DNA from: Abditibacteriaceae bacterium
Lineage (GTDB): Bacteria > Armatimonadota > Abditibacteriia > Abditibacteriales > Abditibacteriaceae
DNA: 42,211 nt
NCBI GenBank assembly: GCA_031372065.1
Contig: JANMKN010000221.1
Location: 1 to 42,211 of the forward strand
Reading direction: 5' to 3'
This document shows, piece by piece, positions 1 through 42,211 of the stretch; within the stretch, counting starts at the first letter, position 1, and every line of letters begins with the position of its first letter. Under the pieces are notes generated by a model. It had not been told where the DNA came from and searched no databases. It saw only the letters and a program-made list of their open reading frames with translations. The position numbers were made by a program, and so were the translations under genes.

Positions 1-1
1 G

Positions 2-1318
2 TTTCCACTCGGCAGTGCGCCGATAAACACGCCGACGGTGCCCCTCAATGCGACTCCCGCCACTGGTGCCAGCGATTTTAGCGGCACGTTTAAGGATGAA
101 AACCTGACTGTCGAAAGCAAAAACGTGCCGGGACAGCCAAATTCTTACAATGGCACCATCAAAATGGGCGCGCAGACGTTTAAATTTAGCGCACAACTGG
201 ATGAAGGCGCCTTGCGCGGTGAATTTGAATCGCCGGATGGCAAATTTCCATTTGAGGCGCGTCTTGATGGCCGCACCATGACGATTTCGACGGGCGGCAC
301 TAATTATCAATTGGCAAAACAGGGCGGCAATCCGCTGGCAAAACCCAATAATCCCTTGGCGAAGCCGAATCCGCCCGCGCCCGCAAATCCTTTGGCAAAA
401 CCGGCGGGAGGCGTGTCAGTTAGCACGCCAGTTGGCGCGCAGAACGCGAATTTGCCGGGCAAAAGTTCCAGCGGCAAGGCGTGGCAAATTTACAAACATC
501 CAACGGGATTGAGCGTGCGTTATCCGCCCGATTGGAAATTGACGCCAAACGAAGGCGCCGCCTTGTTCGCGCCGCCAGATGTCGTGTCCAACGCGCAAGG
601 GCCAACGGAAGTCTATATTTTGCTCGCCAACGGCGCCGAGGGCGTGCAAAGTGTCAACGATCCGCGCGTGATTCCCGAAGTTGAGGCTTCACTGTTGCAA
701 CTCGCGCCGTTTTTGCGTCGCGTCGGCACGCCGCAAAGCGTTTCTGCCGGAGGCACGCCGGGCGTGATGGTTTCGTGGGAAGGCGCCAACCCCGTGGGCT
801 TGAACGTGCGCGCCAATGTGCTGATGACCGTGCTAAAAGGCTACGGCATCGCGCTGGTGGCGTTGGGCGATAAAACCAAAATCGCGGCGCGCGAAGGCAT
901 TTTAAAAGAGATTTTCGCCAGTCTCGCCGCAGGCGTCGGCGAACGCGACGCCAATTTAGTGGGCCAGTGGAAATTCTGGAGCTATAAAAGCAGCGCCGAC
1001 GGTAAATTCGGCACAGAACGCACTCGCCGTTTCCTGTTTCAAGCCGATGGCACTTGTTTTTGGCAAAGCAACGGCGAAACCAGCGGCACTGTGCAGGGTC
1101 GGGATTCGCTGGGCAACCAAACTTTTGTCGGCGGCGTGGCCGGGCAAAGCGCCAATGGTGACAAAGGCCAATGGACAGCCGGAACGGGCAAACTCTACGT
1201 CCTTTGGGACGATGGCACCACCGGCACTTGGGATTACGAAGTGCGCAACACCGCCAACGGCAAACGATTGTTTCTTAAAGGCAATCAAAACCAAGCCGAC
1301 GAATGGGTGCCAGAATAA
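2..1318 (+). CDS. Hypothetical, probably exported multi-domain protein (5'-truncated by window edge)
   Basis: Frame is open from position 2 through the listed 38..1318 ORF. It has a Pro/Asn-rich linker with four NPLAK(P) repeats and beta-rich domains. No family recognised with confidence. Confidence 0.75.
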   Translation, partial: FPLGSAPINTPTVPLNATPATGASDFSGTFKDENLTVESKNVPGQPNSYNGTIKMGAQTFKFSAQLDEGALRGEFESPDGKFPFEARLDGRTMTISTGGTNYQLAKQGGNPLAKPNNPLAKPNPPAPANPLAKPAGGVSVSTPVGAQNANLPGKSSSGKAWQIYKHPTGLSVRYPPDWKLTPNEGAALFAPPDVVSNAQGPTEVYILLANGAEGVQSVNDPRVIPEVEASLLQLAPFLRRVGTPQSVSAGGTPGVMVSWEGANPVGLNVRANVLMTVLKGYGIALVALGDKTKIAAREGILKEIFASLAAGVGERDANLVGQWKFWSYKSSADGKFGTERTRRFLFQADGTCFWQSNGETSGTVQGRDSLGNQTFVGGVAGQSANGDKGQWTAGTGKLYVLWDDGTTGTWDYEVRNTANGKRLFLKGNQNQADEWVPE

Positions 1319-1448
1319 GCCTGCGGCAGTTTTAAGTTCTGAATTAGAAGTTTCAATTTCCCTTACGCGGTTGGCTTGTAATCAGTGCTGCCACCCTTCG
1401 CTGCTTCAGGGAAATAGGCCTCTAAGCGCAGAGATTAGGTTCCAAATA

Positions 1449-1667
1449 GTGCTTAAAGGCCTCTGCGGGCTGTCCGCAGAGGCCTTCAAGCACGTTGACA
1501 GCTTCTGCGGGCTGTCCGCAGAAGCCTTCAAGCACGTTTGGAACCTCTGCGGAGCGCCCGCAGAAGCCTTCAAGCACATGGATAGCTTCTGCGGAGCGCC
1601 CGCAGAGGCCTTTAAGCACGTTGAAGGCCTCTGCGGGCGCTCCGCAGAGGCCTTTAAGCACGTTCAA
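1449..1667. repeat. Tandem array, 5 x 42 bp, each unit with internal hairpin CTCTGCGG-N5-CCGCAGAG
   Basis: Units start at 1458, 1500, 1542, 1584 and 1626. 1449-1493 is a near-perfect 45-bp palindrome. Confidence 0.95.
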
Positions 1668-1805
1668 CAGCCTAAAAAGGGCTTTTTTGCCTCGAAGGGG
1701 CCTCTCATTTTCGAATTATCGGAGTGGTGTCACACGGAGCGACAACTTAGGGACAAGAGAAAACTCACCTTTCATTTGTTTCCCTGTCACACTGCACTGC
1801 GTAAG

Positions 1806-1870
1806 GTGAGTTTTTAGTTGATAAGGATTCTCGTTTTCAACTCAAAACTCCTAACCCAAAACTCCTAACT
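1806..1870. repeat. Inverted heptamer-repeat element (GAGTTTT/TAGTTGA ... AACTCAA/AACTCCT)
   Basis: gtgagtttttagttgataag followed by its complement-type run ttcaactcaaaactcctaacccaaaactcctaact. A similar run agttttaagttctgaattagaagtt lies at 1328-1352. Confidence 0.7.
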
Positions 1871-1874
1871 TTCT

Positions 1875-3113
1875 ATGCGATCTCGCGTGCAATCAAGTCA
1901 CATTATCGTGGCGCTGCTGCTTATCGTAGCTCTTGGTTTAGGCTACTATTTGCAAACCAAACAACAAGTGGAATCGCCCTTGCCACGCGCCGGTTTTAAC
2001 GATGCAAAACCGTTGGGCGGCAAGGGCTATCGCTTGGCGCTTGAGTGGCTCGGTTATACAGTGCGCCGCGTGGATTTCCGTCTCGATAAAATGCCGCCCG
2101 ATGCGCGTGTTTGGGTTTTGTTGGATCATCAAACCACCTTTTCGCGCCCCGAAATGGATATGCTGCTGCAATGGATCCAAGACGGCGGCACTCTCGTGTG
2201 GGCGGCGTCACCAGCCGTTTTGGATTTCTCAACGATGTTCAACGCCAATCAATGGCACCCCGGCAAAGAATTGATGAAGAAATTCAAGATTGAGAATCCG
2301 CCGAACTTCGGCGGCATCGCGTCCACCGATTCTCTGCCGCCGCTTTCGCCACTGACACAAGGCGCGCCCGGCGTGTATTGGAACGATGTGAAAAACGCCT
2401 CTTCATCGGCAGGGACTTTGGCTGTCAAAGGCGCGCATCTGGAAATCGCGGGCGATGTGCGCGGCGTGCAAGTCGCGCGATTGGATTATGGCAAAGGACA
2501 CGTTTTTGTGGCCTCCGACGCGCTGATTTTCACCAATTATGCGCTTTCCAAGCCCGACACCGCCGTTTTTACCACCAATCTCGTGCGCGCTCATGTGCCA
2601 CCTGCGGCGAGTGCTGTGGTTTACTTCGATGAGCGTTCGCACGGCGATGACACGCCGGTTGGTGAAAAAGACATCAACAAAAATTTGGCGTATTATCTTT
2701 GGCGCCCGCCGCTGCGCTACGCAGTTTTGCAACTGCTCTTTGCCGGAATTTTGTTGTGGGGCTTGTTCGGGCGCCGCCTCGGTTCGCCGGTGCCTTTGCC
2801 AGACCGCGAAAATGTCACGCGCGCTTCGCAATTCGCCGGAGCGATGGGCACGCTGTTGCATAAATCAAATCGCCCTAAAGTTGCCGCCACAGTTTTAGGC
2901 GACGAATTTCGCCGCACTTTGGCGCGCCGCTTGGGAATGTCGCCGCATGACAGCGATGCTTTGCTGGCGCAGCGCGCCGCGTTGTTATCGGGCTTGCCCG
3001 CCGAGCATATCGAACGCTTGTTGTTTCAGGCGCGCACGCCGATAGAAGATGAAGCCGGATTGTTGAACTTAACGCAGGAAACCGAATACGTTTTGAGGAG
3101 GCTGTCTCGTTGA
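1875..3113 (+). CDS. DUF4350-like membrane-anchored protein (MoxR-associated)
   Basis: N-terminal TM helix, 'LLQWIQDGGTLV', 'YGKGHVFVASDALIFTNYAL', 'VYFDERSHG', second TM followed by 'RRLGSPVP'. Stop overlaps the moxR start. Confidence 0.75.
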   Translation: MRSRVQSSHIIVALLLIVALGLGYYLQTKQQVESPLPRAGFNDAKPLGGKGYRLALEWLGYTVRRVDFRLDKMPPDARVWVLLDHQTTFSRPEMDMLLQWIQDGGTLVWAASPAVLDFSTMFNANQWHPGKELMKKFKIENPPNFGGIASTDSLPPLSPLTQGAPGVYWNDVKNASSSAGTLAVKGAHLEIAGDVRGVQVARLDYGKGHVFVASDALIFTNYALSKPDTAVFTTNLVRAHVPPAASAVVYFDERSHGDDTPVGEKDINKNLAYYLWRPPLRYAVLQLLFAGILLWGLFGRRLGSPVPLPDRENVTRASQFAGAMGTLLHKSNRPKVAATVLGDEFRRTLARRLGMSPHDSDALLAQRAALLSGLPAEHIERLLFQARTPIEDEAGLLNLTQETEYVLRRLSR

Positions 3114-4138
3114 TCGAAAATCCAGAAAATAATCAGCCCATTGTTACATCAATTGCCACAGCAGAAACCGAAATTGAAGCGGGCACAACCGCGCCTGTCA
3201 AAGAACTCACCGACGCTGTGCGCCGCGAAGTCGCAAAGGCGGTTGTCGGTCAAGATGGCATCATTACGCAGTTTTTGATGGCGATTTTAGCGCGTGGTCA
3301 CGTTTTGCTCGAAGGCGTGCCCGGCGTAGCGAAAACGCTGACAGCCAAAGCCGTAGCGCATTCGTTGGATATGCCCTTTCGCCGCATTCAGTTCACGCCC
3401 GATTTAATGCCGTCGGATGTGGTCGGCACCAACATTTTCGATGCGCGCAGCAACGAATTCAGTTTGCGCCAAGGCCCGGTTTTCACGGGCTGCCTGTTGG
3501 CCGACGAAATTAATCGCACGCCGCCTAAAACGCAGGCCTCTTTGCTCGAAGCGATGCAGGAACGCCACGTTACCATTGATGGCGAACGTCATTCGCTGCC
3601 TGAATTTTTCACCGTCTTCGCCACGCAAAACCCCGTGGAATACGAAGGCACTTATCCGCTGCCCGAAGCGCAGGTTGACCGCTTTTTAATCAAAGTTTTG
3701 ATGAGTTATCCGTCGCCCGAAGAAGAAGTCGCGCTTTTAACGCGCGTGCATCACGGTTTCGACGCGCATCAATTGGCCGAAGCGGGATTAAATAAAGTGG
3801 CGGGCGAAGCCGAATTGCAACGCGCTCGTGCGGCGGTGCAAAGTGTGAAAGTCAGCGAAGGCGTGTTGCGTTACATTCAGCAAATTGTGGCGCGCACGCG
3901 CCATTTGCCGACTTTGATTTTAGGAGGCAGTCCACGCGCTGGCATTGCGCTTTTGGAATGCTCCAAGGCTTTAGCCGCCATGTATGGCCGCGATTACGTC
4001 ATTCCCGAAGATATAAAAACCGTCGCGCCACCGGTTTTACGCCATCGTTTGCTGTTACGCGCCGAATCTGAAATGGAAGGCCTGCGCGCCGATGATATCG
4101 TCCAGTCCGTGGTCAGCGCCATCGAAGTGCCGCGATAA
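3110..4138 (+). CDS. moxR: MoxR-family AAA+ ATPase
   Basis: GHVLLEGVPGVAKT (Walker A), RIQFTPDLMPSD, LLADEINRTPPKTQASLLEAM, ATQNPVEYEGTYPLPEAQVDRF. Confidence 0.95.
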   Translation: MIENPENNQPIVTSIATAETEIEAGTTAPVKELTDAVRREVAKAVVGQDGIITQFLMAILARGHVLLEGVPGVAKTLTAKAVAHSLDMPFRRIQFTPDLMPSDVVGTNIFDARSNEFSLRQGPVFTGCLLADEINRTPPKTQASLLEAMQERHVTIDGERHSLPEFFTVFATQNPVEYEGTYPLPEAQVDRFLIKVLMSYPSPEEEVALLTRVHHGFDAHQLAEAGLNKVAGEAELQRARAAVQSVKVSEGVLRYIQQIVARTRHLPTLILGGSPRAGIALLECSKALAAMYGRDYVIPEDIKTVAPPVLRHRLLLRAESEMEGLRADDIVQSVVSAIEVPR

Positions 4139-4139
4139 G

Positions 4140-4320
4140 GCGTGAAAACGTCATTTCGTAGCCGAAAATGTCATTTTCACGCCGGAAAAGGCATTACGTC
4201 ACCTGAAAATATCATTTCCATGCAGGAAATGATATTACTTCACCTGAAAATGGCATTTTCACGCAGAAAAAGGCATTAAATCGTGTAAAAATGATATTTT
4301 CACGCCGAAAAAGACATTCT
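4140..4320. repeat. Degenerate tandem array, about 9 units alternating 20/21 bp (41-bp dimer), palindromic core GAAAATG-N-CATTTTC
   Basis: (C/T)ATT anchors at 4152, 4172, 4192, 4213, 4233, 4254, 4274, 4295 and 4315. Confidence 0.85.
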
Positions 4321-4388
4321 AATTACTCGAAAAGCGCTATCGAAATTCCACGATGAGATTTGGGGAGAAGATTAGCAACTCCGAATCA

Positions 4389-6035
4389 TCATTCGCTTTC
4401 CTTTTCGTAACACGAATAATAATACGGCGTTTGCGCTTCAAATTCACCCGCGCAGGTGTCCACCATTTTGTAAGCGGGCACTATGCCGAATTGTTTGCGG
4501 CGGGCGCGCACTTCTAATTCCGGTGCGCCGATGAGTTCGGCGATGTTATGGTCGTTGAAACCCAGTTCTTTGGCTTCGCGCAAAAGGTCGGGCGTCAGAT
4601 CATTCAAATGCAAGCCGCGCAAGCGCGTTTCCATCGCCACAAGGCGCGACAGTTTGCGCAAAAACCATTTGTCCACGTTGGTTAAATCGTGAATTTCTTC
4701 GATCATCATGCCGCGCCGCAGGGCTTCGGTAATGACGAAAATGCGCTCGTCGGTGGGCGTGCGCAAACCTTCTTCGATTTCCATTTCCGAAAGGCGCCCG
4801 GTGCCTTTACCGCGCAAACCGTAAACGCCGATTTCGAGTGAGCGCAGTGCTTTCATCAGCGCGCTTTCAAAGCTGCGGTCAATGCTCATCACTTCGCCCG
4901 TCGCCTTCATTTGCGTGGTGATGCGCCGATCCGAGCCGCCGAATTTATCGAAGGGCCAGCGTGGGATTTTGACCACGCAATAATCCAAAGCCGGTTCAAA
5001 ACAAGCCAAGGTTTTCTTGGTGACGGCGTTGGGAATTTCGTCGAGATGCAAGCCGATGGCGATTTTGGCCGAGACGCGCGCAATCGGATAACCCGTCGCT
5101 TTGGATGCTAAGGCCGAACTGCGACTCACGCGCGGATTGACTTCGATGACATAATATCTGTCGCTGTGCGGGTCGAGCGCCAGTTGCACGTTGCAGCCGC
5201 CTTCGATGCCCAAAGCGCGAATGATTTCGAGGCTTGCGGTGCGCAGCATTTGATATTCTTTGTCGGAAAGCGTCTGCGAAGGCGCGACGACGATGGAATC
5301 GCCGGTATGGACGCCCATCGGGTCGAAGTTTTCCATGTTGCAAATGGTGATCGCCGTGTCGTTGGCGTCGCGCATCACTTCGTATTCGACTTCTTTCCAG
5401 CCTTTGAGATAACGCTCCAAAAGAATCTGGTGAATCAGCGAACGGTCAATACCGGAGCGCACGAATTGCTCGAATTGCGCATCGTTCCACGCGATGCCGC
5501 CTCCGGTGCCGCCCAGTGTGTAAGCGGGACGAATAATCAGCGGATAGCCAACTTCATCTCGGAATTTTCGCGCTTGTTCGACGGTTTCGCAAATCGCGCT
5601 TTCGGGCACCGGTTGGCCGATTTGCAACATCGTTTCTTTGAACAAATCGCGGTCTTCGGCCTTTTTGATGGACTGCAACGGCGTGCCAAGCAAAGTCACG
5701 TTGTATTTGTCCAAAATGCCCGCTTCGGCCAGTTGATAGGCCATGTTGAGGCCGGTCTGCCCGCCAAGCGAGGGCAAAAGTCCATCAGGGCGCTCTTTGG
5801 CGATGATTTGCTCGATAAAGCCGACTGTGAGCGGCTCAATGTAAACCGCATCGGCGGTTTCCGCATCGGTCATAATCGTGGCCGGGTTGGAGTTGACCAA
5901 AACCACCGACACGCCTTCCTCGTGCAGCGAAGCGCAAGCCTGTGTGCCAGCGTAGTCGAATTCAGCAGCTTGTCCGATCACAATCGGCCCGGAGCCGATA
6001 ACCATCACTTTGTTAATGTTTGGATTCTTAGGCAT
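4389..6035 (-). CDS. carB: Carbamoyl-phosphate synthase large subunit, N-terminal half only (548 aa)
   Basis: [60 protein letters not shown]. Ends at [27 protein letters not shown], the end of the oligomerisation domain. Confidence 0.93.
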
Positions 6036-6047
6036 TTTTTCTTGTTC

Positions 6048-6142
6048 ATAGAACGCAAATTACGCAAATCTTCGAGAATTTACGCGAATTTTCTTTTAAA
6101 GATTTGGTGAATTCGCGTTCATGGGTGTAATTCGCGTTCAAT
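6048..6142. repeat. ATAGAAC-type palindromic miniature element (9-mer subrepeats), 3' flank of GxxExxY gene
   Basis: atagaacgcaaattacgcaaat ... gtaattcgcgttcaat. Confidence 0.85.
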
Positions 6143-6143
6143 T

Positions 6144-6527
6144 TCATCGCTTGCGGGCGGTTTCGTAAATCTTGCGGCGAAACTCTGCTTTGGGGCCGAA
6201 GTTAAGCAGGATGCCCAAATCAATTTCGGTAGCTTTCAAATAATTTAAAAGTTGCGCTTCGTGTTGCGGCGCGATGCCGTCGCACACTTTTAATTCAACA
6301 ATCACGCACTTGTTAACTACCAAATCAGCGAAATAATCGCCGATGGACTGCCCTTTGTAAAACACCTGAATTGGCGTTTGCTGCTGAACGTGAAAACCTT
6401 GTTCACGCAGTTCAATCGCCAAAGCGTTTTCGTAATTCTTTTCCAGAAAACCAATGCCAAGCGTATTGTAAACCAGATAAAACGCACCAATGATAGCGCG
6501 CATCACTTCTTCTCTGTCGCTTTGCAT
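6144..6527 (-). CDS. GxxExxY protein (PD-(D/E)xK nuclease-like)
   Basis: LGIGFLEKNYENAL (GxxExxY), ADLVV...IVELK, AQLLNYLK, GILLNFG; 127 aa. Confidence 0.93.
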   Translation of the reverse strand: MQSDREEVMRAIIGAFYLVYNTLGIGFLEKNYENALAIELREQGFHVQQQTPIQVFYKGQSIGDYFADLVVNKCVIVELKVCDGIAPQHEAQLLNYLKATEIDLGILLNFGPKAEFRRKIYETARKR

Positions 6528-6541
6528 TTCGGTTTCCTTGA

Positions 6542-6616
6542 ATAGAACGCAAATTTTCGCAAATCTTTTTATAAATTCGCGTTAATTCTCGAAAATTTGC
6601 GTAATTTGCGTTCTAT
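6542..6616. repeat. ATAGAAC-type palindromic miniature element, 5' flank of GxxExxY gene; contains carA stop codon
   Basis: atagaacgcaaattttcgcaaat ... aatttgcgtaatttgcgttctat. Confidence 0.9.
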
Positions 6617-7737
6617 TTCTTCCCTTTCACCATATCCGCAAAGTCATCGAACAAATGCGCGTTGTCTTTGGGGCCGGGGCAGGCTTCGGGATGGTATTGC
6701 ACCGAAAAAATCGGCTTGGTTTTGTGGCGCAGGCCTTCAACAGTTTGGTCGTTCAGGTTAATATGCGTGATTTGCACATCGTCCGGCAGGCTTTCGGGAA
6801 CGAGAGCGTAGCCGTGATTTTGCGTGGTGATATGCACTTTGCCGGTGATTAAATCTTTCACCGGATGATTGGCGCCGCGATGGCCGAATTTGAGTTTGAA
6901 AGTGTCGCCGCCCAAAGCGCGTCCCAAGATTTGGTGGCCCAAACAAATGCCGAACATCGGCATTTCAGGTTTTTGTTCTTGAAGTTCGCGCACTACATTC
7001 ACTTCGTCGTCCAGCGAACGCGGATCGCCGGGGCCGTTACTCAGCATCAATCCATCGGGTTTCCATGCCATGATTTCCTTCGCGCTGGCGGTGCAAGGCA
7101 AAACCACGACTTCCAAACCGCGCGCGCTCAGGCTGCGCAAAATGTTGTATTTGGTGCCGTAATCGAGAACGACCACGCGCGCTTCGGCATCCAGCGGCAT
7201 TTCCCATTGTTCGGGCGGCGTGTTGGCCTGCCCTTCCTGCCACTGAAACGCCTTTTGTGTGGTCACTTCGCGCACATAAGTGCCGGTGTCGTAAGGCGGC
7301 AGATTTTTGAGCGTTTGCAAGCCCTCAGCGGCGCTATGTTCGGTGGTAATCATGCCGAGCATGACGCCCGCGTCGCGCAATCTTTTCACTAAAGCGCGCA
7401 CATCTATGCCCGCGATGCCGGTCAGATTGTGCTTTTTCAGATAATCATCGCCGGAAATTTCGCTGCGATAATTGGACGGCACTTCGCACATTTCCTTGAC
7501 GATAAAACCTTCCACTTGCGGGCCGAGGCTTTCGCCATCCTGCGAATTGAGGCCGTAATTGCCAATCAGCGGGTAAGTGAGCGCCACCAACTGCCCGGCA
7601 TAGCTGGGGTCGGTGAGAATCTCCTGATAACCCGTCATGGAGGTGTTGAAAACGACTTCGCCAGTCACGCTTCCCGGCGCGCCGATAAGCGTGCCTTCGT
7701 AAACCGTGCCGTCAATTAAGATGAGTAATGCTTTCAT
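6613..7737 (-). CDS. carA: Carbamoyl-phosphate synthase small subunit
   Basis: GEVVFNTSMTGYQEILTDPSY, LSNGPGDP, GICLGHQ (catalytic Cys), GHRGANHP, SVQYHPEA. Confidence 0.97.
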   Translation of the reverse strand: MKALLILIDGTVYEGTLIGAPGSVTGEVVFNTSMTGYQEILTDPSYAGQLVALTYPLIGNYGLNSQDGESLGPQVEGFIVKEMCEVPSNYRSEISGDDYLKKHNLTGIAGIDVRALVKRLRDAGVMLGMITTEHSAAEGLQTLKNLPPYDTGTYVREVTTQKAFQWQEGQANTPPEQWEMPLDAEARVVVLDYGTKYNILRSLSARGLEVVVLPCTASAKEIMAWKPDGLMLSNGPGDPRSLDDEVNVVRELQEQKPEMPMFGICLGHQILGRALGGDTFKLKFGHRGANHPVKDLITGKVHITTQNHGYALVPESLPDDVQITHINLNDQTVEGLRHKTKPIFSVQYHPEACPGPKDNAHLFDDFADMVKGKK

Positions 7738-7776
7738 TTTTCGATTTTTGCCGTCTTAAACGACTCGTTTTCCCTG

Positions 7777-7963
7777 CGGAACTGCTTTAGTTCTCCCGGT
7801 AACTGCTTTAGTTCTCCCGGCAACTGCCTTAGTTCTCTCGGTAACTGCCTTAGTTCTCTCGGTAACTGCCTTAGTTACCTCGGTAACTGCCTTAGTTACC
7901 TCGGTAACTGCCTTAGTTACCTCGGTAGCTGCCTTAGTTACCTCGGTAGCTGCTTTAGTTACC
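7777..7963. repeat. Tandem array, 9 x 21 bp, unit GGTAACT-GCCTT-AGTTACC-TC (7-bp inverted repeat around 5-nt spacer)
   Basis: Units start at 7777, 7798, 7819, 7840, 7861, 7882, 7903, 7924 and 7945. Confidence 0.97.
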
Positions 7964-8001
7964 GAGAGAATAATGGTTATTCTCGCCAAAAATGCCGCAT
8001 T

Positions 8002-9639
8002 TTACTCGGTCAATCCCGTCAAATTCATCTCGCGCGGGCTTTCCACGATGTAATCCGAGTGCAATTCGTGTTTGGTTCCAGCGGTCAGATTGAGTTTCCA
8101 CGTCAGGATGCCCAAATCGTCGGTTTCCGGCGGCGGCGCCGGATGATGCGGCTTGACTTTGATTTGCTCGTGACGCGCCACCGGAATCTGGTCAAGAATT
8201 GTTAATTCCACACGATGCGCTTTGCCGTTTTCGACTTCGATTTTATAGCCGAAATTCTGCCGCCGCACGTTGCCGATCAAGTTTTTGTCCACTTCGCGCC
8301 GCACCAGTTCACGTTTGGCGCGCAGTTGCTCGTCGGGGCCGAGGAACAGTTTGAATTCCTGATTCGGCGCCGTTTTTTGCATCTGTGCGGCACCAATAAA
8401 GGCGCCATCGCGGTAAATGTTGGCCTGGCCCGCGAGCAGCGAAAGGCCGCTGTCGTTGAGAATCGTCGCGCGCAGATATGCAAATTCGGTGCGGCGCGGA
8501 ATGGCTTGGTAATCGAGACGAATCGGAAATTCATGCATGGCAATCGTGCCGCGATGCGCCTCCCCATCAGCGGGCACGCTCAAACGGCGCGGCAACTCAT
8601 AACTCACACCCGCGCCACTGCTTTCCACTTTAGCGGCTTCCGGCGCGGCAATAATTGGGGCGGGGGCGGCCACAGATTGCGGTGCTGCTATACAAGCATC
8701 AAGCATCGAGCCAATGGTGTCTTCATCTTCAGGTGTAGCGCGCCTCGCTTTCATCATTGGCGCTGCGGCCATCGCCATCGCGGGCATAGCCGGACGGAAA
8801 ACATCCACATAAAGCGGCGCTAACTTCGGCGGCAGCGTGCCTAAATTGGGTTGCGCGGTGGAAAGTGTCAGCGTTACATCGTTCCAATCTTCGCCAGTAT
8901 TCTGCGTGATTTTGGCGAGATAACTCAGTTGCAATTTGCCTTCGAGCAAGCCGTCGGGTGAATCGGGAGGCAAAAGCTGCACGCGCGCATCGTAAAGCGG
9001 CTGCCAACGCGCGCCGGGCACCGTGTAAATCACTTCTAAATCGAAATTGCCTGCACCGGCGCTTTCCACTGAAATCGTGACGCCCATTTCGCTGCGTTTT
9101 GTGCCGCTTTGAAATTGCTTGAGGCGCTGGCCGAGCATGACTTGCTTTTCCGAATTGGCGCGTTCTTCTTCTTTCAAAGCGGCGCGTTGCTGATTAATGT
9201 TTTCCTGCTGCGCTTGCGAGAAATCCAACATTTGCACGATGCTTTCCAGCGAAGTCGTGCCTTCGGCCAAACCGCGCGCGAAGCGTTTGGCGGCGCTATC
9301 TGACAATTCGCGCACGGTTTTTTCGCGCTGATACAAAATATCAGCGCGCTGCTTGATTTCGCCGCCTTCATCTTGCGCGGCTTCAAGTTGCGCTTGCACT
9401 TCGCGCACTTCTTGATGCGGCGTTTTTTCGAGAGGCCGCAGTTTGCTTTCGACGCCTAAGATTTTCACCGCGACAGTGCCGCTGCCACTTGCGCGCAAGG
9501 AATTTTCATCCAGCGCGGCGGGCAAACCGGCAATAACAAGCTCTTGTGCGCCGCCTTCGAGTTGAACGGCAGCGCGCCGCGTGATTTGCGCGCGGTCAGA
9601 AAAAACCGTGACTTGTGAAATAAGCGCTTCAATGTCCAT
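8002..9639 (-). CDS. DUF4140/DUF4139 (MuiA-like) protein
   Basis: ISQVTVFSDRAQITR, coiled-coil middle, WQPLYDAR, ITQNTGEDWNDVTLTLST, LLAGQANIYRDGAFIG, ILDQIPV. Confidence 0.85.
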   Translation of the reverse strand: MDIEALISQVTVFSDRAQITRRAAVQLEGGAQELVIAGLPAALDENSLRASGSGTVAVKILGVESKLRPLEKTPHQEVREVQAQLEAAQDEGGEIKQRADILYQREKTVRELSDSAAKRFARGLAEGTTSLESIVQMLDFSQAQQENINQQRAALKEEERANSEKQVMLGQRLKQFQSGTKRSEMGVTISVESAGAGNFDLEVIYTVPGARWQPLYDARVQLLPPDSPDGLLEGKLQLSYLAKITQNTGEDWNDVTLTLSTAQPNLGTLPPKLAPLYVDVFRPAMPAMAMAAAPMMKARRATPEDEDTIGSMLDACIAAPQSVAAPAPIIAAPEAAKVESSGAGVSYELPRRLSVPADGEAHRGTIAMHEFPIRLDYQAIPRRTEFAYLRATILNDSGLSLLAGQANIYRDGAFIGAAQMQKTAPNQEFKLFLGPDEQLRAKRELVRREVDKNLIGNVRRQNFGYKIEVENGKAHRVELTILDQIPVARHEQIKVKPHHPAPPPETDDLGILTWKLNLTAGTKHELHSDYIVESPREMNLTGLTE

Positions 9640-9650
9640 GATGCTTTTCT

Positions 9651-9726
9651 ATAGAACGCGAATTACGCGAATTGCCGCGAATCTTCTTTAAAAGATTTCC
9701 GTAAATTTGCGAAATTTGCGTTCTAT
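9651..9726. repeat. ATAGAAC-type palindromic miniature element, empty copy; contains pyrC stop codon
   Basis: atagaacgcgaattacgcgaatt ... aaatttgcgaaatttgcgttctat. Confidence 0.9.
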
Positions 9727-11033
9727 TTCTGCCAAATGATCGCTCCGTCCACGATGGTTGTCACCACTTGGCCGATCATTTGGTGGCCGTCGTAAGGCGT
9801 GTTTTTCGATTTGCTCGCCAAATCTTCTTTTTTCACTGTCCAACGCGCCGCCGGGTCGAAAATCGTCACATCGGCGGGCGCGCCAACTTTTAAAGTGCCA
9901 GTCGGCAAATTCAAAATTTTGGCGGGCGCGATGGTCATTTTTTCAATGACTTGCGGCAACGTCAAATGGCCGGGTTCGACCAGATATTTCAGCGCGACGC
10001 CGAGCATAGTTTCGAGGCCGATAATGCCAAACGGCGTGTTGTCGAATTCGCGCTCTTTTTCGTAAGCGGCGTGCGGCGCGTGGTCGGTGGCAATGGCGTC
10101 AATCGTACCATCGCGCAGGCCTTCAATCAGCGCGTCAATGTCTTCTTGCGTGCGCAAAGGCGGGTTCATTTTCGCATCGGTGTTGTAATTCCGGCACGCT
10201 TCGTCGGTCAGCGAAAAATGGTGCGGGCCAACTTCGGCGGTCACTAAAACACCATCGGCTTTGGCGCGGCGAATGGTTTCAACGGCGCCTTTGGTGGTGT
10301 TGTGCAAAATATGAATGCGATTGCCAACTTCGCGCGCGATGGCGCAGGCTTTAAAAACGGCGATTTCTTCGGCGACGCGCGGCATTCCGCGCAAACCGAG
10401 TTCGTTGGAAACCGCGCCCTCGTTCATCACGCCGCCGCCTCTGCCTACTCCAGCGTGGCCGCCGCCGGTGAGCGCGATGTCTTCGCAATGCAGCATCGTG
10501 ACAAGGTCGCAGGTTTTGGCGTATTCAAAACAGCGGCGCATAAAACCGGCGTCTTGAATCGGAAATGCATCATCGGAAACCGCGATGGCGCCGGATGCTT
10601 TCAGTTCGGCCATTTCGGAAAGCTGTTCGTTTTTCGCCGCGACGGAAACACTGGCAATCGGCAAGATTTTCACGCCGTTGCCTTCAGTTTTGGCGCGCTC
10701 CAAAATATCCGACACCACGCTGCGATTATCAATCGGTGGATTGGTGTTTGGCATCACGCCAATTGTTGTCACGCCGCCGCGCGCCGCTGCTGCTGTTACG
10801 CTTTGCGTGTCTTCTTTGTATTCCTGCCCCGGCGTGCGACCATGAACGTGAATATCTATCAAGCCGGGACAAACGATGAGGCCTTCGGCCTCCAAAGTGC
10901 GAAGTTCGGATTGCGGAATGCGGAATGCGGAGCCGACTGCCGACACTTTGCCGTCTTCAATCAGCACATCGCAGACTTCGTCCAAATTTTGCGACGGGTC
11001 TATCACGCGCCCGTTTTTGATGAGAATCTTCAT
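9723..11033 (-). CDS. pyrC: Dihydroorotase (type I, Bacillus-like)
   Basis: PGLIDIHVHGRTPG, MPNTNP, HCED, KMNPPLR, IATDHAPH, SKNTPY; located in pyr operon. Confidence 0.95.
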   Translation of the reverse strand: MKILIKNGRVIDPSQNLDEVCDVLIEDGKVSAVGSAFRIPQSELRTLEAEGLIVCPGLIDIHVHGRTPGQEYKEDTQSVTAAAARGGVTTIGVMPNTNPPIDNRSVVSDILERAKTEGNGVKILPIASVSVAAKNEQLSEMAELKASGAIAVSDDAFPIQDAGFMRRCFEYAKTCDLVTMLHCEDIALTGGGHAGVGRGGGVMNEGAVSNELGLRGMPRVAEEIAVFKACAIAREVGNRIHILHNTTKGAVETIRRAKADGVLVTAEVGPHHFSLTDEACRNYNTDAKMNPPLRTQEDIDALIEGLRDGTIDAIATDHAPHAAYEKEREFDNTPFGIIGLETMLGVALKYLVEPGHLTLPQVIEKMTIAPAKILNLPTGTLKVGAPADVTIFDPAARWTVKKEDLASKSKNTPYDGHQMIGQVVTTIVDGAIIWQK

Positions 11034-11635
11034 TAAAATAATCCGCTCGGATTGTCTTTGGTGATGCCAAAAGCGGCTTTGGCCGTTGGCGTCAGCAAAA
11101 GCGCGGTGCTAAGGAGCATGGCAACGGCGGCAACAGCGATCACGGGCGGGTAAAAGTTGGCTTGAATCGGTTCGTCAGCGGGCAACAGAGAACGGCTCAC
11201 CACATTGCCAATGCTGGCTAACAAGTTCACAATTCCGGCGCCACCGCCAATCAAAGTCGCCACCCACCAAGCCCAAATGCGTCGCTCAAACAATCCACTG
11301 GCGATGAAAAACGTGGCGCCGAACCAAAGAAAGCCACGCAGTAAATCATTGCTGTCGAGATTGCCGCCCGCCTTCGGATCGCGCCACAAAAAACTGTTCA
11401 AAGCCAGACACACGCCATGCACAATAAACAGCGCGCCCGCGATTTTGACATTCTCCGGCAAGCGTCCCTCGTCGGCTTTGTCTTTGGGATTATTGCTTGC
11501 CCAAAGCGCCGGATCGGGCAGCGGTTTGTCGCGCGTTTCCGCAGGAAGAGGCATTTTCGATGGCTCATCGAAGGGCGTCGCTGATTCGTCAGCTTCGATC
11601 AAATCGTCGTTTGCGAAATCGTTGTTTTCCTTCAC
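11033..11635 (-). CDS. Hypothetical membrane protein (about 4 TM, acidic disordered N-terminus)
   Basis: 200-aa ORF with strong SD (GAGGAGG on minus strand), stop overlapping the pyrC start (TAATG), and hydrophobic segments. Confidence 0.75.
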   Translation of the reverse strand: MKENNDFANDDLIEADESATPFDEPSKMPLPAETRDKPLPDPALWASNNPKDKADEGRLPENVKIAGALFIVHGVCLALNSFLWRDPKAGGNLDSNDLLRGFLWFGATFFIASGLFERRIWAWWVATLIGGGAGIVNLLASIGNVVSRSLLPADEPIQANFYPPVIAVAAVAMLLSTALLLTPTAKAAFGITKDNPSGLF

Positions 11636-11653
11636 GCCTTGCCTCCTCGAAAA

Positions 11654-12583
11654 TCAATCTTCTTCGCTGCCGCCGAGCAGCAAATAAAGCAGCGCCATAC
11701 GCGTGGCGACGCCGTTGGTGACTTGCGGCAGAATCACACTTTTGTCGCCGTCGGCGATGTCGTCGGCAATTTCCACACCGCGATTCATCGGGCCGGGATG
11801 CATCACAATAGCATCCGCTTTGGCTTTCGACAAGCGCTTTTGATTCAAGCCATACAATGCTGCATATTCGCGCACGCCGGGCAAATACACGCCGTCCATG
11901 CGCTCGTTTTGCAAACGCAGCATCATAATTACATCGGCGCCTTCCACGGCGTTGTCGCAGTTGGTTTCGAGGCGCGCTCCGACCCGCCCAAATTCGCGCG
12001 GCAAAAGCGTATCGGGGCCGCAAAGCGTGACATTGGCGCCGAGTTTTTGCAGTCCATAAAGATTGGAGCGCGCCACGCGCGAATGCAAACAATCGCCGAT
12101 AATTGTCACATTCAGGCCGTCAATTTGGCCTTTGTTGTCGCGAATCGTCAGCAAATCGAGCAAACCTTGCGACGGATGCTCGTGAAAGCCATCGCCCGCG
12201 TTGATAACGCTGCCCTTCAAATAGCGCGCGGCCATTTCGGGCGCTCCGGCGTTCGGGTGGCGAATAATCACGCAATCGGCGGTCAGCGCATCAAGTGTCA
12301 ACAGCGTGTCTTTGAGACTTTCGCCTTTAGCTGCCGAACTTTGCGCGACGGCGATATTAATCGCTTCGGCGCTCATGATTTTGGCCGACAGTTCAAAACT
12401 GGTGCGTGTGCGCGTCGAATTTTCAAAAAACAGCGTGATGACACTGCGCCCGCGCAACGTCGGCACCTTTTTGACGGGCCGCGCCAAAATTTCTTTCATG
12501 CGCGAGGCCGTATCGAGGACGAGTTCAATTTCGCCCGCGCTCATTTCGCGCAGTCCCAAAATATGTTTGCGATTTAATTTCAT
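11654..12583 (-). CDS. pyrB: Aspartate carbamoyltransferase catalytic subunit
   Basis: [41 protein letters not shown]. Start set at ATG 12583 because the upstream extension reads through a repeat element. Confidence 0.96.
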
Positions 12584-12590
12584 CAGGATT

Positions 12591-12694
12591 AAACACAAAG
12601 ACACAAAGGCGCAAAGAAGAAAAGGGAGAGGATTTTGTTTGTTCTTCCCCAAAAAACCTCAAAAATCTTTGCGTCTTTGTGTTTCATGGTGTTT
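12591..12694. repeat. ACACAAAG-type palindromic miniature element; contains pyrR last codons and stop
   Basis: aaacacaaagacacaaaggcgcaaag ... ctttgcgtctttgtgtttcatggtgttt. Confidence 0.85.
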
Positions 12695-13247
12695 TTTCGA
12701 TTCGCACAACGTCGTCTTCACCCGAAGTTTCTTTCAGCAGCACTTTGACTTTTTCGTAGCGCGAAGTCGGCAGGTTTTTGCCGACAAAATCGGCGCGAAT
12801 GGGCAGTTCCCGATGGCCGCGATCTACCAAAACGGCGAGTTGCACCGAAGCCGGACGGCCCAAATCGTTGAGCGCATCCAATGCGGCGCGCACGGTGCGT
12901 CCGGTGAACAAAACGTCGTCCACTAAAACCACGATTTTGCCGTCAATCGAAAAATCCACGCGCGTGTCCTGCGGCGCCACGATGCGGCGCACATAATCGT
13001 CGCGATAAAGCGCCACATCTAAGGCGCCGGATGGCACTTTGCAATTTTCGATTTGCTCCAAATGCGCCGCGATGCGCCTCGCAATCGGCACGCCATGACG
13101 CGGCACGCCAATGACGACCACATTACCCACGCCGCGATTGCGCTCGGCGATTTCATGCGCCACGCGTTTTAAGGCGCGCGCAATATCGCCTGCATCCATC
13201 ACGCTGCGCCCGGTTTTTTCGTCGGTATTATTGTTTGTTTCCGCCAT
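12684..13247 (-). CDS. pyrR: Pyrimidine operon attenuation protein / uracil phosphoribosyltransferase
   Basis: [56 protein letters not shown]. Confidence 0.97.
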
Positions 13248-13274
13248 TTTTTGTCGTTTACGCCGCCCTCAGCC

Positions 13275-13330
13275 AATAAAAAAGCCCTGACACGCCGAAA
13301 GAAAGATTCTTTCAGGCGCGCAGGGCTTTT
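13275..13330 (-). terminator. Attenuator terminator of pyr leader
   Basis: Minus strand reads aaaagccctgcgcgcctgaaagaatctttctttcggcgtgtcagggctttttt, a stem-loop plus U-tract upstream of pyrR. Confidence 0.85.
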
Positions 13331-13370
13331 GAAAAGGAAAATCCGTGTTGTAAAAACTCAGTCATAACCG

Positions 13371-13402
13371 CCCTTGCGCGCCTCACGGGACACGCTTAAA
13401 AG
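13371..13402 (-). promoter_or_regulatory. PyrR-binding RNA hairpin (anti-antiterminator)
   Basis: Minus strand cttttaagcgtgtcccgtgaggcgcgcaaggg fits CUUUAA..GUCCnGnGAGGC..AAGG. Its 3' arm (gaggcgcgcaagggc) is complementary to the terminator 5' arm (gccctgcgcgcct). Confidence 0.88.
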
Positions 13403-13417
13403 TGCGAAATCTTCGCC

Positions 13418-13447
13418 AGTATAGCGGCGCCACGGGCCAAAAGTCAA
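13418..13447 (-). promoter_or_regulatory. Sigma70-type promoter of pyr operon
   Basis: TTGACT-N18-TATACT on the minus strand, immediately upstream of the PyrR hairpin. Confidence 0.7.
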
Positions 13448-13502
13448 CGCGCCATCTCATTATAAAACCCTTTCTACTAAACTGCGAGCCATGAGAAATT
13501 CC

Positions 13503-14405
13503 ATGAAAATTCTTGTGCCTCTGTTTATGGTTTGCAGCGCGTTTATGCTTGGTTCGTGCGCGCCCGCGCAGCAAAACCAGCAACAGAATCGCAATTTGCC
13601 GCCAAATGTGAAAGCGTTGCGCGACCTTGCATACGCCAAAGAAAGTCCGGCGCAAAAGTTGGATTTATATCTGCCGGAAAAAGCCGAGGCGCCGTTGCCG
13701 CTGATTATTTGGGTTCATGGCGGCGCGTGGCTGGGTGGCGATAAAGCGCAGTGTCCGGCGCTGGGCGCCACGCGCAATGGCTATGCGGTGGCGAGTATCA
13801 ATTATCGCCTGAGCCAAGAAGCGATATTTCCGGCGCAAATCGAAGATTGCAAAGGCGCCATTCGCTTTTTGCGCGCTCATGCCAAAGAATACAATCTTGA
13901 CGACAAGCGTTTTGGCGTGTGGGGCAGCAGCGCGGGCGGGCATTTGGTGGCGCTTTTGGGCACTTCTGGTGATGTGCAAGACCTCGAAGGCAAAGTCGGC
14001 GGCAACGAAGATTTTTCCAGCCGCGTGCAAGCAGTTTGCGATTGGTTCGGGCCAACGGATTTCATGAAAATCGGCGATTTTCCCAGTAATCTCAAGCATA
14101 ACGCGCCCGAATCGCCCGAATCGAAGTTAATCGGCGGCGCGATTTTAGAAAACAAAGAGAAAGTGGCCCGCGCCAATCCGATTACTTATCTCACCAAAGA
14201 CGATCCGCCGTTTCTTATTATGCACGGCGATAAAGATATGACGGTGCCGCTTAATCAAAGCGAACTGCTGCGCGATGCCTTGCAGAACGCCAAAATGGAC
14301 GTGCAATATCAGGTTATTGAGGGCGCCGGACACGGTTTTGGCGGCCCGCAAATTATTCAAACAGTGCGGGCGTTCTTCGATAAGCATTTAAAAGCGGTCA
14401 AATGA
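13503..14405 (+). CDS. Alpha/beta-hydrolase (HSL/BD-FAE-like esterase), probable lipoprotein
   Basis: WVHGGAW, WGSSAGG nucleophile elbow, HGDKD, GAGHG; signal peptide ending in LGSC. Confidence 0.9.
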   Translation: MKILVPLFMVCSAFMLGSCAPAQQNQQQNRNLPPNVKALRDLAYAKESPAQKLDLYLPEKAEAPLPLIIWVHGGAWLGGDKAQCPALGATRNGYAVASINYRLSQEAIFPAQIEDCKGAIRFLRAHAKEYNLDDKRFGVWGSSAGGHLVALLGTSGDVQDLEGKVGGNEDFSSRVQAVCDWFGPTDFMKIGDFPSNLKHNAPESPESKLIGGAILENKEKVARANPITYLTKDDPPFLIMHGDKDMTVPLNQSELLRDALQNAKMDVQYQVIEGAGHGFGGPQIIQTVRAFFDKHLKAVK

Positions 14406-14464
14406 AAGGCAGCCTACCGAAAGCGTGGCGCGTCCCGCGAAGGGTAAAACTGCGAGGTGAGAAT

Positions 14465-14782
14465 ATGCCGATTTACGAATATGAACCATTATCCGGCGAG
14501 TGCCCGTTTTGCCGGGGCCGCTTCGAGGAGCTGCAAAGCGTGGGCGACCCTCCTTATGAAATGTGTCCTTCCTGCGATGTGCCATGCAAACGCGTCATAT
14601 CGCGCCCCAATGTGAAACGCTATGACCGCGCCGACAGTGGCGTATTGAGCAAGGAAAACATTGAACGACAGGGCTTTTTGCAATACAAAAAGGCCGGAAA
14701 AGGCGTTTGGGAGCGCACCGCCGGCACCGATGCGCAAGGCCCACGTATTTTGAAAAAAGATGGCGGCACGGCTGAGGGATAA
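14465..14782 (+). CDS. FmdB-family zinc-ribbon protein
   Basis: MPIYEYE..CPFC..FEELQ..CPSC..KRVIS; SD GAGGTG before ATG 14465. Confidence 0.85.
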   Translation: MPIYEYEPLSGECPFCRGRFEELQSVGDPPYEMCPSCDVPCKRVISRPNVKRYDRADSGVLSKENIERQGFLQYKKAGKGVWERTAGTDAQGPRILKKDGGTAEG

Positions 14783-14862
14783 AGGATAAAAAGCGCTTGA
14801 GGCATACGACATAGCAACACCAAGCGCCAGTTTTATCCCTCAGCCTTCAGCCCTCATCCTTT
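14770..14862. repeat. Inverted heptamer-repeat element (GGATAAA/GGCTGAG ... TTTATCC/CTCAGCC), empty; contains the zinc-ribbon gene stop
   Basis: ggctgagggataaaggataaaa ... ttttatccctcagccttcagccctcatcctt. Confidence 0.8.
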
Positions 14863-14922
14863 GCAGATAATGCCCCCCTGTGTTAGCCTGATTCGGGCGT
14901 TTTTAGGTGAGCAAGTTAGCTT

Positions 14923-15411
14923 ATGTCCAACGAAAAACAGCCGGAAAAGCAGCCGCACGAAGAAGTTGTCAGCCCAGATGTAAATTGGGACGAGCAGATT
15001 GATTTCCTGCGTGGTTTGGCACACATCGTCAAAGACGAGCGCTTGAGCGAACTCAGTGTGGAATCGAATGGGGTGCGCCTCCATTTCAAAGGCGCGGTGC
15101 CCGGCGTGGTCGTTGCGGCGCCTCCAGGCGGCAATCCTGCGCCTGCGGGTGGCGCATCGGGCGAAAGTGGCGCGGTGGCTGTGGTTTCGCCGATGGTGGG
15201 CGTATTTTATCGCTCGCCCTCGCCCGCCGACCCGCCTTTTGTCGAAATCGGCGATGCGGTGCAGGCCGGACAGGTAATCGGCGTGGTGGAAGCGATGAAA
15301 GTGTTCAACGAAATCATCAGCGATGTCGAAGGCAGCGTGGTCGAAATCGTCGCGCAGAATTCCGAATTAGTCGAAACGGGGCAAACGCTTATTTTAGTGC
15401 GAAAGTTATGA
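14923..15411 (+). CDS. accB: Biotin carboxyl carrier protein of acetyl-CoA carboxylase
   Basis: SPMVGVFYRSPSP, VEAMKVFNEI (biotinyl Lys), Pro/Ala/Gly linker. Confidence 0.92.
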   Translation: MSNEKQPEKQPHEEVVSPDVNWDEQIDFLRGLAHIVKDERLSELSVESNGVRLHFKGAVPGVVVAAPPGGNPAPAGGASGESGAVAVVSPMVGVFYRSPSPADPPFVEIGDAVQAGQVIGVVEAMKVFNEIISDVEGSVVEIVAQNSELVETGQTLILVRKL

Positions 15412-15458
15412 GTGCTGACTGATGGGTTCTTTTTACTCATCACTCACCACTCATCACT
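15404..15458. repeat. Inverted heptamer-repeat element (AGTGCTG ... ACTCATC), empty; contains accB stop
   Basis: agttatgagtgctgactgatggg ... ttactcatcactcaccactcatcact. Confidence 0.8.
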
Positions 15459-15462
15459 ATTT

Positions 15463-16749
15463 ATGAAGATACATATTGGCATTTTAGGTTTGGGCACCGT
15501 GGGCTGCGGCACGTTGGATGTGCTAAAACGCAACGCGGCCATCATTGCGCCTCGTGCTGGCTGTGAAATTGTTGTCAAGCGCATCGCCACCAAGCACCCC
15601 GACAAACCACGCCCCATTGAAATAGATAAAAGCCTCGTGACCGCCGATGTGGACGAGATTTTAAACGACCCCGACATTAAAATCGTGGCCGAACTGATTG
15701 GCGGCGTTGATCCCGCGCGCGATTATGTGATGCGCGCTATCGCAGCGGGCAAATCAGTTGTCACCGCCAACAAGGAACTGATCGCCAAGCATGGCGTGGA
15801 AATCATCGCAGCAGCGGAAAAAGCGGGCGTGGATTTTCTCTTTGAAGGCAGCGTGGGCGGCGGCATTCCGCTGATTAATCCGCTGCGCGAAAGCCTCGCG
15901 GCCAACCGCGTGCGCGAACTTCTCGGCATCGTCAACGGCACCACCAATTACATCCTCACCAAAATGACGCGCGAGGGCAGCAGTTTCGACGATGTTCTGG
16001 CCGAAGCGCAAAAACTTGGCTACGCCGAAACCGACCCGACAGCCGATGTGGATGGCTTTGATTCGATGTATAAGCTGTCCATTTTGGCCAGTATCGCGTT
16101 CAATGCGCCGATTAACATCAAAGATATTCACCGCGAAGGCATTCGCGGCGTTACGGCGCGCGACATCGAATATGCCAAGGAATTGAATTACGTCATTAAA
16201 TTGGTGGCCTTGGCGCGACAGCACGACGATGGCGGCCTCGAATTGCGCGTCCACCCGGCTTTGATTTCCGCGCAGCATCCTTTGGCGAACGTGAACGATG
16301 TGTTCAACGCGGTTTTCGTGCGCGGCGATGCTGTCGGCGATGTGATGTTTTACGGGCGCGGCGCCGGAGCCGACCCGACGGGTTCAGCCGTTGTCGGCGA
16401 TATTATCGAAGCGGCGCGCAACCTTGGCGTCGGCGGGCGCAATCGCGTTCATCACGAGCCAACACACGCGCCGCATATCCGGCCTTTTAGCGAATCGAAA
16501 ACGCGCTTTTATGTGCGCACGCAAGTGCCCGACGAGCCGGGAATGCTCGCGCAAATCGCCACTGCCTTCGGGCAACACGGCGTCAGCCTCGAAAGCATTG
16601 TGCAAAAGAAATCGCACGAAGGCATCGCCGAAATTGTGTGGATGACACACGATACTTCGCAAGCCAACATGGATTCTTCGCTTGCCGCTTTTGAAAAGCT
16701 CGAAGCCGTGCGCGAAGTCTCGTCGCTCTTGCGTGTCGAAGGCAATTAG
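15463..16749 (+). CDS. hom: Homoserine dehydrogenase with C-terminal ACT domain
   Basis: GILGLGTVG, VVTANK, FEGSVGGGIP, GIVNGTTNYIL, AETDPTADVDG, GRGAG, PDEPGMLAQI. Confidence 0.96.
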   Translation: MKIHIGILGLGTVGCGTLDVLKRNAAIIAPRAGCEIVVKRIATKHPDKPRPIEIDKSLVTADVDEILNDPDIKIVAELIGGVDPARDYVMRAIAAGKSVVTANKELIAKHGVEIIAAAEKAGVDFLFEGSVGGGIPLINPLRESLAANRVRELLGIVNGTTNYILTKMTREGSSFDDVLAEAQKLGYAETDPTADVDGFDSMYKLSILASIAFNAPINIKDIHREGIRGVTARDIEYAKELNYVIKLVALARQHDDGGLELRVHPALISAQHPLANVNDVFNAVFVRGDAVGDVMFYGRGAGADPTGSAVVGDIIEAARNLGVGGRNRVHHEPTHAPHIRPFSESKTRFYVRTQVPDEPGMLAQIATAFGQHGVSLESIVQKKSHEGIAEIVWMTHDTSQANMDSSLAAFEKLEAVREVSSLLRVEGN

Positions 16750-16761
16750 TTTGTTTTTATG

Positions 16762-16846
16762 AGACACAAAGACACAAAGAATTCGAAAGACTCCTTAGAC
16801 AAAATGCCTCTGAAATCTCTTTCTTTATCTTTGTGTCTTTGTGTTT
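16762..16846. repeat. ACACAAAG-type palindromic miniature element between hom and thrC
   Basis: agacacaaagacacaaag ... ctttgtgtctttgtgttt. Confidence 0.88.
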
Positions 16847-16858
16847 AAAGGTTTCAAG

Positions 16859-17947
16859 ATGAGTAGAAGCAAAGTTTGGCTGGGCCTGATTGAAGAATTT
16901 CGCGCGCATTTGCCGGTCAGCGAAAGCACGCCGGTTATCACGCTGCAAGAAGGCAACACGCCTTTAATTCCGGCGCCGCGTTTGGCCGAAATTATCGCGC
17001 CGGATGTGGAATTGCATCTTAAATTCGAAGGCGCTAACCCGACGGGTTCTTTCAAAGACCGGGGCATGACGATGGCGGTTTCCAAAGCCGCCGAAGATGG
17101 CGCCAAGGTCGCTATTTGCGCCTCGACGGGCAACACTTCGGCCTCGGCAGCCGCGTATTGCGCTGTGGCTGGCATTCGCTGCGTGGTATTGCTGCCGCAA
17201 AACAAAATCGCCATGGGAAAATTGGCGCAAGCTCTGGTGCAGGGCGCGACGGTTTTGGCTATCGAAGGCAACTTCGACGAAGCCCTCACCATTGTGCGCG
17301 AACTGACGGCTTCACACCCGATTTCGATGCTCAATTCGCTCAATCCCTATCGCATTGAAGGCCAGAAAACCGGCGCTTTTGAAGTGTGCAGCTTTTTGGG
17401 CAGGGCGCCCGATTTCCACGCCATTCCGGTGGGCAACGCCGGTAATATCACCGCCTATTGGAAGGGCTACAAGGAATATCACGCGGCGGGCGAAATTGAA
17501 TCGCTGCCGAAGATGATTGGCTTTCAAGCCTCAGGCGCGGCGCCGCTGGTTTTGGGATATGGCGTGGACAAACCCGAAACCATCGCCACCGCCATTCGCA
17601 TCGGCCATCCGGCGCGCGGCGACGAAGCGCTGGCCGCGCGCGACGAAAGCGGCGGCCTCATTGACATGGTGACCGACGAAGAAATTTTGCAAGCGCAAAA
17701 ACTCGCCGCCTCGCTGTCCGGCGTTTTTGGTGAACCGGCCTCTGCCGCGCCCTTGGCCGGCTTGAAAAAGCTGTCCGACAGCGGCTATTTCAAAGCGGCG
17801 CGCGAAGCCTTAGGTCGAAAGCCAATTGTCGTTTCAGTTGTAACAGGCCACGGCCTCAAAGACCCCAACACCGCCATCGCCATCGGCGGCGAACCCATCG
17901 TTTGCCCCGCCAACAACGAAGCTGTGCTACACGTGATGGGTTTTTAA
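16859..17947 (+). CDS. thrC: Threonine synthase
   Basis: EGNTPL, NPTGSFKDRGM (PLP Lys), ASTGNTSASAAAY, PVGNAGNI, EPASAA, TGHGLKDP. Confidence 0.96.
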   Translation: MSRSKVWLGLIEEFRAHLPVSESTPVITLQEGNTPLIPAPRLAEIIAPDVELHLKFEGANPTGSFKDRGMTMAVSKAAEDGAKVAICASTGNTSASAAAYCAVAGIRCVVLLPQNKIAMGKLAQALVQGATVLAIEGNFDEALTIVRELTASHPISMLNSLNPYRIEGQKTGAFEVCSFLGRAPDFHAIPVGNAGNITAYWKGYKEYHAAGEIESLPKMIGFQASGAAPLVLGYGVDKPETIATAIRIGHPARGDEALAARDESGGLIDMVTDEEILQAQKLAASLSGVFGEPASAAPLAGLKKLSDSGYFKAAREALGRKPIVVSVVTGHGLKDPNTAIAIGGEPIVCPANNEAVLHVMGF

Positions 17948-17961
17948 AGCATCCAGCACGT

Positions 17962-18001
17962 AAAAAAGGCGCCACGCGATTCGTTTCGCGCGGCGCTTTT
18001 T
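17962..18001 (+). terminator. Intrinsic (probably bidirectional) terminator after thrC
   Basis: aaaaaaggcgccacgcga-ttcgtt-tcgcgcggcgcttttt. Confidence 0.8.
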
Positions 18002-18027
18002 GAATTGAACGACTTTTATAGCCTTAC

Positions 18028-18139
18028 GCCGGTTGAAACCGACGTCTATAAGAGCCAAGGCCACCGTCGTGGCCTCAAAATGGATGTTGGGAGCCTGCGA
18101 AGGCAGGCTTTGCCCTGCCAGACACCGGTTTCAACCGGT
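18028..18139. repeat. REP/REPIN-like doublet (two inverted ~48-bp units, each ending in a hairpin)
   Basis: gccggttgaaaccgacgtct..aggccaccgtcgtggcct-N16-agcctgcgaaggcaggct..agacaccggtttcaaccggt. Confidence 0.7.
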
Positions 18140-18302
18140 GAAAGACAAACCCGCATCACTGATTACAAAGCGCATAACGTGAAGCCTTCGCCCTGTTAGT
18201 GGCTATACAACGTTTCCGACGATGTTTTTGTCGCAGAGACTGCCTCGCCACTTGTCTACTTCTACCAATTCATACCGTGTAGTCGTCTACGCAGCGTCTG
18301 TG

Positions 18303-18755
18303 CAGGCTCACGTGTTTTGTGCATCTGGTCATGTAAATCCTATATATGCTTATGTAATTCGTGTATGTGGTCATATAATTTATGCATGCATTCATGTAAT
18401 TCGTGTATGTGGTCATGTAATTCATGTATGTGCTTGTGCAACGCGTGTATGTGCTTATACAAATCGTGTATCTACTTGTGCAAATCCTATATGTGGTTTC
18501 TTAGTTTTACATAAGCATATACACGAATTTCATGATCAGATGCACGATTTGTATAACCAAATACACGAATTACATGACTACATACACGAGTTACATAAGC
18601 ACACATAGGATTTGCATGACCAGATGTAAGAAATTCATAAGCATATACATGAAAACTATGAGTGTATACACGAATTGTATAACCGTATATATAAATTGTA
18701 TGATCACATATAAGAAACTCATGATCATACACACGAAATATATGAGCCTATACAA
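18303..18755. repeat. AT-rich degenerate 21-bp array in two opposed arms (about 9 units + about 11-12 inverted units)
   Basis: Left consensus TGTGGTCATGTAATTCGTGTA (units at 18324, 18345 ... 18471). Right consensus TACACGAATTACATGACCACA (units at 18520, 18541 ... 18730). Switch point near 18500. Confidence 0.93.
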
Positions 18756-18892
18756 GCTCTGCGTGCCTTTTGGGAATAGATAAGGGGATATTTATATGGA
18801 AATTTACCGGAAAATTCTCTATGCTAACATAGTAGCAGGGCACCATTCATGCTCTATTCAGCGCGGATTCAACCCCCAAGGAGATTTATTCA

Positions 18893-21061
18893 ATGACCGA
18901 CAAGAACGGCGAGCCAGTCGCTAATGACAAAGATAAAGACCTCGCGTCTTACACTACCGAAGATCGCACCCCGATGAGCACCAATCAAGGCCAGCCGATT
19001 GCCACCGATCAAAATTCGCTGCGCGCTGGCAAGCGCGGCCCGACGCTGCTCGAAGATTTCATTCTGCGCGAGAAACTTCAGCATTTCGACCATGAGCGCA
19101 TTCCCGAACGCGTGGTTCACGCGCGCGGCGCGGCGGCGCATGGCGTTTTTGAACTGTTTGAATCGCTCGCAGAATACACCACCGCCAAAGTTCTCACCGA
19201 TACTTTGCTGAAAACGCCGCTGTTTTTGCGCTTTTCGACAGTGGCCGGTTCGCGCGGCTCGGCGGACACCGCGCGCGATGTGCGCGGCTTTGCCGTCAAG
19301 ATGTATACGCCCGAAGGCAACTGGGACATCGTCGGCAACAACATTCCGGTTTTCTTCATTCAGGACGCGATTAAATTTCCCGACCTGATTCACGCCGTCA
19401 AGCCCGAACCGAACAACGAAATTCCGCAAGCGGCCTCGGCGCATGACACGTTTTACGATTTCATTTCGCTCACGCCCGAAGCGATGCACATGATTATGTG
19501 GGTCATGAGCGACCGCGCCCTGCCGCGCAGCTACGCCATGATGGACGGCTTTGGCATTCACACTTTCCGGCTCATTAACGCCGAAGGCAAAAGCACTTTC
19601 GTCAAGTTTCATTGGAAGCCGGTTTTGGGCGCGCATTCGATTTTGTGGGACGAAGCCGTAAAACTCGCCGGTCAGGACGCCGATTTTCATCGCCGCGATT
19701 TGTGGGAATCCATCGAAGCCGGCAATTATCCGACATGGGATTTCGGCGTGCAACTTTTGGCCGAAGAAGACGAAATGAAATACGATTTCGATATTCTTGA
19801 CGCGACGAAATTGTGGCCCGAAGATTTGATTCCGATTAAGCGCGTGGGCCGCATGACGCTCAATCGCAACCCGGACAATTACTTTGCCGAAACCGAACAA
19901 GTGGCGTTCATGACGACCAACATTGTGCCCGGCATTGACTTTAGCAACGACCCGCTTTTGCAAGGCCGCAATTTTTCGTATCTCGACACTCAGCTTTCGC
20001 GTTTGGGCAGCCCGAACTTCCATGAACTGCCGATTAATCGCCCGGTTTGTCCATTTTCCAACAATCAGCGCGATGCGCATATGCGCCACACCATCAACAA
20101 AGGCCGCGTCGCTTACGCGCCTGCGTCGCTTGATGGACATTCGCCCGACGAAGCGACGGCGGGCACAGGCATTATTAGCTACGAAGAGCAGGTTTCGGGG
20201 CCAAAAGTGCGCGTGCGCAGCGAAAGTTTCGGCGACCATTACGGTCAAGCGCGCCTCTTCTGGAACAGCATGGCGCCGTTTGAAAAAGAACACATCGTTA
20301 AAGCCTTGTCGTTTGAAATGAGCCAACTCGAAACCAAAGAAGTGCGAGTGCGAATGCTTGGCAATCTGGCGAAAATCAACGAAGTCATGGCCGCGCAAAT
20401 CGCTTTAGGCATCGGCGAAGAAATGCCTGCATCGAAGGAAAAACCGGGCAGCATTCCGTCGGGCACAGCCGATTCCGCTGATGAAATCGCGCTTTTAGCG
20501 GGCGCCGAATCACCAACCAGCGCGTCGGGCGGCTTGCAAAAAACCAGCGGCTTAAGCCAAGCCGAAGGCCAGCCGCAATCGCCCAAAGGTCGCAAAATCG
20601 CCATTTTGACCGGCAAAGGTTCGTTCACCAAATGCATCGAAACCATGATGGAAAAACTGGCTGCCGAAGGCGCGATGGGCGTTGTTGTCGGCCCGCATCC
20701 GGGCGAAATCGAAGGAGATAAAGGCCCGTTCACGGCCAAGAAAACCTACGCCAATAGCAGTTCGGTGCATTTCGACGGCATTTATGTGCCCGGCGGCACG
20801 GGCATCGCCACGCTCATCAAAATGGGCGACGCACGCAAGTTCATAGATGAAGCCTACAAGCACGGCAAGCCCATTTCCGCTTCGGGCGAAGGCGTGGAAC
20901 TCGTCAACGCTTCCGAATTCGGCAAGCAAACCGGCGGCAAAGCCCCCGGCGTGTTTTTAGCGCCCGATGGCAACGCGTTGAGCGTGTGCGAAGATTTAAT
21001 TGCGGGCGTGGCGCAGCATCGTTTCCGCGACCGCAAAGATGTCGGCGCGATTTCGGCGTAA
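18893..21061 (+). CDS. katE: Large-subunit monofunctional catalase (HPII type) with C-terminal DJ-1-like domain
   Basis: [45 protein letters not shown] (heme Tyr), YVPGG..HGKPI; SD AAGGAG. Confidence 0.96.
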
Positions 21062-21073
21062 TCCCGTTGTAAA

Positions 21074-21118
21074 ACGCAAAAGCGCCGCGCGATTTTTCAT
21101 TGCGCGGCGCTTTTGCGT
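21074..21118. terminator. Terminator hairpin after katE
   Basis: acgcaaaagcgccgcgc-N11-gcgcggcgcttttgcgt, a perfect 17-bp inverted repeat. Confidence 0.8.
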
Positions 21119-21182
21119 GGCTTTTGGGAGACAACACGCGGGTTTTGCTAAAATCTGCTGCGGACTTTGTGAATAGAGAATC

Positions 21183-24100
21183 ATGTTTGAACCATTTGAA
21201 GGCGTGCCCGATTATCCCCAATTAGAGCAGGAAATTTTGTCTTTCTGGGACGAGTTTCAAGTTTTTAACCGCTTGCGCGAGCAAACCGAAAACGGCGAGC
21301 GTTGGAATTTTCAAGACGGGCCAATTACGGCCAACAACCCGATGGGCGTGCATCACGCCTGGGGCCGCACTTATAAAGATATTTTCGACCGCTATCACGC
21401 CATGCGCGGGCGCCGCTTGCGCTGGCAAAACGGCTTTGATTGCCAAGGTTTGTGGGTCGAAGTCGAAGTCGAAAAAGCGCTCGGTTTTTCCGGCAAACCG
21501 GACATCGAACGCTACGGCCTCGCCAACTTTTCGCGCGCCTGCCGTGAGCGCGTCGAAAAATTTGCGGGTGTTATCGAAGCGCAATCGAAGCGCCTCGGAA
21601 TGTGGATGGATTGGCCGCGTTCGTATTTCACCTTCGACGATTCCAACATCGAACACATTTGGCTTTTTCTCAAAAAATGCCACGACGAAGGCTGGCTGGC
21701 GCAAGATTATCGCGTCATGCCGTGGTGCCCGCGTTGCGAAACCAGTTTGAGCCAGCACGAAAGCGCCGATTCGTATAAAGACATCACGCATCAGAGTGTC
21801 TACATTCAGTTGCCAGTGGTCGGTGGTCAGGGGCCAGCGCAAGAAGGCGATAAGTTTCTCGTTTGGACGACAACGCCGTGGACGCTAACCGCCAACGTCG
21901 CTTTGGCATTGCATCCTGAACTGACTTATGTGCGCGCCAAAACCGGCGATGATGTGGTGATTTTGTCCAAAGGCACGGTTTCCAGCGCTTTGCGGCCCGG
22001 TTATGAAATTCTTGACGAATTTCTCGGCAGCGAACTGGTTGGTTTGTCTTATTCCGGCCCATTGGATGACATTCCGTTCCAACAGGAACTAACGCACGGC
22101 GTCGGGCGCCGCGTGGTGGCGTGGGAGGATGTCGGCGAAACCGAAGGCACCGGCATCGTGCATATCGCGCCTGGTTGCGGTGCTGAAGATTACGAACTGG
22201 GCAAGCGCGAAAATCTCGGCCATATCGTGCCGACAGATCAAAGCGCGCACTTTTTGCCGGGCGCCGGGCCATTAGCCGAATTGCACGCGTTGGATGATAT
22301 TGAAGTTATCTTTGAAAAGTTGCGCGAACGTGACCGACTTTATCGCATTCAGCGTTACAAGCACTCGTATCCGCATTGCTGGCGTTGCGGCACGGAACTG
22401 ATTTTCTATTCGGTCAAAGAATGGTTTATTCGCGCCGATGCGGGCGCGCGTCCGGCGCGTGAACGCTTGCGCAGCGCGGCTCGCGAGGTCGAATGGATTC
22501 CCGAATACGCCGGCAAGCGCATGGACGATTGGCTCTGCAATATGGGCGATTGGTGCATTTCGCGCAAGCGTTTTTGGGGCCTGCCGCTGCCGATTTATAT
22601 GGACGACGATGGCAATTGGGACGTGATTTCCAGCCGCGCCGAACTCAAAGAGCGCGCCGTCGAACCGGAAAAAGCGGGGACATTGCCGGAATTGCATCGC
22701 CCGTGGATTGATGAAATCGAAATTTGGAACAAGGAGCGCACCAAAACCATGCGCCGCGTGCCCGAAGTGGGCGACGCGTGGTTGGACGCTGGCATCGTGC
22801 CCTTTGCCACCGTCGGCTACAACGGCGCCGATGATATTCGGATGCCGGAATTGAAAATTGCCGATAAAGAATCGTGGCAACCGGCAGATTTTATCAGCGA
22901 AATGCGCGAACAAGTGCGCTTGTGGTTCTTTTCGATGCTTTTCATGAGCGTCGCGCTCGAAAACCGCGCGCCCTATAAACGCGCGATGGTTTACGAAACG
23001 ATGCTCGACCAAGAAGGCGAGCGCATTTCCAAAACCAAAAAGAACGGCGTGCCTTACGATGAAGCCGTGACAACCGTTGGCGCCGACCCGATGCGCTGGA
23101 CGTTTTGCGGCAACACCATCACCAAAGACATTCGCTTTGGCTACAAGCCGATTCACGAATCGCAACGCAAATTGCTGACTTTATGGAATGTGTATTCCTT
23201 CTTCGTAACTTACGCGAATTTGGACAAGCCTAATTTAGCGGCCAGCGGCCAGCAATTAACGGCCAGTAATCCGCTTGACAAATGGATTTTGGCCCGTTTG
23301 AATGGTGTGATTGAAGGTGTCACGAAGGCACTCGATGAAATCGCGCCGGGTGATGTCACGCGCAGTATTGAAGAGTTTCTGGACGACCTTTCCAACTGGT
23401 ATGTGCGCCGTTCGCGGCGGCGTTTTTGGAAAAGCGAAAGTGATTCCGATAAACAGGCGGCTTATCAAACACTGCATCACGTTTTGCTGACATTGTGCAA
23501 ACTCATCGCGCCGGTTATTCCCTTCACGGCGGAAGCGATGTATCAAAACTTGAAAAAACCGCTGCCGGATGCGCCTCTCAGCGTGCATTTATGCCCGTGG
23601 CCTCAAACCGACGCGGCTTTGGCCGATGAAAAATTAATCGCCGAAGTCGAAGCGGTTTTGCAAGCGACTTCGCTGGGCCACAAGGCGCGCAAGGAATCGC
23701 GCGTCAAGGTGCGTCAGCCGTTGCCGCGCGTTCTCATTCAGGCGCCGCCCGAAAATAAAGCGGCGCTGGAAATGTGGCGCGAGACGATTTTGGATGAATT
23801 AAACGTCAAATCGTTGGAGCTTTTGGACGACGCCGGTGATTTAGTCACTTATAAATTGCGCGCCAATTTGCCGAAACTGGGGCCAAAATTCGGCAAGCAA
23901 ATCGGCGCTCTTCGTCAGTTACTCGAAAACGCCGCGCCCGCAGAGGCCAAACGCATTGGCGATGCCGCGCGGCGCGGCGAGAGTTTCAATATCGAGGTAA
24001 AAGGGCAAACTTTAACCTTGGAAGCCGATGAAGTTTTGGTGCAAACGCAGCAGCAAAGCGGCTACAGCTTTGCCGGAGAAGGCGATTGGGCTGTTGCCAT

Positions 24101-24389
24101 TGATACAACGCTCAACGAAGATTTGAGAGACGAAGGCTACGCGCGCGATTTCGTGCGCGGCGTGCAGGATGCGCGCAAGAGCGCCGGTTTGCAAGTCAGC
24201 GATCACATCACGATTTTGGTGGCGCCGCCCGATAACAGCATTTTCGCGCGCGTTTTGGAAAAATTCGGCGATTACATTCAAGAGGAAACTTTGGCCCAAG
24301 AGTTGCGTTTAGTGGGCGGCGATTATCCCGAATTGACAAGTGTTGAAGTCGGCGAAGAAACGCTGCATTTGCGCGTTGAAAAAGTATAG
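21183..24389 (+). CDS. ileS: Isoleucyl-tRNA synthetase (type 2-like)
   Basis: DGPITAN, WTTTPWTL, GTGIVHIAPG, DWCISRKRFWG, NWYVRRSRRRFW. Long type 2 C-terminus lacking the type 1 Zn finger. Precedes lspA. Confidence 0.95.
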   Translation: MFEPFEGVPDYPQLEQEILSFWDEFQVFNRLREQTENGERWNFQDGPITANNPMGVHHAWGRTYKDIFDRYHAMRGRRLRWQNGFDCQGLWVEVEVEKALGFSGKPDIERYGLANFSRACRERVEKFAGVIEAQSKRLGMWMDWPRSYFTFDDSNIEHIWLFLKKCHDEGWLAQDYRVMPWCPRCETSLSQHESADSYKDITHQSVYIQLPVVGGQGPAQEGDKFLVWTTTPWTLTANVALALHPELTYVRAKTGDDVVILSKGTVSSALRPGYEILDEFLGSELVGLSYSGPLDDIPFQQELTHGVGRRVVAWEDVGETEGTGIVHIAPGCGAEDYELGKRENLGHIVPTDQSAHFLPGAGPLAELHALDDIEVIFEKLRERDRLYRIQRYKHSYPHCWRCGTELIFYSVKEWFIRADAGARPARERLRSAAREVEWIPEYAGKRMDDWLCNMGDWCISRKRFWGLPLPIYMDDDGNWDVISSRAELKERAVEPEKAGTLPELHRPWIDEIEIWNKERTKTMRRVPEVGDAWLDAGIVPFATVGYNGADDIRMPELKIADKESWQPADFISEMREQVRLWFFSMLFMSVALENRAPYKRAMVYETMLDQEGERISKTKKNGVPYDEAVTTVGADPMRWTFCGNTITKDIRFGYKPIHESQRKLLTLWNVYSFFVTYANLDKPNLAASGQQLTASNPLDKWILARLNGVIEGVTKALDEIAPGDVTRSIEEFLDDLSNWYVRRSRRRFWKSESDSDKQAAYQTLHHVLLTLCKLIAPVIPFTAEAMYQNLKKPLPDAPLSVHLCPWPQTDAALADEKLIAEVEAVLQATSLGHKARKESRVKVRQPLPRVLIQAPPENKAALEMWRETILDELNVKSLELLDDAGDLVTYKLRANLPKLGPKFGKQIGALRQLLENAAPAEAKRIGDAARRGESFNIEVKGQTLTLEADEVLVQTQQQSGYSFAGEGDWAVAIDTTLNEDLRDEGYARDFVRGVQDARKSAGLQVSDHITILVAPPDNSIFARVLEKFGDYIQEETLAQELRLVGGDYPELTSVEVGEETLHLRVEKV

Positions 24390-24427
24390 AGGCTGGCATT
24401 TTGCCTGTTCTTGTGAAAGGAAACTAA

Positions 24428-25060
24428 GTGCTGTCGGAGTCTTCATCGGAAGCGGTTTTGCCCGCTGAAAACATAGGGACGGAAAACCAATTGGCGGCAG
24501 CATGGGCCGATGCCGAGGCACGCAAAACGGCGCGGGCTCTACGTGTTTTTGCCTTGCTATCGTTGGCGGTTATCGTCGCTGATCAGCTTTCTAAAGCGTG
24601 GATTCGCTCATGGCTTTCACTGGGCGAGGAACAGCAAATTATTCCCGGCTGGCTCCATTTTTCGCATATTCTCAACAAAGGCGCGGCGTGGGGAATGTTA
24701 TCGGGACAGCGCTGGTTTTTGATTGCCATTACGCTGTTTGTTTTGTCCATTGTCTCGCAGTTGGCGCGCGATTTTGCGCCGCATAGCGCGATGGCGCGTC
24801 TCGGCCTCGGCCTTATTTTAGGCGGCGCTATCGGCAATCTTATTGATCGCATTTGGGCGGGCGCGGTGACCGATTTCATTGATATGCAAACTTCGATTGA
24901 ATGGATTCGCACCTTTCCCATTTTCAATATCGCCGATAGTGCGCTGACGGTTGGCGTGGCTATTTTACTGATCGAATTTTTGTGGCATCGCCGCGAAATT
25001 TCCACAGCGCTCAGTGGTCATCCAAACGCCAACTCCGCCGCCAACTCCGAAATTTCTTAA
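24428..25060 (+). CDS. lspA: Lipoprotein signal peptidase II
   Basis: DQLSK, NKGAAWG, GAIGNLIDR, VTDFI, FNIADSA. Start codon uncertain. Confidence 0.94.
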   Translation: MLSESSSEAVLPAENIGTENQLAAAWADAEARKTARALRVFALLSLAVIVADQLSKAWIRSWLSLGEEQQIIPGWLHFSHILNKGAAWGMLSGQRWFLIAITLFVLSIVSQLARDFAPHSAMARLGLGLILGGAIGNLIDRIWAGAVTDFIDMQTSIEWIRTFPIFNIADSALTVGVAILLIEFLWHRREISTALSGHPNANSAANSEIS

Positions 25061-25070
25061 AATCTCTGCT

Positions 25071-26069
25071 GTGCGACCCATTTTAGCTGTCATTCCTCAA
25101 TTGCCCATCGCCGTTTTTTACGCGGCGGCTTTACTTTTTGCTTTGCTTGGCGCTGCTTTGATCCCAAAAATCAAGGCGGCGCATTCGCGCGAGGGCACGC
25201 TTGAAGAACAAATAACGCCGCTGATTTTCGGCGCTGTTTTGCTTGGGCTGATTTTCGTCCTCACGCGCACTTCGATTACGCTGCATTCGTATGGGTTTTT
25301 CCTGATTCTCGGCTTTGGCATCGCCACATGGAATGCCTGCCTTGAAGCGAAGCGGCGCGGTTATGACCCGAATATCGTCCTCGATTTGATGCTGCCGATG
25401 CTCATCGTGACTGTTGCGTGCTGTCGCATCGTTTATGTATTACTCAATCGCGAACAGTTTCCGAATTTTAAGCACGTTTTCGAGGTTTGGAACGGCGGTT
25501 TATCGTTTCACGGCATTTTTCCCGGCTCGATTGCCGTTGTTTCGTATTTTGCTTACACGCGAAAAATGCGCTTTGGCGAACTGGCCGATATTTTGGCGCC
25601 GTCGGTGTTTTTGGGCTACGTTTTTGGTCGTTTGGGCTGCTTTTTCAACGGTTGCTGTTATGGCTACGCTTGCGATTTGCCGTGGGCTGTAAGTTTTCCG
25701 ATGGAAGAAAATCGCAGCGTTTTAACGCCACCGAGCCATCCGACGCAGTTATATTCAGCAGCGCTGGCAATTGGTTTATTTTTCATCATGCAGCGCGCCA
25801 AAGTGTCGCCGAGATGGAATCAGTTTTCCGGTCAACTGACGCTGCTTTTCTTTGCGCTTTATGCCGTCGAACGCTTTTTCATCGAGATTTTTCGCGCGGG
25901 CGCCACGGCGCGTTATTTGTTTGGTTCGCCTTTCACCGAAGCGCAGTGGGCTTCGATTTTTGGTCTCATAATTATCGCGGTTTTCTGGCTGGTTTTGAGT
26001 GCCCGTGAAAGGGTGCAACGCTCAAAGCAAACTTTGGAAGCGCCTTCGACTTCTGTTATCGAAGTGTAA
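25071..26069 (+). CDS. lgt: Prolipoprotein diacylglyceryl transferase
   Basis: SYGF, WNGGLSFHG, GRLGCFFNGCCYG, HPTQLY, RFFIEIFR. Start (GTG 25071) is a guess. Confidence 0.92.
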   Translation: MRPILAVIPQLPIAVFYAAALLFALLGAALIPKIKAAHSREGTLEEQITPLIFGAVLLGLIFVLTRTSITLHSYGFFLILGFGIATWNACLEAKRRGYDPNIVLDLMLPMLIVTVACCRIVYVLLNREQFPNFKHVFEVWNGGLSFHGIFPGSIAVVSYFAYTRKMRFGELADILAPSVFLGYVFGRLGCFFNGCCYGYACDLPWAVSFPMEENRSVLTPPSHPTQLYSAALAIGLFFIMQRAKVSPRWNQFSGQLTLLFFALYAVERFFIEIFRAGATARYLFGSPFTEAQWASIFGLIIIAVFWLVLSARERVQRSKQTLEAPSTSVIEV

Positions 26070-26070
26070 A

Positions 26071-26739
26071 ATGAAAACCTCGCGGGTTATATTTCCTCCG
26101 GTGGAATGCGCCGACGACGAAGGATTTTTGGCGTGGGGCGGCGATTTAGAGCCGGAAACTTTGCGTTTGGCCTACCAAAGCGGCATTTTTCCGTGGCCGA
26201 TGGAGAACTCGCCGATTCTGTGGTTTGCGCCGCCAGAGCGCGCCATTTTGCGCCTTGCCGATTTTCACGTTTCGCGTTCGCTCCAAAAACTGCGGCGACA
26301 AAAAGAATGGCGCCTGCAAATAGACACCGATTTTCGCGCCGTTATCGAAAACTGCGCGGCGGCTTATCGCCCGACGCAGGAAGGAACGTGGATTACGCCT
26401 GATATTCAGCGCGGCTACGAGCGCTTGCACCACAGCGGTGAAGCGCACAGCGTCGAAGTGTATTTAGAAAACGAATTAGTTGGCGGTCTTTACGGCGTCA
26501 ATTGGGGCCAGTATTTCGCGGGTGAATCAATGTTTCACCGCGTTACCGGCGCCTCCAAAGTGGCGCTTTGCTTTTTAGTGGAACACTTGCAAAATCAAGG
26601 CGCGACGTGGCTCGATTGCGAAGTGATAAACCCGCTTTTCGAATCCTTCGGCGCCATCGAAATCCCGCGCGACGAATTTATGAAAATGCATAAAACGGCT
26701 TTAGAATCTCCAGCTATTCAGTGGCAAGCATCGGAATAG
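26071..26739 (+). CDS. aat: Leucyl/phenylalanyl-tRNA--protein transferase
   Basis: GGDL..AYQSGIFPW, TWIT, AHSVEV, LVGGLYG, FAGESMFH, ASKVAL. Confidence 0.95.
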   Translation: MKTSRVIFPPVECADDEGFLAWGGDLEPETLRLAYQSGIFPWPMENSPILWFAPPERAILRLADFHVSRSLQKLRRQKEWRLQIDTDFRAVIENCAAAYRPTQEGTWITPDIQRGYERLHHSGEAHSVEVYLENELVGGLYGVNWGQYFAGESMFHRVTGASKVALCFLVEHLQNQGATWLDCEVINPLFESFGAIEIPRDEFMKMHKTALESPAIQWQASE

Positions 26740-26850
26740 AACACAGATTTCATACACGGAAACGGCACGGATTGACACGGTTTCAATTAAAGCCTTTTTC
26801 GAAATCTGTGAAAATCCGTGCCGTTTCCGTGTATGAAATCCGTGTTCTAT
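26736..26850. repeat. ATAGAAC-type palindromic miniature element; contains aat stop codon
   Basis: atagaacacagatttcatacacggaaacggcacggatt ... aatccgtgccgtttccgtgtatgaaatccgtgttctat (about 38-bp near-perfect inverted repeat). Confidence 0.93.
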
Positions 26851-26876
26851 TTAAAGTCAGCGGCCTATTGAATTTC

Positions 26877-27581
26877 CTATTGCAGGTTTTTCCACGCGAT
26901 AATTCCGGCGGCTAAGGCGTCGGCCATTTTTTCTTGGCCGGCGGCGCTGCCGATAAATTGCGCGTCGCGTTTGTTGGTGATGTAGCACATTTCTACCAGC
27001 GCGGTTGGCACGCGTGAAAAGATGGAGCCGGTCAAAACGCCGCCTTGTTTGCCACCAACGAAAGTGGCGGCATCGGTTTTAATAGAATTGGCGCGCAGCG
27101 AATTTTTCAGCACGCTTTTCATGTTTTCGTTCATGGTTTGCGCTAAGTTTCTGCTGCCGATTTGCACTTCGCGCGGCGGGCCGCTAACGCCGTATTTCTT
27201 GCCGGCGCGGTCGGGATAAAACCACGCGAAACCGCTGCCGCCACCGGCATCGCAGTGCAAGCGAATCAACGCAGCGCAAGGCGTTTTGTAGGCATTGGCG
27301 CCGTTGGCGATGGTGGCGCGCTGGCGGTTGGTAACGTTTTGGTTTTCGCGGCTTTTGGTTAAGACACAAGCGATGTTTTGTGCCTTTAATTTTTTCTCCA
27401 GCCGCTTGGCCACTTGCCAGTTCATACGGTTCTCCGTTAAACCGTGCGCCGCCGCGCCTTCGGAGGTTTCCGAGGGATGGCCGGGGTCAATGCACACAAT
27501 AAACGGCTTCGGGGCCGCATACGCCGCTGTATGAGCGATACTCGAAACGAACAGGCACGCGCCTAAAATCAGGAATTTCAT
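26877..27581 (-). CDS. N-acetylmuramoyl-L-alanine amidase (Amidase_3), exported
   Basis: Signal peptide; IDPGH..E, RLHCDA, LVEMCYITN zinc/catalytic motifs. Confidence 0.9.
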   Translation of the reverse strand: MKFLILGACLFVSSIAHTAAYAAPKPFIVCIDPGHPSETSEGAAAHGLTENRMNWQVAKRLEKKLKAQNIACVLTKSRENQNVTNRQRATIANGANAYKTPCAALIRLHCDAGGGSGFAWFYPDRAGKKYGVSGPPREVQIGSRNLAQTMNENMKSVLKNSLRANSIKTDAATFVGGKQGGVLTGSIFSRVPTALVEMCYITNKRDAQFIGSAAGQEKMADALAAGIIAWKNLQ

Positions 27582-27600
27582 GGATGGAACAGTTTAATTG

Positions 27601-28578
27601 ATGACGCCCATACAACAAATCGAAATTGAAGACGAAGGAGCCGGAGTGCGCGCCGACGCTTTTATCGCGGCGCGACTTGCCGTTTCGCGTTCGCGCGCGC
27701 AAAAGATGCTCGAAGGCGGCACTTTAAATGGAGCGCGCGTCAAGCCCTCGCACACTTTGCGAAGCGGCGATGTCTTGCTTTTGCCGGAATTGGAAACAAC
27801 GTTGGAAGAAACGCAAGCGCAAATTTCCAGCGAAGAAATGCCGATGCCGGAACTGATAAAAAATCTGGTTTTCGTTTACGAAGACGAGCATTTGATGATT
27901 ATCAACAAGCCGCGCGGCCTTTTGGTGCATTTGGGCGCGGGCGAGCGCGTGGCGACTTTAGTGGACTTTCTGCGCCAGCAAAACAAGCCGCTTTCGAGCG
28001 TTGGCCCGCCCGAACGCGCGGGCATTGTGCATCGCTTGGACAAAGAAACCAGCGGTTTGATGATCGTTTGCAAAACCGACGCGGCGCATTGGAAATTGGC
28101 CGACGATTTCTCCGAACGGCGCCTGACAAAAAATTACGTTGCCCTTGTTTGCGGCGTGCCGCCCTTGCGCGGGCGCATCGAAGCACCGATTGAGCGCCAC
28201 GCCACGCATCGCAAAAAATTCGCGGTCATGCAACACGGTAAAGATGCCGTGACCGAATACACCGTGGCGCAGCACTGGCGCAAATTCGCCCTGCTCAACA
28301 TTCATTTACTAACAGGCCGCACGCATCAAATTCGCGTGCATTTGAATTATTTGAATCATCCCGTGGTCGGCGACCCGCTTTACGGCGGCGAAAAACGCGC
28401 CCTCGATAGCGCCGGAAGCCCCGAAGTGCGCGCCGCCTTGGAAAATTTGCACGGTCAGGCGCTGCACGCCGCCAAATTGCAATTTACGCATCCGATAACC
28501 GAAGAACCTTTGCAGTTTGAAGCGCCTTTGCCGGCTGATATGCAAAACGTGATTGAGGCGTTGAATGTGGCAGAGTGA
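27601..28578 (+). CDS. rluD: RluA/RluD-family pseudouridine synthase with N-terminal S4 domain
   Basis: RADAFIA..SRSRAQ (S4), NKPRGLLVH, GIVHRLDKETSG, TGRTHQIRVH, VGDPLYG, QALHA. Confidence 0.9.
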   Translation: MTPIQQIEIEDEGAGVRADAFIAARLAVSRSRAQKMLEGGTLNGARVKPSHTLRSGDVLLLPELETTLEETQAQISSEEMPMPELIKNLVFVYEDEHLMIINKPRGLLVHLGAGERVATLVDFLRQQNKPLSSVGPPERAGIVHRLDKETSGLMIVCKTDAAHWKLADDFSERRLTKNYVALVCGVPPLRGRIEAPIERHATHRKKFAVMQHGKDAVTEYTVAQHWRKFALLNIHLLTGRTHQIRVHLNYLNHPVVGDPLYGGEKRALDSAGSPEVRAALENLHGQALHAAKLQFTHPITEEPLQFEAPLPADMQNVIEALNVAE

Positions 28579-28581
28579 AAT

Positions 28582-29281
28582 TTAAATTTCTTCCAAATTC
28601 CAAGAGGCAGGCACCGCTTCATTCAGCCACCACTGCCAGAATTTCTTGCGCGCTTTGTCATCGCGATGGGGAAGTCCCCATTCGTCACCGCCGCCAATAG
28701 TTAAAGCTGCGTGGAAGATATTAGGCTCACGCTGAGGCTCGTAATTGTGGACGTTAGGGTCTTCGTAATCTATATCCAATTCAAATGGGCTTTCGACATC
28801 CACATAGGTGTATCGAATGGCAAGTTCTGCTACCAAGAAGGCCCCAACGGTGCGCTCTGTTCCAGGCGTCTCAAGTGCTTGTGAAAAGCGACCAAGGCTG
28901 TCATAAGACCCAAGGTCATGTGGAAACCAATCTCTTCTAAGGGGCTTACCGCTTTTTACAACCTTCTTAGCTCTATTTAGTTCATCCACAATGTTAATTT
29001 CCTCAAGCGGATTTGCTATCCAAAAAAGGCAGGACTTTTTCGGCGCAAAGAATTGCGTTCCATGAGCGTCGCTGCCAACCCAATAATGTTTCCTCAGAAA
29101 CTTCCAATGGCTTGTCATAATACAGAGGTGAGACATCAATATACGGTCCAAACGTCGCAAACACCCGCATAGCATGGGCAAACGGCAAGTCACCGTTGTT
29201 GTCAGCTTTGAGCGCCGCTTTTGCCTCCTTAATTCTTTTTTGCAAAATCTTCCAGCGTTGTTGGTCGGTTAGATCACTCAT
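28582..29281 (-). pseudogene. Imm5-like immunity protein gene split by a 1-nt frameshift
   Basis: The 5' ORF ends ..ILCAEKVLPF. Removing one T from the T6 run (A6 at 29022-29027) joins it to WIANPLEE...ARKKFWQWWLNEAVP, a C-terminal motif I recognise from Imm5. GC content is lower than flanks. Confidence 0.7.
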
Positions 29282-29358
29282 AAAATACTCACTCGCTTCT
29301 ATTTTATCTCTGCGCCTTTACGTCTCGGCGGTGAAACTACCTTTGTATTAATTTTCAA

Positions 29359-29442
29359 GTAACCGGCCAAGCATTACAGTTTGAAGCGCCCTTGCCCGCT
29401 GATATGCAAAACGTGATCGAAGCGCTGAATGGAGTGGAGTAA
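29359..29442 (+). pseudogene. Orphan duplicate of the rluD 3' end
   Basis: Translates VTGQALQFEAPLPADMQNVIEALNGVE* versus rluD ITEEPLQFEAPLPADMQNVIEALNVAE* (28495-28578). Confidence 0.93.
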
Positions 29443-29536
29443 AGCGGATTCTTGAAAAAGTGCGTGGAACTTCTATCTATCTGTTGCGCGGACGTTCCAG
29501 AAGACTGCACGATGTATAAAACAATGGCGCAAACCT

Positions 29537-29689
29537 CTATCTTGTGGCGCGATGAATATGGCCTTGTTGTTTGAGGCGGTGATAACCGCGAGTTTGCAGG
29601 CTTCCAAGGAAAAATAAGGCGCCAATCGCTATGATAACGCCGAAAATCAAGCCAAGAAGAGCCTGTTTTGTTGTTAGCTGGCGATTCAT
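29537..29689 (-). CDS. Small single-TM hypothetical protein (50 aa)
   Basis: MNRQLTTKQALLGLIFGVIIAIGALFFLGSL...; starts 4 nt after the stop of the CoA-binding gene. Confidence 0.55.
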   Translation of the reverse strand: MNRQLTTKQALLGLIFGVIIAIGALFFLGSLQTRGYHRLKQQGHIHRATR

Positions 29690-29693
29690 AGCT

Positions 29694-30059
29694 TTAAAAC
29701 TCGCTTGGTGAACGCCCCGCCAAAATAATCGAGCAGGCAACGGTGGCTTCGATGCCAAGTTCGTCGCAGCGTTGCAAAAGTGCCTCGCTTTCGGCTCCCG
29801 GATTGAGCAAAACGCGTTTGATGCCTTTTTGGGCGACTTCTTCGATGACTTGCAGGCCGATTTCAGGCGCGACGTAAAAGCTGGCGACTTCGATTTCGCC
29901 CGGCACATCCAAAACCGAAGGGAAGGCTTGCAAGCCTTCGATTTCGCTTTGCGCCGGGTTGATCGGGAAAACTTCGTCGCCGCGCTCTTGGTAGGCGCGC
30001 ACGGCCCTGTTTCCGTATTTGTGGCGGCGATTTGAAGCGCCAATGATGGCAATTTTCAT
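29694..30059 (-). CDS. CoA-binding domain protein (YccU-like)
   Basis: IAIIGASN..KYGN, VFPINP, NPGAES, ACSI; SD GGAG upstream. Confidence 0.9.
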   Translation of the reverse strand: MKIAIIGASNRRHKYGNRAVRAYQERGDEVFPINPAQSEIEGLQAFPSVLDVPGEIEVASFYVAPEIGLQVIEEVAQKGIKRVLLNPGAESEALLQRCDELGIEATVACSIILAGRSPSEF

Positions 30060-30222
30060 AAACTCACTCCAGAAATAGTTTTTCGTTTTGACGGAAAAAT
30101 GCAAACGGGCTAAAATTTTATCAACCGTTCTCGCTGGCCCGTTGGGGCTAACTCAAGCAAACTGAGGCAATTTTGACGCCGCGCAAGGTTTTGCGCGGCG
30201 TTTTCAACTTTAAAGGAACATT

Positions 30223-31800
30223 ATGGCGGACGAACAAAACACCAACGGCAATTCAGGGCCAACAGAGCGCGCTTCGACACGCAACTCAAAAATTCAAATG
30301 GCCGATGCGCCGTATCCCGAACTCAAAATGCCCTTGGGACACGAAGAAATTTGCGCGATTTTGCCGCATCGCTACCCCTTTTTGCTCGTGGATCGCATCT
30401 TGGAAATTGAGCCGGGTGTGCGTTGTGTCGGTCTGAAAAACGTCTCAGCCAATGAAGAACATTTTAACGGCCATTTTCCCGGTCATCCGGTCATGCCCGG
30501 CGTTTTGATTCTCGAAGCGATGGCGCAAGTGGCGGGCGTTTTGATTCTCGTCACGCGCAACACGCCGGGCGCGCTCAGTTATTTTGCGCAAATTGAAAAA
30601 GCGCGCTTTAAAAAACCGGTGCGCCCCGGCGATCAGGTCATTACCGAAGCGACTTTGCAGGTTTTGCGCGGCTCTTTGTGCAAAGCGCACGTTGTGGGAC
30701 GCGTGGATGGTCAAGTTGTCGTTGAAGCCGATTACACCTTTTTCACGACCAATGGCGACGCGGCGCGCGCTGTGCATTCGCATCAGATGGCAAATTTGCC
30801 GGGCGGCGCGCAATCTATGCCGCCGCTGGTTTCGATTCCGCCCGCTGTCGCCGAAGCCGCCGCACAAGCGCATTCTCAAGCGAATACGCCCGTTGCGCCA
30901 TCAAACGGCGGCGCACCCGCAACGCCTGCGGCCACGCACACCATGAGCGCCACGCGCGCCGCCGCACCAGTCAGCGTTTTGCCGCCGCGCGCTTACGAAG
31001 GGCCGACTTTCGTGCATCCAAGCGCCATTGTTGACCCGCGTGCCGAACTCGAAGAAGGCGTTTGGGTCGGCCCGTTTTGCATTATCGAAGGCAACACGCG
31101 CATTGGCTCTGGCACCGTGCTGGAATCGCACGTTGTCGTCAAGCAACACACCAGTTTGGGCCGTCGCTGCCGCGTTTCGCCTTATGTAGTTCTCGGCCAC
31201 GAGCCGCAAGATGTGAAGTTTAAAGGCGAAGAAAGCTATTTGCGCATCGGCGACGACAATGTGTTGCGCGAAATGGTGACGCTGCATCGCGCCACTGGCG
31301 AAGGCTCGCAAACCGTCATCGGCAACAACAACATTTTGATGGCTTATGTTCACGTCGGGCACAATTGCAACATCGGCTCGAACACCATGATTTCCAATTC
31401 GACGGGCATCGCCGGACACGTCACGATTGAAGATAAAGTCGTCATTGGCGGCTTTGTCGGCGTGCATCAATTCGCGCACGTTGGCAAAATGGCGATGCTG
31501 AGTGCGATGTCCAAAGTGGTGCAAGATGTGCCGCCATTTTGCCTCGCCGATGGCCGTCCCGCGAAAATCACCGGCCTCAACATTCGCGGTTTGCGCCGCA
31601 ATGGTATCAACAGCGAACAGCGCAACCAAGTCAGCGCCGCGTTTAAATATCTTTATCGTTCGGGCCTGAACACCTCACAAGCGCTCGAAAAAATCTACTC
31701 CGAAGTGCCACCCAGCGAAACGCTCGATTACTTTTTGCAATTCGTCGAACGCGTGCGCGAAGGAAGATTGGGTCGCCAAGACGAAACGCCACACCTTTGA
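30223..31800 (+). CDS. fabZ-lpxA: Fused 3-hydroxyacyl-ACP dehydratase FabZ + UDP-GlcNAc O-acyltransferase LpxA
   Basis: FabZ motifs LPHRYPFLLVD and HFNGHFPGHPVMPGVLILEAMAQ; Ala/Pro linker; LpxA motifs VHPSAIVD, hexapeptide repeats, MAYVHVGHNC, VHQF, QDVPPF, GLNIRGLRR. Confidence 0.92.
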   Translation: MADEQNTNGNSGPTERASTRNSKIQMADAPYPELKMPLGHEEICAILPHRYPFLLVDRILEIEPGVRCVGLKNVSANEEHFNGHFPGHPVMPGVLILEAMAQVAGVLILVTRNTPGALSYFAQIEKARFKKPVRPGDQVITEATLQVLRGSLCKAHVVGRVDGQVVVEADYTFFTTNGDAARAVHSHQMANLPGGAQSMPPLVSIPPAVAEAAAQAHSQANTPVAPSNGGAPATPAATHTMSATRAAAPVSVLPPRAYEGPTFVHPSAIVDPRAELEEGVWVGPFCIIEGNTRIGSGTVLESHVVVKQHTSLGRRCRVSPYVVLGHEPQDVKFKGEESYLRIGDDNVLREMVTLHRATGEGSQTVIGNNNILMAYVHVGHNCNIGSNTMISNSTGIAGHVTIEDKVVIGGFVGVHQFAHVGKMAMLSAMSKVVQDVPPFCLADGRPAKITGLNIRGLRRNGINSEQRNQVSAAFKYLYRSGLNTSQALEKIYSEVPPSETLDYFLQFVERVREGRLGRQDETPHL

Positions 31801-31838
31801 GAATGCGGAGTGTGAAATCCGGAATGCGGAATGCGGAA
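31801..31838 (+). repeat. Heptamer array (GAATGCG)x5, left flank of four-helix-bundle gene
   Basis: gaatgcg gagtgtg aaatccg gaatgcg gaatgcg gaa; begins immediately after the fabZ-lpxA stop. Confidence 0.88.
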
Positions 31839-31852
31839 AATAAAGGCGCAGC

Positions 31853-32218
31853 GTGGACAAATATACGCCGTTGAAATTACGCACTAAGACATTTGCTTTG
31901 CAAATCATCGAATTTGTGGATGCCTTGCCACGCAACCGCGTTTGTGATCACATCGGAAGGCAGTTGTTGCGTTCTGGCACCTCAGTCGCAGCGAATTACC
32001 GCGCCGCTTGTCGAGGGAAATCGCCCGCCGATTTTATTGCAAAGTTGGGGATTGTCGAAGAAGAAGCGGATGAATGTTGTTTCTGACTGGAACTTTTAAT
32101 GGAGAGCAATCGGATTTCTGCTGAAAAAGCTGAACCGCTGCGTCAAGAAGCTAATGAATTGTTATCTATAACGATTCAATCCATCAAAACAGCGCGCAAC
32201 AGCGAACGCAGAAAATAA
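31853..32218 (+). pseudogene. Four-helix-bundle protein (23S rRNA-IVP / TIGR02436-like) with in-frame TGA
   Basis: RTKTFAL..QLLRSGTSVAANYRAACRGKS.ADFIAKLGIVEEEADECCF*LELL...EANELLSI..SIKTAR. TGA at 32084-32086 sits at the usual Trp position, and the frame continues to TAA 32218. Confidence 0.88.
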
Positions 32219-32237
32219 TATCAGCATATTTTACTCT

Positions 32238-33443
32238 GTGAAAAACGCTGCGCCCAATTTACTCCGCACTCCGCATTCCCCAGTCCGCATTCTATGGGTT
32301 GCGGGCGATGTTTCCGGTGATATTCACACCGCGCTTCTCATGCGCGAAGTGACGGCGCGGCATCCCGACTGGCAAATGACCGTCGCGGGCGGTGCGCAAA
32401 TGCAAAAAGTGGCGCGCGAAAAGGGCGGCGCGGTTTTAGGCGACACTTCGCACTATGGCGTTATCGGTTTGGTGCCTTCTCTCCTGCTGGTGCCGCGCCT
32501 CTTGAAACTCAAATCAAAAATCGAAAATTGGATCACCAAAACGCGGCCCGATGCCGTGGTTTTATGCGATTGGGGCGCGTTTAACGGGCGTTTGCTGCCT
32601 TTCCTCAAGGCGCAAAAGATAAAGACTCTCTATTATTTCCCGCCGCGCTCGTGGCAGCAAACGGGCGATGGAGGACTCGGCATCGCGCCTTTGGTCAATC
32701 GCGTGTCGACGCCGTTTGAATGGTCGGCCCAGAAACTGACAAACGCCGGTTGCAACGCCGAATGGGTGGGCCATCCGTTGCTCGAAACTGTCAAATCCTC
32801 CCAACCAATTCCCGACTTACGCCGCGAGTTTGGCGCGGCTGAGAACGAAAAACTCATCGCGCTTTTGCCCGGTTCTCGTGCTTTAGAATTGCGCTACATC
32901 GCGCCACATTTAGCGCGCAGTGCGCGGCTTTTGCAAGAGCGAAATCCCGCGCAAAACTTTCGTTTTGTGGTGGCGTTGGCAAACGGCGGCACAAAGCGCG
33001 CGGCACGATATTTCGATGAAAAATTCGAGCTTGTCGAAGGCCGCGCGAGCGATGTTTTATTGGCCTGCGATGCCGCCATTGTGAAAAGTGGCACGGCGAC
33101 TTTGGAAGCAGCGGTGGCAAACGCGCCGCAAGTTGTGGTCTATGATGTGCCCGCCGTTTTGGGATTGCAATGGAAATTAAGCGGCTCAGGGCGTAAAATT
33201 CCCTTTGTCGCCATGCCAAACATCATTTTGGGCCGCGAGTGCGCCAAAGAACTGCTTGGCCCGGCGTGTCGCGCCAAAAATATCGTGCCCGCCTTGGAAA
33301 TGTTGCTGAACAATGCTGCGCACCGTGAGCGAATGCAAAACGATTACGCCATTGTGCGCCGCGCGTTAGGCAGCGAATTGCCGCAAGGCGCCACCGCGCG
33401 CACGGCGGAAATTTTGGAAGAATTAGTTGGTGCCGGGCATTGA
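32238..33443 (+). CDS. lpxB: Lipid-A-disaccharide synthase
   Basis: VAGDVSGD, DWGAFN, WVGHPL, LLPGSR..E, KSGTATLE, AMPNII. Confidence 0.93.
   Translation: MKNAAPNLLRTPHSPVRILWVAGDVSGDIHTALLMREVTARHPDWQMTVAGGAQMQKVAREKGGAVLGDTSHYGVIGLVPSLLLVPRLLKLKSKIENWITKTRPDAVVLCDWGAFNGRLLPFLKAQKIKTLYYFPPRSWQQTGDGGLGIAPLVNRVSTPFEWSAQKLTNAGCNAEWVGHPLLETVKSSQPIPDLRREFGAAENEKLIALLPGSRALELRYIAPHLARSARLLQERNPAQNFRFVVALANGGTKRAARYFDEKFELVEGRASDVLLACDAAIVKSGTATLEAAVANAPQVVVYDVPAVLGLQWKLSGSGRKIPFVAMPNIILGRECAKELLGPACRAKNIVPALEMLLNNAAHRERMQNDYAIVRRALGSELPQGATARTAEILEELVGAGH
32261..32292 (-). repeat. Inverted heptamer array (ACTCCGC/ATTCCGC-type), right flank; lies in the lpxB 5' coding region
   Basis: actccgc actccgc attcccc agtccgc attc, the reverse complement of the 31801 array. 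Confidence 0.8.
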
Positions 33444-33462
33444 AATACCTCACGTAATTCAA

Positions 33463-35226
33463 ATGGAAAATCTTAAACGTCTTCGCATTTACCTGCATAT
33501 ACATCGTCCTTCTATCGTTTTAGGCGCCATTTGCGCTATTTTATCGGGCCTAATCAGCGTCAGTCTGGTTTATTCGATTGAAAGAGTGCTTCAGCCCATT
33601 CTCAAAGCCAATCTGGATGTTGACACGCGAATGCAGCGCTTGAACGTTCTGGTTGTTGTGCTGGCATCGCTGGCTTTGCTGCGAGTTTTCGTAGATTTCG
33701 GTCAGGTTTATATTATTCAGCGCACCAGTCAACGCATTTTCACGAAACTGCGCGAAGACTTGTTCAAGCACTTTCAAAACTTGCCGGTTGGCTTTTTTGA
33801 AGGGCACCGCACCGGCGAAGTTATCAGCCGTTTAACCAACGATTTGACGGCGCTCACCACGCTAGCCAATTTGGGCATCACCGTCGCTGTTGGCGCGCCG
33901 ATTGAAATCATCGGAATGCTTGGCTATATGCTGCATTCCAATTGGAAACTGACGCTTTTTATTTTTGTTGTCCTGCCGCCGATGGCGATTCTGATTAATC
34001 GCGCTGGGCGGCGGATTCGTCGTGCTACAGCCGAAGTGCAGGCGCAAGCGGCCAACCTCACCGAGTATTTGCAGGAAAAGTTTGCCGCCATGCGGCTGAT
34101 TCAGACTTTCGGCACCCGCGACTATGAAATTGAATTGTTCGATAAAGTCAATCAAGACGCCTATCGCGCTACTATGAAGCCGATTCGCATCCACGCGACG
34201 CTGGCGCCGATGATTGATTTTATTGGCCTGATGAGCGTGTTATTGGCTTTGTGGTTTGGCGCCAAAGCCATCCAAAAACCAGAAGATGTCGCGCCTTTGA
34301 TTACTTTTTTGTTGGCGTTGCATCGCGTGGCGACGCGGGCGAAATCGCTGGCGAGTTTGAACTTAATTCTCAAACAAGCCGACGCCGCCGCCGCGCGCAT
34401 TTGGGAAGTTTTGGATACCGAGCCGCATATTCGCAACGCGCCCAATGCCGTGACGCTCAATGGCATTTCCGGCCATTTGAAACTCGAAGATGTGCGCTTC
34501 GCTTACGGAGAAAAAGGCGACGAAGGCGCCGATGTTTTGCATGGCATTTCGCTGGAATTAAAGCCGGGTCAGATGATCGCTTTGGCTGGCGAAAGCGGTT
34601 CGGGCAAAAGCACTATCGCCGCTCTGGTGCCGCGTTTGTATGATCCGTCGTCGGGCCGCGTGACGATTGACGGCCACGATTTGCGCGATGTGACGCTCGA
34701 ATCGCTGCGCTCCAACATCGGCGCCGTCCCACAAGAAACCACGCTTTTTCACGGCTCGATTCGCGACAACATCGCCTATGGCCGCCCCGATGCGACGTTT
34801 GAAGAAATCGTCGAAGCCGCGAAAAAAGCCAACGCCGATGAATTTATTCGCGCCCAGCCCAAAGGCTACGACACGCCGATTGGCGAGCGCGGCAACAAAT
34901 TATCGGGCGGTCAGCGCCAGCGCCTTGCCATCGCCCGCGCGCTTTTGCGCAATCCCAAAGTTTTGATTTTAGATGAAGCCACCGCCTCGCTCGATTCCAA
35001 AACCGAAGCTGCCGTGCAAGACGCGCTCAACACTTTAATGGCGGGCCGCACGACATTGGTGATTGCGCACCGTTTTTCGACCATCCAAAACGCCGATCGC
35101 ATTTATGTTCTCGACAAAGGCCGCGTCATCGAATGCGGCAAACATCAGGAATTGCTGGACAAGCGCGGCGTGTATTTCAATTTGTATCAAGCGCAAAATT
35201 TCGCCAAAGAAACTATAGAGGCTTGA
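33463..35226 (+). CDS. msbA: MsbA-like lipid A flippase (ABC TMD+NBD)
   Basis: TM domain, GESGSGKST, LSGGQRQR, ILDEATASLD, IAHR; sits in lipid A operon. Confidence 0.82.
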   Translation: MENLKRLRIYLHIHRPSIVLGAICAILSGLISVSLVYSIERVLQPILKANLDVDTRMQRLNVLVVVLASLALLRVFVDFGQVYIIQRTSQRIFTKLREDLFKHFQNLPVGFFEGHRTGEVISRLTNDLTALTTLANLGITVAVGAPIEIIGMLGYMLHSNWKLTLFIFVVLPPMAILINRAGRRIRRATAEVQAQAANLTEYLQEKFAAMRLIQTFGTRDYEIELFDKVNQDAYRATMKPIRIHATLAPMIDFIGLMSVLLALWFGAKAIQKPEDVAPLITFLLALHRVATRAKSLASLNLILKQADAAAARIWEVLDTEPHIRNAPNAVTLNGISGHLKLEDVRFAYGEKGDEGADVLHGISLELKPGQMIALAGESGSGKSTIAALVPRLYDPSSGRVTIDGHDLRDVTLESLRSNIGAVPQETTLFHGSIRDNIAYGRPDATFEEIVEAAKKANADEFIRAQPKGYDTPIGERGNKLSGGQRQRLAIARALLRNPKVLILDEATASLDSKTEAAVQDALNTLMAGRTTLVIAHRFSTIQNADRIYVLDKGRVIECGKHQELLDKRGVYFNLYQAQNFAKETIEA

Positions 35227-35252
35227 AAAAAGCGCTTCCCACGCTTATTTTC

Positions 35253-35484
35253 GGCTTTGGCGTCCGTTTTCCGGCCCCAACGGGTCATACAGGCGGCTTC
35301 GGCGTCCGTTTGCCGAAGCCGCCTTGGAAGCTGGGAAGACTCCGCAAACGGACGCCAAAGCCGCCTTGGAAGCAAGGAAGACTCCGCAAACGGACGCCGA
35401 AGCCGCCTTGGAAGCAAGGAACGGCTCGCAAACGTTTGCGGAGTCTTCCGGGGAACGTGGACACGCGCGGCGTGCGTTTGCGGG
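35253..35484. repeat. 42-bp-period array with units in mixed orientation
   Basis: Forward units at 35312, 35354 and 35396 (gccraagccgccttggaagc..ggaagactccgcaaacggac). Inverted partial units at 35259/35301 and 35433/35475, also 42 bp apart. Confidence 0.9.
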
Positions 35485-35638
35485 CCGTAAATTCCTGAGA
35501 AACTGTCTGAGAATAGCCGCCATCCGCTGCGCGAATGCAAAAACAGCGTGAAAACAACGCTATTTTCGCTGAAAATTGCGTCGTTTTGCCTTTGTTTTTG
35601 TGTATCCGAAGGATGAGCGGCTATTCCCAGACGATTTT

Positions 35639-36943
35639 ATGTTTCGCCTTTTCAATCTGCTCTTAGCGCCGTTTTATCCGGCGCTCTTTTTTTATCTGTG
35701 GTGGCGGCGCAACGTGCGAAAAAAAAGCGCCGCTTCGGTGCGCGGCTTGCGCGGACTGGTGCCAAGCCACGTGAGCGAGGCGCTGCGCGGCGGCGCGCCG
35801 ATTATCTGGCTGCACGCGGTTTCGGTGGGCGAAACGATGGCGGCGCGGCCCGTCGCCAAAGCCTTGAAACAAGAACTGCCGAATTGCCGCATCGGGCTTT
35901 CGTGCATCACCGACACAGGTTTTGAAACCGCGCAAGCTGCCCAAAAAGCTGGCGAAGTGGACGCGATTTTCTTTTATCCGCTCGATTTGCCCATTTTTGT
36001 GCGGCGCGCCTTAAAAAGCGTGCGCCCGGACGTTTTTCTCACGATGGAAACCGAATTATGGCCGAATTTCTTACATTTGGCGCGACAAAGCGGCGCGAAA
36101 ACGGTTTTGGTCAACGGGCGCGTGTCGGACAGAATGCTTGCCAACGTGCCGAAACTCAAACCGTTGTGGCGCTGGATATTTTCCAATCTCGACGGCGTGC
36201 TTTTGCGCTCCGAAACCGACGCGGCGCGCTTCCAAAAACTGACGCAATTGTTAGGCGTTTGCCCGGCGCAAACCATCACCGGCGATGTGAAACTGGATGC
36301 CACTTCGCCCGCTGATGTCGCAGAAATCCGCCGTGCCGCGCGCCAAAAATGGCGCCCACTTTTCGGAATTGATGACAACGCGCCGCTTTTTGTCGCTGGT
36401 TCGACGCATCCGGGCGAAGAAGCGATGCTTTTAGGCGCGTTTGAAACCTTGAAAAGCGAATTTTCCGAGGCCCGTTTAATCATCGCGCCGCGCCACATCG
36501 AACGCGCTGACGAAGTGGAAAAAACCATCGCGGAGCATAAATTTTCGGTTTTACGTCGCTCGAAACACGAATTGGTGCCCGACGCCGTTGGTTTGCTGGA
36601 TACCGTCGGCGAATTGGCCGATTTATACGCGGCGGCAGATGTTTCTTTTGTTGGCGGCAGCCTCATTCAGCGCGGCGGTCACAATATGCTCGAACCGGTT
36701 TTGCGCGGCGTGCCGGTTATTTTCGGGCCTCATGTGATGAACTTTCGCGACGCCGCCAAACTTGTTGAAGAATCGGGCACCGGCACGCGCGTGGAAGATG
36801 AAAAGGCGCTTTGCGATGCCATTTTTTTGTGGCTGCGCGACAAGATTAAACGCGCCACGGTGCCGCAACTCGCGGCGCAAGCCTTAGCCCCACATCGCGG
36901 CGCAACCAAACGCGTCGCCGAATTTGTGGCGCGATTAAAATGA
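35639..36943 (+). CDS. waaA: 3-deoxy-D-manno-octulosonic acid (Kdo) transferase
   Basis: IWLHAVSVGE, YPLD, METELWPN, AGSTHPGEE, APRHIER, DTVGEL, FVGGSL..GGHN.LEP. Confidence 0.95.
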   Translation: MFRLFNLLLAPFYPALFFYLWWRRNVRKKSAASVRGLRGLVPSHVSEALRGGAPIIWLHAVSVGETMAARPVAKALKQELPNCRIGLSCITDTGFETAQAAQKAGEVDAIFFYPLDLPIFVRRALKSVRPDVFLTMETELWPNFLHLARQSGAKTVLVNGRVSDRMLANVPKLKPLWRWIFSNLDGVLLRSETDAARFQKLTQLLGVCPAQTITGDVKLDATSPADVAEIRRAARQKWRPLFGIDDNAPLFVAGSTHPGEEAMLLGAFETLKSEFSEARLIIAPRHIERADEVEKTIAEHKFSVLRRSKHELVPDAVGLLDTVGELADLYAAADVSFVGGSLIQRGGHNMLEPVLRGVPVIFGPHVMNFRDAAKLVEESGTGTRVEDEKALCDAIFLWLRDKIKRATVPQLAAQALAPHRGATKRVAEFVARLK

Positions 36944-37959
36944 CCAATCCTGCCGAAGCGATTTATCGCGCGCTTTACGAACGCCGCAAGGCGAAATTTT
37001 CGCGCCACGTTGTCAACGTCGGCGTGCCGGTGATTTCGATTGGCAATATCACGCTCGGCGGCACGGGAAAAACGCCCTGCGTGCAATTTGTCGCGCGCGA
37101 ACTGCAAAAAAGCGGGCGACGCGTGGCGATTGTCTCACGCGGTTATGGCGGCGCGCTTTCGCAGCAAGGCGCGGTGGTTTCCGATGGCGAAAAGATATTC
37201 TTCAAGGCGAGCAAAGCAGGCGATGAACCGCTTTTGCACGCCCGCAGTTTGCCCGACGCGGCGGTTGTGATCGGCGTTGATCGTGTTCGCGCCGCACGCC
37301 GCGCCATTGATGAATGCGGCGTGCAAATTATCGTTTTGGACGATGGTTTTCAGTTTTATTCGCTGCACCGCGACAGCGATATTGTTTTGTTGGATGCGCG
37401 CCGTCCGTTCGATAACGGGCATTTATTGCCACTTGGCCGCTTGCGCGAACCAGCGCAAAGTTTGAAGCGGGCCAGCGCCCTTGTTTTAACACGTTGCAAT
37501 TTGGCAACGGCAGACGAATTGCAAACGACACACGAAAAGATTAAAGCATTTTCGAGCGCGCCGGTTTTTCAAGCGAACCATGCGCCGCAGAGCGTGCGCG
37601 ATGAAAACAGCGGCGCGGTTTTGCCCTTGGAAGCCTTAAAAAACAAGCGTGTCGCCGCAATTTCGGCGTTAGCGCACAACCAGCAATTTCAAGAAACCTT
37701 GAAACAAAACGGTGCGCAAATCGTGGCGCAATTGGCCCGGCGCGATCATCACTTTTGGCGCGAAAAAGAAGTGCGCGATTTCGTCCATCAAGCGCACGGC
37801 GCCGAAGTTTTGATGACGACTGAAAAAGATGCCGTAAAAATGCGCGTCCCTTGGAGTGCGCCTTTGCCCTTGTGGAGTTTGGTTATCGCATTAAATCTGG
37901 GGGACGACGAAATGGCTTTTCGTGATTTCCTCAAGCAAACCACGGATGAACACAGATAA
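36940..37959 (+). CDS. lpxK: Tetraacyldisaccharide 4'-kinase
   Basis: PVISIGNITLGGTGKTP, SRGYG, GDEP, LDDGFQ, LPLGRLRE, DHH, TTEKDAVK. Confidence 0.96.
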   Translation: MTNPAEAIYRALYERRKAKFSRHVVNVGVPVISIGNITLGGTGKTPCVQFVARELQKSGRRVAIVSRGYGGALSQQGAVVSDGEKIFFKASKAGDEPLLHARSLPDAAVVIGVDRVRAARRAIDECGVQIIVLDDGFQFYSLHRDSDIVLLDARRPFDNGHLLPLGRLREPAQSLKRASALVLTRCNLATADELQTTHEKIKAFSSAPVFQANHAPQSVRDENSGAVLPLEALKNKRVAAISALAHNQQFQETLKQNGAQIVAQLARRDHHFWREKEVRDFVHQAHGAEVLMTTEKDAVKMRVPWSAPLPLWSLVIALNLGDDEMAFRDFLKQTTDEHR

Positions 37960-37988
37960 ATCAGCGTTTATCGGCTTCATCTGTGGTT
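37938..37988. repeat. AACCAC-type palindromic miniature element; encodes LpxK C-terminus (TTDEHR*)
   Basis: aaccacggatgaacacagataaa-tcagcg-tttatcggcttcatctgtggtt. Confidence 0.8.
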
Positions 37989-38020
37989 CCAAGATTTGCT
38001 CTGAGAAATGCAACTGAAAA

Positions 38021-38926
38021 ATGAAATTGGATCGCAATTCATGGGAAACGCGGGCGGCTTATGTGGTCGGCCAAGCGATGCAAAATGCCTCGTGGACAAC
38101 GTGCCGCCGCACCGGCTGGTGGTTTGGCCTTTTGCTGTTCAAATCATTGAAAAAACGCCGCCAAGTGGCGATTCACAACGTTCGATTGGCATTTCCCACG
38201 TTAAACGAAGTTGCCGCACGGCAAATCGCGCGACGCAGCGTGCAAAACGCGGCGATGACGCTTTTTGAGTTCATGCACATGGCCTCGGCGTCGCCGCGTG
38301 AAATCAGCGACTACGTTGCGTGGGACGGCTTCGAACATATTTCAGGTGCGTTGGAAAAAGGGCGCGGCGCGATTTTGCTGACGGCGCATTTGGGTAACTG
38401 GGAGTTGATGGGCGCTGTGGTCGCGCAGTCGTTCCCACTTACCGTTGTGGCCCGCCCAACGTCTAATGTCGGGATGCAAAACCACATTTTGCGCGTGCGT
38501 GAACACGCCGGATTGACCGTAATTTCCAAACACGAAAGCGCCCGTGCCGCGCTGGAATTGCTCAAGAAAAATCAAATCCTTGGCATTTTGCCCGATCAAT
38601 ATGCTGGCCCCACAGCTTTGCTGCTGCCGTTTTTCGGGCATCCCACGCGGATGGTTTCTGCGGTTGCGCGGCTTGCTATAATCTCCGGCGCACCGATTAT
38701 TCCCACTTTTTCGACGCGGCGCCATCCGTGGCTTGCCGATGGCCGCATTGTGGCCCGTGTGTCGCCCGGTTATTCCATCGAAAATGACAGCAAACGCCGC
38801 AAAGAATTCGTGCGCGAAGGCACACTGCATACCATCCGCGATTTGGAAAACATTATCTCGCGTTATCCCGATCAGTGGCTGTGGCTGCATCGCCGCTGGC
38901 GCGCCAAAGACCTGCAAAATCATTAA
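38021..38926 (+). CDS. lpxL: Lipid A late acyltransferase (LpxL/HtrB family)
   Basis: LLTAHLGNWEL, ILPDQ, PFFG, YPDQWLWLHRRW. Confidence 0.88.
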   Translation: MKLDRNSWETRAAYVVGQAMQNASWTTCRRTGWWFGLLLFKSLKKRRQVAIHNVRLAFPTLNEVAARQIARRSVQNAAMTLFEFMHMASASPREISDYVAWDGFEHISGALEKGRGAILLTAHLGNWELMGAVVAQSFPLTVVARPTSNVGMQNHILRVREHAGLTVISKHESARAALELLKKNQILGILPDQYAGPTALLLPFFGHPTRMVSAVARLAIISGAPIIPTFSTRRHPWLADGRIVARVSPGYSIENDSKRRKEFVREGTLHTIRDLENIISRYPDQWLWLHRRWRAKDLQNH

Positions 38927-39060
38927 CTTGCGTCAAATTGCGCTTTCATTTCAAACTTGTTTTTGCAGCACGAAAAATTCAAGACGACAATGAATTTCGA
39001 TGGAACAGCCAAGCATCCCGAATGGATGGGTGTCAAGGCTTGATGAGAAAATTTTGACGG

Positions 39061-39108
39061 CAAACGAAAAAACGCCGCGACTTTTGAGTGTCGCGGCGTT
39101 TTCGTTTG
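39061..39108. terminator. Bidirectional intrinsic terminator
   Basis: caaacgaaaaaacgccgcgac-ttttgagt-gtcgcggcgttttcgtttg. Confidence 0.85.
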
Positions 39109-39118
39109 ACTAAGTGCG

Positions 39119-39187
39119 TCATAATTCGCGTCCGGCCAAGTGACCGATAGCGAATACAACAGCAAGAAAAACTCCTGAGAAAATCAT
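39119..39187 (-). CDS. Unannotated 22-aa hydrophobic peptide MIFSGVFLAVVFAIGHLAGREL
   Basis: SD AAAGGAGG 5 nt upstream of ATG; terminator 10 nt downstream of TGA. Confidence 0.65.
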   Translation of the reverse strand: MIFSGVFLAVVFAIGHLAGREL

Positions 39188-39315
39188 ACCGTCCTCCTTT
39201 CATCGTTAGTAAGGGACGGTTGAGCGCCTCACAGGAACGGCCCGATGGCTTATCTCTCCGTTGTGCAATGGGTTCGCTTATTTAACACTTTCGTAACACT
39301 TTTTAAGGTTCTTTC

Positions 39316-39993
39316 ATGCTGCAATCTGTTATTGAACACCAAATTTGGACGTGGGACGAGCCATTTAGCCGAGCCGGAATTGAATTCGGCGCGCGCATGA
39401 CCATTGTGCGCTTGAAAAATGGCGATTTGTGGGTGCATTCGCCGCTTGAACCAAGTGACGAAATGCGCCGCCAAATTGAAAATCTCGGCCCGGTGCGGCA
39501 CCTGATTGCGCCGAACAAGATGCATTATTTAGGTGCGAAGGCTTTTAAAGAAGCCTATGCGCAAGCGCGACTTTATGGCGCGCCGGGTTTGGCACAAGCG
39601 CACCAAGACATTCGCTTTGATGCCACGCTGGGCGAAGTGCCCGAAGCAGCGTGGGCCGATGACTTGGAACAAGTTGTTTTTCACGGCAATCTCATCAACG
39701 AAGTGGTGTTTTTCCACCCGTCAACGCGCACTTTAATCGTGACGGATTTGTGTTTCTATATCACGCAAGGCAACGCGGCCACGCAATTGTTCGCCAAAGC
39801 CGCTGGTGTGCAAAATATGCCCGGCCCGACGCCGATTTTCAAACTCGCCACGCGCGATCATAATCAAGCGCGCCATGCTCTCGATTGCATTTTGCGTTGG
39901 GATTTTGACCGCATTATTCTCTCGCACGGCTCCATTTACGAGGCAAATGGAAAAACCGCGCTGCGCCAAAAATTCGCGTGGCTTTTGAGTTAA
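39316..39993 (+). CDS. DUF4336-like (metallo-beta-lactamase-fold) protein
   Basis: ARMTIVRL..G.LWVHSP, APNKMHY, EVVFFH..RTLIVTD, WDFDRIILSHG. Confidence 0.85.
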   Translation: MLQSVIEHQIWTWDEPFSRAGIEFGARMTIVRLKNGDLWVHSPLEPSDEMRRQIENLGPVRHLIAPNKMHYLGAKAFKEAYAQARLYGAPGLAQAHQDIRFDATLGEVPEAAWADDLEQVVFHGNLINEVVFFHPSTRTLIVTDLCFYITQGNAATQLFAKAAGVQNMPGPTPIFKLATRDHNQARHALDCILRWDFDRIILSHGSIYEANGKTALRQKFAWLLS

Positions 39994-40004
39994 GTCTGTT
40001 CAAA

Positions 40005-40625
40005 TTATTGGACTGGCAGAAATCCAGAAGTAGGAAAACCTCGGCGCGGAATGGGTATTGCATTCGTATGGACGCCATATTTTTTGAGCAATTCGATAAT
40101 TTCTTTTTGGCGCAGGCGATTGGTGCATTGAGCGGCCCAATCCAGAATAGCCATACCATTTTTGTTGACTGTTTTGGCATTTGTGCCGTGTTTCAGCAAA
40201 ATCTTTACGACCTCAACGTTGCCTTGCTGGGCGGCGCACGATAAAGCGGTGTCGCCGTCGCGGTCTTTGACGTTGGGGTCAAGACCGTTTTGCAGCATGG
40301 CTTCCACAACATCAGCGCGATTCAAAAACGCGGCGATCATGAATTCCGTAACGTTATCCGTTTTGGCGCCGTGTTTCTCCAGTAAACGCACCATGTCGGT
40401 GTTGAGAAAGCGCACAGCGGCCATCAAAATCAAATCGCCATCTTCATCGCGCCCGTTCACATCGGCGCCTTTTTCAATCAACCAACGCGCCGCTGCTACA
40501 TCGCCATTTCTGACCGCAATTGTCAATTGGCGCGTGTGCGCCTGCTGAAGTTGGACGCGCAAAAGGCCAAATAATCCTGCGATAATCAGCAGAGCGATAA
40601 CGGCTTCGAGGCGAATACGGCGCAT
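40005..40625 (-). CDS. Ankyrin-repeat protein with N-terminal membrane anchor
   Basis: LIEKGADVNGRD, GLDPNVKDRDGDTALSCAAQQGNVEVVKILLKHG. Confidence 0.88.
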   Translation of the reverse strand: MRRIRLEAVIALLIIAGLFGLLRVQLQQAHTRQLTIAVRNGDVAAARWLIEKGADVNGRDEDGDLILMAAVRFLNTDMVRLLEKHGAKTDNVTEFMIAAFLNRADVVEAMLQNGLDPNVKDRDGDTALSCAAQQGNVEVVKILLKHGTNAKTVNKNGMAILDWAAQCTNRLRQKEIIELLKKYGVHTNAIPIPRRGFPTSGFLPVQ

Positions 40626-40866
40626 GGGAGGCAATCTTAAATTCTAAACAGCGAAAGTGTATTGTGAAGAATTGTATCGCGCCCACTTTTTGTGTGGCAA
40701 AACGGCAAAAAAGTCGTTATATTTAAAAGCAGTTCAGTAGCGCAGATTGCAGACCATTGTCTATGATCTGCCAACACTGTCTTCAGCGGAACGCGTCATC
40801 GCACTTTTCATCGCACTTCTACGCGCCGTCTTACTTAATAGATTCAAAAGTTTGAGGATTCAGGTC

Positions 40867-42033
40867 ATGCGCTTGATGGAAATGCATAATCGGGGATTTT
40901 TTCGTGGCACTACGCGCGGTTTCATCGCGTGCGTTGTGGGCGTTTATCTTGGCGCCTTGCCGCTGAGTGCTGGGGAATTTTCGACCATTCCGGCCAACGA
41001 CCCGATTTATAAAGACTTGACCGCTTTGCGGCAAAGCCCACTCAGCAGCGATAAAAGCGCGCCAAATCTTAAATTGACGCGCTACGAAGTGGCAATCGAA
41101 ACCGCGCGGGCCATTCTCAAGGTTTCCGCCAACCGCCAACAATTGTCTGGTTCGCGTAGTTCGCTGCGGGCTTTAAAGAAATTGACCGAAGCCCTGCGGC
41201 CCGAACTCACGCGTTTGGAGATTAACGTCAACGATACGCTGCGTTTATTGAGCGATTTGATTAGCGATGGCACCGCCGCTAACGCCAATCCTTTGGCGCC
41301 CGCCCCGCTGCCAGTCTCCAAAGAGCCAAGCACAGGCATTGCTGGCACGAAATTCAAGTTGTCGCAGCGCCTGCGGGTTTACAGCGCCGTTTCGTCGTTG
41401 GCGCGCGATGCGGACGACCCTTTCGGCGACACCGCGAACTTTGCAGCGCGCAATGCCGCGCCTTTAGCGCGGCCCGGCACACTCGGCGCGGCGGTTAGCG
41501 GCTCGGAAGCCATTAGCAACGCCTTGCCCAAAGAATCGCTGGTGGGCAGCGTTGAAACCGGAGCCGCGCTTTCACTGACCAATTGGATGCAAGTGCGCGC
41601 TAACTTCGCGCAAAACCAAGTCACACCGGGCAACGCAAGCGGCGATTTTCGCTTGCGCGCTCCCCTACTCAATGGCGCCCGCGAAGCGCGCAGCGTCGGC
41701 ACTGGCGTAGATGTGAATTTGCTGAAGGGCATTAAATTTTCCGGCGATGTGGCGCGCATTACCGCCCTTGGCCCCGATGGAGAAGCGGCTCACGCAGGCA
41801 CTCAATTCGGTGGCGGCCTCAATTTGAGCGCGTGGCAAAATCGTTTGTCCATGAGCGCCAACGTTTCGCGTTTGGTGCCCGAAGACGCCGATATTCTACC
41901 GTCCACCGCCGCCGAATTCAATTTAGGCGCCGATGTGACGCGCCGCTTATCGCTCAATTTGCGCTATCAGCAAATGTTCGCCGCCCAAGGCAATGACCGC
42001 GTTGTTTCCGGCGGCATCAGCGTGAAATTCTAA
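40867..42033 (+). CDS. Putative outer-membrane protein with SLH-like N-terminus, coiled coil and beta-strand C-terminus
   Basis: Signal peptide (..LPLSA), FSTIPANDPIYKDLTAL..LTRYEVA, ALKKLTEALRPELTRL, alternating beta strands ending GISVKF. Start uncertain (40867/40876/40882). Confidence 0.65.
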   Translation: MRLMEMHNRGFFRGTTRGFIACVVGVYLGALPLSAGEFSTIPANDPIYKDLTALRQSPLSSDKSAPNLKLTRYEVAIETARAILKVSANRQQLSGSRSSLRALKKLTEALRPELTRLEINVNDTLRLLSDLISDGTAANANPLAPAPLPVSKEPSTGIAGTKFKLSQRLRVYSAVSSLARDADDPFGDTANFAARNAAPLARPGTLGAAVSGSEAISNALPKESLVGSVETGAALSLTNWMQVRANFAQNQVTPGNASGDFRLRAPLLNGAREARSVGTGVDVNLLKGIKFSGDVARITALGPDGEAAHAGTQFGGGLNLSAWQNRLSMSANVSRLVPEDADILPSTAAEFNLGADVTRRLSLNLRYQQMFAAQGNDRVVSGGISVKF

Positions 42034-42046
42034 CATTCCAGCATAG

Positions 42047-42082
42047 AAAAGCCGCAAAACCTCATGGTTTTGCGGCTTTTTT
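42047..42082 (+). terminator. Intrinsic terminator
   Basis: aaaagccgcaaaacc-tcat-ggttttgcggctttttt. Confidence 0.9.
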
Positions 42083-42117
42083 GTGTTCGATGGCTGACAA
42101 AGCAAATTGCCGACTCA

Positions 42118-42211
42118 AGATTGAGCCTCGGCGATAAGAGATTGAGCCTCGGCGATAAGAGATTGAGCCTCGGCGATAAGAGATTGAGCCTCGGCGATAA
42201 GAGATTGAGCC
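42118..42211. repeat. Perfect 21-bp tandem array (TTGAGCCTCGGCGATAAGAGA), more than 4 copies, runs off the window
   Basis: Identical units at 42121, 42142, 42163 and 42184; partial unit at 42205. Confidence 0.97.

Follow-up and report, generated by a model that had tools for sequence, protein, structure and literature searches.

The locus between carA and carB in the genome of an Abditibacteriaceae bacterium raises the question of whether a small GxxExxY gene and the palindromic repeats that enclose it form one system, in which the gene product spreads the repeats. We analysed the window (the whole stretch of 42,211 nucleotides, contig C161 of the source assembly G000, which comprises 6.14 Mb in 410 contigs and is 94% complete), the remainder of G000, its relatives, and GxxExxY loci from many phyla. 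The features of the window that are relevant to the question are the following:

6048..6616, no strand: whole GxxExxY cassette of 569 bp with ATAG...CTAT arm tips, between carA and carB
6048..6091, plus strand: outer arm of family A, 3' of the GxxExxY gene, with cores at 9/10-bp spacing
6048..6142, no strand: downstream hairpin with a decayed inner end, which reads GCGTTCAAT
6144..6527, minus strand: intact GxxExxY / PDDEXK_3 gene of 127 aa (TIGR04256, PF13366)
6535..6539, minus strand: likely ribosome-binding site AAGGA, as judged from its letters, 7 nt 5' of the ATG
6542..6616, no strand: upstream complete hairpin, in which the terminal TAG (6613-6615, minus strand) serves as stop codon of carA
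6573..6616, minus strand: outer arm 5' of the GxxExxY gene, pairing with 6048-6091
9651..9726, no strand: family-A hairpin without a gene, flanked by pyrC-like and DUF4139 genes, whose TAG is the stop of the upstream gene
26736..26850, no strand: gene-less family-B hairpin, whose TAG terminates the Leu/Phe-tRNA transferase gene

The open reading frame at 6144-6527 was recognised by both TIGR04256 (140 bits) and PF13366 (145 bits), and its neighbours are carA (6613-7737) and the N-terminal carB half (4389-6035), which is where a sequence-only reading of the locus had placed it. This carB gene covers only the N-terminal half of the large subunit (548 aa). The inverted repeat of more than 20 bp that had been claimed around the whole cassette measures 44 bp: the outer arms are complementary at 42 of 44 positions, against merely 65-67% within each local hairpin, and the outer pair therefore defines one unit of 569 bp. 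Hairpins with ATAGAAC...GTTCTAT ends were found at 6542-6616, 9651-9726 and 26736-26850; the other flanking element (6048-6142), for which the same ends had been proposed, has just one true end. The proposed 9-mer subrepeats exist as recurring cores, but their spacing in family A is 9 and then 10 bp, rather than that of a strict 9-mer. The gene-less copy reported at 9651-9726 is a family-A hairpin, as described, and the element at 26736-26850, taken for a variant of it, shares the ATAGAAC/GTTCTAT ends but is a member of the arm family that goes with another GxxExxY paralogue (contig C110). The DNA fold z-scores were -5.9 (6542-6616), -5.2 (9651-9726), -13.2 (26736-26850) and -3.1 (6045-6145), and the TAG at the end of each of the three window elements provides the stop codon of the upstream gene. 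A search of the window against Rfam gave 0 matches. The window also holds tandem arrays: one of 21 bp lies 5' of carA (7749-7979), at a position where the congener G001 has a family-A hairpin instead, and more arrays of 21, 41 and 42 bp are found at 18299-18758, 1449-1664, 4164-4318, 35291-35437 and 42097-42201, some of them as large inverted pairs.

The encoded protein scores far above the curated cut-offs (140 versus 35 bits for TIGR04256, 144.9 versus 22 bits for PF13366), and a profile search of the window gene returned PF13366 as the sole match, with no DDE, HUH/Y1 or serine transposase. PADLOC gave a weak match only (E 0.008), and no solved structure related by sequence was found. A single-sequence fold model was poor (pLDDT 56) and was replaced by an alignment-based model (pLDDT 93.6), in which, together with the alignment, the core fold and the E...D...ExK residues of the PD-(D/E)xK fold were found, in line with the earlier assignment. 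The model matches Cas4, lambda exonuclease, Hjc and restriction-type folds (best Foldseek match: E 6e-4, TM ~0.5; best VIA match: Z 8.8 with 3ijm, rmsd 3.4, 99 aligned; Cas4 6.9, Hjc 5.8), and these matches of a predicted structure indicate kinship at the superfamily level only, without a functional assignment. The residues E29, D68, E78, K80, Q92 and Y96 are conserved at 95-100% (127 sequences), and E29, D68, E78, K80 and Q92xxxY96 constitute the putative catalytic set. With dN/dS values of 0.02-0.20 in nine pairs (three further pairs being saturated), sequence comparison shows the predicted active-site residues to be held under purifying selection.

The connection between gene and repeats is apparent within G000. 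Three GxxExxY genes were recovered by tblastn, namely the window gene and its paralogues on contigs C110 (59%) and C113 (35%), each within different arms, and a search with these arms retrieved 68 clusters: 32 of family A, 12 of family B (an under-count, given 34 ends) and 24 of family C. When the cassette arms are removed, ~30 A, 10+ B and 22 C clusters remain as gene-less copies, and each paralogue thus comes with a separate arm family and solo copies of it. An unbiased census of G000 pointed the same way: among 702 inverted repeats, the families that enclose a gene led to the three GxxExxY genes, to three genes for Y1-like transposases (recognised by eye in translation) and to a few chance spans. 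Several similar hairpin families occur in this 94%-complete assembly without any gene. The family-C gene (C113:3316-3681) lacks the conserved first Glu (E29) and has an internal deletion; the protein looks degenerate, and ~22 family-C solos persist.

Gene plus arms is a family-wide design. The GxxExxY family is very large (at least 7,955 clusters among 7,996 candidates scored), and a gene was found in 38 of the 61 relatives, the other 23 being without a match. From 140 collected loci we removed two duplicates and five without usable flanks, and scored the arms of the remaining 133, which derive from many phyla, as the inverted match between the two flanks (threshold score ≥ 14). Arms were present at 113 of the 133 loci, 20 falling below the threshold, versus 5/592 small genes of G000 (of which three were GxxExxY genes and one was a four-helix-bundle gene) and 0/167 shifted windows. 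A lack of such enrichment had been named beforehand as an outcome that would speak against the proposal. Palindromes of 23-146 bp with ATAGAAC...GTTCTAT ends number 41 in G000 against ~0.6 expected by chance, and a reversed-pattern control gave 0. Chance, or ordinary terminators in A+T-rich gaps, has the A+T richness of these gaps in its favour and nothing else, and is refuted by the palindrome count and the three controls; we give it practically no weight.

The arms also co-vary with the protein. Proteins that are more alike also have more similar arms (Mantel rho 0.35, permutation maximum 0.09, n=116), and the correlation among cross-phylum pairs alone amounts to rho 0.16. Of the 58 proteins whose cores carry G at one particular position, 57 have T or S as residue 9; of the 13 with A there, nine have some other residue, at five positions of the tree (corrected p ~0.04 against a best-column null); the window protein has Met at residue 9 and an A core. 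This pattern is suggestive, though no proof, of residue 9 reading one base of the arm, with M9 as the candidate base-reading residue. At the other two core positions there was no clear co-varying column, or one that reflected a single deep split. A second arm motif was found with at least five hits in 17 of the 38 GxxExxY-positive genomes and in 0 of the 23 negative ones, and, among genomes from outside the own taxonomic family, with at least three hits in 4/14 versus 0/20 (p=0.02), kin not being independent in these counts, while G007 (33 hits) and G013 (18 hits) carry it with no matching gene seen. Similarly, family-A ends occur in the congeners G001 (29), G002 (30) and G003 (8), whose assemblies are 85, 79 and 97% complete, and none of the GxxExxY loci viewed there (4/6, 3/3 and 8/9, respectively) has A arms, which weakens a strict one-to-one link between gene and arm family. 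The proposed pairing of autonomous and non-autonomous elements is thus borne out by a cognate solo family for each paralogue and by a whole-cassette duplication with arm-tip boundaries (see below), but not as a one-to-one relation across genomes.

That site occupancy turns over can be seen by comparing junctions, and filled, empty and replaced sites, the polymorphism that the earlier proposal called for, are all present among congeners. The carA-carB junction lacks the cassette in G008 (34 bp) and G010 (68 bp); directly behind carA, related GxxExxY genes are present in G001 (65%) and G007 (59-60%), the carA-adjacent genes of G000, G001 and G007 having three different arm types; G005 has a solo there that matches its own GxxExxY gene elsewhere; and G002 and G003 have other cargo. 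A conserved-site test recovered three related genes behind carA and a fourth elsewhere. Inspection by eye indicated that, within the family, this junction is a hot spot for cargo, with toxin-antitoxin-like pairs and other genes, and differs in nearly every genome. Duplication has also affected the entire cassette, with the arm tips as boundaries of the copied unit: G001 contains two cassettes that are ~94% identical (by eye, ~505 nt) at unrelated sites, and their homology begins with AATAG and ends with CTATT, with no duplication around it and each copy broken differently. Contig joints lacking 476-503 bp of the cassette were considered as excision products and rejected, since their sides were short and several had letters of other solos between them; no excision intermediates were seen in the contigs.

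The positions that the elements occupy are biased. Upstream neighbours are co-directional in 91 of 101 cases and downstream ones in 82 of 101. Of the family-A solos that could be placed with simple in-house gene calls, 25 of 26 sit between two genes of the same direction (background 1547/2161, p 0.002), and in all 25 the upstream stop is no more than 18 nt away. Among the palindromes of G000, the terminal TAG serves as a called stop in 11 of 39. Such a bias, as well as the related genes with three arm types behind carA, could be read as an intervening sequence at the RNA level: base pairing of the arms within the operon transcript would loop out the gene and preserve translational coupling of its neighbours, and the nuclease would home the cassette into cassette-free alleles of a conserved site, the carA 3' end being one example. 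We consider this clearly unlikely: mismatches in the arms are not enriched in the G.U type relative to the A.C type (175 versus 171, and 67:56), and the missing G.U excess favours action on DNA over action on RNA; solos occupy dozens of unrelated sites and the duplicated cassette two unrelated targets; and the shared carA position can also be explained by inheritance plus arm switching.

At the gene-less sites of the window the picture is similar. The 9651 element is absent in G001 (16 versus 100 bp between the anchors); G002 and G003 have other hairpins in its place, and a ~91% relative has 85 other letters. The 26736 site has unrelated hairpins of the DUF559 or 7-mer type in all three of G001-G003. 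In the opposite direction, 40 congener sites with the family-A pattern were fetched, of which eight were unpairable and two were coding chance matches; inspection by eye of the 30 informative ones, with flanks ~70-90% alike, assigned 13 to family A or a remnant of it in G000, six to another GxxExxY-type family and 11 to sites without a full element. The genes themselves are more stable: the neighbourhood is kept in 15 of 17 pairs at ≥ 85% identity, and at 75-85% it differs in 13 of 23. In a tree of 48 of the 127 rows, the two G000 genes with A and B arms belong to an 11-member clade whose members come from the same taxonomic family (support 95/87), which makes them old residents, and an AU test on the same rows rejects a single clade for the own-phylum sequences (p 0.0006), as transfer or old paralogy could produce. 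Records of plasmids rarely contain the gene (8/72,556), and in phage records it was not found (0/50,697). This residency, the strong purifying selection and the 13 of 30 shared sites are what one would expect if the hairpins were host regulatory elements (mRNA stabilisers or attenuators) selected at operon junctions, and the gene a domesticated maintenance factor. The junctions that are empty or differently filled in congeners, the 23 relatives that have no gene match and the broken copies argue against it, and as a full account it appears very unlikely; it is compatible with mobility of the repeats as a later stage.

A flanking duplication of at least 5 bp was found around 0 of 40 palindromes and one of 2 bp around five of 40; a palindromic TA duplication may lie inside the ATAG...CTAT tips, for which the congeners are too diverged to be read. 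Arms match better within than between elements in family B (9/11) and family C (28/37), and only in 13/27 cases in family A, where the pattern is absent; templated arm copying is therefore only a lead.

Other small genes of G000 share the layout. All five four-helix-bundle (TIGR02436) genes have inverted arms of 7-8-mers; we know of no nuclease motif in such genes. One of this type lies within the window (31800-32293), between lpxA-like and lpxB neighbours, with one in-frame TGA and inverted 7-mer (TGCGGAA) arms, and a TGCGGAA-type 7-mer array occurs at 10884-10931 inside the pyrC-like ORF, where it is read in frame. Both full-length DUF559 genes (L222 on C137 and L223 on C399) have a recurrent C-rich/G-rich hairpin directly upstream, and a hairpin of one such type occupies the 26736 site of G001 and G002. 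The hairpin at 18023-18144 resembles a family that flanks a Y1/RAYT-like gene on contig C5. Since the layout is common to unrelated proteins and the same junctions hold unrelated families, the site bias is not specific to GxxExxY and is probably a matter of tolerance.

These observations bring forward the possibility that GxxExxY recognises the arms and yet is cargo or a caretaker that trims or resolves hairpins, while another enzyme, for instance a resident Y1/RAYT-like transposase, moves hairpins of many kinds. It would account for the occurrence of GxxExxY, TIGR02436, DUF559 and Y1 genes all in or beside hairpin families of their own in G000, for the swapping of unrelated families at the same junctions and for the orphan families. 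The arms, however, carry no GTAG/CGTC tags, the second arm motif is nearly absent from the 23 GxxExxY-negative genomes and each Y1 gene in G000 has its own, different repeat. Orphan repeats are common for RAYT-REP as well, where gene loss and repeat switching are given as the explanation (PMC3686654). On balance we regard the cargo or caretaker role as rather unlikely.

The explanation that we prefer, with a probability of roughly 0.6, is that gene, inverted arms and gene-less hairpins of 75-145 bp form one system in which the protein binds its own cores and cuts paired ends, and host repair reinserts the product. The gene would be expressed via read-through of the host operon, and the protein would bind the repeated, spaced cores of its own arm family on DNA, helix 1 (residue 9) reading the sequence. 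Cleavage would then occur at the arm ends, on a cruciform or paired-end structure. PD-(D/E)xK enzymes normally hydrolyse DNA without strand transfer, which speaks against this reading; in it, host repair would insert the hairpin elsewhere, and on rare occasions the complete cassette, and the piece would survive mainly just behind stop codons, the TAG of the arm being able to end the upstream gene. We infer, in other words, that the protein itself mobilises the repeats. More tentatively, and at odds slightly short of even, we suggest that this represents a new mobilising class: a lone PD-(D/E)xK nuclease of 127 aa whose helix 1, with a retunable base position, reads helically spaced cores, and which excises its own hairpin and seeds populations of it in bacterial genomes without known transposase chemistry, as one of several unrelated small-gene-plus-hairpin systems (with the four-helix-bundle and DUF559 genes) that compete for junctions. 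The system would offer a testable substrate and a job for a very large family of unknown function, and a candidate origin for the many palindromic repeats outside the REP world that lack an explanation. Should the nuclease move the hairpins by itself, this would be transposition without a DDE, HUH or serine enzyme, and a tiny nuclease whose variants read different short motifs would make a compact model of protein-DNA co-evolution.

How does this system relate to those already known? MITEs with an autonomous IS partner have terminal inverted repeats and a gene-less short form. The GxxExxY elements share both, as well as the duplication of the whole unit bounded by repeat tips, and differ in that the cassette is without a DDE transposase and that duplications of at least 5 bp were seen in none of the 40 cases. 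The 23S rRNA intervening sequences carry a four-helix-bundle ORF; in these, as in the GxxExxY cassette, a long inverted repeat within a transcript encloses the ORF in its loop. Unlike them, the GxxExxY gene sits between protein genes, encodes a nuclease, is accompanied by dozens of solos and shows no RNA-strand wobble bias. TnsA requires TnsB/C, and homing endonucleases have one long target, unlike the GxxExxY arms. TnsA, I-Ssp6803I and the Vsr/DUF559-type homing endonucleases are nonetheless precedents for PD-(D/E)xK enzymes of mobile DNA, i.e. members of the same nuclease superfamily that serve mobility (PMC3424549), and the same source lists PF13366 as of function unknown with multiple transfers. 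Cas4 (SSO0001, 4ic1), lambda exonuclease and archaeal Hjc, the latter of similar size, share the fold and the catalytic core with the GxxExxY model. Within the partial literature covered, we found no paper that links GxxExxY or PF13366 to repeats, and GxxExxY was mentioned only in passing as an annotation.

The closest parallel is with REPIN-RAYT (REPtrons, TIRtrons; PMC3116915, PMC3733652, PMC3686654, PMC5581495). Both systems have: a low-copy gene between inverted repeats, which are also found solo as hairpins and, elsewhere, as high-copy inverted doublets; several gene/repeat pairs per genome, with orthologous genes that have switched repeats ('orthoswitch'); orphan repeats after gene loss; and a chromosomal, long-resident way of life, in which the gene is mostly static for long periods while arms switch and solos turn over. 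They differ in the enzyme, which has a PD-(D/E)xK fold in GxxExxY and is an HUH tyrosine transposase in RAYT; in the arms, which are arrays of short cores at 9-11-bp spacing rather than a single tagged palindrome; in the arm ends, which are ATAG and other family-specific tips rather than a GTAG/CGTC tag; and in the duplication of a whole GxxExxY cassette at an unrelated site. By this comparison the GxxExxY/arm system would be a non-homologous analogue of REPIN-RAYT, outside its membership, and as a system it appears to be new and undescribed.
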